A DNA stretch of 64,000 nt from an uncultured virus (IMG/VR IMGVR_UViG_3300012277_000001) (taxonomy: Duplodnaviria; Heunggongvirae; Uroviricota; Caudoviricetes). The stretch spans positions 124,001 to 188,000 of IMG/VR virus record IMGVR_UViG_3300012277_000001. One strand, given 5' to 3'. Positions 1-64,000 of the stretch are shown piece after piece (within the stretch, counting starts at the first letter, position 1; each line of letters begins with the position of its first letter). The translations under genes and the position numbers were made by a program. The notes below the pieces were generated by a model. That model made no database searches and was not told the origin of the DNA. It was given only the letters and a program-made list of their open reading frames with translations.

Positions 1-485
1 CCTTTGCCCATCCACTCTACGGTGAATTGCTCCGCCAACCATTCGGTTTCGTTTTTCGCTGCATATTCGCTCGGATTTCCAAGCTTTTTGCGCAGGTCAC
101 GAAGGGTCGATTTGTAGTGGCCCCACGCATCGTCGTCGTGTCCGCATTCGTGAGCGATTGTCGCGTGTATGCAATGTCCGTATTCGTGGACGATCAACGC
201 GTCAAAGGCTTCGTGTGGGCCGTCGTGCACCACAAACCCCGGAGGATTAGCCTTGCCACATTCGCGCTGTGCATCGGCCACCGTGCCACGTGTAAACGCG
301 GTTGTCAGACGAATCTTTCTGGTTTCCCGGTCGAATTCGGAGGTCAGCCGGTCGGTGTATTCCACACCTTTCAAAAACTTCGCAGCTTTCGGAAAAATTA
401 AACCCAAAGATGCCAGCTTCTTCTTAACGTGCTTGGCAACTTCCGGCGATACGTCAGTTGAGGCCATCGCCAGCATCATTTCCAT
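1..485 (-). CDS. Zincin-like metallopeptidase with MEM-type leader (3' end outside the window; not in ORF track)
   Basis: Manual translation from ATG 485 (TGATG overlap with upstream stop): MEMMLAMASTDVSPE...LIVHEYGHCIHATIAHECGH...PSEYAAKNETEWLAEQF. HExxH plus downstream SEYA..N..E.LAE as in lethal-factor/MuF-associated zincins. Confidence 0.75.
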   Translation of the reverse strand, partial: MEMMLAMASTDVSPEVAKHVKKKLASLGLIFPKAAKFLKGVEYTDRLTSEFDRETRKIRLTTAFTRGTVADAQRECGKANPPGFVVHDGPHEAFDALIVHEYGHCIHATIAHECGHDDDAWGHYKSTLRDLRKKLGNPSEYAAKNETEWLAEQFTVEWMGK

Positions 486-874
486 CAGCTGAAATCCTTC
501 GCAGGCTTGTAGACCATGAGCAAACTGCCCCATTCGTCTTTGAACAATTTCTTGGTTTCTTCCAACGAGGCCTTGAGATTCAACGCCGGGCGGAAACCGT
601 TTTTGTAGAACACATGCAGCGAAGCGACACTGGATACCTGCGCCCCGATATCGCTTTTGTATTTCCGCACAATTCCCTTCAATAGGAAATCGCCGTGGCC
701 TTGGCCTCGATGTTGTTCGTCGATCACGTAATCGGTAACGCTGTGTTTGCACGGCGAGAATTCCCCGCCAGTGCGCACGCAAATGTAACCAAACTCGGAA
801 CGGAATTCCGTACCAAAATGCTCGCCCCGATCCGTGATTTTAATCGAGGCGGCCAGCGCCAATTGCATTTCCAT
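485..874 (-). CDS. GNAT-family acetyltransferase with MEM-type leader
   Basis: VIDEQHRGQGHG (acetyl-CoA motif A) and FYKNGF (motif B); starts MEMQLALAA. Confidence 0.75.
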   Translation of the reverse strand: MEMQLALAASIKITDRGEHFGTEFRSEFGYICVRTGGEFSPCKHSVTDYVIDEQHRGQGHGDFLLKGIVRKYKSDIGAQVSSVASLHVFYKNGFRPALNLKASLEETKKLFKDEWGSLLMVYKPAKDFS

Positions 875-879
875 TTCTT

Positions 880-1797
880 TTACTCCAAACCGTGCAGTTC
901 GCGCTCTTCGCTAGTCATCCAACGCTTGCGCACATAATCCAAGAATCCTTTAGTGTCAACACGCAATTTACGTTTAACACGTTTGAGTTTCTCAAGGAAT
1001 TGCAAATCAGAACCCTCTCGGGCCGCATCTAACAGCCGGTTGAAGTCGCGCACAGCTTGGCTACCAACGTCCCACGTGTTTATCAGGTGTTTAATTTGGC
1101 GAGCAACACGGTCCCGATTTTTCTGCTCTTCCTTTGTGCGGGCGCCTTTCAGGTACTGTGTGTAGTGTGCTTCGCTGCCCTTGAAGACGATTTGTGACGC
1201 CACGTACCAAGCTTCCAACTCACCCGTACTGTAGGGCTGGAAAACCTTCTGCCCGAACTTACGTTTCTTTTTGTCCGAGACTTCCAGCTTGATTTTCTTG
1301 CGTTTATCGAGGTTCATAAACGCATTTATATCGGCGTACTGGAACAGTTCTATACCGTTCCTTTTTGCAAGCAATGCCAGCGTAAGTGAATCGTTGGATT
1401 TGAATTTACCACTCTCTTTCATAAAGTGGATTTCTTTCACGTACCGGATGCACGGGATGTACATTTTGTTTGAGAACAGTCGATCTTCTTTTTCGTCATT
1501 GTCCACATACTTTTGATCGGCCCAGTAATCAACGGCTTTGATCTTATAGTTCGCGTTCATCTTCTGCCCGTCGAGCACAAAGATAACGTGAGTACCACCA
1601 GCCTCATTCCTGAAGTAATCGGAATGCTTGGAGCGGGCAAGGCTCAGAAAATATTGAGCATCGCCGAATCCTGATTCAACGCCTTCGTTGGTGGCTGCCA
1701 ACTTGAACTTATCGTTCTTCAGCGCAGTAATTGCGTGCTCCATCAGGATCAAGTGATAGAGCACACTGGAACCGGCCAGCGCCAGCATCATTTCCAT
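880..1797 (-). CDS. Hypothetical protein with MEM-type leader; possible ADP-ribosyltransferase-fold N-terminal domain
   Basis: Starts MEMMLALAG; LYH ... FLSLARS ... EKEDR pattern resembles ART strand-1 His, S-x-x-x-S and E-x-E elements. Confidence 0.5.
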   Translation of the reverse strand: MEMMLALAGSSVLYHLILMEHAITALKNDKFKLAATNEGVESGFGDAQYFLSLARSKHSDYFRNEAGGTHVIFVLDGQKMNANYKIKAVDYWADQKYVDNDEKEDRLFSNKMYIPCIRYVKEIHFMKESGKFKSNDSLTLALLAKRNGIELFQYADINAFMNLDKRKKIKLEVSDKKKRKFGQKVFQPYSTGELEAWYVASQIVFKGSEAHYTQYLKGARTKEEQKNRDRVARQIKHLINTWDVGSQAVRDFNRLLDAAREGSDLQFLEKLKRVKRKLRVDTKGFLDYVRKRWMTSEERELHGLE

Positions 1798-2103
1798 TTA
1801 ACGTTTCCTTGCGGCGCGGGCCGTAGCCATGGCGGCGCGTTTGAATTGCGCCAGTTTACGTTGAGCCATCTGCAATTGACGACCAATGACCGCCAATTGG
1901 GAATCGCTCAAATGTTCTTGGTTATACTGCTTCTTCAGCCGTTCAATTTCTGCACGGAGTTGTGCAACGTGCGAACGGTAGGCATCGGCGCCTGAAACTT
2001 CCGGAGCGCTAGCACGGGCACCGGCAAAGATCGAACCGGGGTGTTGCTTCAGGTATTTCTTTTTGGCTTTGTTGGCTTTTGAATGAAACCAGTGTTTGGC
2101 CAT
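1798..2103 (-). CDS. Small basic hypothetical protein with coiled coil
   Basis: ORF abuts both neighbours; WF..KKYLKQHPGS N-terminus followed by heptad-like region. Confidence 0.6.
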   Translation of the reverse strand: MAKHWFHSKANKAKKKYLKQHPGSIFAGARASAPEVSGADAYRSHVAQLRAEIERLKKQYNQEHLSDSQLAVIGRQLQMAQRKLAQFKRAAMATARAARKR

Positions 2104-2345
2104 TACTTTCTCCAGTGGCGCACTGGCCCCTGCGGACCTTGCGGACCTTGCGGGCCTACAGGCCCTTTCACCATTTTATTTGGATGCCGCATAACTTCGC
2201 GGGACGCTGCTGTCACGTCACGCCAAAAATCGGAATGGAAATGCATAGAAGATTTCTGTTCACGATCAATGGCGCGAATCCCATAAACGACCAGTGCCAG
2301 AAGCGGCAACTGCATCAGCAGGGCAAACCACTCGGCATTACCCAC
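2103..2345 (-). CDS. Small membrane protein with short collagen-like tail
   Basis: Hydrophobic WFALLMQLPLLALVVYGI; GPVGPQGPQGPQGPV near C-terminus. Confidence 0.65.
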   Translation of the reverse strand: MGNAEWFALLMQLPLLALVVYGIRAIDREQKSSMHFHSDFWRDVTAASREVMRHPNKMVKGPVGPQGPQGPQGPVRHWRK

Positions 2346-2763
2346 GGCCCAGTTCCTTACGAAGAACGGGAAGATCCGACCAGATTTCTTGGTAGCGTTT
2401 TGCGAAACTACGCACCACGGAAGGCACCGGTTCTGGACGTGCGCTGGCGACCGCTACTTCGGTGCCCGACAAGTTGTTTTCCGCCTGCAAATCTGCTTTG
2501 GTGCAGACAAAGAAGTGGTCAACCTGTGCAACAGGAATCTTTTCGTAATATTCACGATCCGCGTCCGGGTTGGCCACGTCGAGCGCCAAATCGTAGGTCA
2601 CGGTTTCAGGCTTCACGTTGACAGCCAGCACCTTTGCACGGATCGCACATTCATGCAGGGCACCGAGATTAAGGCGACGGATCGCGGGGTGGAACCAGAC
2701 TTCGGTGCCGCACGCGTAGACCGGATATTGAGTAACAGAGGCGATTGCGATTTCAGTTTTCAT
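2338..2763 (-). CDS. Hypothetical protein with EIAIAS/EVAVAS motifs
   Basis: Start reassigned to ATG 2763 (TAATG overlap): MKTEIAIAS...; second motif EVAVAS near C-terminus. Confidence 0.65.
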   Translation of the reverse strand: MKTEIAIASVTQYPVYACGTEVWFHPAIRRLNLGALHECAIRAKVLAVNVKPETVTYDLALDVANPDADREYYEKIPVAQVDHFFVCTKADLQAENNLSGTEVAVASARPEPVPSVVRSFAKRYQEIWSDLPVLRKELGRG

Positions 2764-2939
2764 TAGGCGGCACACACCATATTGTTTGCGATTTCGGGAT
2801 GCTTTTCAGCGAATTCTTTCCAGCTTTGCAGCCACTTTTCCGTGCGTTGGCGGTTAGCTTCGTAGCGGGCTTCACGTTCTTCCGCCGTTTCGTTCTCGTA
2901 GATTTTTTGCAGGTCAGACAGACGAATAGGTTTGATCAC
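2763..2939 (-). CDS. Small hypothetical protein
   Basis: GTG at 2939 overlaps the upstream stop (GTGA); its stop overlaps the next ATG. Confidence 0.5.
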   Translation of the reverse strand: MIKPIRLSDLQKIYENETAEEREARYEANRQRTEKWLQSWKEFAEKHPEIANNMVCAA

Positions 2940-3145
2940 TGATGCTTTCCTTTCTGTTTGCGTCGTTCTTGGCGCATATTGTGTTGGACGTACCACGGCA
3001 TTTTTTGCTTCGCTTCCAAGTTACCAGCTGGCCCATCGGGACCACGGTCGCCGCCGCGCCCACCATTCCAATCGTCACCCGGCAAACCGGGGCGTGCGTA
3101 AAAGCCAGTATTTTGTTGCGGAAATTCGTCTGCCATGCCCATCAT
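2936..3145 (-). CDS. Small Gly/Pro-rich (collagen-like) hypothetical protein
   Basis: ATG 3145 preceded by AGGGA; GLPGDD..GGRGGDRGPDGPAG. Confidence 0.45.
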   Translation of the reverse strand: MMGMADEFPQQNTGFYARPGLPGDDWNGGRGGDRGPDGPAGNLEAKQKMPWYVQHNMRQERRKQKGKHQ

Positions 3146-3155
3146 GTTTTCCCTA

Positions 3156-3872
3156 TCAGTATTTCGCTTGGAGTACCAGATCCCAATGGGTTGCGGCGTT
3201 GGTGTTGGTATTGGCCAACGAGATTGCAAAGGTATAGAAACCTGCGACTGGAATATCGAATTCGGCAGACTGCAAACGACCAAATGCTTTTGAGCCAATA
3301 CCGCCGGAAATGGTCACACTTGCAGTGTCAGTGGATTCGGCGGCATAAATCATTTGCGTTCCGTTGCCACCTGTAGTCGCGCTAGGTTTGTTGACCTTGC
3401 GCAGCCCGATTGTGAAATCAGCATTAACCGTGCCGTTGTTGTTCTGCGAATATGTGGCAGAAATTCGCAGTTTAGCCCCGACAGGAAAGTCAGCAGGGTC
3501 CAGATAAATCAGGTTTAGCGGAACGGTGGTCAGTGCCGAAGACATATCCGCAACGGTGAGATTGGGGATAGCCCAGTATTTACCAAGGCCCTGTGCACCA
3601 ACGATGGTGGATATGCGGAGAATGGGACGAAACACCGCAGTTGATCCGCCACCATTGATCAGAGATTTAACCTGATCCAGCGTGGCGATATTCTTCCAAG
3701 CGGCGCCGGTGTTGTGGTACAGACCGTCGGGGAAGTTTGTCTGATCCGCGTGGCCGTGCAACGAAAACAATTCGCCGATATTCCCGTTGCCGGGGAACGT
3801 AGAACCATCAGGCAACGTAAGGTTTACGATCTTGCCGCCTTCGACAATTACTAGGTCGCCATTTACTTTCAT
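3156..3872 (-). CDS. Putative virion/tail-fibre-associated beta-rich protein
   Basis: Gly/Thr/Asn-rich; TFP...GELF motif typical of fibre repeats; beta-sandwich-like C-terminus. Confidence 0.5.
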   Translation of the reverse strand: MKVNGDLVIVEGGKIVNLTLPDGSTFPGNGNIGELFSLHGHADQTNFPDGLYHNTGAAWKNIATLDQVKSLINGGGSTAVFRPILRISTIVGAQGLGKYWAIPNLTVADMSSALTTVPLNLIYLDPADFPVGAKLRISATYSQNNNGTVNADFTIGLRKVNKPSATTGGNGTQMIYAAESTDTASVTISGGIGSKAFGRLQSAEFDIPVAGFYTFAISLANTNTNAATHWDLVLQAKY

Positions 3873-3944
3873 ACATTTCTACTCTTTTTGATGTGTGTTG
3901 GGCTTCCTCTCCCGTTCGGCGCCTTGAGGGTAGACTGTCTTTTA

Positions 3945-4448
3945 TTATTCGTCGATGTTGTCGGAGGTGCCAAACTGGCCGTTATTGCCAATGGCGCTTT
4001 TGATTTGTTTCGGGCTGAAGACAATCCACTGATCGCCTACACCGCCAACATCAAAATGGTTTTTCAAATGCACGCCGTCACAGCCATGGCGCAGGGCTTC
4101 ATTGATTACTACGTCGCGGCCTTCTTTGCTGCCCTCGAAATCGTGCGTGTAGAGCTTCTGAATCGACAGGTAGCAGGGCATCACGTGGCCCACTACAGGC
4201 GCAGGCCAGTTTTCATCGTAGCCGGAATAAGCAGACGCCATTTTCGGATCAGTGGCGAAGAAAATGCCAGACTCATTGTGGGATCTGTTCAGACCAGTCA
4301 TGAACGCACGGAAATTCGTGTTGGGCGACCCGTGGTAAACGCGCAGTGGATTACCAGAATGGTCTACGCACTTGGAAGCACGAAACCACTTTTTGAATTC
4401 TGGCGTCAGCTGCTGCTTGGCCGTGGCCAGCGAAAGGATCATTTCCAT
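3945..4448 (-). CDS. ADP-ribosyltransferase of the polyvalent-protein (ART-PolyVal) type with MEM-type leader
   Basis: FKKWF..SKCVD.SGNPLRVYHGS, GIFFATD...ASAY, VMPCYL, DGV, IVFSPKQIKSAIGNNGQF match the family pattern; starts MEMILSLATA. Confidence 0.8.
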   Translation of the reverse strand: MEMILSLATAKQQLTPEFKKWFRASKCVDHSGNPLRVYHGSPNTNFRAFMTGLNRSHNESGIFFATDPKMASAYSGYDENWPAPVVGHVMPCYLSIQKLYTHDFEGSKEGRDVVINEALRHGCDGVHLKNHFDVGGVGDQWIVFSPKQIKSAIGNNGQFGTSDNIDE

Positions 4449-6136
4449 TATTCGGTACTCTTAGTCGCCAGATCAATGGCTTTCTGGATTTTGGAATTCG
4501 GGCGCGTGTTGGTCTTTTCGTAAACCGGAATGAATACCGACGGGTCGATATAGTTGGCAATAGCCGTGGTGGCTGTTACCTTCTCGCCTGCCAAATGCCC
4601 CAGTTCCTTACCGATCTTCAAGCATTGATCTTCAATCCATTTATTGACCACTACGTCTTTGGCACGTGCGCCATGCGGGCACTTGTCCATCAGCGCTTTG
4701 GCCATCGCAGTACCTCGAAGTTTTCGAAACTTGTGAACCGTGAAGCCTTCGGGGAACCCAAGTTCGCGAATGTAGCCATTCACCTGCGAGTTCGACAGAG
4801 GTTTACCACGGAAAGTGAACACGTATTCCGCTGGCTTTTTCTCATGGATGAATTCGGAGATTGCGCCGTACAGCATTTCGGTACGCTGTTCGTCGAACTT
4901 GATCACGTGCTTTTGTGCCCCGGCCTTTTTGCCGAGGTACTTGATAATCACCCGCTGATCATTGAAATTCAGGTGTTTGCGCAGCAGCGTAGAAATGCCG
5001 TACGTGGTTTCACCGGCAGTCAACGCACGCGTGGAACCGATACGTGCCGAGGTCTGATAAATCACTTCCAAAACGGCAGCAGCCGTACCGCGCAGGGTGC
5101 CCGGACCTTTCGCCAAATCAGGCAACCATTTTTTGATGTACTTCGCCATATCCGGCAGCATGTTTTGCACGATGCCGAAAGACTCCACGCGGCCTTCGGT
5201 GCGGGCTGCGATGGTATAGACGTTGGTCGTCGATTGGGCAAAGGGCGCTTTGTACTGGCAGTAATAAATCGTAGAACCCGGCGTATAGTTCTTGTTCATC
5301 GAACCGGCACCAACCGGCTTATTCATCAGCTGTAGGCCGTCGCTGGTGTAGTAATTCCCTTTGTCGTCCATTTGACCGGTGAACCAATCCGGAATATCGT
5401 GCTGCACACTTCCCATCTGTTCGCGAATATCGTCCACGTCCAATGTGTGCTGCCCACTGGCACGAACGATGTTGGCCACGGCCTTATCGGCAATGGCTTT
5501 GCGCTGGCGGCGCATGTCCAAATATTCTTGGTGCTCGGCGAGGTTGGCCCCCAGTTCCTTTGCCTTTTCTCGCCACTTGGTCAACACGGTTTCAGGCATG
5601 ACATTGCCCTTCACTTTGCCGTATTTCTTCACGTGGTCTTCAAGGCGTTGGTACAGTGCGGATTGAGAGGCCGAAACCGTGTGTTCGTCTTCATGCATAA
5701 ACATTTTGGAAATGTGGGAGTCCTTGAAATACCCCACGTTCTGCATCAGCCGCTTGGTCGCAGCTTCAGACCCATTACGGGCCAGACGGATATCGGTCAG
5801 AAAAGCCAGCTGCTGCTTCGACAGATTCTTATCTTTATCGAACGCCTTTTTCTTTTTCTTCAGGGCGTCGAAACAGCCGTTCAGAATGTGATGGTATTTA
5901 TCGGCGCTCACGTCTTCGCCGTCTGCCAGCATGGTCAGCGTTTTGGTAAACGTGCGCTTGATTCCATATTGCTCAAGGAACGGCTGCGCCTGTACATTCC
6001 ATTTCTTCAGCTTCGGCGTGAACGTTGTGCCGTAGTCGAATTCGCTCGCCTTGTAGATCGCAAGCAGCAATTTCAGAAAGGCGTCAGCGGAACCGGGCGG
6101 GGCTGGCGCAGCAGCGGCGATTGACATTTCCATCAT
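4448..6136 (-). CDS. Type IB DNA topoisomerase-like protein with MEM-type leader
   Basis: RIG, YLGKK, HKFRK, LGH and catalytic NYIDP in the order of the Topo IB R-K-R-H-Y pentad; starts (M)MEMSIAAAA. Confidence 0.75.
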   Translation of the reverse strand: MMEMSIAAAAPAPPGSADAFLKLLLAIYKASEFDYGTTFTPKLKKWNVQAQPFLEQYGIKRTFTKTLTMLADGEDVSADKYHHILNGCFDALKKKKKAFDKDKNLSKQQLAFLTDIRLARNGSEAATKRLMQNVGYFKDSHISKMFMHEDEHTVSASQSALYQRLEDHVKKYGKVKGNVMPETVLTKWREKAKELGANLAEHQEYLDMRRQRKAIADKAVANIVRASGQHTLDVDDIREQMGSVQHDIPDWFTGQMDDKGNYYTSDGLQLMNKPVGAGSMNKNYTPGSTIYYCQYKAPFAQSTTNVYTIAARTEGRVESFGIVQNMLPDMAKYIKKWLPDLAKGPGTLRGTAAAVLEVIYQTSARIGSTRALTAGETTYGISTLLRKHLNFNDQRVIIKYLGKKAGAQKHVIKFDEQRTEMLYGAISEFIHEKKPAEYVFTFRGKPLSNSQVNGYIRELGFPEGFTVHKFRKLRGTAMAKALMDKCPHGARAKDVVVNKWIEDQCLKIGKELGHLAGEKVTATTAIANYIDPSVFIPVYEKTNTRPNSKIQKAIDLATKSTE

Positions 6137-6555
6137 TGGCCCTTGATGTAATCCATACGGTTAAATTTGTTGGCGTAGCGGCGGCTTGGAATGTCGTCGG
6201 TAGGCACACGAATGCCCACGTAATAGACCGTAGAATCCAATTTGCTTTTTTCGGACTCAACCACACGTCCCTTGGAATCGACGCACATCAGCAACAACTC
6301 CAAAGCGTCTTTGTCGTTGTGACGGTAAACACGGTAGCCGTAGTAAAGTTGGTATTTGTGGCGGTCGGCGTATTTGATAATGCCGTCGTCGTTACGGGGC
6401 AAATCATTTACAAAGTTGCCGCGCTTGATCACAGGCAAATGCAGCAGGCGCTGGCCGAGGTCGCGAATGTCCGGATAGTTCCGTGCAAGACGCACCATCA
6501 GCCCACCCGGCAAAAACTTCTGCTGATCAGCAGCCAGAGCGAGCATCATTTCCAT
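6133..6555 (-). CDS. Hypothetical protein with MEM-type leader
   Basis: Starts MEMMLALAA; stop overlaps the next start. Confidence 0.7.
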   Translation of the reverse strand: MEMMLALAADQQKFLPGGLMVRLARNYPDIRDLGQRLLHLPVIKRGNFVNDLPRNDDGIIKYADRHKYQLYYGYRVYRHNDKDALELLLMCVDSKGRVVESEKSKLDSTVYYVGIRVPTDDIPSRRYANKFNRMDYIKGQ

Positions 6556-6556
6556 T

Positions 6557-6895
6557 TTATTTTCCTGTAAGACGTTCGAAGTCTTCGATCATTTCGGCTT
6601 GCACGTCGGCAGGGCGTGCCCATAGTTCGACCTGTCCTTTTTGGGACACGCTGCCTTTGGAGACTGCAAACAGCATAAAGACCGGGCCACGTGCCGTTTG
6701 GAAAAGGGCTTTGAAATTGATTGGCCCTGCCCCCGATTTTTTCCACATGGTAATCGGGGTTTTCTTGCCTTGGAAGCTTATGGTAGCCCCATATTCTTTG
6801 TTGAGGATGAATTTGCCATCCACCACGGAATCCTGCCAAGCAGATTTAACGGAATCCGCCAAACTGCTGCTAGAAATCGCAAGCATCATTTCCAT
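6557..6895 (-). CDS. Hypothetical protein with MEM-type leader
   Basis: Starts MEMMLAISS; TAATG overlap with tmk stop. Confidence 0.7.
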   Translation of the reverse strand: MEMMLAISSSSLADSVKSAWQDSVVDGKFILNKEYGATISFQGKKTPITMWKKSGAGPINFKALFQTARGPVFMLFAVSKGSVSQKGQVELWARPADVQAEMIEDFERLTGK

Positions 6896-7527
6896 TATTT
6901 ACACCATTCATCCACCAGCGCCAGAATTTGACGCCGGACTTCTTCAAGGGGTTGCTGGGCGTCGATCACCACCCACGATTCGTCGATCATGTCGTGGTAG
7001 GCTTCGCGCACTTCAGCGAAATAGGACAGGGGTTTCTTCTCGAATTCATCGAGTTCAATCCCTTTCTGCACACGCGATTCGTGCATACGCCGGAAACTAA
7101 CTTCAGGCGGCAGGTCAAGCAAGATCGTCAAATCCGGCTTGATCAAATGGCCGTAATCATCAGCCATTTGGTGAATTTGTTCGGTAGCCTCACAGGTACG
7201 CGTTTGGTACGCAAGGGCCGACCAGTAATAGCGCTCGCTGAAAACGTGTGTGCCGCTTTCCAGCGCCGGACGAATCACGGCTTCGGTGTGCTGAATGCGT
7301 GCGGCATACGACAGAAAAGGCTGGCACAGAGCAGGCACTTTCCCTTCATGGTCAAGCATCAGACGGCGCAGCGTTTCAGCAAATGGAGTGCCGCCCGGCT
7401 CACGCGTGAAAATCATGTCAATGTCATTATTTTCCGCATGCATACCAACGTAGATCGAAGCTGTTCCTTTGCCAGCGGCTTCGATAGACTCCAAGCAAAT
7501 GAATTTCCCGCGTTTGGTTTTGATCAC
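6895..7527 (-). CDS. tmk: Thymidylate kinase
   Basis: P-loop ESIEAAGKGT, TREPGGT, SERY..S.LAYQ, KPDLTILLD. Confidence 0.93.
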   Translation of the reverse strand: MIKTKRGKFICLESIEAAGKGTASIYVGMHAENNDIDMIFTREPGGTPFAETLRRLMLDHEGKVPALCQPFLSYAARIQHTEAVIRPALESGTHVFSERYYWSALAYQTRTCEATEQIHQMADDYGHLIKPDLTILLDLPPEVSFRRMHESRVQKGIELDEFEKKPLSYFAEVREAYHDMIDESWVVIDAQQPLEEVRRQILALVDEWCK

Positions 7528-8096
7528 GTCAAGAATACCCGCTGTGTACGTTTGATTGTGTGTCGTGCATCACCAGCCAACCACGCCAGTTTGCGATACA
7601 TGCGATGTTTGGCAAAGATGGAAACTTGCCGATACTTCGCTTTTTGGCTACAGGAAATGCGACCGGTCGTCTCGCTCAAAACCAGAATGCCAACACCTGC
7701 CGCTTTCAGTTCTTCGCGGATTTCCGGATAGCAGCGAGATTTGGTTATGGATGGCGCAAAAAGGAAATAAAGCCGATTGGTATGTGGCAGATAATCGCGC
7801 CATTTCTTATCAGCACGGTAGTCTGCTAGGCAACTCTTAATCTCAATTCCGTAAAAATTTCCGGGATAGTCAATCACCAATGCATCAAGCCTGCTACGAC
7901 CCCAAGGCACGACCCCGACTTCTTTGTGCACAGAACAGGTTTTCTTCGCGTAGTAATAAGTGAGCGCCATGTACAGTGCAGCTGTGATATCGGTGCGTGA
8001 CATTTTCACGGAGCCTTCAGCGGCTTCCGTTCGTTTGTCATGTGCTTTCTTGGCGCGTGCTTGCTTAGTGCGCGTGCCCTTTCGTGTGTACGCCAT
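7524..8096 (-). CDS. MmcB-like PD-(D/E)XK nuclease
   Basis: RLDAL...IEIKSCLADYRADKKWRDYL...RLYF matches the MmcB/DUF1052 pattern. Confidence 0.75.
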   Translation of the reverse strand: MAYTRKGTRTKQARAKKAHDKRTEAAEGSVKMSRTDITAALYMALTYYYAKKTCSVHKEVGVVPWGRSRLDALVIDYPGNFYGIEIKSCLADYRADKKWRDYLPHTNRLYFLFAPSITKSRCYPEIREELKAAGVGILVLSETTGRISCSQKAKYRQVSIFAKHRMYRKLAWLAGDARHTIKRTQRVFLT

Positions 8097-8107
8097 CCAT
8101 TCCCCGC

Positions 8108-9436
8108 TTAGGCAATAAGCCTCATAATTTTTGCGTATTCCGCCAACAGACCTTTGTGGTCATATTTTTTAATCAAGGCGAACATTGCGTCGGTGTACTG
8201 CTGGTGCGTCGTGCGGTCCGCATAGGACAGACGCATATCGTTCAAAACGTTTACCACGTCGGCGTCATCAATCGAATTACGGGCCATGCGACCAATAAGC
8301 GATTTGAACTTCGCATCGGTTTGTGTGGCCAGCATTTTCGACGGAAACTTCATCCACTTAGCACGCAACACCATACGGTCATCGGTGTAGCTACGCATCG
8401 AGCGGTAGAACTGATCGACCGGCAACGAATAGAGGTCGGGAATCTCTTTGTAATCCGGCAATTCAACGTCAATCGACGGACGCAGGTAACAGGTGTATAG
8501 CTCTTCTGCACCTTGGAGATTCACGGCGCCTTTGAATTTCTTCTTCAGCGTGGAATTTGTGAATGCTTTGGAACTGGTCAGGTGTGAACCGCCCATGGTG
8601 ACGGCGCGGTCTTTGGTCCGGATCAGTTTGATTTGGTATTCCGAATGCGGATACATTTCTTTTAGCGCTACGGCCAGTCGATCCGCGTCGGATTCTTCCA
8701 GAGGCTTTTCGGTGTACCACGCGTTCCACGAACTGACGGTGCCGCGCTCAACTTCAAACGCGACAACCGCATAAAACTCTTCGGTAGATTTGCGTTGGAA
8801 CTCTTCGTGCGTCGCAGCCTTGATGATGTGGAAACCGTAGGCGTTCAACCGACGCATTTCCTCTTCGAAGAGCGGCCCGTGATCGTCGTGCAATAGCTCG
8901 GCGGCTTTGTTCGGGTCGATCTTGTGAAGCTTCATTGCACGCTTCATGTGCATCAAGTGAATCTGTTCGTGCAGGATGGTATTCGAGAATAGCACCCGGT
9001 CGATCATTGCCGATTCGTGCACGTGCATGAAATAAACGGGTTTTTTGCCCGCGAATTTCATCTGCGCCAGACCCCAAATCTTGGGGTTACGACTCTTCAC
9101 GAATTTTACGACTGGACACTCGCCGTTGAAATAGGTGTTGTTGTAATAGTCGTAAAGCAGCGGCACCATTTCGAACTTGGGTTTGAACAGCATGTAAGGT
9201 GGGTTCTCCGGGTCCACCTCAACTGACAAAAGTTCTTCGCTCATTTGATGCAGCGCGTTACCTTCTTTGATCGTCAGTTTGAAGATGATTTCCGGGTTGT
9301 CCTCATGCTGCACAACGTAGCGTTCGCCGTGGCGGTACATGGTGAAACGGTCGCCCTGCACCATCAGCAAATCGTATTCGTCGTTGGCCGATCCGTACGT
9401 GATTTCACGCTCGGCCATATAGCGATAGTTGGCCAT
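8108..9436 (-). CDS. SprT-like zinc metalloprotease with extra N- and C-terminal domains
   Basis: YYNNTYF, TILHEQIH (HExxH), HGPLF. Confidence 0.75.
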   Translation of the reverse strand: MANYRYMAEREITYGSANDEYDLLMVQGDRFTMYRHGERYVVQHEDNPEIIFKLTIKEGNALHQMSEELLSVEVDPENPPYMLFKPKFEMVPLLYDYYNNTYFNGECPVVKFVKSRNPKIWGLAQMKFAGKKPVYFMHVHESAMIDRVLFSNTILHEQIHLMHMKRAMKLHKIDPNKAAELLHDDHGPLFEEEMRRLNAYGFHIIKAATHEEFQRKSTEEFYAVVAFEVERGTVSSWNAWYTEKPLEESDADRLAVALKEMYPHSEYQIKLIRTKDRAVTMGGSHLTSSKAFTNSTLKKKFKGAVNLQGAEELYTCYLRPSIDVELPDYKEIPDLYSLPVDQFYRSMRSYTDDRMVLRAKWMKFPSKMLATQTDAKFKSLIGRMARNSIDDADVVNVLNDMRLSYADRTTHQQYTDAMFALIKKYDHKGLLAEYAKIMRLIA

Positions 9437-9892
9437 TTATAATTCCGTGTTTTTGACGATGTAAGTGATGCGAACAGAATTCCGCAAAAAGCTGTTCAAC
9501 ACCTCTTCCTCTGTTAATCCTTTGGGTAGCCCGTAGGCCGCTGGATCGGTGATGTACAGGTACGCATTGATCGACAGCGGATAGCCAATCGTAATATCCC
9601 GAAAATCCACGTACTTGCGCAGCTGCGGAAGAATCGCCAGATCCGGGTGCTCGAATTCGTAGTCGTGAGCCAGCAAAAGGAATTGCGGCATTTCAAAACC
9701 GTATTTGGTACGGGCCACTGCGATACGAATATCCTGTTCCAAGCGCCGGGCCAAACTCGATAGGCCGGTCACGCAGGAACTTTCCCCCACTTCGTTGATT
9801 TCGGGGGTTGGGGTATCAGGTCGTTTGCCGGAATTTGGCACGTCAGAAGACACGACCGAAAAAATAGGCGATGGACCGTACTCACAGCCCAT
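9437..9892 (-). CDS. Hypothetical protein
   Basis: ORF tiled within the operon. Confidence 0.55.
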   Translation of the reverse strand: MGCEYGPSPIFSVVSSDVPNSGKRPDTPTPEINEVGESSCVTGLSSLARRLEQDIRIAVARTKYGFEMPQFLLLAHDYEFEHPDLAILPQLRKYVDFRDITIGYPLSINAYLYITDPAAYGLPKGLTEEEVLNSFLRNSVRITYIVKNTEL

Positions 9893-10724
9893 GGGTTTGC
9901 GTCTCGATTGGAGTCAGTGCAGGCTGTTCGCCGTCGCCCATTTCGACCTTGGTCGCCACTTGTTCAAGGGCTTTCAGTCGATCATCAAGTTCCGCAACGC
10001 ATTCCACCATGAGGCCCATAAGCGAACCGTAGAAAACAGCAAGTTTGCCATCGTTCGTTTTGGTCGTCGCTTCGGGCATCGTCTGGAAAACTTCCTGCGC
10101 AATCAACCCTGTGTAAAGGCGACGCTGGCCGTTTTTGAGGAACGTGTATCCGTGCATGCGGCGTGCTTTCTTCACGGCGCCGGTAATACGTGTGATGTTG
10201 TCCTTCAGCGTACGATCAGACGACAGTGCCACTTCAGTTTTGCAAACCATCTGACCGATTTCGGTGTTGATTTCAACGGTGTTTTCCACACCATTGTTGA
10301 ACGTCAACATTCCACGGGGTTCGGGATCGTCCGGATCTTGTGCGGTTACGCGGGTCAATTGAACGTTTCCGTCCAGAATTTCCGCACGCAATACATCATT
10401 GAAGTTGATAGAGCCGAATTCGTTCAGCTTCATTTCACCTTCGAGTGGACCGCCCGCAATTGGGATGTAGTCACCTTTGCCACCCAACGAAGCCTCGACC
10501 CAACCGGCGTTCGTGATCGGTTTACCGAACCCGAGTTCCCAGTTAGTGATTCCCGTGGTTTCGATAACGCGAACCATCATGCCTTGCTTACGGGCTTGAA
10601 TGGGGATCGCGTCACGTTCTTCGATGCTGCTTACGATACGGAAACCGCCGCGAAGGTCAGTATCCACCAACAGGTAAAAGTCACCGGTTTTTACAAACCG
10701 TTGCGAAATGTTATTAGCCACCAC
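9882..10724 (-). CDS. Tail fibre/spike protein with C-terminal intramolecular chaperone (peptidase S74)
   Basis: SSDRTLKDNI (S-D autocleavage site), GLIAQEV, terminal coiled coil. Confidence 0.85.
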   Translation of the reverse strand: MVANNISQRFVKTGDFYLLVDTDLRGGFRIVSSIEERDAIPIQARKQGMMVRVIETTGITNWELGFGKPITNAGWVEASLGGKGDYIPIAGGPLEGEMKLNEFGSINFNDVLRAEILDGNVQLTRVTAQDPDDPEPRGMLTFNNGVENTVEINTEIGQMVCKTEVALSSDRTLKDNITRITGAVKKARRMHGYTFLKNGQRRLYTGLIAQEVFQTMPEATTKTNDGKLAVFYGSLMGLMVECVAELDDRLKALEQVATKVEMGDGEQPALTPIETQTHGL

Positions 10725-11037
10725 CGCCTCCTACGAATAAAACGCGAACCGTACCTGATTGGGGTTCCAAGAAATCAATGGTGATAAAACCGTTAACTTC
10801 CTTTACGTCATTCGGTGTAAAAATTTGTTTGGCCGCGTCGAAACACTGGACGATGTAGTCTTCAGATTGCACGGGAATTTTTACCGAGGTCGCATCGGTC
10901 AAAGTGGCCTTTACGATCTTGGCATGCCCATGAACATCGACTAATCGAGCGCCGTGATTAGGTTCGGACGGCGCTGTTTCAATTGTAATGCCTTTCCCAA
11001 GCACACGCGGTTCGTATAGTTTAGTGTCCATAAACAT
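10714..11037 (-). CDS. Putative tail-fibre-associated protein
   Basis: Beta-rich; ITIDF.EPQSG.V.V pattern; located in the fibre cluster. Confidence 0.55.
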   Translation of the reverse strand: MFMDTKLYEPRVLGKGITIETAPSEPNHGARLVDVHGHAKIVKATLTDATSVKIPVQSEDYIVQCFDAAKQIFTPNDVKEVNGFITIDFLEPQSGTVRVLFVGGGGG

Positions 11038-11061
11038 ACCATTAAATTAGCGGGAAAACTC

Positions 11062-11084
11062 AAAAACCCACGATTAAGTGGGTT
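11062..11084 (-). terminator. Intrinsic terminator
   Basis: AACCCAC-gattaa-GTGGGTT hairpin with a U-run on the minus strand. Confidence 0.6.
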
Positions 11085-11259
11085 ATTTCAAGTAGGTCGA
11101 TGGTTGATCAGAAAGGTGGCGGCCAATCGGGCGTGCCATCTTGTTTTTTACAGGCTGGGGAATTCGTTCTTTGATCCAGCGCACACCGTGGGGGTCGCCG
11201 CGACGATTACCGGCCAGAAGTTCACCAGACAAAAACGTACGGGTGTATTCAGGACTCAT
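11083..11259 (-). CDS. Small hypothetical protein (58 aa; not in ORF track)
   Basis: MSPEYTRTFLSGELLAG...STYLK fills the gap, overlaps the upstream gene end and stops at the terminator. Confidence 0.4.
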   Translation of the reverse strand: MSPEYTRTFLSGELLAGNRRGDPHGVRWIKERIPQPVKNKMARPIGRHLSDQPSTYLK

Positions 11260-11869
11260 TTTGCACCATCCGTTCTGCGTATTCAGTCATTGCCCGGATC
11301 ACAGGATCGCCCAAAGGGATCAGAGTTTTCGACAGACAAATAAGCGAAGATTCATCAAGGGTTACGGCGGCTGCGGTCCCGGCATTGTCGTAAACAAACG
11401 TCGCATCACCGAGATATTCGGTATCGGGCGGTAGCACCGTGCCTTCGGAAAGGCTGGCATTTCCTACGGCGCAAACAATCTTGAAGTAATACAGCGGTTT
11501 ATTCAGGATTCGTTTCGAGGCGTCCAGCGCATTAAACCACTGACGCACACGTACAGCTGCGAACTGTTCGAACGTCATAGGCGAGTATTGCACCAAATCG
11601 CCTACGCTCATTATTTGCGCGACGGTGTGAGCTTTACCGCTGAATAGCGGGCGCTGTTCCCAACTACCATTCGAAATGCTGGCGCGAAGCTGGTATTCGG
11701 TTTTATCCGCCTGCACGTAAACCACCATACCGAGGCGGCGTGCAGTTAGTGGAATCGCATCACGGGCGGCAATGGTGGCAACCGAACGATAACCACCTGC
11801 CAAATCGTTATCGTCCAGCAGATAGCTATCGCCTGTGCGCAGCAGCCGCGATGTAATGGGCGTAGGCAT
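11249..11869 (-). CDS. Tail-associated protein; N-terminal domain paralogous to 9882..10724
   Basis: TGDSYLLDDNDLAGGYR..RDAIP..ARRLGM versus TGDFYLLVDTDLRGGFR..RDAIP..ARKQGM. Confidence 0.7.
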   Translation of the reverse strand: MPTPITSRLLRTGDSYLLDDNDLAGGYRSVATIAARDAIPLTARRLGMVVYVQADKTEYQLRASISNGSWEQRPLFSGKAHTVAQIMSVGDLVQYSPMTFEQFAAVRVRQWFNALDASKRILNKPLYYFKIVCAVGNASLSEGTVLPPDTEYLGDATFVYDNAGTAAAVTLDESSLICLSKTLIPLGDPVIRAMTEYAERMVQNES

Positions 11870-11877
11870 TTGTCACC

Positions 11878-12651
11878 TCAGTTTGTGTCGGATCGCGACG
11901 ACATGATTTTGTGGTTTCCGCCGACTTTTTCATCGCGGTTACGTGCGACAATCAGTTCGTCGTTACCACCCACTTTCACCTTGCGATTACCGCCGATTTC
12001 CAACGTGTAATTGCCGGTGATTTTCTCGAATTTATTGCCTGCACCCTTGGATACACCACCCGCCGATTTGGCTTCGATTTGCTGCACCTTGGTGTTGGAC
12101 GCGTTCGAAACATAGCCCGGAACATCGCCTTTCGATCCGGTAACAATCTCGGTACACGAACCGACAATTGTTTTGCTGTAGTCGCCCAAGAAAACGAAAT
12201 GAGCATCACCGGGATTCGCGACAAACACTTCGTTCGTCTGCTTATCAATCACAATGGTGCAGCCGTTTTCCAGTTCCATGACAGCACGAAACGGGTAGTT
12301 GGTTTCTGCCAGTTTGGTCAGGGTTTTCTTGTCGCCCGGATATGGAGCCAATTCGGGTTTGTGCGGATCGCCTTTCGGGAATCGAACGCCAACCTTTGCG
12401 CCAATGGGCGGAATATTCAGGAACGCGGCACCTGTTGCGCCAGCGTCTGCCGCATAATCCTGATTCATTGGCATAGCCCACGGCAAATGGGTATCGGGGA
12501 TTGCATCGGGGAAAATACCAGCCACGCGTACGCGCACACGCTGGGCTTTCCGGGGATCATTGTTTTCCACAACAACGCCAGCATAAATAAGCTTTGTATC
12601 AAGCCCTTGACGTTGCATTACTTTCGAGGAATTAATCGGCGACCCGGCCAT
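11878..12651 (-). CDS. Baseplate central spike (gp5/VgrG/GpV-like)
   Basis: OB-fold GVVVENNDP...RVRVRV...LPWA..P..G.KV.V.F..GD; C-terminal 8-aa VGGN beta-helix repeats. Confidence 0.85.
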   Translation of the reverse strand: MAGSPINSSKVMQRQGLDTKLIYAGVVVENNDPRKAQRVRVRVAGIFPDAIPDTHLPWAMPMNQDYAADAGATGAAFLNIPPIGAKVGVRFPKGDPHKPELAPYPGDKKTLTKLAETNYPFRAVMELENGCTIVIDKQTNEVFVANPGDAHFVFLGDYSKTIVGSCTEIVTGSKGDVPGYVSNASNTKVQQIEAKSAGGVSKGAGNKFEKITGNYTLEIGGNRKVKVGGNDELIVARNRDEKVGGNHKIMSSRSDTN

Positions 12652-12944
12652 TAGGGCTGATTACCGGTCAGTGTGCACCAAAGCATCTTGGCACGCAGCG
12701 GAAGTGGGCAACACATCATGTTGTAATACCAATGCATCGCAGTTTCAGGATGGCTTGGATCATGCTGCCGATACGTGAGGTCAGAAACCGCACCGCTCAC
12801 GTAATCTGCGTATTGAATTCGTTGCGGATTATTCAAACGATTTTCAAGCAAATCAATCAGGTCGTGATTGATCACAGGTTCGCTGGTCCCTGCCACATTG
12901 TTGATAGCGTCCAGCTGTTCTTCAGGAGAATACGAATCCCACAT
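12651..12944 (-). CDS. Hypothetical protein
   Basis: Start reassigned to ATG 12944 (GGAG 7 nt upstream); TAATG overlap with the spike gene. Confidence 0.6.
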   Translation of the reverse strand: MWDSYSPEEQLDAINNVAGTSEPVINHDLIDLLENRLNNPQRIQYADYVSGAVSDLTYRQHDPSHPETAMHWYYNMMCCPLPLRAKMLWCTLTGNQP

Positions 12945-12962
12945 TTTTAGGCTCCAGAAACG

Positions 12963-13000
12963 AAAAAACCGCGCCGTGCAATTGCTCACAGGGCGCGGTT
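12963..13000 (-). terminator. Intrinsic terminator / possible attenuator
   Basis: AACCGCGCC...GGCGCGGTT stem followed by U6 on the minus strand. Confidence 0.6.
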
Positions 13001-13170
13001 GGTTTGTACCACCTTTGCCTGAACAAAGGAAGGAATTGCGCTGGCGTCTCGGCGGTCATTCTTTTTGATCCGGCGGCTATAAAACATTGGATTGTTGAAT
13101 CCGTTTTATTGCCTGTCCCTGATCCTTTAGTGTTGGCAGCTGCCGACGCCGTGCAATCCCTACGATACTT
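12963..13170 (-). ncRNA. Candidate small RNA or leader between a promoter motif and a terminator
   Basis: About 200 nt bounded by ACTGTAAA and a terminator; four ANGGA motifs; 11-nt repeat shared with the terminator arm. Confidence 0.3.
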
Positions 13171-13171
13171 A

Positions 13172-13179
13172 TTTACAGT
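13172..13179 (-). promoter_or_regulatory. ACTGTAAA candidate phage promoter element
   Basis: Recurrent motif, intergenic, oriented with transcription. Confidence 0.55.
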
Positions 13180-13200
13180 TTTTCAACTGCTATCACTAAA

Positions 13201-15162
13201 TTACAACCGAGTTTTCGTGCGGCGGCTCATGGCATCCCGTTCACGCAGCATCTTTTCGATTTTGCGGTTTTGGCGTTCGTGCGCTTTGGCTTGATTGGTC
13301 AGAATGCGCTTTTTGCCATCGTGCGTATAACCATAAGCTTCAGACATTTCGCCGAAATCACGATTGGCCAAACCAACGATTTTGCCGTTGTTACGGGCCA
13401 GTACGTCGGAATAGGTATTGTCGAGGTTTTGGTTGTACAGCGATTGAGCCTGTGCAACGAATGCGTGGAAACGATCCGGGTTTTGGCGTGCCATTTGCGC
13501 CAGCTTGTTGTCGTAGGCAGACGCGGTGCCCATGAAACCGTTGGAGGCAAAGCCACCCATGCCGCCACCGCCACCACCCATATCACCACCCATACCATCA
13601 TCAATACCGTATTTCTTTTTCAATTCCTTGATTTTCTTTTGGTATTGGTAAAGCTGTTCTTGTGCCTGCAAATCGGAATCTTGGCCAGCCAGCAAACGGT
13701 CGAGGTTCAGACCACCAGCAGCCGCCATCACACGCAGCGGAACCGGTACGCCTTTATCGGACATTGCTTGTAGCATATCCATGTATTGCTGATCACCTTC
13801 CGGCTGCAAAGTCTTTTCCCAGTGCACGGATGGAATCAACAATTTGGTGCCGTCGTTCAGGCGCTCAAACGAACCTAGCGGATCGAGTTTGTCGAGGCTG
13901 TTACCACGGGTAGAAAGCTTGTTATCACGATTGAGAACGTAACCCTTCAACGCACTGATCATTGGGAAAATGCGGCTGTACAGAGTTTTGCGTGTCAGCC
14001 AATCGCGTTCGGTGCGAATTGCGTCGATGAAGAAGCTGGTGGATGTGTCACCGTTCGCGTAGGTCGCATCACCAGAAAGGAACGCATCAGAAATACCCAA
14101 CGCTTTCATTTTGATGGAATCAATCGCGTCTTTGTTATCAAAGATGGTCCAGCCACCTTGGGGGTCACGAATCTCTTCGGTGGAAATGCCGCCACGGGTC
14201 GCCACAACTGCCCCAACCGGGTCAGCGTCGGCGTTCATGAACATATCCATCACGGCCTGCATATCGGCCAGCGTCGGTTCCCACTCACCAGCGCCGTCGA
14301 GCGTTACATGCAGAATACCTTTTTGACGCATGGCAGAACGAACAAGCGTGCCACGGAACAGGTTTTTCTCCAGCAAATACCACGGCATGATGCGACGGAA
14401 ATAGCTGGTCCCGGTGCTGCTGGAACCCGAACGGCGCGGGACATAAACAGTCGATTTCTGATCGAGTTCAAGTGCTTCGTTCGACAGCTGTTTCATCACG
14501 TCGGCACCCAAGAATTCACGCAGCGCTTTTACACGGGGCGAATCCGATTGCATGGTGCTTCGGATGTATTCAGGGAACGCAACGGTGATCAGCGGATCGG
14601 TGCCGTGGAAAGGCAGTTGGTCTAGCTTGGTGTTTTCGTAGGCGTGAGGCATCACGCGACTGAACACCTGCGTTTTCTCGTTGTACAAAAGCGATGCGAT
14701 GAAACCGCCTTTCACGTTGTAGTCGATTGCCACGTCGGGCATCAGATTACGGATATCTAGGCGGTCGATGTTTTCCATGAAATCATCCATCACTTTCCGA
14801 TCCATGATGCCGGAAATGGTGAAGTCGGAGAACATCAGCTGCGATTTGATATCGACGATGGAACCGCCGATAGAATCGTTGTAATACATGTCGGTGTAAA
14901 TCCGCATGACCAGCTTTTTCTGCTCAAGGTCTTCGGAAAACACAATGTCTTTCAGCAACGGGTCAATGTCGATTTCAATCGGCATCTGCGACAGTTGCGC
15001 GTTACCACCGCTCGCTGCGGTAGCCAGATATTCGTCGATCTTTTGCTGATCGGTTTTCTTTTGGGGAGGGTAATGCTGTTTGCCGAGGCCCATGGTCTTC
15101 GGGCCGCTGGGTTGTGGGGCCGAAGAGAGTTGCGTACTACGGTTTGTTTTACGGAGTTTCAT
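13201..15162 (-). CDS. Portal protein
   Basis: 653 aa from ATG 15162 (TAATG overlap); helical protein close to the terminase; ALGIS.AFLSG.ATYAN portal-like segment; Gly/Met-rich C-terminal linker. Confidence 0.7.
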   Translation of the reverse strand: MKLRKTNRSTQLSSAPQPSGPKTMGLGKQHYPPQKKTDQQKIDEYLATAASGGNAQLSQMPIEIDIDPLLKDIVFSEDLEQKKLVMRIYTDMYYNDSIGGSIVDIKSQLMFSDFTISGIMDRKVMDDFMENIDRLDIRNLMPDVAIDYNVKGGFIASLLYNEKTQVFSRVMPHAYENTKLDQLPFHGTDPLITVAFPEYIRSTMQSDSPRVKALREFLGADVMKQLSNEALELDQKSTVYVPRRSGSSSTGTSYFRRIMPWYLLEKNLFRGTLVRSAMRQKGILHVTLDGAGEWEPTLADMQAVMDMFMNADADPVGAVVATRGGISTEEIRDPQGGWTIFDNKDAIDSIKMKALGISDAFLSGDATYANGDTSTSFFIDAIRTERDWLTRKTLYSRIFPMISALKGYVLNRDNKLSTRGNSLDKLDPLGSFERLNDGTKLLIPSVHWEKTLQPEGDQQYMDMLQAMSDKGVPVPLRVMAAAGGLNLDRLLAGQDSDLQAQEQLYQYQKKIKELKKKYGIDDGMGGDMGGGGGGMGGFASNGFMGTASAYDNKLAQMARQNPDRFHAFVAQAQSLYNQNLDNTYSDVLARNNGKIVGLANRDFGEMSEAYGYTHDGKKRILTNQAKAHERQNRKIEKMLRERDAMSRRTKTRL

Positions 15163-15791
15163 TATTCGGTCCACAGTGGTTTGTTGGAAGCGTAAATCAC
15201 GACGACGTTCCCTTCTTTGTTGTCGTGCCACATTTCGTCACGCACAGAACAACCGTTCGCAATGCGTTTCAGGTGTGTTACTCGATCAGGGCACGCGGCA
15301 TCCTGATTATTCGAGCCGTTGGATTGGCGCAGGTCGATATTCACATCGCCACGGTAGAAATAGAGTTCCTTGCGGTAGTCTTTGTAAAAGGTTCGCCACA
15401 TTTCACGCCCGGCTGCTGTACCGGAAAGGTCTGTGCGCAACGCGTCGAAATGAGTAAGGAAGTAGTGGCGCATCATTGCACGGGCAAGGCCCGGCAGGTG
15501 GGGTGCCTGCCGAACCTCAACCTGTACCGCACGATTACCGAAGTATTCGTTTTCAGCCACTTTGTAATAGCAGGAATACACAATATCGTGACCCTTGGTC
15601 AGAACCAGAAGACGACACTGGGCGAGACTGTTACCAATCAACCGATCCGACCCCAAATAAATCTTGTAGGGAATCGCTCGGTACATGGCAAAGAACCCGG
15701 CCTCGACTAATTCACCATCAGCGATAAGCTGGCGATAACGGTCTGCATCGTCTTCGATGGATTCATAAAGAGGATCAGCGAGTATCGGCAT
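15162..15791 (-). CDS. Hypothetical protein, possibly GNAT-like
   Basis: GLARAMM..Y and TDLSGTAAGREMW resemble phage GNAT-like D..QT..G...W motifs. Confidence 0.45.
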   Translation of the reverse strand: MPILADPLYESIEDDADRYRQLIADGELVEAGFFAMYRAIPYKIYLGSDRLIGNSLAQCRLLVLTKGHDIVYSCYYKVAENEYFGNRAVQVEVRQAPHLPGLARAMMRHYFLTHFDALRTDLSGTAAGREMWRTFYKDYRKELYFYRGDVNIDLRQSNGSNNQDAACPDRVTHLKRIANGCSVRDEMWHDNKEGNVVVIYASNKPLWTE

Positions 15792-15800
15792 TATTCATTC

Positions 15801-17189
15801 CTACATGAAATCAGTAGCGGGACGTTTACCCATCGCAATTACATGGGCACGCAATGTTTTGTAAGTGGTTTTGCCACGGGCCGTCAGCGGGTATTCGTCA
15901 CCGAGTGCCACAACGGACTTTAAAGCGGATTTGAATGCACGCTGATCAGCGCGAATCAAAGTGCTGTGTTGCAGAGACGCCAGAAGCTTGAATAAATCGG
16001 CCTCGGAATCGACGCGTTGGCGACGGAGGATTTCGAACGCAGAACCCGGTTTATTGGACTCGGCAGAATTCTGCACGGAATCCATCCAAGTGTGGAATGC
16101 ACCTTTCGGAATATTGAGCGTGCGTTTAGCGTGGCCCGGTTTTTCAGGTGCCTTTTTAGGTTCTGGTTTAGGCGCGGCAGTTGGTGCATCAGCCGGGACC
16201 AAAATAGTACCCTTCAACGTCAAGTGAGCTTTGCCCTTCCCGTCGTCCACTTCAGCTTTACCAGTTGTGGCCAGTTCGCCCAAAATACGACCTAGTTCGG
16301 GATGCTTGGCCCCCAACCACTCGAAACCTACACCAGACCACGTTTTAACCGTGGATTTACCGGGATATGCATCGTGGGTAATGGAGATTTCTGCACGGCC
16401 ATTCACTTTCATCCCGTCGGGGATTTCGAAAGTGGTTGCTTTTGACTTCTTAGCTGGTTTGGTTGGCGTTTTCGGAGCCGGTGTCGCCTCAAGTTCTGCG
16501 AGGGTCTTACCTTCTTTTGGCTTCGGTGCCACAGGCTCTTTACGTGGCCCGGTAGGAGCAACATCGAAGGGAGGCAGGTCGAAATTGCGACCGATCTGAT
16601 ATTGCGGTTTGACGTATTTGATCAGGTAGTTGAAGTAGCGACCACGCGATTCAGCGGCAACCATGTCGGTGTATTCTTTCTTCGACACGTTTTCGTATGC
16701 CCAGCTGGCGCCGTTGTGGAAGGCTACATAAAGGATTTTGCGCTTCGAATCGTAGATTGCGAAATGCAGGTTCGAACTGTTCATGTCCTCGATGCGCAGC
16801 CAACCTTTGGGCAATTCAACGCCGCCGGTTTTGTCGAGGTCGCCCACACCCGCCTTCACAGGAATTTTCCGGATCTTACCGGACCACCCTTTCGAGTGCT
16901 GCATCAGGCGCGTCAGTTCCTGTTCGTTCAGTTTGAAAACGATATCAGGGCTATGCTTGTGGATAACGAAAATACCGTGGGCGCGTTTCTTCACGCCGTA
17001 CACGTTACCTTCGTGAATTTCCAGTTCGTAATCTTCGTTGTGGCGTGGTTCCGTGTAGTTCAGGACGGGTTGCCCTTCAGCATACTGAAACCATTTGTAC
17101 TGCGTTGGATCAATTTTCGACATTGTGGTGCCCTCGATCATGTCTGCGAGTTTAGGCCCATTTTTGTCAACAGCTTTGAGGGTAGGCAC
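15801..17189 (-). CDS. KTSC-domain-containing protein
   Basis: SSNLHFAIYD..RKILYVAFHNG..WAYENV....Y..MVAAESRGRYFN..IK is a KTSC domain; Pro/Lys linkers. Confidence 0.75.
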   Translation of the reverse strand: MPTLKAVDKNGPKLADMIEGTTMSKIDPTQYKWFQYAEGQPVLNYTEPRHNEDYELEIHEGNVYGVKKRAHGIFVIHKHSPDIVFKLNEQELTRLMQHSKGWSGKIRKIPVKAGVGDLDKTGGVELPKGWLRIEDMNSSNLHFAIYDSKRKILYVAFHNGASWAYENVSKKEYTDMVAAESRGRYFNYLIKYVKPQYQIGRNFDLPPFDVAPTGPRKEPVAPKPKEGKTLAELEATPAPKTPTKPAKKSKATTFEIPDGMKVNGRAEISITHDAYPGKSTVKTWSGVGFEWLGAKHPELGRILGELATTGKAEVDDGKGKAHLTLKGTILVPADAPTAAPKPEPKKAPEKPGHAKRTLNIPKGAFHTWMDSVQNSAESNKPGSAFEILRRQRVDSEADLFKLLASLQHSTLIRADQRAFKSALKSVVALGDEYPLTARGKTTYKTLRAHVIAMGKRPATDFM

Positions 17190-17216
17190 CCGTCATAGCA
17201 GGCGCCTTTATTTTTT

Positions 17217-20114
17217 TTAACGGGAACGACCGCCCGCCATGATCATGAGCGGTGCACCGTTGTGAGTTGTAACACCACCACCGCCAGTGCCAACCGCTGT
17301 ACCACCACCGCCCCCGAGTTTCGAGGCACCCAGCGCATTAGGCTTGGCCAGTGTTGGGTTCATCGGTTCATGCATCAGCATTCCCACATATTCCTCTTCC
17401 ATCAATCCCCAAAGCAGAAGAGCCATTGCGCGCCAGTTGTCGTCGGTGTAACCGTCACCTTTGCCAACCCCTTTTTCAAGGTCTTTAATGGTGAACATTT
17501 GCTTGAACAAATGCGCAATCGGACGATCTTTGTAAAATTCGCGATAGTTGGAATCCAGTACATCCAGCAGAGTGCTAACCTTCAACTCGGATTTAGGCAA
17601 AATAATCTGCCCTTGTTCCATCCGCGTTCTGACCCCAACCATATCGACGTATTTCAAGCTGTGTTGCTTGGCAATAAAGCTTGGCATGCCGTCGTCGGCT
17701 TCCGGATCACCCATATCTAGGGCCGCGTCATCCAGCAGTTTCAGCGAGTTCCAGCGGTCGGCCAGCAGAACTTTCACATTCCGCTTTTGCATGATCGGCA
17801 AAATCACTTCCGAATAAACCATCGAATGGTTAATGCGGAATCCGGGCAGCGGAATAATCTCACCGATCAGGTCTACGACTAAATTAAAATTCTCGTCGAG
17901 GTGGCCACAGGCAATAGAGAAACTGTTGTCCTTTTCCCCGGCGTCGATTGCCAGAATGGAGGCCTTGCCGCTCTTTTTGCACTTCTCGATTTCAGCCCAC
18001 ATTTGCGACTGGCCGAGGCGCTTGCTGTTCTTGAATTTCGTAACGAGTTTAACCACGTTCTTCACCTCGCCTTCACAGTCCATGATGAACTTGTGGTTGG
18101 AAAGGAACGGGTTGGCAATCATCGGCGGGTTGGCCCCGAAGTTTTTCTCGGCAGAAACCGGATCTTTCCGATAGGCCTCAACAATGATTTTCGAATTGCG
18201 TTTGAAGTTCGGGTTTACCATCCAAGTCGGACGATGAATGCCGTAGATCGAACCGCCTTCCTTAGCGCGGTTCAGCAGTTCGTGAATCATGTCGTTTTTC
18301 GAAGTCGGAGAAGAAACGTTCATGGCGTAAGCGCTCAGAACGTCGTCAAATCCGCGATTCAGCAGTGCATCAGCGGCCCCGCGTACAGTGAACAAACTGT
18401 TGACCAATGCATCATAAACTTCGTATGCACTGATCTTCACTTTGTTGGAATCTTTGTCCGCATCAAAGTACGCGATTTCGTCGATGGAAATAAATACGCG
18501 GGTACGACCACGCATGACCCGCTTGTCAGGCCCCATCGGGTGATACTGCAAACCACGAACACGGAAGTCAACGAAGGTATCCGTCAACTTGAACAGCTTT
18601 TCGCCGTAAACGTTTTCGTAGTGCTTGAGCATCCCGAAATACTGCTTGAACCACTGACCTTCCACCAGAGCGCCGTAGAAGGGGGTCCACAGCGTATCCT
18701 TGGCTTGGGTATAGGTCAGGGCCGCAAACGTCCCTTGGAGCATCGTGGTACGCGACAGGCCGTAGAACTGGGCGGGCTTCTGAAGCTTCAGCAGGCGGTG
18801 CAGATGATAGGGGGCTAGGTAGGTGCCAACGGTGTGTGATTTGCCGCTGTTGTGCGAGAGGATGCCGCCCGTGATGAACTGGTGCGTCTTGGGCAGTGTG
18901 AAATCGTAGGTCGTCTGCACACCGGCTTCGGTGACGGCGACAATACGATCAGTGATGGTGCCACGGCTCCAGTTGTCTTGCTGCAAATTCTGGAATGTGG
19001 CGGAATCGAGTTGAATGCACGGGCCGTCAATCGTGTGCGGATACCCGGCATTCAGTAGGAGGGCGCTTACATCGAAAAGCGCAGATGTGCCGACAAGTAC
19101 CCGGCGCGCTTCACGGAACAAACCTTGCAAAAATGCTACTTGATCTTGCTCGCGTGCGGTACGAACCGTCAGCGGCAAAACGGTGTTAAAGAAATTCTCA
19201 CCGGCCTTACGGGCGTTGGGCAGCACGCCTTGACCGAAGACGCGCTGGCCGTAGTGAATTTCCAGTTCTGTATCAGGCTCCAATTCTCCGATGGTAACGA
19301 AACCATCTTTGACCATGATCGGGTGATCAGTTGTGCCAGTAACAGAGAAACCACGTGCAGTATCCACCCGGAAAACCATTTCAGGTTCCGCGACGAAGTA
19401 ATGCGACGTGGTTTCGAATTCTTGCCCGTTGTGGATCGCCGTTTCAAACTCGGTGAAACCCACAGGTGCATTTGGATAAATTTCATCAATGTGCAGCAAA
19501 CCAGCAGCCGATAGAACCGGCGTACTACCGATAACACAACGCTGCCCGGCGTTGATTGCCAGTTCGTTGTAGTACGGCATCAAACCTTTTGCCACGGCTT
19601 GTGAACGACCGAGGCCACAGCTAGGACAAACGCCGTGTTCCAGCACGCAGACTTTACGCTCGAATTTCGAATACGTGTCGTCTACCTTGTGCGTGTCCAA
19701 CATCCATTCCATGTCAGTGCATTTCGGGCAGTAGTCGTTGAATGCAACGATGCCCCACAGCAGCTGCTCAAGGAACGGTCGTTCGTCACCGATGGTGCCG
19801 AAACGATCTTGCGTAACCCACTCATAGAAGTTCGCGGCAGTGGGTAAATCACTGTCGTCGATTTTCATGTCCTTGGGGATTACGACTTTGGACGCCATCA
19901 ATTCGCGAATTGTTTTCGCGATGTTGATTTCTGAATCCACATCCATCGAAGTCAGCATGGATGCAGCAGATTTGCCCATGTGCTCAATGTCGTTGTGCAC
20001 CGGAGTCCGCCCGGTTTCCTTCAGATTCAGAAGGTAATCGAACGGATTTTCCTGCGAGACTACGACACGTTTGTCAGGGACTAAAATGCCCCCCTTCGAA
20101 CGTTTCATTTTCAT
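17217..20114 (-). CDS. terL: Terminase large subunit (intein-containing)
   Basis: Walker A GQR|SGKS split by an intein; Walker B ISIDE; VSSP coupling motif; nuclease AIDAG, ADRW, YTDD. Start reassigned to ATG 20114 (ATGA overlap). Confidence 0.9.
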   Translation of the reverse strand: MKMKRSKGGILVPDKRVVVSQENPFDYLLNLKETGRTPVHNDIEHMGKSAASMLTSMDVDSEINIAKTIRELMASKVVIPKDMKIDDSDLPTAANFYEWVTQDRFGTIGDERPFLEQLLWGIVAFNDYCPKCTDMEWMLDTHKVDDTYSKFERKVCVLEHGVCPSCGLGRSQAVAKGLMPYYNELAINAGQRCVIGSTPVLSAAGLLHIDEIYPNAPVGFTEFETAIHNGQEFETTSHYFVAEPEMVFRVDTARGFSVTGTTDHPIMVKDGFVTIGELEPDTELEIHYGQRVFGQGVLPNARKAGENFFNTVLPLTVRTAREQDQVAFLQGLFREARRVLVGTSALFDVSALLLNAGYPHTIDGPCIQLDSATFQNLQQDNWSRGTITDRIVAVTEAGVQTTYDFTLPKTHQFITGGILSHNSGKSHTVGTYLAPYHLHRLLKLQKPAQFYGLSRTTMLQGTFAALTYTQAKDTLWTPFYGALVEGQWFKQYFGMLKHYENVYGEKLFKLTDTFVDFRVRGLQYHPMGPDKRVMRGRTRVFISIDEIAYFDADKDSNKVKISAYEVYDALVNSLFTVRGAADALLNRGFDDVLSAYAMNVSSPTSKNDMIHELLNRAKEGGSIYGIHRPTWMVNPNFKRNSKIIVEAYRKDPVSAEKNFGANPPMIANPFLSNHKFIMDCEGEVKNVVKLVTKFKNSKRLGQSQMWAEIEKCKKSGKASILAIDAGEKDNSFSIACGHLDENFNLVVDLIGEIIPLPGFRINHSMVYSEVILPIMQKRNVKVLLADRWNSLKLLDDAALDMGDPEADDGMPSFIAKQHSLKYVDMVGVRTRMEQGQIILPKSELKVSTLLDVLDSNYREFYKDRPIAHLFKQMFTIKDLEKGVGKGDGYTDDNWRAMALLLWGLMEEEYVGMLMHEPMNPTLAKPNALGASKLGGGGGTAVGTGGGGVTTHNGAPLMIMAGGRSR
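18849..19538 (-). mobile_element. Intein (230 aa) with degenerate LAGLIDADG remnant
   Basis: Begins CVIGST, block B TGTTDHPI, ends YDFT...ILSHN with +1 Ser; AFLQGLF remnant. Confidence 0.9.
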
Positions 20115-20887
20115 TGTTTGCGTGTACCTCGAACACCCCATAACGTAGGTATTGGGTCGTTCTGCTGTTGCATGCGGTTAACGTAGTCAGGTTCTTCTTT
20201 GGCGCGTACACGGGCGTATAGCTCCTTTTGATTGCTGATGCCTCGCCGCATCGCTTCGCCCACGTCGTGTTTGTCGAGGGCATGTGCGGTTTTTTCGGCA
20301 AGGAAAGCAGAGACTTTTTCGATGTAGGATTCTTGCTGAATCGCCGTAAGGTTCGATGTGGCTTTTACCATGGCTGCCAGTGCATCGAGGCGTGCAAGTG
20401 GAACGAAGGCGCTAAGCAGCGCCTTGTCCATGTCTAATTCGATATCGAGGCCGCTAAGCAAAGCAGCCTCAACATACTCGGCGGCCTCATGCAAAGCGTT
20501 GAGGGAGGCCGCGCTTTTGTAGAAAAGTTTTTTGTAACCTTCAAGGTCGCGACCCATGCTGTCGTTGAACTGCAACAACTCGGAATCTGGAACCTCGAAC
20601 TCGTTCATTGCGAGCGGGGTTTCCGGATCATCGTAGTAGTTGATATTTTCGTGACGTGTGAGGGGAATATCGCGGGGAATGTCCATGGCCAACGCTTCAG
20701 CGTAGCGCCACGGCGGTATTGCGGGGTCACAACGGAATGTGCCGTTTGGGACCGCTCGATGTTCGACGGCGAAGACGTTTTTCGTAGGGAATCCGTCGCT
20801 ATGCCCTACACGGGTGTTGCCTGCAACAATGTCGATGTGTTCACTGCGCGTTAATTCTTCAAGAGAGCGCGGCAGGCCCATCATCAT
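20111..20887 (-). CDS. Hypothetical helical protein immediately upstream of terL (small-terminase position)
   Basis: Coupled to terL by ATGA; start uncertain (ATGs at 20881-20887); function by position only. Confidence 0.55.
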   Translation of the reverse strand: MMMGLPRSLEELTRSEHIDIVAGNTRVGHSDGFPTKNVFAVEHRAVPNGTFRCDPAIPPWRYAEALAMDIPRDIPLTRHENINYYDDPETPLAMNEFEVPDSELLQFNDSMGRDLEGYKKLFYKSAASLNALHEAAEYVEAALLSGLDIELDMDKALLSAFVPLARLDALAAMVKATSNLTAIQQESYIEKVSAFLAEKTAHALDKHDVGEAMRRGISNQKELYARVRAKEEPDYVNRMQQQNDPIPTLWGVRGTRKQ

Positions 20888-22370
20888 ACCGGAGAAGCTT
20901 GGTTCCGGATTTAGATTTTTTCTTTTTCTTTGGGTTGAGTTCTTCTTCGAGGTCGGTCCCTTTTGACTTGAGCTTTTTGGTTTTGCCGTCTTTGAGCTTT
21001 CCGGTTTTTTCTTCACCTTTGAGCTTTTTCTTTTTCGGCTTTCCGTTGGTGTCTCCATCGTCATCTTCAAACTCAAGATTGCCCCCACCCGTTGCCTGTT
21101 GCTGGCCGGGGTTGTAAATGGACATGATATCGAAGCGCTCTTCCATGTTGAACATGAAATTCGTTTCGCCGTCGCGGTCCTTGGAAACCAGCATAGGAAT
21201 TTCGCGAATCTCGCGCTGTTCCGGTCGGCTGTAGTTCCACTGGATAACGCAGTCGGCGTGCTCCTTCATACCCTTGGAATAACGCATGGCTTCTTTTTCG
21301 TCGTCCAGCTGGGCAAGCAGGATAACAAGGGCGCCGGTTTCTTGGGTGTAGTTCTTTGCGATACGTGCGGCATCCATCAGAGATTTCCACTGGTCTTTGC
21401 CCGAGTCTTCGTTCAAAAGGCCGATGTAGTCGATGATGATTACTTTGTAGCCGAAAGGCTTGGCGAGTTGCAGCGTCTCTTCCATCGACAGACCGCCTTT
21501 AGGGCAGTGAATCGTATGGTGAATGCCGTGTTTCTCACCGTGATCAGCCAGCATTTTCTCAACGGCGCGGACTTTCTTTTTGTCCTCAGCCGTAAGCTTG
21601 GCATGCTTGAACCGTTTGAGTGGGATACCCGTTTTGTGCGAATACAATCGCTGGGTTTCCTGAATCTCCTGCATTTCGAGCGAGACGCGGAAGACACTCA
21701 GATTTTGTTCGAGGAACATTTGAAGGCCGATGTTCATCGAGACGATGGACTTACCCCCGGAAGTGGTGGCCGCCAAGAACACAACGCCGGTATCAGGGAA
21801 CCCGCCGTTGGTCTTGTCGTATTCAGCCAGCCCGGTCGGAATACGCGGCAATGTTTCGTTGCGACAAATCCGGTCGGTTACATCCTTCGAGTTCGCATCC
21901 TTACCGAAGCGTAGGAAGCTTACGTCTTGATGCTTCGCAGCAGTGGCTTTCGTGATTTCCTGCGTGACTTGTGTGAGCAAATTTTCCGCATCACACGAAG
22001 TCTGTTCGAGCGCAGTGTAGATGCGTTCCGCCACGGTACGCATCACACGAATTTTGCGAAACTCTTCAAGCGTTTCCAGCGTTTCTTTCAACTGCGATTT
22101 CTTGAGGCACGGTTTCTCGTTTGTTTCTGCCAAGATTTCGCGAATGTCTTCGTCGAGGGAAGGGTCTTCAAGCAGACTCTTCCAACTGACGATCTTGAAA
22201 CGCTTACGCGCCAGCGATGTGATTCGCTCGAAAGCTTGTCGCATCACCGGCGTGTGGAAATGGTCCTTGTTGAGTTTGCCGAGCCACAGTGTGCGCTGTT
22301 CTTCTTTTAGCTTTTTGGTCGTTACGGTTAGCAACGCCCGGAGTTCAGCGGTTGGACTGTGAATCTGCAT
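20859..22370 (-). CDS. dnaB: DnaB-like replicative helicase
   Basis: IPTG, AATTSGGKS, SLEM, IIDYIGL, LAQL, KDRDG; Lys-rich tail. Confidence 0.92.
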   Translation of the reverse strand: MQIHSPTAELRALLTVTTKKLKEEQRTLWLGKLNKDHFHTPVMRQAFERITSLARKRFKIVSWKSLLEDPSLDEDIREILAETNEKPCLKKSQLKETLETLEEFRKIRVMRTVAERIYTALEQTSCDAENLLTQVTQEITKATAAKHQDVSFLRFGKDANSKDVTDRICRNETLPRIPTGLAEYDKTNGGFPDTGVVFLAATTSGGKSIVSMNIGLQMFLEQNLSVFRVSLEMQEIQETQRLYSHKTGIPLKRFKHAKLTAEDKKKVRAVEKMLADHGEKHGIHHTIHCPKGGLSMEETLQLAKPFGYKVIIIDYIGLLNEDSGKDQWKSLMDAARIAKNYTQETGALVILLAQLDDEKEAMRYSKGMKEHADCVIQWNYSRPEQREIREIPMLVSKDRDGETNFMFNMEERFDIMSIYNPGQQQATGGGNLEFEDDDGDTNGKPKKKKLKGEEKTGKLKDGKTKKLKSKGTDLEEELNPKKKKKSKSGTKLLRYDDGPAALS

Positions 22371-22380
22371 AGTTTACCTA

Positions 22381-22737
22381 CTACGACGCCAGCGGAATGG
22401 CCCCAAGTTGCGTTAAGTATTTTCTCCAAGCCGGGGCACGGCGCCGACGACGGTTGACGTGCACAATGTCATCTTCGTTCCACGTGGCCGGGTAAATACC
22501 GATCATATCCATGAAAACGAGAGACGCCAACGCGCTGTCAAATTCGACGCGTGTCACGTTGTAGCACGTGCGCTTCAGTTCGTTGAAGAGGCGCACGTTA
22601 GTTTGGTTCGCCTGCGTCCGGATCAGGGCGTAAAGTTCCTTAACGATCTGGCGCTTGTAGGTAAGGGGCGCATCGACTTTCCACAGTGCGAAAGCCGGGG
22701 CTTCCCACGTGATCAAATTTTCCTTTGCTGCATCCAT
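22381..22737 (-). CDS. Hypothetical protein
   Basis: TAATG-coupled ORF. Confidence 0.6.
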   Translation of the reverse strand: MDAAKENLITWEAPAFALWKVDAPLTYKRQIVKELYALIRTQANQTNVRLFNELKRTCYNVTRVEFDSALASLVFMDMIGIYPATWNEDDIVHVNRRRRRAPAWRKYLTQLGAIPLAS

Positions 22738-23840
22738 TAAGCAAACTCCTTATGGGCGGTCAGCACGCTACCGATGTAGCGAACAAAACGCATGAATGCC
22801 TCCTGATACACGCCGAGATATTCCGACAGCGTTTTGAGGAAAGCTTGATGCGATACCCGACGCTGGTAGTCTTGGTGATCCACACCGCGACCCAGCTTGT
22901 TTTTCTGTTTGAGGTAGCGAGTGAAACCCTCGTCCAGTTGGCCACTCAGAATTTTCAAAATCTTCAGCTTGCGGCCTTTGAAGCGCTCCATGAGACGGCC
23001 CAGCATGATTGCAGAATCGACGCATGGTGCGTGGTCTTCGTGCTGGCTCATGAGCGTTTCGTATTCCGACATGCCTTCTTCGTTGACGTGCGTCTGGTTT
23101 TCAGAGCGGCACACCAATTCGTATTTCTTGCCGCCGTAGCCGTCGTCGCCCGTCTCGATCATGCGACCGCGTTTGTCGGTCGTGTGTTTCTCGATCAGGT
23201 TTTTAGCTTCGTTGGTGGCGGCACGACGCAGGTAATTGACGATGTAGGCTTCTGGTTGCTTGGTCGGCATCAGCGAGTGGTAGGCGCGGATTACCTTGCA
23301 CGTCAATTCGCTGGTGAAATCTTTAACGGTATCGTTCTCGGCCTTGACCACGAACGAGAGTTTTTTGCGGGCACGGCTGCGAATGTGGCGCATGGCCTTT
23401 TCGAGATAGCCGTCTAGGGCCTTCTTGTCCCGGCGCATAGCAGCGTGCGACACATCCTGTGCGGTGATACCACGGCCCACGGCGTACGCCTTGATTTGGG
23501 CCTTGAAATTGCGCCGTGCGAAGTGCTGGCGCAGTAGACCAACATCCGAAGCCGACAGGTAGGCTTGGAGTTTGTTGTAAGCATCTGCGTTATTTGGGAC
23601 AAGCGAAAGGAACAAAGCCGCGTATTTCACATTTACCGCGAAATAGCTCTTCTCCATGAGGCCGAGTCGCAAGTCTTTACCGCTCTTACCTGTAACCGAC
23701 AGGTCGATGGTTTTGACGTTGCGCTGGAAATCGAAAGCAGAGTTCGCACCAGTCAAACACAAAATACTTTCCTCTACAAAACGCTTTCCGTCATTGGAAA
23801 GTGGATCGAGTCCGAGCTTGGAAATGTGTTTACCCAGCAT
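22737..23840 (-). CDS. Putative divergent sigma70/ECF-like transcription factor
   Basis: KDFTSEL..KVIRAY...NYLRRAATNEAKNLI resembles region 2; LMERFKGRKLKIL...LSEYLGV resembles region 4. Confidence 0.45.
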   Translation of the reverse strand: MLGKHISKLGLDPLSNDGKRFVEESILCLTGANSAFDFQRNVKTIDLSVTGKSGKDLRLGLMEKSYFAVNVKYAALFLSLVPNNADAYNKLQAYLSASDVGLLRQHFARRNFKAQIKAYAVGRGITAQDVSHAAMRRDKKALDGYLEKAMRHIRSRARKKLSFVVKAENDTVKDFTSELTCKVIRAYHSLMPTKQPEAYIVNYLRRAATNEAKNLIEKHTTDKRGRMIETGDDGYGGKKYELVCRSENQTHVNEEGMSEYETLMSQHEDHAPCVDSAIMLGRLMERFKGRKLKILKILSGQLDEGFTRYLKQKNKLGRGVDHQDYQRRVSHQAFLKTLSEYLGVYQEAFMRFVRYIGSVLTAHKEFA

Positions 23841-24808
23841 TATTCTGCACCCCCACGTACGTTACGAACATTGACCTTGGAACCGCGTTTCTTCTTCGAG
23901 CCGCTTTCTTCTTCGTCATCACCGCCACGATCACGTTTAACATCACGCTCCACAAAGTTAGAAGCGTTTTTGTCAACATCGTAACCGGCTGCTGCATCCT
24001 CGACCAGCGCAATAAGATCGGGCAGACCTTTCTTGCGGGCTTTGCGGACATTATTCGAAGAGAACACGTCATCAATTGTAGAAACGCCGATGCCTTCATC
24101 TGCCGCTTTATCGGCAAGGCCCGCGATACCCAAATTGAATTCTTCCTCATGGCGCCAGCGCCGAGAAATAAGGGTAGTCGCGTCAGGGTCTACCAGAGCG
24201 TTTTTGGCCAGCATGTTTTCGTACATGCCTTGGAATTCTTCCTCGGTGTGGATAACCGGGCGGCAATGCGCCCCGTAAGTCAGCACGCACCGACCATCTG
24301 CGCTCATGAGTTTGTAATGCTGTGAAGTCGCGTACATGACGTACGCTTGCATGAAGTTGGAAATGTAATTGCGTTTTGCTTGACCGCGATAGCGCACGTA
24401 GACTTTCTGCATGAAGGTCATGCCGTGGTTGCGGGTCACTGGCTCGTTGTGCATCAGGACGCTAAGGGCACGCAGGGCCTTTGGGTCGATGCTGGAAAGC
24501 AGGTCAGCGAGTTCGCTGATCTTGTCGGCGCCCATTTCCCCAACTGGGCGCGTGTTCGGCGAGAACTTCGGGCAGATACTCGATGCTTCGGTTTTAGGTT
24601 CGCGGTTCTTCGCGACTTCCTTTGCAGAAACGTTCGCCTTTTCGTCAGGCGTTTTCTTGGTCAGATTACCCTTCGGTACTTTGCCGCATGGGATGTTATT
24701 TCCTTCGACCAGTACGTCTTCATACAAACCGCTGCAATCACCACAGGTGGGGCTTACTTCGCGCAGACCCTTTGTTACCCGTGCCTTGATCCCTGATTGA
24801 ACGCTCAT
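23840..24808 (-). CDS. Hypothetical protein with N-terminal Cys cluster
   Basis: CGDC...C...C; basic C-terminus. Confidence 0.6.
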   Translation of the reverse strand: MSVQSGIKARVTKGLREVSPTCGDCSGLYEDVLVEGNNIPCGKVPKGNLTKKTPDEKANVSAKEVAKNREPKTEASSICPKFSPNTRPVGEMGADKISELADLLSSIDPKALRALSVLMHNEPVTRNHGMTFMQKVYVRYRGQAKRNYISNFMQAYVMYATSQHYKLMSADGRCVLTYGAHCRPVIHTEEEFQGMYENMLAKNALVDPDATTLISRRWRHEEEFNLGIAGLADKAADEGIGVSTIDDVFSSNNVRKARKKGLPDLIALVEDAAAGYDVDKNASNFVERDVKRDRGGDDEEESGSKKKRGSKVNVRNVRGGAE

Positions 24809-25262
24809 TTTCCAAATAGCCCCTATCTCTCAAAAATTCACTAATCGCAAGCACCATCGCTTTCTCTAGCGACGATACATTACTGTCCGATTTGTACAGT
24901 TGCAGTGCTGTGTGCAATGCCGGGGGCGCTTTAAACTGCATGACGTACTGTTTACCCACAACAGCTTCGTCAGACAAAATCGCCTCTACCAATATCTTCA
25001 GATATGGGCCAGCATTGTGCTCCATGGTTGGGTTCGCCCAATAGCGTTTTTGCTTTTTGGGGTCCAAACCTGCTCTAGTTTTCTTGACCTTTGCTACGAC
25101 CGCGACGGCGTGTGCGTGCAGCAGGTTATGGCATTGTGCACAAAGAGGAATTTGCAGGCTGTCTTTACCGCCCATTGATTGCGGAATGGTATGGTGCCAG
25201 TGTAGCAATTGGAACCACTTCTCGCAAATCGTGCATTCTCCCTCTTTGTAAAACTCGGCCAT
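24738..25262 (-). CDS. HNH endonuclease
   Basis: CTIC...WHHTIP..MGG...LCAQCHN.LH. Confidence 0.85.
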   Translation of the reverse strand: MAEFYKEGECTICEKWFQLLHWHHTIPQSMGGKDSLQIPLCAQCHNLLHAHAVAVVAKVKKTRAGLDPKKQKRYWANPTMEHNAGPYLKILVEAILSDEAVVGKQYVMQFKAPPALHTALQLYKSDSNVSSLEKAMVLAISEFLRDRGYLENERSIRDQGTGNKGSARSKPHLW

Positions 25263-26482
25263 TAATCCTTGCTTTCAGTCATTTTGTGACGGGGAATATC
25301 CCACTGCACTTTGGTATTGTTCAAAGTGTTCGTGAGGTTCCGACGCACACGCTCTTCGATCAACCACACAAGGGCAATGCGTGGATTGTTCGGGTTACGG
25401 ACGATGGTATCGGATGCAACGGCAAACGAGGTGCCGGTATGGCGTGCGGTTTCGTTGATTTGACCAACGATATCGCTAATGGCTACCTCTAGCTCGTTGT
25501 TATTATTTACAGTTTTCATTTTCTGGCCGTCGCGGGTCAAACGCAACGAACCTTTTACCCCGATACGATCAAGGTCGATACACAGCAGCATCTGGTCTTC
25601 GAGGACCAAGAAATGATCGCCAATTCGTTTAACGGACAGCCCTGCGTTTTCCAGACGCGAAGGGTTTTTGTAGGCGCCGATATCTTGGAAAATCGGAACA
25701 ACAGGATAGTAAACCATCGAGAAAGGATGGCGCAATTGACGCGGCAGGCGGCGAACCAGTTCCTTGTAGGATTCGGAGAGTTCCGCCAAGTCGTCGTCAT
25801 GTTTCTGGACAAGTTCACGTTTCAACGCCGAAAGCTTGGCCTTGCTCTTCGGGTCGTTGAGGTCGGCAGCCAGAATTTCCGGATAGGTGATTTGGTTCCA
25901 CTTGCTTTCCGGATCTTTCTTGGGCTTGCCGCCCTCGGTGAATTCGCCAGTATACGGACGGATCGACCGCAATTGAGATAGGGTGAAATTGCGGTCGAGG
26001 AATTCGGCCACGTCGGTCAGCGCATCTTCCAGAGGGCGCTTAACGCCTGCGACAAGCAACGTGCCGGGATCGAAGGCCTTAACCAGACGTTCGATTTCTT
26101 CGGCTTTGTCTTCGTCGGAAGCGTAGCTGTTGCGCACCTGTTCTTTTTGGTTGGCAGACAGACCGCCATCCAATTGCTGCACCAGCGCAGCGTGAAGGGT
26201 GCCGACGTGATCGTGCGAGATTTTCCGAATCGGGGTGAGATTGGAAAATACATCGTTACGGAGGCCGTCCGCTGTTTCTTTGACCAGTTTCCGGATCTTC
26301 AGAAGTGTGGACTTGGTGCCGGGTGGCAGGCTGCCTTGGTTGACCAAGACAGTGCATTCACTGGAAATGGTTTCCAGCGAGGCGATGATTGCGCGTTTGC
26401 TTTTCAGCGTGAGTTTTGCCATGCCTTCTTCGAATGCAGTAAGCGCATTCAAGACGGCATCGAATTTAGCGTGGTTAGACAC
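25262..26482 (-). CDS. Hypothetical protein
   Basis: 406-aa ORF with GGGGA RBS, coupled to the HNH gene. Confidence 0.7.
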   Translation of the reverse strand: MSNHAKFDAVLNALTAFEEGMAKLTLKSKRAIIASLETISSECTVLVNQGSLPPGTKSTLLKIRKLVKETADGLRNDVFSNLTPIRKISHDHVGTLHAALVQQLDGGLSANQKEQVRNSYASDEDKAEEIERLVKAFDPGTLLVAGVKRPLEDALTDVAEFLDRNFTLSQLRSIRPYTGEFTEGGKPKKDPESKWNQITYPEILAADLNDPKSKAKLSALKRELVQKHDDDLAELSESYKELVRRLPRQLRHPFSMVYYPVVPIFQDIGAYKNPSRLENAGLSVKRIGDHFLVLEDQMLLCIDLDRIGVKGSLRLTRDGQKMKTVNNNNELEVAISDIVGQINETARHTGTSFAVASDTIVRNPNNPRIALVWLIEERVRRNLTNTLNNTKVQWDIPRHKMTESKD

Positions 26483-26589
26483 TATTCAATCCCCGATTAA
26501 ACGTAGTAAGGGCCTTTTTTGGCCCGGTAATATGAAATTACCATTGGCTCCACAGCCTTGTCAGCTGCCATCTGTGCTCACATTTATGG

Positions 26590-27033
26590 TTAGCGAGTCA
26601 TCAGAAGCGTTGTGGCGTTTGCCTCTTTGCAGTTGGGTATCCGAGCGCGAACCTGAAACCCACAAGCAAGATAACAGGCAAAGGCTGCGAAATTCTCTTC
26701 GACTACGAATAGGTTAATCGGGGTTAGCACATTGTGACGTTCTACCACCAGCCCACGAAGGCGGGCCAGTAATCGAGTCGCCACCTTTTTACGGCGGTGT
26801 ACTTCCTGCACATGCACGTTATGAATGAACGTGCCTTGTTCGTTAGAGGTCGCCAAAATATAGCCGACGACTTCTGGTTGGCCGTTTGCATCTTTGCAGC
26901 TGGCCATGACGACCACGCTATCTTTGCGTGGAATGTGATCTGCAATGTAACCAATTGAAGCTGCGCATCCGTTAGACATAGCGGGCAGGCAAGTGAAATC
27001 CCCAGCCTCGAATGTCTGATAGTCGATATCCAT
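26590..27033 (-). CDS. RimI-like GNAT acetyltransferase
   Basis: VHVQEVHRRKKVATRLL and LFV.EEN.AA...Y..CGF. Confidence 0.8.
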   Translation of the reverse strand: MDIDYQTFEAGDFTCLPAMSNGCAASIGYIADHIPRKDSVVVMASCKDANGQPEVVGYILATSNEQGTFIHNVHVQEVHRRKKVATRLLARLRGLVVERHNVLTPINLFVVEENFAAFACYLACGFQVRARIPNCKEANATTLLMTR

Positions 27034-27059
27034 ATACCGATCCTTTTCAAATACTACGG

Positions 27060-27320
27060 GTCTATTGCGGTCGCATTGGGTGCGTCGTGAAACTTCCCAA
27101 ATTGTGTAAGTGCCGTGTTACAGGCGTCAACCTGCAACCCACTAATACTACCACAATCAACGACTTACGCAAGGTTACGCTATATGGGAAGTTTCCCCCA
27201 CAGGCCCCAGCCAGCAGGGCCGGGCGGTGTGCCGTGGGCCTAGCACACTGTGACAGAGTGTGTCAACGCTGGGTTCCATCGGAGTTCGTGACAGCCGACG
27301 AACGGGCTTGCCATCTAGAA
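27060..27320 (+). ncRNA. Candidate structured RNA/DNA element
   Basis: Nested stems, a possible H-type pseudoknot and hairpins; strand inferred from G-U pairs. Confidence 0.35.
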
Positions 27321-27354
27321 TTTTGTGTGAGTTGGATTTTATCGAGTGTCTCAG

Positions 27355-27900
27355 TCAGTCACCGTTCTGTTTCGGTTTGGGTAACGGAGGTGCAATGCAA
27401 TTTGTCTGGCGCGCCTGTTGTTCCACCATGATTGCGTTAGCCCGGTAGAAATCGGTTTTGAATTTCTGCACCTCAGACGATGGCAACCATTTCTGTTTCT
27501 TGTAATCGTAGCCGATGGCTTCGTAAAAATCGAAAACCCCGTTGACTGTGATCAGCGGAATTGCATGAAGGCCCAAAGGCAGAAAATCGGGACCGAGGTC
27601 GCGCCATTCACCATTGGGATTTTGTTTCTCTACAGCCTCTCGCGTAAACTTGTAACGGAAGGCAATGTCCTCTTCGTCAGCGATGGAATAATAGATCGCT
27701 GGATTCTTCTCGGTTTCCTTTGTCGCATGGTCTTGGGGAAATGCTCGCGTGAGTTCACGCTTACGGAAATAGTGCATGCTGATGCCCTGCCGATAGAAAC
27801 CCGGCTCGTTAAATTTGGGCATCACGATTTTGAATGCACGGAATTCGTGTGCACCGCAACGTTCGATTGCGTAACGTATGTAAGGCATGAAAATCTCCAC
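27355..27900 (-). CDS. Hypothetical protein
   Basis: 181-aa ORF. Confidence 0.6.
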   Translation of the reverse strand: MEIFMPYIRYAIERCGAHEFRAFKIVMPKFNEPGFYRQGISMHYFRKRELTRAFPQDHATKETEKNPAIYYSIADEEDIAFRYKFTREAVEKQNPNGEWRDLGPDFLPLGLHAIPLITVNGVFDFYEAIGYDYKKQKWLPSSEVQKFKTDFYRANAIMVEQQARQTNCIAPPLPKPKQNGD

Positions 27901-27930
27901 GATCTAGTCGGATTGAGTTTTGCAGCACGA

Positions 27931-27956
27931 AAAAGGAAAAGGGGCCGTGAGGCCCC
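27931..27956 (-). terminator. Intrinsic terminator after recA
   Basis: GGGGCC-gtga-GGCCCC with a U-rich tail on the minus strand. Confidence 0.7.
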
Positions 27957-27989
27957 GATTCCGGTTTACGTCAGAGTGGTGCTATGCAA

Positions 27990-29516
27990 TCACTCTTCGT
28001 CATCCCCATCACCAGCGGCGGCAGCTTTCGCAGCTTTCTTGGTGTGGGTATTTTTGATCTGATCCAGATACAGGTCGTAACCTTTACCGTTGGCGATTTG
28101 ACGACGGCACCACTCGTAGATACGAATTGGCTTGATCTTCATTTTCTCGCAACCGGACTTGATCAGGTTCTTGTCACCATCGACCATCTTCTTCAGGTCC
28201 ATCCACGACAGGGTGTGCCCTGCGAACGGAGTACCTTCACCGAATTTGATCTTGTTGCGCTGGCCGGAAATCTGGCCGGTTTCTTTCAGATACATCCAGC
28301 AATCCCACACGCGGTCAAAGCCGAGGCCTTCACCGTTTTCGTTCGCGACATAAAGACGCAAAGTCATGTTGGATTTCTGCGGGCCGCCCAGTTTGTTTTT
28401 GAACGCGTGACATTTGATGTAGCGGTAGGTGTCAACACCCTGTCCGCTAATCGACGGTTCCTCTTCCATCATCCCTTTGCCGTGGGGAATGGAGATTGGC
28501 GACATGCGGAAACGGCAGTCGGCAAAGAAGCGCAGTGCAGTACCGCACGGCTCTTTCTTGTCGGGGCCGTACATGGCCATTGGAACTTCACGCAGCTGGT
28601 TGATACCGAGCACCAACACACGCTTTTCTTTCATCTTGCCTTTTACACGTTTGATCCCGTCAGAGAACATACGTGCTTGCGATGCCAGACCATCCGAGCC
28701 GTCTTCTTTTTCGTCGGCGCGGCGGGAAAGCATTGCAGGGTAAGAGTCAACAAGGAACACAGCTTGCGGCAAACCGTGAGGCGCCGGAACTTTGAACTTG
28801 TTGTATTTCTTGAGATACTTGGCGTCGTACAGGCCCTTGGTCAGCTTTTGGTTGACCTTGGTATTTTCATACAGGTAGTAGAACTCGCCGTCGATCTTGT
28901 GAACCGATGGTAGCGACTTCAAAATCTTCGCCAAAGCGTCGAAGAAATCCTCACCTACAGAAGGGGCGTAGTAGCGGATGCGAGGGCGAACAATGTAGTT
29001 GCCTTCTTTGTCCTGTACACCGAAAACCTCTTCAGCCTGCGATGCCTTGCCATTGCCATTGTATTTCCACATGGCGTTGGCGTATTCGGCGCTGAACGAA
29101 CCTTCGTAGTCGAAGAAAAACGCTTTGCCTCGGAAATCGGCTTGGCGAATGATCGAACCCATAACGGTTGTTGCGAGCGTGGTTTTACACGATTGCTCTT
29201 CGCCGTAGAAGGTGTACCAACCACCAGCCAACAGGCCGCCAGCCATTTGCAGGTTGACGCACAGACTGCCGGTATCGAGGCGGTCTTCTTTTTCACTGAC
29301 AGCCATGGAGGTCAAGCCGACCTTCTTTTCCATGTTGTCGATTTCGTCTTCAAATGAAGCGTAAGGGTCGAAGACTTTTTTCGCGGGTTCGGCAACAGCC
29401 TTGGAAACCGCTTTTGCAACTTTGCTCTTAGAGCCTTTGGTTTCGGGCACCTTGCTGGTGCTACCTTTTTTAACCTTCAGGTCGAGCTTGTCAGTTTTGG
29501 ATACTGCCTTGGGCAT
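27990..29516 (-). CDS. recA: RecA/UvsX-like recombinase
   Basis: DTGS, GEEQSCKTT, DYEGS, VDSY, INQLR, GTALRFFADCR, KNK. Confidence 0.9.
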   Translation of the reverse strand: MPKAVSKTDKLDLKVKKGSTSKVPETKGSKSKVAKAVSKAVAEPAKKVFDPYASFEDEIDNMEKKVGLTSMAVSEKEDRLDTGSLCVNLQMAGGLLAGGWYTFYGEEQSCKTTLATTVMGSIIRQADFRGKAFFFDYEGSFSAEYANAMWKYNGNGKASQAEEVFGVQDKEGNYIVRPRIRYYAPSVGEDFFDALAKILKSLPSVHKIDGEFYYLYENTKVNQKLTKGLYDAKYLKKYNKFKVPAPHGLPQAVFLVDSYPAMLSRRADEKEDGSDGLASQARMFSDGIKRVKGKMKEKRVLVLGINQLREVPMAMYGPDKKEPCGTALRFFADCRFRMSPISIPHGKGMMEEEPSISGQGVDTYRYIKCHAFKNKLGGPQKSNMTLRLYVANENGEGLGFDRVWDCWMYLKETGQISGQRNKIKFGEGTPFAGHTLSWMDLKKMVDGDKNLIKSGCEKMKIKPIRIYEWCRRQIANGKGYDLYLDQIKNTHTKKAAKAAAAGDGDDEE

Positions 29517-29543
29517 TAATTCTCCGGTAGTGGATCAAGAAAT

Positions 29544-29565
29544 GGGGCCTAGTGCGTTAGGCCCC
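29544..29565 (-). terminator. Hairpin/terminator after SSB
   Basis: GGGGCCTAG-tgcg-TTAGGCCCC. Confidence 0.5.
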
Positions 29566-29580
29566 GCCAGCACGGATCAA

Positions 29581-30786
29581 TCAGTCATCCCACGACGACT
29601 TCTTTTTCTTCTTGGTGCTGGTTTTTTCTTTCTTCTTGGCGCCGCCCTTCACTTCTTTTTCGGAAGATTTCTTTTTCTTCTTCGGCTTTTCGTCTTCGTC
29701 GTCATCGTCAGACTTGGACTTCTTCTTCACCTTGGAAGGCTTGTCTTCTTTGTCCGAAGATTTCTTTTTCTTCTTCGGCTTTTCGTCTTCATCGTCGTCA
29801 GAAGACTTCTTCTTTTTCTTCTTCGGCTTTTCGTCTTCATCTTCGTCATCGTCGATGGACTTGGCCTTTTTCTTTTTCTTCTTCGGCTTTTCGTCTTCGT
29901 CGTCATCGTCGTCGAGCGAAGTGGATTTGGCCTTTTTCTTCTTCGGCTTTTCGTCTTCGTCGTCATCGTCGTCGTCATCGAGGTCTTCACCACCGATGAT
30001 TTCCATACGCTTAACGTCTTCTTTCGCTTGTGCCGGGGTCATACGACCGGAAGCGTCCAGCAGTTCTTCGGTCAGGTTCCAGACCAGATAGCCTTGCTCT
30101 TCGTCGGTCAGCTTGGTTGGGCCATCGGCTTTGTCGATGGTGTATTTGTCGGTGCCCGCTGCATCCGGTTTGAATTTCAGTTTCACATCGAAACCGTATT
30201 TCGCATCGGATACGTCATACTGCGCGGTCTTGCCGGTTTTCTTGTCCTTGACTTTGTTCTCTTCCGACAGTTCTTGCAGACGGTTGATCGAAGTCATGGT
30301 CAGACGTGCAACACGAACCGGGGTCCACGTCTCGGAATTGATATCCTTGAAACCGGTTTTCTTTTCTTCTTTGGTTGGCTTCGACGCCTTACGGGGCGGG
30401 CCTTCTTCCTGCATGTCGCGGTCGATCACGTTGAACAGCCAGAAGTCGCTGGCACGCACCGGCTTTTCTTTCTGGCCTTTGAATTTATCGGCCAGCGCCA
30501 TGTACGGGCACTTGACGCCTTTCTTCGGGGTGTCCGGATCGTTCGGGTCGAAGTCGATGGCGTAACGCGGAATGTTCACTTCGCGTTTTTCTTTACCTTT
30601 CGCACCGGCCCACAGCTTGATCCACACTTGGCGGACTTGGAGCGGCATGATCGGCAGGATACGGAACGGGAAGTATTTGTTTTTCGGCCACTGGATCATA
30701 TCGACCAGTTCGTCCAGCTTGGCGGAATCGTTGCCACGGCTGTTAGTCTTGATGCTGCCCATGCCTTTGAAAACGGCGGTTGCCAT
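29581..30786 (-). CDS. Putative gp32-like single-stranded DNA-binding protein with long charged tail
   Basis: FRILP, CPY, NVIDR, GFDVKL pattern; adjacent to recA; tail of DDDEDEKPKKKK repeats. Confidence 0.6.
   Translation of the reverse strand: MATAVFKGMGSIKTNSRGNDSAKLDELVDMIQWPKNKYFPFRILPIMPLQVRQVWIKLWAGAKGKEKREVNIPRYAIDFDPNDPDTPKKGVKCPYMALADKFKGQKEKPVRASDFWLFNVIDRDMQEEGPPRKASKPTKEEKKTGFKDINSETWTPVRVARLTMTSINRLQELSEENKVKDKKTGKTAQYDVSDAKYGFDVKLKFKPDAAGTDKYTIDKADGPTKLTDEEQGYLVWNLTEELLDASGRMTPAQAKEDVKRMEIIGGEDLDDDDDDDEDEKPKKKKAKSTSLDDDDDEDEKPKKKKKKAKSIDDDEDEDEKPKKKKKKSSDDDEDEKPKKKKKSSDKEDKPSKVKKKSKSDDDDEDEKPKKKKKSSEKEVKGGAKKKEKTSTKKKKKSSWDD
29670..29990. repeat. Coding tandem repeat (about 5 units) in the SSB tail
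   Basis: CTTCTTCGGCTTTTCGTCTTC recurs five times. Confidence 0.85.
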
Positions 30787-30841
30787 GTGTGTTCCTCTCG
30801 ATGAATTCGTACGACTAGAAGACTCAATCTCCTAGTCATCA

Positions 30842-30849
30842 TTTACAGT
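30842..30849 (-). promoter_or_regulatory. ACTGTAAA candidate promoter element upstream of SSB
   Basis: Recurrent motif about 55 nt upstream of the start. Confidence 0.6.
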
Positions 30850-30882
30850 TTTTGCCGGTGAGTCTGCCGAGGGTAGGAAGTG

Positions 30883-31056
30883 TCACCAGTCCAGTTTTTC
30901 TGCCCGCTCTAGCACCTGCTTCAGCGCTTTGTCGTAGGCTTCTGCTGCGATCTTTTTTGCAAGTTCGTCGGTCGTCAAAAAGAAGACGACGTTGCCTTTT
31001 CCATCACGCGGGTTTTTGAAGTCCACCACTGCCACGCAATCTTTTCTTTCGGCCAT
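30883..31056 (-). CDS. Small hypothetical protein
   Basis: ATG 31056 with AGGT upstream. Confidence 0.5.
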   Translation of the reverse strand: MAERKDCVAVVDFKNPRDGKGNVVFFLTTDELAKKIAAEAYDKALKQVLERAEKLDW

Positions 31057-31071
31057 GATCACACCTGAAGA

Positions 31072-31079
31072 TTTACAGT
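31072..31079 (-). promoter_or_regulatory. ACTGTAAA candidate promoter element
   Basis: Recurrent motif at a gene boundary (overlaps the sigma stop codon). Confidence 0.45.
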
Positions 31080-32086
31080 TTTTCTTCCGCCATTTGTTTA
31101 CGCATGATTGCCTGTTCTTGTGGCGTGAAAAACTCGCCAATGTCGAGGCTCAACCGAGCGATGCCGAGCGGGTCCACTTTTTTCGCCAGACGCTGTACAA
31201 GCGTGCGGCTTTGTTCGATTTCAATATCTTTTTCCAGAGCGTTACCCGGCGTCAGTACCGAGTGCAGCGCCATGCCGCCCGACTCTTCGTCGTCATCACC
31301 ATAAAGCGTGTCGAGGCTCACACTGAAGTTGACGTGGTGGCTGGTCCCTTCGAACAGCTTTTTCTTCTGCGCTTGGGGCACGGTGTAGGCCACGCCGTAT
31401 TCGTGTTCCTTGGAGGCTTTCATCGCGTTCTTCGTCCAGAATTGGACGTAAGAAGTGAGCGCACCTTTACGGCTGTCGTACTTATCTAGGGCAGTAATCA
31501 CCGCCTTGATAATTGACTGCACAAGGTCTTTGTAACTCGACCGGCCCTGCACCTGCACCACGTGGCCCTTCGCCCATTTGTTGGCGCTCTTCACATAGTG
31601 ACCGACAACCGTGTTTCGGTACGAATAAAAACGTTTGAGATATGCGTTACAGATTTGCAGCGCGTTGTAGAGTGCCGACCGCTCGCACATCCCGACCTGC
31701 ACCGCGTATTTGTCCAGTGCCACCTGTTTTTCCTTGGTAGGATCAATCAGGAATTCTTTGTACTGCTTCACGTAGCGCATGTTCTGCTCAGTGAAGGTCG
31801 TTAGGAATTTGTGGACAAAGAAGCGTTCTACACGGGCTGCACGGATGAAATCGAATTTCTGCTTACGGTCGGGCACGCTCAGGTATGCGGCCAGCTTTTC
31901 GACGGCCTCGCCACGATCCAGCGAACTAAGTTTCCGTTTCCGGTTGGTAGCAACCAGCAGCAGCAAATATTCGACCTGCGCATCGAAAACGTTGGTGTAC
32001 AAAACCAGCGGCTCTAGCGCCTTGTACAGGAGCATGTCCATAATCTGCTGAATTTGTTCACCGGTCATGTTTTTATCAGCAGACAT
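31073..32086 (-). CDS. Sigma70-family RNA polymerase sigma factor (phage-encoded)
   Basis: DLVQ....VITALDKYDSRKG.LTSYVQFW.KNAM (region 2.2-2.4) and VSLD (region 3.2). Confidence 0.8.
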   Translation of the reverse strand: MSADKNMTGEQIQQIMDMLLYKALEPLVLYTNVFDAQVEYLLLLVATNRKRKLSSLDRGEAVEKLAAYLSVPDRKQKFDFIRAARVERFFVHKFLTTFTEQNMRYVKQYKEFLIDPTKEKQVALDKYAVQVGMCERSALYNALQICNAYLKRFYSYRNTVVGHYVKSANKWAKGHVVQVQGRSSYKDLVQSIIKAVITALDKYDSRKGALTSYVQFWTKNAMKASKEHEYGVAYTVPQAQKKKLFEGTSHHVNFSVSLDTLYGDDDEESGGMALHSVLTPGNALEKDIEIEQSRTLVQRLAKKVDPLGIARLSLDIGEFFTPQEQAIMRKQMAEEKL

Positions 32087-32098
32087 TTATGCCTCCTA

Positions 32099-32353
32099 TC
32101 AAGCGTTACTGTTTACGAATTCCAGCAGTTCATGCAACGTCGGGGCCGCCACTGCGTGCGAACCAATCGGCGTACTCGGATACCAATGAAGCGTCCAGAT
32201 TTCGTTGGCTTCGAGTGCACGCTGTTTTGCGTCGTCGGATATCCAGTCGAACCAGTCGTTTTCCTCGATGTATTCGGCGAGCGGCTGGTGATAATCCTTG
32301 TGTGCGTTGTGTTGCAACGTCAGGCTGCACTCATGCTTAGGAAACTGAATCAT
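32099..32353 (-). CDS. Hypothetical protein
   Basis: Start reassigned to ATG 32353 just after the upstream stop. Confidence 0.6.
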   Translation of the reverse strand: MIQFPKHECSLTLQHNAHKDYHQPLAEYIEENDWFDWISDDAKQRALEANEIWTLHWYPSTPIGSHAVAAPTLHELLEFVNSNA

Positions 32354-32357
32354 TTTC

Positions 32358-32897
32358 TCAGTCTTCTCCGGCCTCGGTTGGAATCCAGTCAGTGGCCAGC
32401 AGATCAGCAATCGACGGAATCCAGCCCGGCTGGTGCTGGCCTTGTGCGTTGAACAGGACGAAGCACGGCAGATAATCACCGTCAATTGCTTCGAAATAAA
32501 CGTATTGGCCTGCACCGTTCCAGCCGAGGCGTGTCATGCTGTGTCCGATCTTCAATTCGGCCAGCGCTTTGCTGAAATCTACCGGCTTCGGATTTTCCAC
32601 CAGTGCAGCAGAACAGAAAGCCATGAACATTCCGTCAGCACGGGCCAACACGCTCACCGGGCGAACAAACAAACCCTTTACGCGATCTTTTTTGCGTGCC
32701 AACCGCTTGACCTTGCGAACTACAGCAGCAATCGCTTTCTTTTCGGTATCAGCGGATTCGATGTATTCTTGTTCGAACAACGGGCGACCTTCCCAGCGTG
32801 GAACTTGACCGGGTAGCACAACCTCGATGCGAATGTCGTTTGGAAAAAGCGCCAACGTTTCAGCTGGGGTCAAACCCCGACTTGCTCCGATATCCAT
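32358..32897 (-). CDS. DUF2829 (Tad2-like) domain protein
   Basis: C-terminal FSKAL..LK.G..MTR.GWNG ... GWIPSIADLLATDW. Confidence 0.8.
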   Translation of the reverse strand: MDIGASRGLTPAETLALFPNDIRIEVVLPGQVPRWEGRPLFEQEYIESADTEKKAIAAVVRKVKRLARKKDRVKGLFVRPVSVLARADGMFMAFCSAALVENPKPVDFSKALAELKIGHSMTRLGWNGAGQYVYFEAIDGDYLPCFVLFNAQGQHQPGWIPSIADLLATDWIPTEAGED

Positions 32898-32906
32898 TGT
32901 AATTCC

Positions 32907-33065
32907 TCAACCTGTGATTTGGTGCAGCCATGGCTTGGCAAGATCCCATAATTTCGGGACACCCCAAAACAGCAAACCGCCGACGATGATGCCCCCGACA
33001 ACGCAGAGGCCGAAAAAGAAAGTCATGGCTTTGGCAATGCCGTCACCGATACCCATGTCAGTCAT
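32907..33065 (-). CDS. Small membrane protein
   Basis: Single hydrophobic helix FFFGLCVVGGIIVGGLLFWGV. Confidence 0.55.
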   Translation of the reverse strand: MTDMGIGDGIAKAMTFFFGLCVVGGIIVGGLLFWGVPKLWDLAKPWLHQITG

Positions 33066-33273
33066 CCCATGAAATAATTGGTTTGTCAGTCGCGATAAGT
33101 GTTCGGGATCGCGTCTTGAGTTCATCCATTTTTTGCAGCTTTTGTTCGGTGGTATAGGTATTCCAATCTCGAACTTCAGCGATAGTGCGGTTGCACCCCT
33201 TGCACAGGTCATCCCCTACGTTATGGGAACAGCGACCGATGCAAGGTGTGGTGCGTGGCCGGGTAACGCTCAC
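33058..33273 (-). CDS. DUF1289-family Cys-rich protein
   Basis: TPCIGRC....DLCKGCNRT..EV..W...EQK. Confidence 0.8.
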   Translation of the reverse strand: MSVTRPRTTPCIGRCSHNVGDDLCKGCNRTIAEVRDWNTYTTEQKLQKMDELKTRSRTLIATDKPIISWDD

Positions 33274-33737
33274 GGCGCTAAGGCAAACTCGCCCATGTCA
33301 TCAAAGGAAAATTCGAATTTGCGCAAGCCCTTAACCTGCTCGAAAACAGGATCGACCTCATTGCAATCTTCGAATGTCTGCCACATGCGCTTCATGCTCA
33401 CTTTTTCAAAGCGTATATGCCGGTGAGGTTCGTTGTGGATATCGGTGAGTTCGAAAATCATCGTCATGGACGTGTGTCTTTGCATGGCACGCATGAAATT
33501 CAGATATTTCTGGTCGCCTTGGACGTCCAAGAAATCTAGGAAAAGCCGATTGCCGTTTACGCCCACCTCGAAGTGCATGCGCTGAAGACACAGACGCAGG
33601 ATTTTTGGAACGTCCTGCGAAACGACAGACCCAACTTGAGAGTCGTCAAACGTGACTGAAATCAGCCCGTACAAATCCGTTTGTACCCCGCCCGGCAACA
33701 GCGACAAAGCTTCGGACAGCCGAATACCGCCGCTCAT
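33270..33737 (-). CDS. Hypothetical protein
   Basis: Coupled ORF. Confidence 0.6.
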   Translation of the reverse strand: MSGGIRLSEALSLLPGGVQTDLYGLISVTFDDSQVGSVVSQDVPKILRLCLQRMHFEVGVNGNRLFLDFLDVQGDQKYLNFMRAMQRHTSMTMIFELTDIHNEPHRHIRFEKVSMKRMWQTFEDCNEVDPVFEQVKGLRKFEFSFDDMGEFALAP

Positions 33738-34228
33738 TATTCGACAGCCTTTTCTTGCTGCACGGCGTTGAACACACGGGTGGCCACTGCGCCTTCAGTA
33801 CGACCGGCGTAATTGTCCTTCAGGAACTTGTGGAACAGACCGATTTTCTCGAAGCTGTTTTCGGCCAGAATTGCGCGGTAGTCTTCTTCGGTCAGAAGGT
33901 CCGGGTTGTCAACCTGTTCTTTTTCGGCTTTGGCTGGGATGTATTTTTGCAGCAGGCGGCTTTGGTTTTCGAGACGCTGGATTTCGGAGGCGTGTTCTTT
34001 TTCACCGCCCTGCGATTTTTGCAGCAGGCCGATGGTTTCGGTGTTGCCCGCGAGAATGCCCTTGATGATCAGCACCAGCGCATCGTCACCGACTTTCGGC
34101 TTTTTCGACTTGGTGCCCAGTTCGTAGTCACCGAGGATGCGGGTCAGAATCGGGTAGGTTTCTTTCGGGCTTTGCAGACGCGCAGTGTCGCGGTCAGTGG
34201 TCAGCTGTTGCAGAATGGTAGTGCTCAT
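33737..34228 (-). CDS. GatB/YqeY-like protein
   Basis: All-helical; LL.KYIP...LTEE, IG...K.LK..YAGR.EG. Confidence 0.65.
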   Translation of the reverse strand: MSTTILQQLTTDRDTARLQSPKETYPILTRILGDYELGTKSKKPKVGDDALVLIIKGILAGNTETIGLLQKSQGGEKEHASEIQRLENQSRLLQKYIPAKAEKEQVDNPDLLTEEDYRAILAENSFEKIGLFHKFLKDNYAGRTEGAVATRVFNAVQQEKAVE

Positions 34229-34243
34229 TTTTATTTCTCCTTT

Positions 34244-34798
34244 TCAGAGTTTCACATAGCCGACAACGGCCTGCGGTTTGCTACCCTGCTTGATGCAGAC
34301 GAAAACATTCTGCGACAGGTCAGGGTGCGTATAAATTTCGAGGCCCAACAACATGCCGACGTAACCAACTTCGCGACCCGATTTGCTTTGGTGGATATCT
34401 GCCCACGGGGCCAACAGACTTTCGCCATGTTCCTCGAAATATTCTTCGCTGTTGGTGTAGCGGATGTAGTCGGCAACGTCGGTGCCTACAACGTACAGAT
34501 CACCTTGCGATTTGTTGCGCAGTTCGTTCGCCAGTTCAATGGACAGCGGTTGCGTGTCGAGGGTTGGCCACGACCGAAAGCCTTGCGGGCCGAAAACTTC
34601 GCGAATGATGCGCGGAATTTCTGCGGCCAGTCTACCAACGGTTGGCGCCGGTGCGATCGTCGGGTTTGCAGCCGCGTAAGCAGCAGCTTTATCGAACAGG
34701 CTTTCGGTCATGGCTTCGTCGGGCATGTCCGGGCTAAGCTCACGGATGCGGGCCATTTGTTCGTCGGTCAGTGGACCGTCGTCTGGTTCATAGCTCAT
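34244..34798 (-). CDS. Hypothetical protein
   Basis: Start reassigned to ATG 34798 with AGGA upstream. Confidence 0.6.
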   Translation of the reverse strand: MSYEPDDGPLTDEQMARIRELSPDMPDEAMTESLFDKAAAYAAANPTIAPAPTVGRLAAEIPRIIREVFGPQGFRSWPTLDTQPLSIELANELRNKSQGDLYVVGTDVADYIRYTNSEEYFEEHGESLLAPWADIHQSKSGREVGYVGMLLGLEIYTHPDLSQNVFVCIKQGSKPQAVVGYVKL

Positions 34799-34811
34799 TT
34801 TTGGTTTCCTG

Positions 34812-35474
34812 TTACAGGTTGTCTTCAATGACCAGTTTTGCCAGCGCGATCAAGTGTTTGCACAGACCGACCGCCATACCGGGATTCATCCATACAGGCG
34901 GTTCGCCGTTCGAATAAATCAGGTAAGCGGCGCCACAGCGGGCGTTCGCATATTCCCACGTGTACACATAATTTTCGCATGTACATTGGGCGAGCACACG
35001 CTTATGTTTATACAGCGGTTTGTTTTCGCCGTTCTTATCAAGGCCCACGATGTAGGTTTCGTGGTAACGGCGAAGTTTATCGGGGCGGAAAGGATCGTTG
35101 GTCCACATCACACCTTTAACGGCTGGTCGGCCCGCTTTGGTGAACATGCGTTTGTAGCGATGCGCCTCAACATCCACGGCATTGTTGATGAAAAGTCGCG
35201 GAGTATTTCGGATCAATTCTTTCAGCGACTTGCCCTGTCGCGTGAAGAATGTTTCAGGCATGGGACGTGCGCCCAAATTTTCGAACTTGCGCAGCTTGTA
35301 CGGGACGCCCCGGACCTTGACGATACCAGCAGACCGTACAGGGGCAGCGGTTGACTTCCGCTTACGTTCCTTGATCTTTTCTGATTCGCGTTTCGCTTGG
35401 GTTTTCTTCGGCTTGGTGATGATGCGGCTTTTCTTAACTGACTGCACCTTCACTTTTTTCGTCTTGACGGCCAT
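34812..35474 (-). CDS. SWIM zinc-finger protein
   Basis: CTCENY ... CKHL; Lys-rich N-terminus. Confidence 0.7.
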   Translation of the reverse strand: MAVKTKKVKVQSVKKSRIITKPKKTQAKRESEKIKERKRKSTAAPVRSAGIVKVRGVPYKLRKFENLGARPMPETFFTRQGKSLKELIRNTPRLFINNAVDVEAHRYKRMFTKAGRPAVKGVMWTNDPFRPDKLRRYHETYIVGLDKNGENKPLYKHKRVLAQCTCENYVYTWEYANARCGAAYLIYSNGEPPVWMNPGMAVGLCKHLIALAKLVIEDNL

Positions 35475-36149
35475 TTAGATGCCCTCTAGGCGTTTCTTAA
35501 CAACCTCGAATTGGTAAGGGTGGCCCGCTAGCACCAGCAAGCTATTTTTCTTTTTTCGTTTGAGGATTTTATCTAGTTTCATTCCGCTGATATCCAACAC
35601 ACGACTACCCTTCTCGGGAATCTTGTCGCGATGTTCGTTGTAGACCAGAAGATTTACCTTGGCGTCGGCAAAGGCGTAGGATAATTCCGAAAATTTCGGA
35701 GGCTCAAACCTTTCGTGAACACAGCCGCGAACCTCGACGGTCATGCCGAGTTTGTGCGCCTGATAAATCACAGTGTGGGAAACTGCGGGGTCGATCACGA
35801 ATGAAATATAGCCGCCCGGTTTAAGAATGCGTTTCAGGTGGCGCATTTCTTCCATCTGCTTGTTCCGCCATGCGTCAGGGCGTAGCCAGTTGAACGCGTT
35901 CAACACGTTGTGTTCAGGGTACGCGTAAACGTAGGAGAAACATTCGTCCTTGATCTTACGCAGGCTGTGCAGCAAGGTGCCTTGCCACACGGTGCCGTGC
36001 TCGTTGCTGAACCGGCGCTCTTTCACATTTTGATTGTGGGATGTAACGATAAATCCGTTGTGCTCTTCGCACCGCGTGATAAAGGGAACATCCCCTGCCA
36101 GCACGCACCCACAATTAAAATGGCTAATCATCGTGTCGTAGCGACTCAT
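35475..36149 (-). CDS. Degenerate N4/N6 DNA methyltransferase-like protein
   Basis: GTLLHSLRKIKDECFSYVYAYPEHN (DPPY region altered); RILKPGG; no FxGxG motif. Confidence 0.5.
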   Translation of the reverse strand: MSRYDTMISHFNCGCVLAGDVPFITRCEEHNGFIVTSHNQNVKERRFSNEHGTVWQGTLLHSLRKIKDECFSYVYAYPEHNVLNAFNWLRPDAWRNKQMEEMRHLKRILKPGGYISFVIDPAVSHTVIYQAHKLGMTVEVRGCVHERFEPPKFSELSYAFADAKVNLLVYNEHRDKIPEKGSRVLDISGMKLDKILKRKKKNSLLVLAGHPYQFEVVKKRLEGI

Positions 36150-36438
36150 GAAGTTTGCCGCCTCTTTCCCACTGCTGAACACGACGAATGAACTCGCCGT
36201 AGTGCACGTGAATTTCCAAAGGGATTTCGTTAGTAAATCGGACCGGTTCGCTGTTGCGGGTCATGTCGAATGCCATGCGCGAGTTTTCTGCATCTAGCGT
36301 TGCGACAAAGGTCCAGATTTCAAGATCGACCGGCACCACTTGGTAGAGGACCACCGAGTCTTTGAGTTCCGTCAGCTGCTGGCAAAGGCGTGCTGCTTTG
36401 CGGGATACAGCCGAGAAACGCGGGGCTTTTTTCCGCAT
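36124..36438 (-). CDS. Hypothetical protein
   Basis: 104-aa ORF overlapping both neighbours. Confidence 0.4.
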   Translation of the reverse strand: MRKKAPRFSAVSRKAARLCQQLTELKDSVVLYQVVPVDLEIWTFVATLDAENSRMAFDMTRNSEPVRFTNEIPLEIHVHYGEFIRRVQQWERGGKLHESLRHDD

Positions 36439-37090
36439 CAGCTAAAGCCTCTTTATAGGATTCCAGCAGACCCGCGTGGTCGCCTTTTAGGCGCAACATC
36501 GCATGCTGGTGGAACGTTTTTAACGTGTGACTGAAAAGCAGCGGCCAGTGGGCGGTGCCGGAGAATATTTGTAGAAATTCGTCGCGGGTGTTAGTCTGGC
36601 TGAAATCAGGCAGAGTGATCCCACGGGACAGAATTTCGGAATGGGTATCGAAGCTCATGGCGTTGAAGGCTTTCTGTTCGACGAAAGCTTTCCAACAAAG
36701 TGCGAGGTTGTTTTCGTCACGCTGCACGGCGTGGAAAACATAAGGGACTGCGGTTTTGTCAAATTCAACCAACGACAGAATATGTTCGATCAGGTCGAGT
36801 TCGATTTGTGCCGCGATGTAGGCGGGACGGGTGATCAGGGTGCGTGCCCCGTCTTCCATCATGGTTGCCTTGGCGCGCAGTATGTTGGCCGGGGTTTCGT
36901 CTTTGGCGTTGATCGACTCAAGGGCGACAGTTTGCCGGTGGCCACTGCGATAGGATTCTGCGTGGGCGCTAGCCATCGCATGCTTACGGTCTTCGCGAAG
37001 TTCGTAAAGTACGCGTGCGAATTCCGTTTGTGTAAAGCATGAGGCGCCCAACCGGTAAATGATTTGGTCAGCTGAATGCAGCCAGTGCAT
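36320..37090 (-). CDS. Hypothetical protein
   Basis: 256-aa ORF. Confidence 0.6.
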   Translation of the reverse strand: MHWLHSADQIIYRLGASCFTQTEFARVLYELREDRKHAMASAHAESYRSGHRQTVALESINAKDETPANILRAKATMMEDGARTLITRPAYIAAQIELDLIEHILSLVEFDKTAVPYVFHAVQRDENNLALCWKAFVEQKAFNAMSFDTHSEILSRGITLPDFSQTNTRDEFLQIFSGTAHWPLLFSHTLKTFHQHAMLRLKGDHAGLLESYKEALADAEKSPAFLGCIPQSSTPLPAADGTQRLGGPLPSGAGRS

Positions 37091-37095
37091 ACAAG

Positions 37096-37115
37096 AAAAG
37101 GGGCGTAAGCCCCTT
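37096..37115 (-). terminator. Intrinsic terminator
   Basis: AAGGGGC-gtaa-GCCCCTT with a U tail on the minus strand. Confidence 0.65.
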
Positions 37116-37142
37116 CCCGTGTTAGCCTAGATGGCCGTTGAC

Positions 37143-37685
37143 TTATTCGTCGTCGCCTTCGAAATCGTCGTAGTCATCGTTCTTCTTTTTCTTTTTGGCA
37201 GGCTTCTCGGCCTTGGCTTTCTTGCCTTTCTTGGCAGGCTTTTCTTCAGCGCCTTTCTTCACTTTCTTGGATTTTTTCGAAGGCTTGTCGTCTTCGTCTT
37301 CATCCTTGGAAGCTTTCTTGGCTTTCTTGGCCTTCACAGGCTTTTCTTCTTCAGCCTTGGCTTTTTTCTTGCCCTTGGCTGGTTTCTCTTCTTCAGCTTT
37401 GGCTTTCTTGCCTTTGGCAGGCTTTTCTTCGGCCTTGGCTTTCTTGCCGCCTTTCTCGGCTTTGGCAGGCTTGGCAGCAGCTTTGCCTTTGCCTTTGGCT
37501 GGGGCTTCGTCGCCGCTCAGCTTGCCTTCCAGCACGTCGATTTGTGCGGTCACGTCGGCCAGCTGGGCGTCAACAGCTTCGGTCAGCTTGGCTTGGGTTT
37601 TTTGGGTTTGTTCCAGAGCGCGCTGTTGTTTGCGCAGACGGGAAACTTCGGCTTTGCCGTTGATGGTAACGTCGTTCTTGGCCAT
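37143..37685 (-). CDS. Histone H1-like Lys/Ala-rich protein with N-terminal coiled coil
   Basis: Repeats of KAKAEEKPAKGKK. Confidence 0.75.
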   Translation of the reverse strand: MAKNDVTINGKAEVSRLRKQQRALEQTQKTQAKLTEAVDAQLADVTAQIDVLEGKLSGDEAPAKGKGKAAAKPAKAEKGGKKAKAEEKPAKGKKAKAEEEKPAKGKKKAKAEEEKPVKAKKAKKASKDEDEDDKPSKKSKKVKKGAEEKPAKKGKKAKAEKPAKKKKKNDDYDDFEGDDE

Positions 37686-37726
37686 GGTATTTCAGTTCCT
37701 AGATGGTTTGCCTATTAGGCGATTTA

Positions 37727-37750
37727 GATCACCGGAACGTTCCGGTGATC
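37727..37750. repeat. Perfect 24-bp palindrome
   Basis: GATCACCGGAAC|GTTCCGGTGATC with no spacer. Confidence 0.95.
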
Positions 37751-37781
37751 AGAATTTTTTCAAAAGCCCGATTTTGGGCGA

Positions 37782-37808
37782 AAAGAAACCCGGCGGTCAG
37801 ACCGGGTT
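37782..37808 (-). terminator. Intrinsic terminator after the poly-Glu gene
   Basis: AACCCGG-cggtcaga-CCGGGTT with a U-rich tail on the minus strand. Confidence 0.6.
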
Positions 37809-37865
37809 GCTTTTAAGTGTGCGGTTCGAAGCAGAGCTATCGAGAGGCGCGAAGATCAGACCGAC

Positions 37866-38309
37866 TTATTCGTCGTCATCTTCTTCCTCTTCTTCTTCTT
37901 CCTCTTCTTCCTCTTCTTCCTCTTCTTCCTCTTCTTCCTCTTCTTCCTCTTCTTCCTCTTCTTCCTCTTCTTCTTCCTCTTCTTCTTCCTCTTCTTCCTC
38001 TTCTTCCTCTTCTTCCTCTTCTTCCTCTTCTTCCTCTTCTTCCTCTTCTTCCTCTTCTTCCTCTTCCTCTTCCTCTTCCTCTTCCTCTTCCTCTTCCTCT
38101 TCCTCTTCCTCTTCTTCCTCGGCCTCTTGCAGTTCGCCGATGGCGCCGATCACGTCTTCAACGGATTCGAAGCCTTTGTCTTGGAAGGAAACGAGAATTT
38201 GCAGCAGCACTTCGAGGTTGATCAGGTTCAGATCATCAGCGGTCAGCTGCGGAGCGGCCTTTTTCTTCGAGGCTTTTTTCGGGGCAGCTTTTGCTTTGGA
38301 CTTTGCCAT
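37866..38309 (-). CDS. Poly-glutamate protein (basic N-terminus, helical core, 80 consecutive Glu)
   Basis: GGAG RBS; Glu run at 37881-38120 in mixed GAA/GAG codons. Confidence 0.8.
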   Translation of the reverse strand: MAKSKAKAAPKKASKKKAAPQLTADDLNLINLEVLLQILVSFQDKGFESVEDVIGAIGELQEAEEEEEEEEEEEEEEEEEEEEEEEEEEEEEEEEEEEEEEEEEEEEEEEEEEEEEEEEEEEEEEEEEEEEEEEEEEEEEEEEDDDE

Positions 38310-38352
38310 GTGTTTCTTACTCCAGATAGGTATGAGGTGTCGCTAAGGAAGG

Positions 38353-38396
38353 TTTACAGTATTTCGACTGCTCGCCCTGTGTGTAGGGTTTACAGT
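38353..38396 (-). promoter_or_regulatory. Tandem ACTGTAAA candidate promoters
   Basis: Copies at 38353-38360 and 38389-38396 upstream of the poly-Glu gene. Confidence 0.6.
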
Positions 38397-38456
38397 TTTG
38401 TGCGGGGTGAGCGTGGGCGGCTCAGTCAAGATCGCCCACGAACTCGGTGTCGGTTG

Positions 38457-39017
38457 TTACTTCTTTTTCTTTTTCTTGCCGGAGTCGATTGCTACGACTT
38501 TTCCCGACTTCTTTTTCTCGCCGCCTTCGGAGGCTTTCACGCCACGACCGGAAGTTTGCGAGCCTTCAGCGTCGAGGGCCTTGATTTCGTACTGAATGCC
38601 AGCGTTCGGGGAGAACACCGAAGTGCCGCCGTCGCCCTTGATGATGATATCAGGGCCGTTGAACTTCAGGGTGCCGGTGGCGGTAACAGCGGCTTTGCGT
38701 TGCAGAACGGTGATGGAACCGCCTTTTTCGTCGCCCAGCATTTCGACGATATCGGTATTGCGATAGGTCGAAACAACCATTTTCTTCGAAGCGCTGGTGG
38801 CCTTGTGGCGCCAGATGGTGAACAGTTCGGAACGTTCGATCAGGTAGCCGGGAACTTCAACAGGCTGTTGAGCGTAGCCGGTAACGGTGAACTGGCCGGT
38901 CTTCATCGAGAACGGAGTTTTCGCAGTGGTGCCACTCAGTTTGCGAATGGCTTTGTCCAGCTTGGAAACTTTGGTACGGGCGACGGTCTTTTTGCTGCTT
39001 TTTTCTGGCTTGGCCAT
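38457..39017 (-). CDS. Hypothetical beta-rich protein with basic termini
   Basis: 186-aa ORF ending KKKKKK. Confidence 0.7.
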   Translation of the reverse strand: MAKPEKSSKKTVARTKVSKLDKAIRKLSGTTAKTPFSMKTGQFTVTGYAQQPVEVPGYLIERSELFTIWRHKATSASKKMVVSTYRNTDIVEMLGDEKGGSITVLQRKAAVTATGTLKFNGPDIIIKGDGGTSVFSPNAGIQYEIKALDAEGSQTSGRGVKASEGGEKKKSGKVVAIDSGKKKKKK

Positions 39018-39027
39018 GGTCTTCTAC

Positions 39028-39963
39028 CTATTTCTTGGTTTGCTTCGGCTTGAGCTTCCCGCTTTTTGCTGGCGCAGCCTCGGCGTTTGGATTGGTGAGG
39101 CCCACAGTCACCATGACGTTTGCGTCGTGAATGTGGTCATCTTGATTGACGGGGTTTGCCGCCGCACCGTCTTCAACGCAGAGCGCAGAGAACAGAGACA
39201 GCAGGTTAGGCCGTACGTTGAAATTACTAACGTCAAATGCAACAGCAATCGAGGTTTTGATTTTCGATGCAGTCGCGTAATTGCGAAGCGGTTGCCGGTA
39301 GCCCAAATCAAACAGGCGAATTGCTTCGGCGGCATCCGATGCAACCTCGGTCAAACTGGCAGCGTGGATGTTTACCCGCACAACCAGCTGAATAGTATTT
39401 ACAGTTTCCGATTCCTTGGTGCGGTATTCGGAAACGCTGGCAGCGAAGTAATCGCCGCGAGCAATGGAGAATTCCAGCCCCATTTGTTCGTAATCTGGAC
39501 CGCCGAAGCTTTCCTGCAACTGTTTGTTGATTGCAGCAATCAGTTTATCGGTCCGGGCCTTGATCGCGGCGTCATCAGCTACGATCAGGAAGTTTTCCAG
39601 CTTCAGGTTTTGCAGGTATTCGTAGACGGCAGTCAGCGGTTCGACTGCGGCGCCGTTCTTGGTGCGGTTCAGTGGACGGTAAAGCGAAACCGGTTCGCCC
39701 CCGGCTTCTGCCGTTCCGTCGTCACGGTAAACCATTGGCGTAAGCGTCTTATGCTCACATACCACATCATTTACAGTATTGAGCACGGCGCCCAGTACCA
39801 CTTCGATGCGAGGAACGACGCGAACGAAGAATTCGCCATCATCCACTGGAATGTTCGATTTACCGCGAGTAATATTCTCGGGTTCCTGTGCAACGCCAAC
39901 CGAACGTTCGGTGGATTGCAATTTTTGTTTGTGCGTCTCTTCGTATGAAATGCTATTGCTCAC
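39028..39963 (-). CDS. Hypothetical protein
   Basis: 311-aa ORF, GTGA coupled. Confidence 0.7.
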   Translation of the reverse strand: MSNSISYEETHKQKLQSTERSVGVAQEPENITRGKSNIPVDDGEFFVRVVPRIEVVLGAVLNTVNDVVCEHKTLTPMVYRDDGTAEAGGEPVSLYRPLNRTKNGAAVEPLTAVYEYLQNLKLENFLIVADDAAIKARTDKLIAAINKQLQESFGGPDYEQMGLEFSIARGDYFAASVSEYRTKESETVNTIQLVVRVNIHAASLTEVASDAAEAIRLFDLGYRQPLRNYATASKIKTSIAVAFDVSNFNVRPNLLSLFSALCVEDGAAANPVNQDDHIHDANVMVTVGLTNPNAEAAPAKSGKLKPKQTKK

Positions 39964-41246
39964 AGGTCAATCCTCGTAACGTCAACGAACCGGACAGTGG
40001 CGTCAACGCCCGGTTGAATAATCAATGCGGATACCTTCGCATCCAGCGCCTTCTCGAATATATTTACAGTTTTCTGCACGTCGGTGTCTTCTGCGATGCG
40101 ACCAACGAATTCGAGCGCCGGATGTGTAAGGCTACGGAACCCCAGCGAAGACAAATGCAACTGCTGTTGGCGACCCATTCGAACCGTTTTGAGTCCGTCG
40201 CGATTCCAACGATAAATTTCGGAAGCGACGAATTTCAAACGGGATTCAGGGCGCGATTGCAGGTATGCATTGTATTCGGCTTCAGGATCAGCAGTTTTAA
40301 CGCGTTCAGTCAGTTGCTCTAAACGGCGCTTGGCTTTAATGATTTCCTGCAACGATTCGACGGGGTTGTCTTTACCGCGTTCGGCGTTGCGCTGCTGTGT
40401 CCTTATCAGATTATTTACAGTTCTTTGTGCCTCGGCCTGCGCAGCCACGTCGTCTTCGATTCGGAAATGGCTTTGCGTCAAAGGCGGTGTATCGTCGGTA
40501 ATGAATTGGCGGAATACCTGCCCAATTTTATCACCGTTGCGTTTGGATTCGGGAATGAACACGGTCCCGGCCACAACGTACATGGCGTTATGTCCGAATG
40601 GCGTAAATTCCTGCATGGTCATCTTGCCGCGAATTTCACCGAAGTAACGCGGCGCCCCCAGCTGGACCAGCTTATCCAACGCAAGGAAATAGTTTTCTTT
40701 GTGATGGTAGAAGCCAGCGTACAGGTGCGGCGTTACACCGGGTGCCGTACGGTAGATCAGGTAAACGCGCACGCCACGCAAACGAGGCATGACCGAACAA
40801 CCCGGCTTCAGTGTGCCGGTGCGCTTGTGGTCGTGGATCTTGCGCACAACGTCGAGGCACGGATAGATAAGCGCGTCCGGGTACGATTCGTCGGGGGCTT
40901 CCTCGGCACACTTGAGCGCGTAGGCGCATTCACGGTCGTATTCCGATGCAGGCTGTAGGGTGGCATAGGCCGACCACACAACGGCCCGTTCTGGCTCGAA
41001 TGGGAGGCCATAGCCTACGTTGAACAACATGGCGACCGTCACCATGTCTTCGATCACCCCGTCAGCTGCGTTCTTCACGATGCGGATCAGGTCAGCCCTT
41101 TTCATATTCGTGCCCACCGTAACAGGCTGCTTAACGATCCGGCCCATGTACTCATACGAATACGTTTTGAAATCGTGCGTCGGCTCACAGGATTTCAAAA
41201 CGCCGCGTTCGTACAGATGATGAATTACCGAAGTCAGTCGTTGCAT
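39960..41246 (-). CDS. Putative inactive NAD+-dependent DNA ligase adenylation-domain homologue
   Basis: VMPRLRGVRVYLIY (motif I-like, KxDG changed to RLRG), VVAGTVFIP, LKFVAS, LSSLGF, SALIIQ. Confidence 0.5.
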   Translation of the reverse strand: MQRLTSVIHHLYERGVLKSCEPTHDFKTYSYEYMGRIVKQPVTVGTNMKRADLIRIVKNAADGVIEDMVTVAMLFNVGYGLPFEPERAVVWSAYATLQPASEYDRECAYALKCAEEAPDESYPDALIYPCLDVVRKIHDHKRTGTLKPGCSVMPRLRGVRVYLIYRTAPGVTPHLYAGFYHHKENYFLALDKLVQLGAPRYFGEIRGKMTMQEFTPFGHNAMYVVAGTVFIPESKRNGDKIGQVFRQFITDDTPPLTQSHFRIEDDVAAQAEAQRTVNNLIRTQQRNAERGKDNPVESLQEIIKAKRRLEQLTERVKTADPEAEYNAYLQSRPESRLKFVASEIYRWNRDGLKTVRMGRQQQLHLSSLGFRSLTHPALEFVGRIAEDTDVQKTVNIFEKALDAKVSALIIQPGVDATVRFVDVTRIDL

Positions 41247-41530
41247 TATTCTGGCTCGCAAATGTCAGTGATTTCGTGCAGGTGGCGTTCATCCACACCA
41301 TCTTCAAGTACATCACGGTACTGGGGGATTTTGTCAGCGTGCACGATAATCAGTGTGTCGCCCGTGGTGCCAAAAACCTTGAATGGCTTTTGCAAAAACA
41401 TCAGGGCAAAATAATTATTGAGGGCGACGGCTGCGTCATAGGCAGTGCCGTCTAGCGGATGGTTGGTGATTGCGATTTCATCGTGTTCTGCAATATTCAG
41501 AACGTACGCTGCAAATTGTCCGGTTTCCAT
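41246..41530 (-). CDS. Hypothetical protein
   Basis: ATG 41530 with GAGGG RBS; TAATG overlap downstream. Confidence 0.55.
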   Translation of the reverse strand: METGQFAAYVLNIAEHDEIAITNHPLDGTAYDAAVALNNYFALMFLQKPFKVFGTTGDTLIIVHADKIPQYRDVLEDGVDERHLHEITDICEPE

Positions 41531-41546
41531 CTTATCCCTCGGGCCT

Positions 41547-42002
41547 TCAGGCAAACAACATCAGCACGTCGTCGTGCGACGAAATCATTTTCTGGTTGTT
41601 GTAACGGACTTCGAACATGCCGTTTTTTTCGACGGCCATGTAAACGGTGCCATTGCGTTCGAAGATTACCGAATTGCCGACGCGGGTAGAATCGGCCAAT
41701 GCAGCAGCGAGGGTATTAGTGGCGGGGCGGGAGGGCTTGAGAGATTCGCGGAAAAATTCAAGGAATGCCGCGAGGTCTGCGAAACGCTGCTTTACGCCAG
41801 CAATTTCGATGGTGACGACCGAGCTTTCGCGACTCACGGTGACAACGCCGTTATAGCTAGCGGTGTTCAACACGATGTGCGGGCCGATCAGGGAGGTGCG
41901 AACTACGGTCGCTTCGAAGGGTTCAGAACCGTTACCCGGTTCATTTGCCATCAGGGCGATGGCGATGTTCGAGACTTTATCAGCGCGGGTCAGGTTTGCC
42001 AT
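41547..42002 (-). CDS. Hypothetical protein
   Basis: GGAG RBS; 151 aa. Confidence 0.7.
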   Translation of the reverse strand: MANLTRADKVSNIAIALMANEPGNGSEPFEATVVRTSLIGPHIVLNTASYNGVVTVSRESSVVTIEIAGVKQRFADLAAFLEFFRESLKPSRPATNTLAAALADSTRVGNSVIFERNGTVYMAVEKNGMFEVRYNNQKMISSHDDVLMLFA

Positions 42003-42019
42003 GTGTAGCTCCAGAAATG

Positions 42020-42052
42020 AAAAAAGGAAGGGCCGGCACTCGACCCTTCCTT
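42020..42052 (-). terminator. Intrinsic terminator
   Basis: AAGGAAGGG...CCCTTCCTT with a U-run on the minus strand. Confidence 0.65.
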
Positions 42053-42055
42053 GAA

Positions 42056-42063
42056 TTTACAGT
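42056..42063 (-). promoter_or_regulatory. ACTGTAAA candidate promoter element
   Basis: Recurrent motif, intergenic. Confidence 0.5.
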
Positions 42064-42078
42064 TTACGCCACAACCTG

Positions 42079-43203
42079 TCAGATCAGGTTTTCGAGGGCA
42101 GCGACTGCGGCGGCAGCACTGCTGCTGCGGGTAATTTCAACGCCGTTTTCGTCTTCGACGTAGAACACGTCGATGTAACGCAGGTTATTGAAATTTTCGT
42201 TCTCGATGCGAATCACGCGGGTGTAGTCCACGTTTTCGCCGCTCACTTCGCGGGCATACATCAGCGTCAGCATGTTGGCCGATTGTTCCGTCATGGTATC
42301 GGACGGAAGCATGTCGATTACCTGTTGCAGCTTTTCGTCGTGGATCGCGGCGAGCACTTCGGGCGAATCCTTGACCGGGCCTTGTGGTGCTGGTTCGGCT
42401 TCAGGCTCTTCGGTTACGGCCTCGGTAGGCGTAGGCTCTTCAGCTTCACCCGGCAGATCGCTTTGTGGCTCTTCCTGCGCGATTACAGCGCTTTCCGATG
42501 CCGGGGCAGGCTCGCCCACAGGGTCAGCCTCGGGCGCTTCTGGTTGCGCTTCTGGCGTGTCCGTGTTGGCTTGCTCTTCGGTCTGGAAATCGAAGTCGGT
42601 AGAGGCCGGGGCTTCGTCGTCCTCTTCCTCCATGAAATCCTCTTCCTCTTCGAAATCCTCTTCGGATTCCGGAATTTCCGGCGCTGCTTGGGTTTCATGC
42701 ACGGCAGCTTGGCGCTGCAATGCTTGATCAACGATCTTCGGGACCATGCTCAGGATACGACCGGAATCGGGAATGGCCGTTGCCTGTTGGTCGGCTTCTT
42801 CCTCTTCGGTTTCTTCCTCTTCTTCGTCCAGATCATCGAAAGCCATTCGCAGCAGATCATGATCCACTTCGACGTTGCAGAGGTAAGCAACGATTTCGCC
42901 GTCTTCGCTGATATGGCTGCTCATGAAGACTTCGTTATGGTGGCGCGCTTCCGCGTCCAGCATGATATCGCCCGCGATTTCTGCCGCCTCTTCGATGCCC
43001 ACCAAATCCATCACAGGGAACGTGATTCGTTTAGCGAAGATCGGCCCCGCATCATCGTCCAGCATCAGTTCAGCCGAGTCCAATTCGTACCAGTCGCCCA
43101 GTTCGTCGGTATCGGTGCCCAGTGCCAGATTCAAAATGTTAATGAATCGCGTGTGGATTGCGATTTTGGCTGCTGCTGCCAAACCACTGAAAAATTCGTT
43201 CAT
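42079..43203 (-). CDS. Highly acidic hypothetical protein
   Basis: Glu/Asp/Pro-rich low-complexity centre; GAGG RBS. Confidence 0.75.
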   Translation of the reverse strand: MNEFFSGLAAAAKIAIHTRFINILNLALGTDTDELGDWYELDSAELMLDDDAGPIFAKRITFPVMDLVGIEEAAEIAGDIMLDAEARHHNEVFMSSHISEDGEIVAYLCNVEVDHDLLRMAFDDLDEEEEETEEEEADQQATAIPDSGRILSMVPKIVDQALQRQAAVHETQAAPEIPESEEDFEEEEDFMEEEDDEAPASTDFDFQTEEQANTDTPEAQPEAPEADPVGEPAPASESAVIAQEEPQSDLPGEAEEPTPTEAVTEEPEAEPAPQGPVKDSPEVLAAIHDEKLQQVIDMLPSDTMTEQSANMLTLMYAREVSGENVDYTRVIRIENENFNNLRYIDVFYVEDENGVEITRSSSAAAAVAALENLI

Positions 43204-43227
43204 GTTACATACCTCGGAAAAGTTTAG

Positions 43228-43252
43228 TGGGGAACAATCTAGTCCCCCACTT
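43228..43252 (-). terminator. Hairpin, possible terminator
   Basis: AGTGGGG...CCCCACT. Confidence 0.4.
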
Positions 43253-43269
43253 TGGAAAAGAACCGGCTG

Positions 43270-45219
43270 TTAGACTTCGATGCCGTTTTCTTCGCAAACG
43301 TTGGTGAAGTCGTCGTAGCTCATGGTTTTGAGCATTTGAGTCTCGACGTTGATCAGGCCGGGAATCATTTCGCCGTTTTTCTCACGCAGGCCAATCAACA
43401 GGTAGTCTTGATCTTCGACCTTCACAGTGAAGCCCGGCTCGACGTTGTAGCCGAATGCGGTGAACACGTCTTGCGAGGCGTACCATGCTTCAGCAGCGGC
43501 GCGCATTGCTTTCTGGTATTTACCAGTCGGCACGATTGCGGCCATACGCGAAGTGGCGTCGTTCACGTATTCGGTGGCGTCTTCAGGGAACATGGTTTCG
43601 GCGTCAGGGGCGAAGGTCTGCGATTCGGAAAAATCTTCTTCCTCTTCCAGTTCCTCTTCTTCCTCCGGCTCTTCTTCCTCTTCCAGTTCCTCTTCTTCCT
43701 CCGGCTCTTCTTCCTCTTCGGTTTCTTCCTCTTCGGTTTCTTCCTCTTCGGTTTCTTCCTCTTCCTCTACTTCTTCCTCTTCTTCAGGTTCTTCTTCCTC
43801 GACCTCTTCCTCTTCTTCCGGCTCTTCTTCTTCGAGCGGATCATCGGAAAGCTGGTGTTGGTCCAAATCGCTTTCGGAATCGTCAGCGAAGTTTTCGCGG
43901 CGCTGGCGCTCTACAAACCCTTGGATTTCTTCCTGCGAAGTGCCGGGCACCGCGAAGCTGATGGCAACGGTGCAGAACTCGGTGCCACGCCCGGCGAACA
44001 CGGAAACAACGTCAATGTCGTATTCCTTGAGTACACCGGTACGCACCAGCTGTTCGACCAAATCGCGCAGGTCATTGGAGGTGTCGTCGTCGAATTCGGA
44101 AACCTTGATAACCTTTTTCTCGGACGGTGGCACTTCGCGGTTTTTCGGCAACGCACCGCCCGATTTCTGCTGGGCTGCTGCGTCTTCGTATACCAGTTTG
44201 GCGCCCACACGCTTGATGGCCGATACGTGGAAGCGAATGCCGCTGTCCAGTTCTACGGTGCCGGTGTTGAAGATGCGCGAAACGGTTTGCGATTTCTTGC
44301 CAACGACGATTTGCGTAACGTTCTTTTTCAGATCGCGAGTGGTTACAGGCGAGTTGTCGTCTTCCTGTTTCGGGGCTTTGGCCGGTTTCTTGTTGGCCTG
44401 TTCCCACAGGTCGCGCAGTTCGTCGATGTAGTCATCGCTGTATACGGCGAATTTGCCGCTTTTGGTTTTGCGCACTTCGTCGATTTGGAATTCGGTTCCA
44501 TCGTCCAGAACGCAGCGGCCCGACTTGTAGGTGCTTACGACCTTTTTGTCTTCGCCGTCGAAGTCGATCACCTTGCCACGAACGTCGCTGGTTTCATACT
44601 GGCCAGCAGGACCGTACAGCGCGCCGTCGAAGTTGCCACCGTGGTCGGCGTCATCGGTTTCGTCTTCGTTTTTCTTGGCGTTGGCTTTTTTGGTTACGCC
44701 GCCTTTAGTGCTGGCGGTTTCAGCGGTCTTCTTACCGGCTGGCTTTTTGTCTGCTGGCTTGGATGAAGTTTTGCCGCTGGTGGCGCCTTCGCTTTCATGC
44801 GGTTCAGCATCGCAGGCGAAACCTTTGCCTTTGCGGCGAACGTCGGAGAGGTTGAAGGTCGAACCATCCACCAGTTCAACGCGACCAGATTTGCGCAGCA
44901 GGCGCTTAACTTCAACGCCGTTGATTTTCTTACCTTCGAGTTCATCAGCGGTAACGGCAGGTGGTGCAGGGCGTTCGCTGCGCGACGAAGTTGGGGCCGG
45001 GGTCGAAGCGGTTTCTTTCGCAGGAGCTTTTTTCGCAGCACCGCCTTTCAGGTCAACGAAGACGCCACGGCCTTTGTTGTACACATCATCGACATGGAAT
45101 TCGGAACCTTCCTTGGTGCGGATGATGCCGCTCTTCAGATGCTTGATCACGGTTTCTTTGACCACGCCTTTTTTGCCGTGGTTAACGTTGATAGCCTTGC
45201 CGGTCAGGTTGGTGCTCAT
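43270..45219 (-). CDS. Multidomain protein with four short beta repeats and an acidic tract
   Basis: Four copies of KSG.....DG..F....V; EEEEPEEEE repeats; GGAG RBS. Confidence 0.75.
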   Translation of the reverse strand: MSTNLTGKAINVNHGKKGVVKETVIKHLKSGIIRTKEGSEFHVDDVYNKGRGVFVDLKGGAAKKAPAKETASTPAPTSSRSERPAPPAVTADELEGKKINGVEVKRLLRKSGRVELVDGSTFNLSDVRRKGKGFACDAEPHESEGATSGKTSSKPADKKPAGKKTAETASTKGGVTKKANAKKNEDETDDADHGGNFDGALYGPAGQYETSDVRGKVIDFDGEDKKVVSTYKSGRCVLDDGTEFQIDEVRKTKSGKFAVYSDDYIDELRDLWEQANKKPAKAPKQEDDNSPVTTRDLKKNVTQIVVGKKSQTVSRIFNTGTVELDSGIRFHVSAIKRVGAKLVYEDAAAQQKSGGALPKNREVPPSEKKVIKVSEFDDDTSNDLRDLVEQLVRTGVLKEYDIDVVSVFAGRGTEFCTVAISFAVPGTSQEEIQGFVERQRRENFADDSESDLDQHQLSDDPLEEEEPEEEEEVEEEEPEEEEEVEEEEETEEEETEEEETEEEEEPEEEEELEEEEEPEEEEELEEEEDFSESQTFAPDAETMFPEDATEYVNDATSRMAAIVPTGKYQKAMRAAAEAWYASQDVFTAFGYNVEPGFTVKVEDQDYLLIGLREKNGEMIPGLINVETQMLKTMSYDDFTNVCEENGIEV

Positions 45220-45259
45220 GGGTCAATCTCCAAACTTGCGAAATAGTGTGAGTGTCGTT

Positions 45260-45460
45260 TTGCGGCGAATGCGTTGCCGAGGGCTTAAAGCTACCAAAGG
45301 GAAAGCCGATTAGACAAGCCCTATCGCCTAACGGGCTTCCCTATAGTCGGCAAACGCTCACTAGAGCGTGGGCGTTTGCGTACGCCTATATAGGCAGCAC
45401 ATCAAACTTCCCTTATTCCGTGAGCGTCATTGCATTAGGCGCAAAGCGTTACGGAAGGCC
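45260..45460 (+). ncRNA. Candidate multi-hairpin structured element
   Basis: Five consecutive stems; strand inferred from G-U pairs. Confidence 0.3.
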
Positions 45461-45497
45461 TCCACGGTAACAAACGGGGGCCATAGGGTCAAGGCAC

Positions 45498-46280
45498 TTA
45501 GGCCGCTTTGCCCTTTGGCGTGGCGTGCATTGCGCTAACGCTGCTTTGAATGGCTTTGGCTTCGCGCTTGCGGGTATCAAGCAACGAACGCAGGGCGCAT
45601 GCCTGCTGATAGGTCAGAACGTTGGCCTGTTCGTATTCGGCGCGCAGGGCTTCGATTGCTGGCCGTGCTTCCTCGAATGCTTGTTCGGCGTTGAACCCAT
45701 GAACCAACGTCGAGGTGCATACTTGAATGCGCTTGCGTGAATGGTGGCCGGTAATGGTGCACGCGTTGTCGTTCATCAAAGCGGCGGCAGACTTCACAAG
45801 ACTAAAGTACGCCATGCGCACCAGCTTAACTTTGCCATCCTTCAGGCACATTACCGGGAAGCAAACCATTTGCGACGGAACTTGACGGGTTCCCATTGTG
45901 AGTGCTTTTTGCATGGTCAGCACTTCGCGATAGGCGACGACCGTCAGTTGTTCGGGCAACAGAATTTCAACGCGTGCAAAAATATCCTGCCAGTTAGGCA
46001 GCATTACGAACGGCTCGGCTTTGATGAATGGAAGATCAGGGCCAGCCGCTCGCATTTGAATTGGGGTAGTAACAGAAGCGTGCGCTTCAAATGGAACGGT
46101 TACGATTTTGTCGCCGTCGAGGGTCATACGGCAACCCAGTGCAGCCAGCACGTTTACGAAGTAATCGGGGCCGATGGCGTTGGAGGTCATTTGTTGAACA
46201 GTGCTGATATCACGCAGCAGTTCAGTATAGGTGATGCTGCCATTCAGAATGTTCTGGACGATTCCGCTAGCGTTAAACAT
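45498..46280 (-). CDS. Hypothetical protein
   Basis: 260 aa, GGAG RBS. Confidence 0.7.
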   Translation of the reverse strand: MFNASGIVQNILNGSITYTELLRDISTVQQMTSNAIGPDYFVNVLAALGCRMTLDGDKIVTVPFEAHASVTTPIQMRAAGPDLPFIKAEPFVMLPNWQDIFARVEILLPEQLTVVAYREVLTMQKALTMGTRQVPSQMVCFPVMCLKDGKVKLVRMAYFSLVKSAAALMNDNACTITGHHSRKRIQVCTSTLVHGFNAEQAFEEARPAIEALRAEYEQANVLTYQQACALRSLLDTRKREAKAIQSSVSAMHATPKGKAA

Positions 46281-46301
46281 GCTTTTTCTCCCACAGAAAG
46301 T

Positions 46302-46331
46302 AAAAAAGCAGCCTATCTCTAGGCTGCTTTT
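46302..46331. terminator. Bidirectional-type intrinsic terminator
   Basis: AAAAGCAGCCT-atctct-AGGCTGCTTTT. Confidence 0.7.
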
Positions 46332-46354
46332 GGTTTTGCCACACCGCCGAAGGT

Positions 46355-46879
46355 TTAGGCCTTGGCTTTCGAAGCCTTGGCAGCTTTCGGCGCAGCGACA
46401 GCAGTTTCCACAGCAGCGGCCTTGGCGGCCTTCGGCGCTTTGGCGGCTTTCACGACCGGGGCAGCAGCGGCAACAGGAGCGGCAGCGGCTTTCGGCGCTT
46501 TGGTGGTAGCGGCTTTCAGTTTGTCGGCAGCAGCTTTGGCCTTGGCTTTTTCAGCGGCTTTTTCGTCGCGGGCTTTTTGTTGGGCAGCGGCTTTTTCGGA
46601 GGCGCGCAGGGTTTTCAGCGCAGCTTTCGAATCGTCCAGTTCAGCGACGGCGACGGCGACGGCTTGTTGCAGGTTTTCGACGGTGGCAACGGAGTTCTTT
46701 TGCAGGGCGGCAACCACTTTCGGAGCGGTGGCCAGTGCCAGCTTGGCGTTGCCTTTGGTCAGGGTTTGCGCAGCCTTCAGGTCAGCTTTCAGACCGGTCA
46801 GGGTCTTTTCGCGGGCGGCAACGAGGGCGACGGCGGCTTTCTCGGCTTTGGACAGTTTCACAGCAGCGACTTCAGTCAT
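46355..46879 (-). CDS. Ala/Lys-rich histone H1/AlgP-like protein
   Basis: Coiled coil followed by KAPKAAKAAA repeats. Confidence 0.7.
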   Translation of the reverse strand: MTEVAAVKLSKAEKAAVALVAAREKTLTGLKADLKAAQTLTKGNAKLALATAPKVVAALQKNSVATVENLQQAVAVAVAELDDSKAALKTLRASEKAAAQQKARDEKAAEKAKAKAAADKLKAATTKAPKAAAAPVAAAAPVVKAAKAPKAAKAAAVETAVAAPKAAKASKAKA

Positions 46880-46936
46880 TTCTTTCTCTCTTCTTTCCAG
46901 CGTTGTCGGCGATATGCCGGGTTCGTAGGGGAATTC

Positions 46937-47779
46937 CTACTTGCTCTTTAGGATCGACGCCTTGAGACGGTCTAATCCGTATTTTTCGCAAATGCGCGTG
47001 AATGCTTTCACGTTCATTTTAGAAATTGATAAATCCAATTCTGCGTTGGCATCGTACAGATCGTGGCGAATGGTCACAAGCTGTCGATTAAGCTTCAGCA
47101 GCTTAGGTATATTTACAGTTTCTCGCGCCTTCTTTGGAAAGCGTTCGATTGGAATCTTTTCGGCCTTGCCGTAAGCCTCAATCAAATCGACTGCGGTTTT
47201 ATGGCCAACACCCGGAATGCCCGGAATGTTGTCGATTTCATCGCCGTCCATCATGAGGTAGTCTACCATCCGTTTTGGTACGACTCCATATATTTCTTTA
47301 CAGTTTTTCGGCGTTACCACAATCTTTTTATTCGGGTTGATTATGCGCACATGCTTTTGAACCAATTCCTGCGCAAAATCTTTATCCCCCGACAGGATAT
47401 AAGCCAAGCCACCTTCGTAGCGGCTGGCCGTAGAACCGATCACGTCGTCAGCTTCGACGCCGCGTTTACCGAATACTGCGTAGCCCATTGCGTCCAGCAG
47501 TTCGACGATCACAGGTAGCTGCTTCTTCAGCGATTCGCTTTTGGCCTGATCTTTCGGTCGAGTCCCTTTGTATTCCGGGTGGATTTTGTGCCGGAAGTTT
47601 TCGCCGGGACGGTCGAACGAATTCAGAACGTGCGTGATTCCGTATTCACGGATATTCGAACGCAGAATGTTGATGTAGCCAACGATCACATTCGTCGGGA
47701 AGCCGTTGTGGTACATTGGGCGGATTGCGTGATACGCCCGGTGCATCGTGTTTGTGCCATCTACCGACAGAAGTGTCAT
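46937..47779 (-). CDS. 5'-3' exonuclease / flap endonuclease (PolI N-terminal / T4 RNase H-like)
   Basis: VDG..HRAYHA, YKG.R, EADD, SGDKD, GD..DNIPGIPGVG.KTA. Confidence 0.93.
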   Translation of the reverse strand: MTLLSVDGTNTMHRAYHAIRPMYHNGFPTNVIVGYINILRSNIREYGITHVLNSFDRPGENFRHKIHPEYKGTRPKDQAKSESLKKQLPVIVELLDAMGYAVFGKRGVEADDVIGSTASRYEGGLAYILSGDKDFAQELVQKHVRIINPNKKIVVTPKNCKEIYGVVPKRMVDYLMMDGDEIDNIPGIPGVGHKTAVDLIEAYGKAEKIPIERFPKKARETVNIPKLLKLNRQLVTIRHDLYDANAELDLSISKMNVKAFTRICEKYGLDRLKASILKSK

Positions 47780-47781
47780 GG

Positions 47782-48210
47782 TTAATCCTTGAAACGTGGA
47801 TCAGCCTTCGCTTCACCATGGGCATTCAACAGATCGCGTTCATCCTCAATGGGTCGGACCGCGACACGGAGCGAACGGAACACATTTGCACTTCGGATCA
47901 GCGCGGCAATCAGACGTTCGGCAGAGTATGGAACGATTATGAAAACCGCATCATCAACACGGCCAATCGCGGCTTTACCTTTGGGCACCAGCTTTTCAAT
48001 TTCGCTTAGCTGGGGCAATAGGTCAAAATTAGAAAGCGCAATCTTTCCCTTGCTGCTGGTCAGCATTAGGCGTTCACGCATCGCGAAGAGTTTGATCAGG
48101 AGCGATTGTGCCCCCTGCGACTCTACTGCGACGGATTCAAGAAATGATTCACCTTTTTGTCGGCGATTAACCGTAGCGAGGATCAATTTCATGGCTGCGC
48201 CCATGGCCAA
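47782..48210 (-). CDS. Hypothetical protein
   Basis: Tiled ORF; start uncertain. Confidence 0.55.
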   Translation of the reverse strand: MAMGAAMKLILATVNRRQKGESFLESVAVESQGAQSLLIKLFAMRERLMLTSSKGKIALSNFDLLPQLSEIEKLVPKGKAAIGRVDDAVFIIVPYSAERLIAALIRSANVFRSLRVAVRPIEDERDLLNAHGEAKADPRFKD

Positions 48211-48431
48211 AACAGCTGGCGTGTACGTTCCACCATTGCAATCGGATCGGCAGACGCTTCGAAAGCTTCTGCGTAATCAAACAGCTGGCGTGGGATTGTT
48301 TCGTAACGAATCGCATTGTTAGCGGCGCCCCGGAGTCGTTCAATCGCCACAGCTTGTGAATCGCTATGCAGCGCCGAGTAATACGCCAATTCCAACTGAT
48401 TAAGCAGGCGATACAGGCTATCTGTCTGCAT
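48189..48431 (-). CDS. Hypothetical protein
   Basis: ATG 48431 with GAGGT RBS. Confidence 0.5.
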   Translation of the reverse strand: MQTDSLYRLLNQLELAYYSALHSDSQAVAIERLRGAANNAIRYETIPRQLFDYAEAFEASADPIAMVERTRQLFWPWAQP

Positions 48432-48484
48432 GGGCCACCTCATTCGGAAAATTAGGGTAGGCAATTCTGTTGCTCTACCCTGAA

Positions 48485-48492
48485 TTTACAGT
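48485..48492 (-). promoter_or_regulatory. ACTGTAAA candidate promoter element
   Basis: Recurrent motif, intergenic. Confidence 0.55.
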
Positions 48493-48501
48493 TTTTGACG
48501 G

Positions 48502-49014
48502 TTAGCGCTTGTTACCGCCGCACGTGGTGCACGGGCGTGGTTGAATTTTCTTGCGCACTGTCTGATAGGTAACGTTGCTCGACTGAATGTTCATCAAAGA
48601 CGCAGGCGTTTGGCCGGTGGCGTCGAAGATTTGTTTCATCTTTTCTTTGTCGAACATGGAAGCGTACGGGAATTTCTTCTGGTTCGTCTGTTCCCACATC
48701 GGAATGTCGAAGGCTTCTTTCTTGATTTCGTCGATTTCGAATTGGCTCAAGATCGGTGCCGTGTTCAGGTTAACGCGGTGTGCTTTCACCACGCGCCCGT
48801 TCTGGTCGATCATTTGCAGGGCCGTCATTTCGATTTCGAGGTTGATCAGGCTAACCATAGGACCGTGGGTCACAGCAGGCACGACAAACCACGTATCTTG
48901 CAACGGCAATTCCTGCCCTTCGAGGATCGGCAGGTGAATCGAGCGCATGAAGCAGTAGACCAGCAGATTGCAGTCCACCTCACCTTCGTGCACGTAGATT
49001 TTTTGTTCGCTCAT
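48502..49014 (-). CDS. Hypothetical protein with terminal CxxCGG
   Basis: GAGG RBS; PCTTCGG. Confidence 0.65.
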   Translation of the reverse strand: MSEQKIYVHEGEVDCNLLVYCFMRSIHLPILEGQELPLQDTWFVVPAVTHGPMVSLINLEIEMTALQMIDQNGRVVKAHRVNLNTAPILSQFEIDEIKKEAFDIPMWEQTNQKKFPYASMFDKEKMKQIFDATGQTPASLMNIQSSNVTYQTVRKKIQPRPCTTCGGNKR

Positions 49015-49021
49015 GGTTTCC

Positions 49022-50614
49022 TCACTCCACCGGCAGACCGGATACGGTAATGTCAGGTTTTTTCATGTAGGTCTTAACGCGCTCGGCAGTATCACGCGCA
49101 GCACGTTTGCCCGGTTCTTTCTGGTCGGCCTTGAGGCTTTTGATTTCCTCTTTGATCGACTTGATCTTCGATTTCAGATCGGACTCTTCCAGTGCCGCCA
49201 ATTGGCGCACTTTCCGTTCCAGAATGATTTCGGCGTCAGGCTCGGGCATCTTGAGTGCTTTAGCCAGCACAGCAGCAGGGGTTTTCGACGCGAGAACTTT
49301 CGGCAACGCTTTCAGAAGTTTCTCACGGTTCTGCACCGCGTACAGGTAAACCTCGTTGAGGTGAAGTTCCTTGGCCGCCTTGTCCAGCAGGTAGCCAATC
49401 AGGCGTTCTTCCAATTTGGTCCGATACTTGATCCACGCACCGAAGTATTCGACGTAGTTCACGTATTTGAATTTGTTGGTTTCGTCACCGGATTTACGAA
49501 TGGTGATGCCGAGGCGATAGCTGATGGTGGAACGCACCATTTTATCGACCTTTGCACACACTTCGTCGAAGCGCTCTTCGTCCATATTTTTCGGACAGGA
49601 AACTTCGATGTGCGCGCCGTAGGGACCGGCGTGCTTGTTCTTTTTGCCGGAAGTGTTCGACGCATCTTTAACGCCGTCGATGTTGGCCAGTTTTTGTAGC
49701 GCCTTGAACAAACCTTCTTCACCCGCAAGAGTGCCGGGGCAGAAAGATTTGATCCGGATGATACGTTTTTCCAGATCGTAGTCGATCAAAGGCATGTACT
49801 GCACGGAACCTTTGCCGGTCGCCATCAGTTCTTCGATTTGTGCATCCGTCGAAACGTCGATGCAGCCAAACGGGTGAACGATCTTCAGGGTATCGGCCAG
49901 CTTCTTCGGCGTGTACGATTTGCCATTGAGCATGTCGATAACGACCTTCGAAACGCTGGCCACCGAGAACGCAGGGTTGCCCACCTTGACGCCATATGCC
50001 GGGGGCGGCGTGCTGGTCAGGAAAAGCAGGGTTGGCAACAATGCAGGCAGATACAGGGGCAGCTTTTCGTCGTTCGAAAAGTTCGGTTCCATCGGAACGA
50101 CTTTCAGATACTGGGAATCCAGCAGGAAAGTATCTGCGAACTTCGATTTTTTCGCTTCGGTGTATCGGTAGGCAGATGCCGTGGTGCCGTCCGGCTTGCC
50201 CCAGCCCCCTTGACCCCACACCAGCGGCGGGTTGCCGTTTGCAATCGTCACCATCGCGCCGTAGCAGGCGGAATCGCCATGCGGGTGATATTTACCGATT
50301 GCGTCACCGACCGTACGCGCCGATTTCTTGAAGCCTTTGCTGTGATGCAGATTCAGACCATCGAGTGCCCACAACACGGCGCGGTGTACAGGCTTCAGGC
50401 CGTCGCGGAAGTCGGGAACTGCCCGATCTTCTACCACGTACGAACCGTAAACGTGCAGCGCTTCGTCGGAGAATTGGTTGATGGATTGCTGCTTCGTTTC
50501 GAAAGCCTTCGTTTCGAATTTCAGCACCGGTGATTTTGCCACCGGCTGCTTGGTCTTCTTCGGGGCGGCGGTCACTTTCTTTTTGTTGACCTTCGCTACT
50601 TCTTTTTTAGCCAC
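49022..50614 (-). CDS. gyrA: Type IIA topoisomerase subunit A (GyrA/ParC-like, no C-terminal pinwheel)
   Basis: RAVPDFRDGLKPVHR, KSAR.VG, YHPHGD, catalytic YRYTE; GTG start at 50614 with GGAG RBS. Confidence 0.9.
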   Translation of the reverse strand: MAKKEVAKVNKKKVTAAPKKTKQPVAKSPVLKFETKAFETKQQSINQFSDEALHVYGSYVVEDRAVPDFRDGLKPVHRAVLWALDGLNLHHSKGFKKSARTVGDAIGKYHPHGDSACYGAMVTIANGNPPLVWGQGGWGKPDGTTASAYRYTEAKKSKFADTFLLDSQYLKVVPMEPNFSNDEKLPLYLPALLPTLLFLTSTPPPAYGVKVGNPAFSVASVSKVVIDMLNGKSYTPKKLADTLKIVHPFGCIDVSTDAQIEELMATGKGSVQYMPLIDYDLEKRIIRIKSFCPGTLAGEEGLFKALQKLANIDGVKDASNTSGKKNKHAGPYGAHIEVSCPKNMDEERFDEVCAKVDKMVRSTISYRLGITIRKSGDETNKFKYVNYVEYFGAWIKYRTKLEERLIGYLLDKAAKELHLNEVYLYAVQNREKLLKALPKVLASKTPAAVLAKALKMPEPDAEIILERKVRQLAALEESDLKSKIKSIKEEIKSLKADQKEPGKRAARDTAERVKTYMKKPDITVSGLPVE

Positions 50615-50885
50615 GGGTATCTCCGGGGGTGAATGGAATCTCAAGCTTCTCACAAATGTGAGAGAATTCAGGTTCCACGCCAGCTTTGAAGGCCGCAATC
50701 AAACGACGCAGCCTCAAAATTTCAGTTTGTTCTTTTCGCAATTCACGCAGACAGTCAACGGACGACATGTAACTAAGTCGCCCGCGCAGGCCAGTTGCAC
50801 CGTAGCCTTGCATAGCCTGATATTCGGCTTGCAAGGTATCAGTCATGTCGCGTGCTGCATGCAACGCATCCATATATTTCGTCAT
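50607..50885 (-). CDS. Small hypothetical protein between the topoisomerase subunits
   Basis: Abuts the gyrB stop and overlaps the gyrA start. Confidence 0.55.
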   Translation of the reverse strand: MTKYMDALHAARDMTDTLQAEYQAMQGYGATGLRGRLSYMSSVDCLRELRKEQTEILRLRRLIAAFKAGVEPEFSHICEKLEIPFTPGDTRG

Positions 50886-52973
50886 CTAGTCTGCAAGCCC
50901 CAACAATTTGCGACGGTTTACCGCATCTTCCGACACAACGGCACGGAACCACTGTTCATCGGCAGCGCTGGCGAACGGATTGATTTGGATCAGCTTGCGG
51001 AATTTTGGATCGAAGGCAATTGGGCCGATGTATTCCGGTCCGACTTCCCCCCAACCTTTGATGCGCACAATTTCATGATCCTTTACAGATTTCGGGGCCA
51101 GTGCGCGACATTCCTTGTTGGTCATCGCGCCGTAGAGTTCGCCTTTTGGTCCCAGCGCAGCATAGAGCGGGGCCTGTACGCAGAACACGCGGCCTTCTTT
51201 GAACATGTCAGGCAGCAGGCGGTACAGCACAGCCAGATACAGTACGGCGATGTGGCCGCCGTCCGGGTCCGGGTCAACCAGCAGCAGAACAGATTTCACA
51301 CGAAGTTTTTCCGTGCTCAATTTCGGACGCTCGGCCTTGGGGTCCAACGATTTCAAGTCAACGCCCAGCGCAATCAGGAAATTGGAAATGTCCTTGTGCG
51401 TGATGATTTTTGCAATCGGTGCTTTCAGTGCATTGAGTGGCTTACCACCGGCTGCCAATACTTCCTGATAATGCGTGTCGCGTGCGTCATCCGAAGGGCC
51501 TTTTGCCGAATCACCCTCGACCACGAAGAGTTCACGTTCCCACGCTTTGCAGTGCGGAGACTGGGCCAGCTTGGCGGGCAGAACGCCTTTGCCTTTTTTC
51601 TTCACGTCTGCCATGGATTTAACCACGGCTGCCAGTTCTTCGCGGCCCTTGTTCATGATCAAGGCGCGCTTGATGATATCCTTGGCGACTTTCGGGTTCG
51701 ATTCGAAGTATTTGTCGAAGGCAGGGAACAGCAGGTCTTCCACTTCCTTATCGACCTTCGAACTCAATTTGTCTTTCACCTGCGAGGTGTAGGCCGCGCC
51801 ATGCATACGCCAGTCGAACATGCCTGTTAGGCCGATCAGCAGGTCAGAACTGGTCCAGCCTTGGCCAGTCTTTTTGCCCTTCGCGGGTTTCTTTTCCGGC
51901 ACATGCTTTTTCACAGCTTTGGAAAGTGCAGCAGTGAAGCCTGTTACGTGCGAACCCCCGTCGATGGTTGGCGACGTATTCACGAAAGTCAGGAAGTGGT
52001 CAGCGTCCGTGTGGTCGGACCAAACGAGGGTACAGGTGATGTTGTCGTTCTTGAACGTGAAGGCTTTACCCTGCGGCACCAGATCGCGCTGTTCGCACAT
52101 ATCTTTTGCGACGAAAGCCAAATCCTTTTTGTTCAGGTAGACGTGATCCTCACGCTTGCCCTTCACGATGGAAGAGAAACGAATTTCCAGACCGGGGTTC
52201 AGCATGGCCATGTTGTTCAACCACTGCGCCACGTCCTTGACCACCGGAATTGCGCGGCGGAAATCTTTGGGCAGTTTCTTGCCACGGCGCGCATCTTCAG
52301 AGCACACGGTTTGGTCGAGTTCCAGTGCAACGATGGTCCCGTATTTTTGCAGCTTATCTTTCAGCAGCGGCATTACGTCTTTATCCACGGCCTTGCACGG
52401 CAGCGGGTTTGGACCTTTGGAGGCAATTTCGCCTTTGCTGTAGACCTGCGTAGCCAGCTTGCCGCCGTACATGGTCCAGACGCGCATGCGTTCGGAAACC
52501 GCGTTCACCGCCGACATACCGATACCGTGAGTACCTGCCGAAGTTTTGTAGGCCGCGTCGTTGAATTTGGCGCCTGCGTGAGTCTTCGTGTAAGCAGCGG
52601 TCATCTTCGTGATTTTCGAACCGTCTTTCATCTTCACGAAATCGGTTGGAATGCCGCCCGCTTGGTCCGCGATGATATAGAGTTCTGCGTCGATGTTCAG
52701 GATCACTTCGATAACTTTGTTACGGCCTGCCACGTGTTCGTCGTAGCAGTTATCGACGCCCTCTTTGACGCAGCGGTAAGCCATGGCAGGGCCACGATCA
52801 CCGAGGTACATGCTGGGGTTTTCACGAATGCCATCGAGGCCTTCGAGGATCGCAAAATCCTTCTGCGATTCAGATTTCTTTTTGGTGGCTTTTTCTTCGG
52901 GTGCCGCCTTCGCTTTCTTGGGTTTCTCTTCAGCGACTGCTTTCGCCTTCGCCTTCACTTTTTTCTCGGCCAT
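50886..52973 (-). CDS. gyrB: Type IIA topoisomerase subunit B (GyrB/ParE-like)
   Basis: EGVDNCYDE, GGIP, GTHGIG..AVNA, VEGDSA, DPDPDG, KGWGE. Confidence 0.93.
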   Translation of the reverse strand: MAEKKVKAKAKAVAEEKPKKAKAAPEEKATKKKSESQKDFAILEGLDGIRENPSMYLGDRGPAMAYRCVKEGVDNCYDEHVAGRNKVIEVILNIDAELYIIADQAGGIPTDFVKMKDGSKITKMTAAYTKTHAGAKFNDAAYKTSAGTHGIGMSAVNAVSERMRVWTMYGGKLATQVYSKGEIASKGPNPLPCKAVDKDVMPLLKDKLQKYGTIVALELDQTVCSEDARRGKKLPKDFRRAIPVVKDVAQWLNNMAMLNPGLEIRFSSIVKGKREDHVYLNKKDLAFVAKDMCEQRDLVPQGKAFTFKNDNITCTLVWSDHTDADHFLTFVNTSPTIDGGSHVTGFTAALSKAVKKHVPEKKPAKGKKTGQGWTSSDLLIGLTGMFDWRMHGAAYTSQVKDKLSSKVDKEVEDLLFPAFDKYFESNPKVAKDIIKRALIMNKGREELAAVVKSMADVKKKGKGVLPAKLAQSPHCKAWERELFVVEGDSAKGPSDDARDTHYQEVLAAGGKPLNALKAPIAKIITHKDISNFLIALGVDLKSLDPKAERPKLSTEKLRVKSVLLLVDPDPDGGHIAVLYLAVLYRLLPDMFKEGRVFCVQAPLYAALGPKGELYGAMTNKECRALAPKSVKDHEIVRIKGWGEVGPEYIGPIAFDPKFRKLIQINPFASAADEQWFRAVVSEDAVNRRKLLGLAD

Positions 52974-53220
52974 TTAGGTTCTCATTAAATTCGTCGGCGG
53001 TGCCGATCCACATAAGCTGTGACGCGCTGATTTCAGCCAGCGTAAACTCGCTCAAGTGGTGATAATCATTTTCGTGAATCCAGTGGGCGTACGCGGACTG
53101 CGGCACGTAGCCTTCTGGAGTTTCCGGGTAGAATTTTGCTGCATACTGCTTGAAATTAAGAGGCGCAATTTTGTACCGGTCGCCCCACGGTGCTTCGAGC
53201 CACAGATCCATGCAGATCAC
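52930..53220 (-). CDS. Hypothetical protein
   Basis: GTGA-coupled ORF. Confidence 0.5.
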   Translation of the reverse strand: MICMDLWLEAPWGDRYKIAPLNFKQYAAKFYPETPEGYVPQSAYAHWIHENDYHHLSEFTLAEISASQLMWIGTADEFNENLNGREKSEGEGESSR

Positions 53221-53546
53221 CCGTCGTCGCGGTCGAGGATTTCGCGAATCTCTTTCAGCTTTTGTTGTGCCTTACCGTCAGCGGTCAGGTCGTATTGAAG
53301 GCGTTCCAGTTCGACACGCCTTGCCTTTTCACGCACAGCGGCTTCACGCCACGAACTGAATCCTTTAGGGCCGTCAAGTAGCAGACCTGCTGGATCTTGC
53401 ACAACGCCGATCACGCGGCATTTGTACGGGTGCGGATGAATGGAACCAATCATTGCGAGATAATCATCCCGCGTACATTCCTGCCAAGGTTCGTTCAAAC
53501 CCCACTTCGCTTCGTAGCAGAGAATTTCGATTGGAATGTCAGACAT
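53217..53546 (-). CDS. Hypothetical protein
   Basis: Tiled ORF. Confidence 0.55.
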   Translation of the reverse strand: MSDIPIEILCYEAKWGLNEPWQECTRDDYLAMIGSIHPHPYKCRVIGVVQDPAGLLLDGPKGFSSWREAAVREKARRVELERLQYDLTADGKAQQKLKEIREILDRDDG

Positions 53547-53916
53547 TTTTCACCTGCTTGCGACCCTTGCGCTTGGCGCTCTGTTCGGCTCGGGCTTCGA
53601 TGTGTATTTCCAGCTGGCGTTTGGCTTCACCGTACATTTCCGAAAACTTCAACGGATGGCAATCGGAAATTGTGTACGGCGATTCGTGGTTTTCGAGTGC
53701 ACTGTAGAGCAACACGCTGTCGGTAGCCGGATCGGTCACGCACACCAGATAGGAACGGTCCAACATTTCCACAACGTGATGGTGCTGGAACGTGAATTGC
53801 TTGGCACGGATGCGACAATCTTTCTTGAAGCTGTCGGCGTTGCTGCGCAGGCGTTGGCGGGTGAAGACTTCGCCATTGATATCGGGGTTTTCCATCATGT
53901 CTTTTAGCATTGCCAA
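53539..53916 (-). CDS. Hypothetical protein
   Basis: Tiled ORF. Confidence 0.55.
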   Translation of the reverse strand: MAMLKDMMENPDINGEVFTRQRLRSNADSFKKDCRIRAKQFTFQHHHVVEMLDRSYLVCVTDPATDSVLLYSALENHESPYTISDCHPLKFSEMYGEAKRQLEIHIEARAEQSAKRKGRKQVKNV

Positions 53917-54461
53917 TCCACTCCGTCTTGATGAACAACATAATGGCCGCTGCGCAGCTGCACTTCAGAAACGTAGCCCAGCACATCCAACCAGATTTCG
54001 AAATATTTCTTCAGCTGCTCACTACGTGCATGGGTGCCGTAATGGTATTGCAGGAAGTCTTTTTGGTTCTGCACCTTGTCTGCGATCAACATATAACGCA
54101 CACGGGTATCAAGTAGGCCGTAGCACCGCATGATCACGTCGCGTACATCGCTGCGATCCCAAACGTCCGTCGATTCCTTGCACAGGTACAGGTTCGCCAC
54201 TTGCCGATAACGCAATGCGAAATCCAGCGAATCTTCAATGCCGACTATCTGGCGCAGCCGGTCGATGTTTTGATCGAGGTCGATTTTATTCTGCACCATC
54301 GGATGCAGGCAATATCCGCCTTTGGCGAATTGATCGGCGCCCAACCAGTCGAGAATTTCGAGGCCTTCGTCAATGTGATTGATCAGCGGAACGCCCGAAC
54401 GCTTTGCGCAACCGGTGCCGTAAAACTCTTTGATCAAACCATATTCGATGCTGTCTTTCAT
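53904..54461 (-). CDS. HD-superfamily (SpoT/Mesh1 hydrolase)-like protein with altered HD motif
   Basis: KRSGVPLINH, YCLHP (in place of LHD), IADKVQN. Confidence 0.5.
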   Translation of the reverse strand: MKDSIEYGLIKEFYGTGCAKRSGVPLINHIDEGLEILDWLGADQFAKGGYCLHPMVQNKIDLDQNIDRLRQIVGIEDSLDFALRYRQVANLYLCKESTDVWDRSDVRDVIMRCYGLLDTRVRYMLIADKVQNQKDFLQYHYGTHARSEQLKKYFEIWLDVLGYVSEVQLRSGHYVVHQDGVDWQC

Positions 54462-54495
54462 GTGTACACCAAAAGGTCGATAGGTATGCCCATTA

Positions 54496-54503
54496 TTTAC
54501 AGT
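54496..54503 (-). promoter_or_regulatory. ACTGTAAA candidate promoter element
   Basis: Recurrent motif 35 nt upstream of the start, just after a terminator. Confidence 0.6.
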
Positions 54504-54517
54504 TTTGGTCGCAAATG

Positions 54518-54551
54518 AAAAAACCGCGTACAGGTTGCCCCGTGCGCGGTT
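54518..54551 (-). terminator. Intrinsic terminator
   Basis: AACCGCGTAC...GTGCGCGGTT with a U-run on the minus strand. Confidence 0.65.
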
Positions 54552-54557
54552 CCATGT

Positions 54558-55292
54558 TTAACGCCGTTTCAACTTCACATCCTGATAGGGAAGGGTGAAA
54601 TCAATTGCCGACGCAGTTGCGAGTTGTTGGTTGCCGTTGTCGTTTTTGTCGCCGGGCTTTTTGCTTTCGCCCAATTTGGAATTGGGGTCGTCTTTGCTGA
54701 ACTCGGTGGCCTTGTTGGTTTCAGCTTCGCGTTTCTCACGCAGTTCTTTTTCGACCTCTTCGTCCACCACTTTTTCAGCGGTTTCGGCTGGGATCAGATC
54801 GGAATCTTTGCGATTGGATTGCGCTTCTGGATACGGCTCGACTTTAGCCGAGGCTGTAGCCTCTTCGTCGTCCATGTCTTCCGAGTCGTCCATGTCTTCC
54901 GAGTCGTCATCGTCGTCAGAATCGTCATCGTCGTCAGAATCGTCATCATCTTCCGAGTCGTCGTCATCGGAATCATCGTCATCTTCAGAATCGTCGGTAG
55001 ACTCTTCATCGTCTTCCGAATCATCTTCAGAATCGCCGCCATCACCTGCGCCTGTGTCGCCGTTTTCGGCATCAGTCTTTGGAGTTTTGGCCGCGTCTTT
55101 CTTCTGCTTCTCTAACGCCGCTTTGCGTTCGTCTTCCTGTTCCTTTTCTTGGCGCGCCTTCTCTTCCTTGTCACGCTCGGCCAGTTCTTCGTCGGAGTAT
55201 TGCAGCTGTTGGTTGGTGCCCATGTCCGGGGCGCTATAGGCACCAGACGCTACTGCCGTCTCACGCTTGGGGATGGTGATCGAGATTTTCAT
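54558..55292 (-). CDS. Highly acidic disordered protein (scaffold/core-like) with three A-[TV]-A-S motifs
   Basis: Asp/Ser/Glu tract; ETAVAS, EEATAS, QLATAS. Confidence 0.7.
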   Translation of the reverse strand: MKISITIPKRETAVASGAYSAPDMGTNQQLQYSDEELAERDKEEKARQEKEQEDERKAALEKQKKDAAKTPKTDAENGDTGAGDGGDSEDDSEDDEESTDDSEDDDDSDDDDSEDDDDSDDDDDSDDDDDSEDMDDSEDMDDEEATASAKVEPYPEAQSNRKDSDLIPAETAEKVVDEEVEKELREKREAETNKATEFSKDDPNSKLGESKKPGDKNDNGNQQLATASAIDFTLPYQDVKLKRR

Positions 55293-56449
55293 TTCTTTGT
55301 CAGCCTCGGAATCTTTTTGGTGGTTTTCTTTTTCGCCTTGGCCGACGGCATTTTCAAGTCGGTATCAGACGATTTGAGTTTCTTTTTCTTCGCAGCTTTT
55401 TCTAGCGGTAACAGTACGTCTTCTTCGACGTAGTTCCTCATGTTCGCCGTAATGTCGAGAACCTTGATCAACTGTTGCGGCTTTAGGGCGTGCAGCATGT
55501 TGTCTTTGAGTGCACCCTTGTCGAAACAGACCTTTTCCATCGGGCAGGGTTCGTACGCGGGCATCAGCCGCTCGTAATCATCCGGGCATTGACACGGCTT
55601 CTGCTTGATTGCGATTTCAGGTTTGTTCTGGATAAAGCTGTTCACTGCCGAGCGGTAAATCTTCTTCTGCTGTACGATCAGCTTTTTGGTTTCGGCACGA
55701 CGACGCTCGCCCCAGCGTTCGGCCTTTTCCTTGTACTCGTACGGATTATCTCGGCTCAAATACAGCAGCGAGAAACCAGAAATTTTCATCTTGTATTTTT
55801 TCTCAAGCACGTAACAATACGTCGGCACCTGCATGAGGTGTTCGCGCTTGGGAAGCTTGTTGCCTTTCATCAGGCCTTTGGTCGTGGTCTTGTAGTCCAT
55901 AACCCAGTACGTGCCATCCGGCATTTCATAAATGCAGTCGATGTGGCCTTTCAGCCCAAAATAGTCGATGCATTTTTCCACGTACTCACAGGCGACACCG
56001 CATTCAGGGCATTCGTTGTCCGTGGTGTTCGTGGTAGTCAATTTGCCTTTGCGGTACATCACGCCCTTTTCGTCGTAAAGATCGCGGGCGTCGTGGTGTT
56101 TCTGGCACCGAGGGTTGCGGCATTTCCAATCACCGAAAACCTTTTTTGTCGGTCCCATGTAATATTGAATGTTTTCGTGGGCTGCTGTGCCCACAGTCGT
56201 GAAGTATCCGCCACCTGCCGCCATCCGCGATTCGTAGTAGCCATTTTCTGCTGCCATCATGAATTGCATGTGCACCAGAATTGGACAAATCGGAAACGAC
56301 GAAGGCCGGTATTCTGGCCCGCGCCCGTTCGGCGTGACAATGACACTATCCATTACTTGCCCGTAGACCTTGCCTACGTGCGATTCAACGTGCACGGACC
56401 GTTGGCCGGTGCTGATACGCTTCGCTAGATCCTTAAACACGTGGCACAT
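55289..56449 (-). CDS. Cas4/RecB-like PD-(D/E)XK exonuclease
   Basis: RPSS...CP, GT..HE, GHIDC, DYKT, Q..TY, terminal Cys residues. Confidence 0.8.
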   Translation of the reverse strand: MCHVFKDLAKRISTGQRSVHVESHVGKVYGQVMDSVIVTPNGRGPEYRPSSFPICPILVHMQFMMAAENGYYESRMAAGGGYFTTVGTAAHENIQYYMGPTKKVFGDWKCRNPRCQKHHDARDLYDEKGVMYRKGKLTTTNTTDNECPECGVACEYVEKCIDYFGLKGHIDCIYEMPDGTYWVMDYKTTTKGLMKGNKLPKREHLMQVPTYCYVLEKKYKMKISGFSLLYLSRDNPYEYKEKAERWGERRRAETKKLIVQQKKIYRSAVNSFIQNKPEIAIKQKPCQCPDDYERLMPAYEPCPMEKVCFDKGALKDNMLHALKPQQLIKVLDITANMRNYVEEDVLLPLEKAAKKKKLKSSDTDLKMPSAKAKKKTTKKIPRLTKK

Positions 56450-56455
56450 CCAGTA

Positions 56456-56463
56456 ACTGTAAA
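56456..56463 (+). promoter_or_regulatory. ACTGTAAA candidate promoter for primase
   Basis: Plus-strand copy 35 nt upstream of the dnaG ATG. Confidence 0.6.
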
Positions 56464-56498
56464 TGGTACTTATAAATTGTCATTTTGATGGTCAAAAC

Positions 56499-57578
56499 AT
56501 GAAACTTGATGATGCATTTACAGTCATCATGGAAGAGCTTGAAAAAATCGAAGGGCCGACCCGTCACAAGGCGGGCAGCTTTGAAATCGTTTGTCCTTTC
56601 CATGAAGATAATAACCCTTCTCTCGGAATCAACATCAGTCAGGAGGCAAAAGTCCCGGTCGGCACTTTCAACTGCTGGTCGTGTGGTGCTTCGGGGCAGT
56701 GGAATAAACTCGCCGCAAAACTCGAACTGCGTCAGATCAAAGCTTGGCAGCATTTCGACGGTAGTACAGCCGGGCAGCGCGCCCGATTCAACCGTAAGAA
56801 AAAGGAACGTGAGAACACAAACAACCGCTCGATTGATCGTCTGCGTGAAGAGGTAGGCGGTGCTATGATCCCGTGGCCAAAAGAAAAAGAATGGCGCGGC
56901 TATCCGGGTACGATGATTGAACGTGTGCAAGGCCAAATGTTTAGTGAGGATCAGCGCGAAGATGTGATGCTTGCTCTACCTATTTACATTAATGGTCGGT
57001 ATCGCGGCGGCGTTAAAGCGCTGATGGAAAAACAGGAAACGGGCCTTTCGTATATCAACACCAAAGGCGACTGGGTAATGGATTACGGATTGCTCGGTTA
57101 CGATTTTATCCGTAAGCACAAACTGTTCGGATGCAGCGCCGTGGTGCTGTGTGAAGGCCCCCGCGACTGGCTACGTCTTGTGCTGAATAAAATTCCGGCG
57201 TGTGCTGTGCTAGGTGCGAAAATGTTCGGGCCGCGTAAGCTGATGCTTTTGCAGGGACTCGGAATCAAAAAGATTTACACGCTGACTGATAACGACAAAG
57301 CGGGCCGTGCCATGGCCAGCTTGATCGAAGGCTACTGCGACGGCCAACTAGAATTTGAAGAACTACGGTTGCCACGCAAATTCGACGAAGACGGTCAGTT
57401 GATCAAGATGGACCCGGACGCAGCCCCTCAAAAGATAATCGACAAGGTGAAGGCAATCGTCTACGCATACGACAAGCCAGAACCCAAACCCAAAAAGAAA
57501 AAGGCTGTCGCGAAATCCACCAAGGAATTCCCGAAGCTGTCTGTTGAAAAGAAAGTGAAGAGGATCAAGAAAGCATGA
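56499..57578 (+). CDS. dnaG: DNA primase (DnaG-like)
   Basis: CPFHED...CWSC zinc finger; TOPRIM CEGPRD, DNDKAG, DPD. Confidence 0.9.
   Translation: MKLDDAFTVIMEELEKIEGPTRHKAGSFEIVCPFHEDNNPSLGINISQEAKVPVGTFNCWSCGASGQWNKLAAKLELRQIKAWQHFDGSTAGQRARFNRKKKERENTNNRSIDRLREEVGGAMIPWPKEKEWRGYPGTMIERVQGQMFSEDQREDVMLALPIYINGRYRGGVKALMEKQETGLSYINTKGDWVMDYGLLGYDFIRKHKLFGCSAVVLCEGPRDWLRLVLNKIPACAVLGAKMFGPRKLMLLQGLGIKKIYTLTDNDKAGRAMASLIEGYCDGQLEFEELRLPRKFDEDGQLIKMDPDAAPQKIIDKVKAIVYAYDKPEPKPKKKKAVAKSTKEFPKLSVEKKVKRIKKA
56517..56524 (-). promoter_or_regulatory. ACTGTAAA candidate promoter for the exonuclease operon
   Basis: Minus-strand copy at the divergence point. Confidence 0.5.
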
Positions 57579-57871
57579 CCGCACAAATCATCGACCAAGA
57601 AATTGTTGACGCCCTCAACCGCGCACTGATGAAAAACCTGAGCGTGATGGATGCCTTGCACAAAGAGTTCGGCTACGGCCACCCCATGCCACCAGATGAT
57701 CAGATCGTGAAATTCCAAGGCGGTATCAGCGAGGCGCAGGCCTACGAAATGATGGTGGCATTATCGGACCAGATCAATCGCAATCTCGACATGCTGGCGA
57801 CCCTGCGTCGTGGCAACATCAAGCAACGGATTCTGAACATCGCCGAAGTGATCGACGAAAAAGAATTCTGA
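57575..57871 (+). CDS. Hypothetical protein
   Basis: ATGA-coupled to dnaG. Confidence 0.65.
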   Translation: MTAQIIDQEIVDALNRALMKNLSVMDALHKEFGYGHPMPPDDQIVKFQGGISEAQAYEMMVALSDQINRNLDMLATLRRGNIKQRILNIAEVIDEKEF

Positions 57872-57881
57872 AGCACCAAAG

Positions 57882-57922
57882 AAAAAAGGCCGCGATCCTA
57901 AATGGAAAGCGGCCTTTTTTTT
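57882..57922. terminator. Bidirectional terminator between convergent genes
   Basis: AAAAAAGGCCGC...GCGGCCTTTTTT. Confidence 0.8.
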
Positions 57923-57937
57923 GGTCCGGAAAACCTG

Positions 57938-58570
57938 TTAGTTGTCCAGATTATCAGCGATGAACTGCTTCAGCGTCACGTCTTCGACGTTGTTTGCGAT
58001 GTAGTTCATGTCGTCGAACGACAGTTCGTCACGACGCATGCGGATATCGTCCATCAGGTCTGCCATGTCTTCACCTTCTTGGAACGAACGGTTCACGATA
58101 CCAGCAGCGAACGGCGAAGGTTGGAAGGTTTCAGGGCTGGCGACCGGCGCTTGCGGCAAAGCAGGCGGTGCGATATCGGTACGCATTTCCAGCATTTCCG
58201 GAACGCTGTGATCCTTGTCGCTGGCGTTCATTTGCAGAACGCGTTGAATTTCCTGCTTGGCTTTCGGCGAAGCTTGGATAGCGGTTTCGGCGTCGTCCGG
58301 GTGCGCGATGGCGATTTCGCCCAGCTGGCACAGCTGACGGAAATGGCGGTTGGTCAACAGGCTTTTGCGCGGGGCAAACATGGTCATGTCGATGGGCACG
58401 AAAGTTTTTGGAATCACGATGGATTGCATCGTGCCGTCTTCGCCTTGCACCGTCAGGTTGATGTTGCCCGCTGGTTTGGTACGGTTCATGACGTACAACG
58501 CCAGATCGTCGCCGCGCTGAATGGCTTGGGTGACAGTCAACGGACGCATGAGGGCTTTAGCTTGGGTCAT
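57938..58570 (-). CDS. Hypothetical protein
   Basis: 210-aa ORF, ATGA coupled. Confidence 0.7.
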   Translation of the reverse strand: MTQAKALMRPLTVTQAIQRGDDLALYVMNRTKPAGNINLTVQGEDGTMQSIVIPKTFVPIDMTMFAPRKSLLTNRHFRQLCQLGEIAIAHPDDAETAIQASPKAKQEIQRVLQMNASDKDHSVPEMLEMRTDIAPPALPQAPVASPETFQPSPFAAGIVNRSFQEGEDMADLMDDIRMRRDELSFDDMNYIANNVEDVTLKQFIADNLDN

Positions 58571-59115
58571 TCTGGTGAATCCTCGTCTTCGCTTGGGTAG
58601 TATTGCTCGATTTCCTTACAGGGAATTTCGAACAGCAGGTGAATTTTTGGGCTGCCGAATTTCGACATGTGCTCTTTATCTAACAGCATGGGAATCATCG
58701 CAGGCTCCAACCCCAGTTCGGGATCAGAAAACAAAGGATGTTCCGCGATCTTTTTGATGATCGGCGTTTCTTCCACAAGGTCTTCGCATTCGTAGCTGCG
58801 AAACTCCTGCGCGGCATGGTAAACGGCGATCATCGCAGCAACCCTTTCACAGGCGGCCTTGCGAGCGATCAGCACCTCACGCTTTGTCAGGTGTGGCAAT
58901 TTCAACAGACGGAGTTCAACGTCTGTCAAACCTTTTGGTTGGTCTTTCTTTTTCTTTTTCTTCGAATGCTCTTGCTCGCTCTTCGTACTGGCGAACGTGG
59001 CGTCAAGTGCCATGCAGCGATTCTTCGTTTGCAGTGTGTGATATTTGCAAGTGGTCACACGGCATTTCGTTGCAAATTGGTAATCGCTAAGTGGGCAGGT
59101 CTTAATTAGTTCCAA
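58567..59115 (-). CDS. Hypothetical protein with N-terminal Cys cluster
   Basis: CP...C...C.YH...C. Confidence 0.55.
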   Translation of the reverse strand: MELIKTCPLSDYQFATKCRVTTCKYHTLQTKNRCMALDATFASTKSEQEHSKKKKKKDQPKGLTDVELRLLKLPHLTKREVLIARKAACERVAAMIAVYHAAQEFRSYECEDLVEETPIIKKIAEHPLFSDPELGLEPAMIPMLLDKEHMSKFGSPKIHLLFEIPCKEIEQYYPSEDEDSPE

Positions 59116-59566
59116 GGGGGAATTCGATGTTGTGCAGATAGCAGTTGAAAACCAGACGATGGATCAGAACTTCGCGGTCGCCACCCTGCAACTTCGTGTA
59201 GCTCACGTTGGAATTGCGCAGCCGCAAATTGCTAAGCTGGCGAACAGCCACCGTGCGACCGGCAGTCGATTGCGAGTACAGGTAAATTTCTTTCGGCGCC
59301 ACAGCTTTGCCGTAAGCCAGTGCGTACAGGTCTTCGATGTTGGAAAAGTTTTCCGTTACGCCGAGCGCCAGCTGGTATGGTCGCAGCTTTTCGTCTTCGT
59401 TGTTCGCTTCAAAATCGAGTTGCGCATAAACAATCGCGTCGATGATCGAATCTTTCAGCAGATTTTGCGTGGCGTCGGGATTGTTACCGACCAGAAAACC
59501 CGACCGCTTCATCGGGTAATTCACGTTTACGACTGGGGGCAAACCCTTCGTGTTTCCTGTTGTCAT
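59102..59566 (-). CDS. Hypothetical protein
   Basis: 154-aa ORF. Confidence 0.6.
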   Translation of the reverse strand: MTTGNTKGLPPVVNVNYPMKRSGFLVGNNPDATQNLLKDSIIDAIVYAQLDFEANNEDEKLRPYQLALGVTENFSNIEDLYALAYGKAVAPKEIYLYSQSTAGRTVAVRQLSNLRLRNSNVSYTKLQGGDREVLIHRLVFNCYLHNIEFPLGTN

Positions 59567-59611
59567 TTTAGTTCCAACTTTTTGTCCAATGTTACCCTTT
59601 ATTTACATTAT

Positions 59612-60244
59612 TTAAAGGGAAGGGGCATCGGAAAGCACCCGGAAAAGACGGGTTTCGTCGGTATGACTTTGAATGAAATCGTAAGGCTTCACACGCAATA
59701 GTTTTGCTGCGTGGTAAAGCGCGATAAGGAACGAATCCAGCTGGTGAATCACGATACCTTGGCCTTTGTAACGGACTTTCAAGTCTTCGTACATTTCTTT
59801 CAGGTCGGCAGCCGTCCGATTGAACTCGTTCTTCCACGTGGCCGCCGTGTAGAACTCGGTTGGAATATTCGGGTGAATCAGCAGCTGGGCGCCAAGCATC
59901 ATGCCAATGGCTTCGACCGTAGTTCCTGCACCGCGACCGGGCCGCGATTGAAAGCGTTCAGCTGCGATGTAATCAATGGTTCGAAGTGGGAGCTTTCGGT
60001 ATTCTTTCACGAAGGCCGCGCATTCAGTTTGCGCCAGCTTCACGTCATGAATCATGTGCCCCATCATTTTAGTGCCAATGACTTTGAAACACATCCCACC
60101 ATGCTTGCCAATCCACGCTTCGATAACGGTGGTCGCATAGTTCTTTGTGCCCATGTCTTCGCCCATTACGCGAATACGTTTCTTACTCGGCACCGGTAAT
60201 TCTACCTTGACCGGTTTGGCTTTTGCTTTACGCTTGCGGGCCAT
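59612..60244 (-). CDS. RuvC-like Holliday junction resolvase (RNase H fold)
   Basis: VMGEDMG..N, AAERFQ, HQLDS; GGAG RBS. Confidence 0.7.
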   Translation of the reverse strand: MARKRKAKAKPVKVELPVPSKKRIRVMGEDMGTKNYATTVIEAWIGKHGGMCFKVIGTKMMGHMIHDVKLAQTECAAFVKEYRKLPLRTIDYIAAERFQSRPGRGAGTTVEAIGMMLGAQLLIHPNIPTEFYTAATWKNEFNRTAADLKEMYEDLKVRYKGQGIVIHQLDSFLIALYHAAKLLRVKPYDFIQSHTDETRLFRVLSDAPSL

Positions 60245-60328
60245 GGTGTTCTCCTGTCCTATACTACTGAATTACAATCCGCATCCTCGGTTTTTGGGCC
60301 AGTAATTTAACTGAATGGAGGATCAAAC

Positions 60329-61408
60329 ATGATCAAACGCGGACCCAGTAATGTGCGGCGCAACCATGCCCGCAACTTCATTCAAACGCAGGCACAGGCC
60401 CGCATGGATGAAACGGTTAAAGCCTACAACCATCAGGTTTCGAACTCGTTGGCAGTAAACGCCGTGCAGGTAATTCTTTATCAGGTCGAACGTCAGGTTG
60501 GCCGCCCCTGTTCCTGCTGTCGCACCAACGTAGAAATTCCGGCAGGCTCTAACGTAACGCCCACGATTCCGCAAAAGGATCGTGAAACCAGCGGCATCGA
60601 AATTGGTTTCCAAGACGACGATATCTTCGGAACTGAAATGGACGCCAACATTTTCAACGACGTGGAAGTGCGCGACGTTTCGGGCATGCAGCGTGACGAA
60701 GGCATACGCGGCATCGAAACTGAAGAGTATGAGGATTCTGTAGGCCAAGGTTCGGTGAATTGCGGTATTTGTTACCGCTCGCTGAAACAGCCGGGTTACA
60801 AGGCCTACGGCATGCAGCGTTCGGTATACACGCACTACGATATCGAACGTATCGAAGGCTACCACCTCGATTCCACAAGCGCCCCACACGCATTCAAACG
60901 TGAGCACGAAGACGGTTTCGTTTGTTTCCGCGTAATGGTCCCGAAGTATTTCAAATCGGCCATCATCAGCATTCGTGAAGACTTGTACGTTCTGCGTGAA
61001 AAGCCGTTGCGCAAAGACGGGGTGCCTATCACTGTAGAAGATTTTCGCCGTCATGCTGGCCAGTACGTTGAAATTTACATCCGGTCAGAACGTTTCACGC
61101 ATTTTGTCGTCGAGTTCGATATGGGAATCCCCCGGCTCAATGCAAACATCGGTGGCGAAACCACAACCCTCGATTATGACCGCCTGCAAACCATGAGCGA
61201 TATTCCGATTGTTCTCGGTCCCGAAGTGTCGGACGTGAACGAAGGCGATATCGTGTGCATTCCAGAACGAAATCTGTACCTGAAGATTCGTGACAAAGAA
61301 CGGAAGATCATGCAGGACCAATCCCGGCTGGAATGGGTGTGTTCGTCCCGTGTTCTGCAACCCACCGAGCCACTGCGAGCCATTGCCAAAGGATACAAAC
61401 TGCGATGA
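60329..61408 (+). CDS. Putative virion structural protein with Zn-binding Cys motifs
   Basis: GGAGG RBS; PCSCC and CGICY; C-terminal EGDIV..P...Y.I beta-barrel-like segment. Confidence 0.5.
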   Translation: MIKRGPSNVRRNHARNFIQTQAQARMDETVKAYNHQVSNSLAVNAVQVILYQVERQVGRPCSCCRTNVEIPAGSNVTPTIPQKDRETSGIEIGFQDDDIFGTEMDANIFNDVEVRDVSGMQRDEGIRGIETEEYEDSVGQGSVNCGICYRSLKQPGYKAYGMQRSVYTHYDIERIEGYHLDSTSAPHAFKREHEDGFVCFRVMVPKYFKSAIISIREDLYVLREKPLRKDGVPITVEDFRRHAGQYVEIYIRSERFTHFVVEFDMGIPRLNANIGGETTTLDYDRLQTMSDIPIVLGPEVSDVNEGDIVCIPERNLYLKIRDKERKIMQDQSRLEWVCSSRVLQPTEPLRAIAKGYKLR

Positions 61409-61881
61409 ACAATTTTTACAAGTTGACTCTGCACGATGATCAGGTAGACAACCAAATTGTGGGCAAAACTCTGAGTGTCCGTAATCACGAAGATTCTGTG
61501 AGTTTCCTGCGCGGGCGTAGTGTTGGCTTTATCGTCAACAATTCGAACAACTGGATCGAACCTGAAGTCGAAGCGGCAATCAATGGCTGCACGCGCACCT
61601 TCACCAATATGGTGCGTGATCAGTTTCTGGCCCTTCACGCGTGGGAACCGTGGCGCAAATATCCGGACCTGATCAAGATCCGTCTGGCTTCGCGCTGCAT
61701 GTACCTGATTTTTGATCGCCCGGCTGATGGTCCACGCCTGAATTTCACCAACTCGCAAATCGGTGAAGAGTGGCCACAACTGATCAACCGGTCGCAGGAT
61801 GTTTTCACCCTGAAACGCGGGCACATCACCAGTGGTTCGCCGGATGGCGGTTGTCTGCAATTCTCGTATGACCTGAAATGA
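61405..61881 (+). CDS. Hypothetical protein
   Basis: Start reassigned to ATG 61405 (ATGA overlap). Confidence 0.65.
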   Translation: MNNFYKLTLHDDQVDNQIVGKTLSVRNHEDSVSFLRGRSVGFIVNNSNNWIEPEVEAAINGCTRTFTNMVRDQFLALHAWEPWRKYPDLIKIRLASRCMYLIFDRPADGPRLNFTNSQIGEEWPQLINRSQDVFTLKRGHITSGSPDGGCLQFSYDLK

Positions 61882-62054
61882 AATATTTCCTGAATTCCAT
61901 CAAACTCTACCGCCGAATCCGTGGTGGCCGTTGGGAACACTGGTATCACGACGACGGCCATTACATGCTTTGGTACGAATGGGACACGGAAGCCGAAGGC
62001 CGACGCCCACACCCCAGCTGCAAAGGCAGCCCAACGATTGAGGTTTACGAATGA
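61878..62054 (+). CDS. Small Trp/His-rich protein (58 aa; not in ORF track)
   Basis: MKYFLNSIKLYRRIRGGRWEHWYH...EVYE with ATGA overlaps at both ends. Confidence 0.65.
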   Translation: MKYFLNSIKLYRRIRGGRWEHWYHDDGHYMLWYEWDTEAEGRRPHPSCKGSPTIEVYE

Positions 62055-62638
62055 ATTTCCCTACCTACAAATGCCACAAAGAAGTCCAAGCGTTCAAAAT
62101 CCATACGATCACCGCACAGGCCCTCGGCACCGCTGAAGGCAATGTCGTGCAACCTGAAATGGTTGCGGTAGGCACCAACGAAGATGGTTCGCCACGACTG
62201 CTTCCATCTGCGCAGAAAACCGAATACGTTCTCACCGACGAAACCGGCGAATTCTCGGTCGTGGTCAGTGAAGATTTCGTGGTCAAACACAACGTCTACT
62301 CCGAAGGCTATTTCGTGCGTTACTCGGATGGTTATCAGTCGTTCAGTCCGAAAGAAGCTTTCGAAGAAGGCTACACGGTTTCCGAAGAGAAATCGGTGAT
62401 TGTGATTCGCGTGGGCAACTCCCGTTGGACCCCGCGTATGGAAGAACTCGAACAAGTTATGGAACTGTTCGTAAACGCGACCACCGATCCAAAAGGCGCG
62501 GTTGTAGCTGTAAACCACGGCATTCGTCTCGAAGCGGATCAAGTGTTGCGCACCGAAACCGAAAACATGTTCGTGTGTTCCGTTGCTGAAAAACGCGATT
62601 TGAAAACCCTCCTGAAAGAGGCCAAAGAAAACCAATGA
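62051..62638 (+). CDS. Two-domain protein: GY.V.Y.DGY.S.SP...FE.GY phage domain plus a portal-derived segment
   Basis: YKCHKEVQA...GYFVRYSDGYQSFSPKEAFEEGY; C-terminal part aligns to the portal in this window. Confidence 0.7.
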   Translation: MNFPTYKCHKEVQAFKIHTITAQALGTAEGNVVQPEMVAVGTNEDGSPRLLPSAQKTEYVLTDETGEFSVVVSEDFVVKHNVYSEGYFVRYSDGYQSFSPKEAFEEGYTVSEEKSVIVIRVGNSRWTPRMEELEQVMELFVNATTDPKGAVVAVNHGIRLEADQVLRTETENMFVCSVAEKRDLKTLLKEAKENQ

Positions 62639-63330
62639 AAGAACTCGCCATTGCATCGAACATGATCACGATGGCACGCAACGCAAAATCTTTGGAGCAA
62701 AAGCGCAGCCTCATGCTGCGTATGATTTTGCCGCTGCTGTCCAAAAACACCGCTGACAAAATGGCGTCCGTTATCACCAACCACAACAGCCGTGAATTTT
62801 CGCAGCTTTGGGAACAGGTGAAACCGGAAATCGCTAACAAGTTGGCGTCCGACCGGGCCAAGCAAAGCGCAGGTGATAAATCGCCCCAAGCTGTAGCTAC
62901 TGCAAGCGCAGGGGAACCAACGTACGCCGACGTTACGACTTTTCAACGTGACGACGAAACCAGCGTTTGCATCACAACGTACGGACCCCGGAAAATTCGC
63001 ATTGCTTTGAATGGCGACACTGTTCTCGAAGCACAGCCAAACGAAGGTATTTCACCAGCGGTTGCAGCAGGTGAATTGGTGCCGACTCCTGCGTATTCTG
63101 GTGGCACCGGGGGCATTTCGTCGGAGCAATTGTGCAAACTGGTCAAAATGGTGTGCGAACGCCTGATCATGCAGGCCGACCCTTGCCCATTGCCTTTGAT
63201 GAAAATGCCCACCAATTGCGCTGCGCACGATTGGCCGGATTGCAAAGTTTGTTTGTCGGGTATGAAGGGGTTTGATTTCAACGCAAACATCCTTGAACTC
63301 TACGACAAGCTGTGTGCATCCAGCATTTAA
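62635..63330 (+). CDS. Hypothetical protein with ELAIAS / VATAS motifs
   Basis: Starts MKELAIAS; internal AVATASAG; Cys-rich C-terminus. Confidence 0.7.
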   Translation: MKELAIASNMITMARNAKSLEQKRSLMLRMILPLLSKNTADKMASVITNHNSREFSQLWEQVKPEIANKLASDRAKQSAGDKSPQAVATASAGEPTYADVTTFQRDDETSVCITTYGPRKIRIALNGDTVLEAQPNEGISPAVAAGELVPTPAYSGGTGGISSEQLCKLVKMVCERLIMQADPCPLPLMKMPTNCAAHDWPDCKVCLSGMKGFDFNANILELYDKLCASSI

Positions 63331-63347
63331 CCAGCTATTACCAACCC

Positions 63348-63377
63348 AAAGGGGAGCCGAAAGGTTCCCCTTTTTTA
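63348..63377 (+). terminator. Intrinsic terminator
   Basis: GGGGAGCC-gaaa-GGTTCCCC followed by T7. Confidence 0.85.
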
Positions 63378-63476
63378 TTGGTTTTTTATTCAAATGATTT
63401 GAAACCCAACCTAATAGGGGTCCAATGAAAGGGGCTATAACCCGGTCCGACGAACGGTAAATCGTACCCTCAAAAA

Positions 63477-63484
63477 ACTGTAAA
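63477..63484 (+). promoter_or_regulatory. ACTGTAAA candidate promoter element
   Basis: Plus-strand copy in a long non-coding region. Confidence 0.5.
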
Positions 63485-63969
63485 CATCGGGTTGTACGCT
63501 ATTGGATAATGGAGTGACAGAACGATTCATCGTTTGGAAACGACGCGAGCGATAGCGAAGCCCACACAGGATTGCAGAGTGCACAGAACGTTTGAATCGA
63601 ACGTAACGTTCAGAGAAAAACATACAGTGACGCGTAAGCGGAACGATAGCGACTAACGCGTAGCGTTAGGAGCGGGAACCGAAGGTTCCCCGTAATAGAA
63701 AAGAATTAACCAATTCCCCTTTCCCCTGCGGAGTGGAAGACAGTAGGAAAGAGAAGCGAGAAGGCTGGTGCTTGTTAGAGCTTTTAAGGAGAGGTCTGTC
63801 CGCGTTGTTTGTGCTGCGCAAAAACAATGGACCTTCGGCAATTGCTCGTTACCTACGGTAACTGCGCTCGAAGAGCGCCCCCTCCCCAGTTCCGCCGCCC
63901 CCTCCCCCGCCGTCCCGGCCACCGGCCTGCCGCTCCGTTTATTTGATTCGAACCGAAGAGGATAAACCG

Positions 63970-64000
63970 ATGCCTTTCATTTACCTGCCTGAATACACCC
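63970..64000 (+). CDS. 5' end of a gene running out of the window
   Basis: GAGG RBS followed by MPFIYLPEYT. Confidence 0.45.
   Translation, partial: MPFIYLPEYT

Follow-up and report, generated by a model that had tools for sequence, protein, structure and literature searches.

A short N-terminal peptide shared by unrelated proteins is known from phage T4, where, according to PMC9958956 and PMC5694885, about ten residues form the capsid-targeting sequence (CTS) of IPII and IPIII or the propeptides that gp21 removes from IPI, Alt and gp24, Alt being an ADP-ribosyltransferase. PMC9958956 still describes as mysterious the way in which such tags bring proteins to the core. In the jumbo phages phiKZ, 201phi2-1 and SPN3US numerous internal proteins are processed by the prohead protease at a single short motif, which recurs within propeptides that are mostly longer than 100 residues; cleavage follows Glu (S-x-E, A-x-E), the cut position given for T4, phiKZ and SPN3US alike in PMC5694885. 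Polyvalent proteins, finally, combine domains such as ART-PolyVal, GNAT and zincin in one polypeptide, occur in a late-gene context and were proposed to be delivered with the DNA (Iyer et al. 2017, PMC5512222).

Here we describe a leader of this general kind in a window of 64,000 nucleotides (positions 124,001 to 188,000 of the record) from the genome of a jumbo phage (308 kb) whose relatives include HRDY3, Lu11 and PaBG. In the main texts open to our literature search, which may lack subscription papers (e.g. on Y3, Lu11, RSL1), no paper was listed on the leader or on cleavage sites in this phage group, and neither a virion proteome nor a map of cleavage positions was available for this phage, HRDY3 or Lu11; the portions covered of PMC7824862 and PMC5646251 contain nothing about the leader.

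Seven minus-strand genes of the window begin with MEMMLAMAS (start at 485), MEMQLALAA (874), MEMMLALAG (1797), MEMILSLAT (4448), MEMSIAAAA (6133, with a second ATG at 6136), MEMMLALAA (6555) and MEMMLAISS (6895). All seven starts and peptides, including the common ATGGAAATG, are as listed in an earlier sequence-only reading, and its statement that the bodies are unrelated is borne out by the absence of mutual similarity after residue 10 (best BLASTP E 0.47). The conserved core of the leader is M-x-Φ-x-[LI]-[AS]-Φ-[AS]-small. The tagged genes of the window are:

1..485, minus strand: tagged metallopeptidase of the zincin type (HEYGH), 175 aa at full genomic length, 42 bases lying beyond the first position of the window; leader (codons 1-8) 462-485
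485..874, minus strand: tagged GNAT acetyltransferase, 129 aa; leader 851-874
880..1797, minus strand: tagged ADP-ribosyltransferase-fold protein, 305 aa, DarT/Tpt1-like N-domain and helical C-domain; leader 1774-1797
2338..2763, minus strand: probable eighth member of the tagged set (start MKTEIAIAS), 141 aa, no assigned function
3945..4448, minus strand: tagged ART-PolyVal ADP-ribosyltransferase, 167 aa; leader 4425-4448
4448..6136, minus strand: tagged topoisomerase IB-like protein, 561/562 aa; leader 6110-6133
6133..6555, minus strand: tagged protein with no assigned function, 140 aa; leader 6532-6555
6557..6895, minus strand: tagged protein with no assigned function, 112 aa; leader 6872-6895

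Four untagged genes (1798-2103, 2763-2939, 2936-3142 and 3156-3872) are interspersed in this cluster. The gene starting at 2763 fits the leader pattern, yet scores below 10 bits with the profile described below, and its homologues in relatives occur with and without a leader; from its sequence it is probably an eighth member.

The enzymatic labels given to the cargoes by the sequence-only reading hold. The zincin contains the HExxH motif as HEYGH and has a weak ATLF-family Pfam match below the cut-off, and 13 of the 15 proteins returned by its homologue search, one of them the query itself, fit the leader pattern. The GNAT protein matches Acetyltransf_1 at the Pfam cut-off (E 5e-4) and has tagged orthologues in HRDY3 and fHe-Yen9-02, and ART-PolyVal is matched clearly (PF18760, E 3.5e-21). 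The model of the 1797 protein (pLDDT 87.7) has DarT as its best Foldseek match (E 4.4e-4), followed by Tpt1/KptA; its homologues form 1147 clusters, with S52, R55, E102, E104 and R106 invariant and H15 nearly so, and an atlas search yielded only leads under 0.9. The Topo IB-like protein is so annotated in HRDY3 and Lu11, shows weak PDB sequence matches to three solved Topo IB enzymes (E 0.005-0.008) and has orthologues with leader-like starts in HRDY3, Lu11 and PaBG. Orthologues of the 6555 protein occur in HRDY3, Lu11, PaBG and NCTB, and for the 6895 protein no homologue was found in seven related phage genomes. The start of the 6895 gene overlaps the stop of an untagged dTMP kinase gene. Pfam, PHROGs and NCBIfam gave no match for the 1797 and 6895 proteins or for the tagged proteins of 642, 913, 141, 73 and 120 aa outside the window; NCBIfam named none of 12 proteins, and the atlas search assigned no family to the 642-aa protein. 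Three of the seven window cargoes have no homologue in the seven related genomes, and in relatives the same slots are occupied by other tagged genes. The cargo set is enzymatic and turns over fast. The suggestion of a split polyvalent protein fits this domain kit of ART-PolyVal, GNAT and zincin; what we see, however, are separate and separately tagged genes of 129-175 aa rather than fused domains.

The proposed scan of the whole genome and of relatives revealed more tagged genes outside the window and a core that is kept in relatives. With a profile trained without this genome's leaders, on leaders picked by hand out of pattern-search matches, 10 of 435 genes called by a simple gene caller reach at least 10 bits, as compared to a null of 0.42 (maximum 3), and the leader is therefore not a product of chance. 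Six of the seven window leaders reach this threshold, the leader at 6133 scoring 8.5 bits. At least five further tagged genes lie outside the window, giving a total of at least 12: the cluster extends past the left edge of the window (tagged genes at genome positions 118775, 119200, 122020 and 123958), and another tagged gene, at 247478, lies between the protease gene and a scaffold-like gene. 'MEM', after which the sequence-only reading named the leader, begins 13 of the 435 called genes, four of which lack a clean leader. It is a prefix of this lineage only, and the signal is the hydrophobic-Ala/Ser core.

This core is conserved as a peptide and not as DNA. Synonymous codons of the leader agree at chance level both in this phage (114/250, 96 expected) and in Lu11 (121/341, 118 expected), in line with the earlier argument that varied Leu codons point to selection on the peptide, and orthologues keep the leader. 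The opposite view, a nucleotide-level element with the peptide as by-product, e.g. translational coupling via TAATG/TGATG overlaps or a recombination junction spread by gene conversion, draws on the overlap of 7 of 12 tagged starts with the upstream stop (51 of 424 other genes), on families of 33-40-base direct repeats that span the starts with 60-73% identity, and on the likeness of residues 2-4, which is 0.53 among unrelated cargoes of one genome and 0.10 between orthologues of this phage and Lu11. However, codons 5-9 show no more than chance agreement at their third positions, GAA already makes up 250 of 279 Glu codons near starts generally, the peptide pattern of Lu11, Y3 and the IMG/VR relatives is encoded by different DNA, and the scaffold and capsid sites described below would be left unexplained. 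We thus regard such an element as highly improbable, although gene conversion may help to spread the prefix. In window positions 1-9000, promoter and terminator scans gave shuffle-level counts (5 vs 6.8 and 12 vs 13.5, respectively).

The head module is located at 245.9-251.8 kb of the genome; window positions 37-48 kb had been considered for this role and were rejected. A profile built from leaders only (positions 5-9) detects 23 sites in its 655-aa scaffold-like protein as compared to 3.7±2.0 in shuffles, a density exceeding that of every one of 152 called proteins of at least 200 aa, the proteins of the scaffold-capsid module having been extracted separately and standing outside the ranking denominators. 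The protein is termed scaffold on account of its position and acidity, from which this identity is inferred; its PHROGs label is 'ATPase'. The A-type profile gives z values of 9.8 for the scaffold of this phage, 4.6 for HRDY3 and 6.8 for Lu11 (the latter two from partial sequences of 328 and 417 aa) and of 0.4 for Y3 and 1.1 for Yen9-02, whereas the S-type profile gives -0.5, 0.2 and 0.2 for the former three and a modest 2.3 and 2.5 for Y3 and Yen9-02. Hence, leaders and scaffolds vary together, from phage to phage, in being of the A-x-A or the S-x-S type. In NCTB the leaders are S-type but the scaffold leans towards A (z 3.6; S-type z 0.2), and a hand-made S pattern failed on Yen9-02. Glu is absent from positions 5-9 of all 24 A-type and 15 S-type leaders.

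A leader-like site also aligns at residues 67-72 of the capsid protein in six of eight phages. A putative cut between QIATA and S would take off 18-19% of the mass; the PaBG capsid protein loses ~20% during maturation (PMC7412058), and the mature capsid protein of phage G aligns starting at residue 82. The agreement of the leader with scaffold and capsid sites is one of motifs only: the leader ends in the motif found in the scaffold-like protein and the capsid propeptide. The protease gene belongs to the PHROG head maturation protease family (E 6e-94) with H148 and S202 invariant, and its best structural match is T4 gp21 (5JBL; Z 10.9, rmsd 3.2, 149 residues aligned; Foldseek E 7e-3), i.e. the phage encodes a prohead protease of the gp21 fold. 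PhiXhv-15 has the identical protease family, yet none of its 315 genes is tagged, showing that the protease does not imply the tag. The next fold matches after gp21 include the VZV and CMV proteases (Z 5.8 and 5.1, a range deemed inconclusive). Herpesvirus assemblins cut after Ala before Ser. They cleave their own scaffold precursor and, unlike the system described here, have no N-terminal cargo tag.

On these grounds the leader is very likely a protease site in a head-associated precursor. The best reading, which we consider likely, is a capsid-targeting propeptide cut by the prohead protease, similar to the T4 CTS with an Ala/Ser code, and the leader alone would probably suffice for targeting. 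The address tag put forward in the sequence-only reading thus gains independent support from the scaffold-like sites, the capsid propeptide site and the gp21-fold protease, as well as from leader-keeping orthologues, synonymous codons at chance and homologous domains that are Glu-leadered or fused, its signal being the hydrophobic-Ala/Ser core in place of 'MEM'. Of the three outcomes which that reading named as refuting, two were looked for, loss of the leader from orthologues and an explanation at the nucleotide level, and neither was observed. Late in infection, tagged proteins would co-assemble with the prohead scaffold core, and the protease would cut behind Ala/Ser at position 8, at the end of Φ-[AS]-x-[AS] and ahead of a small residue. 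At sites of the same type the scaffold-like protein would be shredded and ~72 residues be taken off the major capsid protein. The trimmed enzymes would remain inside the capsid and, most likely, reach the next host together with the DNA. There, judging from T4 and the polyvalent-protein literature, Topo IB, two ADP-ribosyltransferases, GNAT and zincin may act in the first minutes.

The principle of such a tag is already known from T4, as are a terminal site shared with scaffold and capsid protein, a gp21-fold protease and an ADP-ribosyltransferase among the cargo; the Ala/Ser code differs from it. The predicted cut follows Ala/Ser and not Glu (L/I-x-E), which places the leader outside a strict definition of the CTS. 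Moreover, the leader is apolar, the lineage is an unrelated jumbo one with a phage-G-like capsid protein, and at least 12 rapidly exchanging genes carry a tag whose targeting role is a prediction. The eight residues to be removed also contrast with the long propeptides of phiKZ, 201phi2-1 and SPN3US.

Ejection and a host-modifying role, argued by analogy, we favour only slightly. The leader might instead be a propeptide or docking strand of morphogenesis factors acting in the prohead or at the assembly site, cleaved without delivery: the sequence evidence bears on the protease site and none of it on ejection, one tagged gene lies inside the head-assembly module, and T4 core proteins that never reach the host are also cut (PMC9958956). 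The enzymatic, fast-changing cargoes speak against this, and ART, GNAT, zincin and Nudix domains have been described as head-packaged early effectors (PMC5512222, PMC9503650), so we consider cleavage without delivery unlikely. For the capsid-targeting propeptide itself, PaBG virions offer a proxy: a relaxed N-terminal site, a pattern chosen post hoc, is found in 2 of 14 bands (gp83, exact mass match, and the helicase gp202) as compared to 5 of 317 other genes (p 0.03). Against it, none of the 14 Coomassie bands of PaBG corresponds to its orthologues of window cargoes (Topo IB gp84 and gp86); the strict profile finds 1 of 331 PaBG genes, the null level, and the relaxed pattern 7 of 331, equal to the null maximum of 7.

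Signal peptidase I recognises A-x-A before its cut, and a short apolar N-terminus might interact with a wide range of partners, raising the idea that the leader addresses proteins elsewhere, i.e. to the host membrane, a viral factory or a degradation/chaperone pathway. Sec signal peptides have a positive n-region and a long hydrophobic h-region. Neither is seen in any of the seven leaders, in which residues 1-6 carry a net charge of -1 and apolar runs span only 3-7 residues. Moreover, a cargo like Topo IB has to be in the cytoplasm, and S-x-S and Glu variants follow phage lineage and scaffold, making another address very unlikely.

If the capsid-targeting propeptide is real, a sequence rule reveals internal, probably injected, proteins of the Lu11/PaBG/Y3/HRDY3 jumbo lineage, whose genes are mostly 'hypothetical', and predicts an Ala/Ser-specific prohead protease, whereas the characterised enzymes of gp21 type cleave behind Glu. 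Topo IB and DarT-fold enzymes delivered by the virion would be candidate early counter-defence factors, a second code of different chemistry, in phages that can be cultured, would make core localisation a comparative question, and the short tag could be used to load proteins into large capsids.

Distant homologues of two cargoes bear Glu-ending leaders in nearly the same register. Among eight ART-PolyVal homologues the five close ones have an A-type leader and the three distant ones N-termini containing Leu-x-Glu. The 1797 domain is N-terminal in 117 of 150 homologues, 21 of which have an A/S leader; in 20 of these the A/S lies seven residues ahead of the conserved His. In 62 of the remaining 96 Glu is located eight residues ahead of this His. 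We tentatively speculate on an open loading code, in which effector domains, mobile among distant phages, gain a leader of 8-10 residues matched to the prohead protease of the phage in which they reside, with Ala here, Ser in Y3-like phages and Glu elsewhere. Residues 2-4, drifting jointly per genome, might then be a receptor-matched address, and the injected mix might include Topo IB and an ADP-ribosyltransferase of the DarT fold that possibly targets nucleic acids on entry. In the 14 long homologues scanned, the 1797 domain is fused to ART-PolyVal twice and to GNAT and a metallopeptidase-like domain once each.

The eight-residue leader is found both inside and outside the window. All seven tagged starts and their peptides proved to be exactly as the sequence-only reading described, and the bodies behind them are indeed unrelated (best E among bodies 0.47); a scan of the whole genome and of related phages adds tagged genes beyond the window and in relatives' genomes. 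In this phage the tagged genes are the following, named by start position.

Window 485, minus strand: tagged, product carries HEYGH
Window 874, minus strand: tagged GNAT, match at the cut-off
Window 1797, minus strand: tagged, ART-like by predicted fold
Window 4448, minus strand: tagged ART-PolyVal (E 3.5e-21)
Window 6133, minus strand: tagged, Topo IB-like
Window 6555, minus strand: tagged, no function assigned
Window 6895, minus strand: tagged, no function assigned
Genome 123958: further tagged gene, left of the window
Genome 122020: further tagged gene, left of the window
Genome 119200: further tagged gene, left of the window
Genome 118775: further tagged gene, left of the window
Genome 247478: further tagged gene elsewhere
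Window 2763: weaker tagged candidate
Genome 239687: weaker tagged candidate

The virus record comprises 307,943 bases, of which the window covers 124001-188000. Portal protein identity is 94% with the Pseudomonas phage HRDY3, 83% with Lu11, 53% with PaBG and 40-45% with NCTB, fHe-Yen9-02 (Yen9-02), Y3 and the Dickeya JA phages, a set termed the Lupandier group in PMC7412058; judged from these relatives, the host is probably Pseudomonas. Training on leaders from Lu11, Y3 and Yen9-02 alone, hand-picked out of a pattern search, gave a profile that scored at least 10 bits in 10 of the 435 called genes of this genome (null mean 0.42, maximum 3), and six of the seven window leaders lie above this threshold. 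With the scanned genome left out of training, 10/461 genes were retrieved in HRDY3, 10/388 in Lu11, 5/331 in Y3, 5/317 in Yen9-02 and 3/316 in NCTB, with 1/331 in PaBG, i.e. the null level, and 0/315 in PhiXhv-15. On sequence grounds, the shared leader is well supported as real.

The leader had been read as a conserved 'MEM' peptide; orthologues do retain a leader, but its prefix differs among them, being MKIQLAVA in Lu11, MKIQIAIA or MQIQLALA in IMG/VR relatives and M[KE]I[FL]ISLS in Y3 and Yen9-02. In A-type leaders (A-x-A, n=24) position 5 is L/I in 24/24, position 6 Ala in 22/24 and position 8 Ala in 23/24, and in S-type leaders (S-x-S, n=15) positions 6 and 8 are Ser in 15/15 and 14/15, respectively. 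An origin at the nucleotide level, i.e. a leader repeat that is a nucleotide element, was checked by the leader codons: residues common to two leaders share their codon in 114/250 pairs vs 96 expected in this phage and in 121/341 vs 118 expected in Lu11, the pairs not being independent. As this sharing is no more than chance, the constraint is on the leader peptide, and we regard a nucleotide element as highly improbable. Tagged starts overlap the upstream stop in 7/12 cases vs 51/424 other genes, and likeness of leader residues 2-4 is 0.53 among unrelated cargoes of one genome vs 0.10 across seven Lu11 orthologue pairs, both of which count against a purely protein story; either a co-evolving receptor or gene conversion could account for the concerted drift of these residues.

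The machinery that might read such a peptide lies in one module.

Genome 245.9-251.8 kb: head module with protease gene, tagged 120-aa gene, 655-aa acidic protein (D+E = 19%), homologue of the PaBG virion protein gp81, and major capsid gene

Among PHROGs, the protease gene hits 'head maturation protease' (E 6e-94), H148 and S202 are invariant across 43 sequences, and the best match of its model (pLDDT 75.9) is T4 gp21 (Foldseek E 7e-3; Z 10.9). From position and acidity, the 655-aa protein is probably the scaffold; PHROGs label it 'ATPase', notwithstanding which no ATPase family matched among family profiles. Its PaBG orthologue gp82 is absent from 14 PaBG virion bands, as would be expected for a degraded scaffold, which hints faintly in the same direction. 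Leader positions 5-9 alone, used as a profile, give 23 sites in the 655-aa protein vs 3.7+-2.0 in shuffles, a density topping all 152 called proteins of at least 200 aa. The A-type profile fits the scaffolds of HRDY3 (z 4.6) and Lu11 (6.8), both partial sequences, PaBG (4.9) and NCTB (3.6), and does not fit those of Y3 (0.4), Yen9-02 (1.1) and PhiXhv-15 (1.4); the S-type profile fits PaBG (3.2), Y3 (2.3) and Yen9-02 (2.5); it fails to fit the scaffolds of this phage, HRDY3, Lu11, NCTB and PhiXhv-15. Leader type and scaffold type co-vary, NCTB being the exception. That the leader directs its cargo to a destination other than the prohead core is, in our view, very unlikely. The capsid protein has a leader-like site at residues 67-72 in six of eight phages; the predicted cut after QIATA, ahead of S, would take off 18-19% of its mass, PMC7412058 gives a loss of ~20% for the PaBG capsid protein, and the alignment of the mature phage G capsid protein begins at residue 82. 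The scaffold-like protein (genome C1:247903-249870) also has conserved Cys motifs, CxxGC and CPxC, in two repeated N-terminal units, which suggests zinc binding.

Homologues of two of the cargoes carry two kinds of leader. The 1797 protein has 1147 homologue clusters, with the domain N-terminal in 117 of the best 150; 21 of these 117 have a leader of A/S type, and in 20/21 the residue seven places ahead of the conserved His is A or S; 62 of the remaining 96 have Glu eight residues ahead of this His, mostly with L/I two places earlier. Φ-x-E-small occurs within residues 4-20 in 71 of the best 150 vs 46/415 proteins of this phage, and among eight ART-PolyVal homologues five have an A-type leader and three distant ones Leu-x-Glu-containing N-termini. 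The proteases of T4, phiKZ, 201phi2-1 and SPN3US cut after Glu (PMC5694885), and by their motif the Glu-ending leaders may be called T4-like. The near-identical register across leader types supports a cut after residue 8. We consider it likely that the leader carries late-made enzymes into the prohead core, where the gp21-fold protease would remove it at the Ala/Ser site and leave the trimmed enzymes for ejection. The leader would work like the T4 capsid-targeting sequence as described in PMC9958956 and PMC5694885, but fails strict membership, having no Glu; a literature search covering freely readable main texts listed no description of it.

A virion proteome was found in the literature for PaBG only (14 Coomassie bands, Table 1 of the PaBG study). 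A relaxed N-terminal site is present in gp83, whose sequence starts MLIKINLLEAVAA and whose monoisotopic mass matches at 35127.3, and in the 221-kDa helicase band, i.e. in 2/14 bands vs 5/317 other genes (p 0.03, the pattern being chosen afterwards); genome-wide it occurs in 7/331, not above the null maximum. By eye, the helicase N-termini of Y3, Yen9-02 and NCTB show S-type sites. Neither PaBG Topo IB nor gp86, both orthologous to window cargoes, occurs in the 14-band table, and the bands argue weakly for tagged proteins in heads. Head packaging of domains of the ART-PolyVal, GNAT and metallopeptidase kind has been argued from genome context (PMC5512222 and PMC9503650). That the leader is cut and the cargo not ejected seems unlikely to us. 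The genes of this phage at genome C1:214497 and C1:205531 have PaBG homologues among the virion bands; the former encodes a helicase of 2022 aa in which an Ala-rich site and an acidic stretch lie near the N-terminus, the latter a Lys/Ala-rich histone-like protein.

The cargoes themselves turn over. 'ART-like' holds for 1797, whose model (pLDDT 87.7) resembles DarT (E 4.4e-4) and Tpt1/KptA. For three of the seven window cargoes no homologue was found in seven related genomes, and the same slots are occupied by other tagged genes in relatives. Homologues gain or lose the tag: SprT is untagged here and tagged in PaBG, and Nudix paralogues occur in both states. The Nudix-like gene at C1:61584 (PaBG homologue annotated Nudix) has an eroded leader, MEMQVELHV..., its orthologues in HRDY3, Lu11, Y3 and Yen9-02 appear tagged, and an untagged paralogue lies at C1:36582. 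Tagged proteins differ from polyvalent proteins in not being fused; among 14 long homologues of 1797 scanned, ART-PolyVal was matched in two (below cut-off), GNAT in one and a metallopeptidase family weakly in one, putative fusions that fit the suggested picture of a split polyvalent protein. Of the tagged proteins, two are paralogues (913 and 642 aa; C1:119279-123958; three copies in Lu11) that have a common N-terminal 250-aa region and divergent tails, and family searches gave no match. An untagged 238-aa gene with its own ribosome-binding context is inserted in the cargo cluster (window 3156-3872); it is absent from the corresponding HRDY3 stretch and had no match in a family search.

KMPT-N (PF20294) is a second module that recurs at N-termini, here of three proteins unrelated to one another, and possibly serves localisation as well.

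Window 8108-9436: SprT-like peptidase
Window 15801-17189: KTSC protein
Genome C1:239687-240979: 430-aa protein

The 430-aa protein combines a short leader with KMPT-N, as does PaBG SprT by homology. Lys/Ala-rich basic proteins at window ~37.9-45.2 kb (genome C1:161866-169219) have several extremely acidic ones as neighbours, in one of which a stretch of ~80 residues is almost all Glu.
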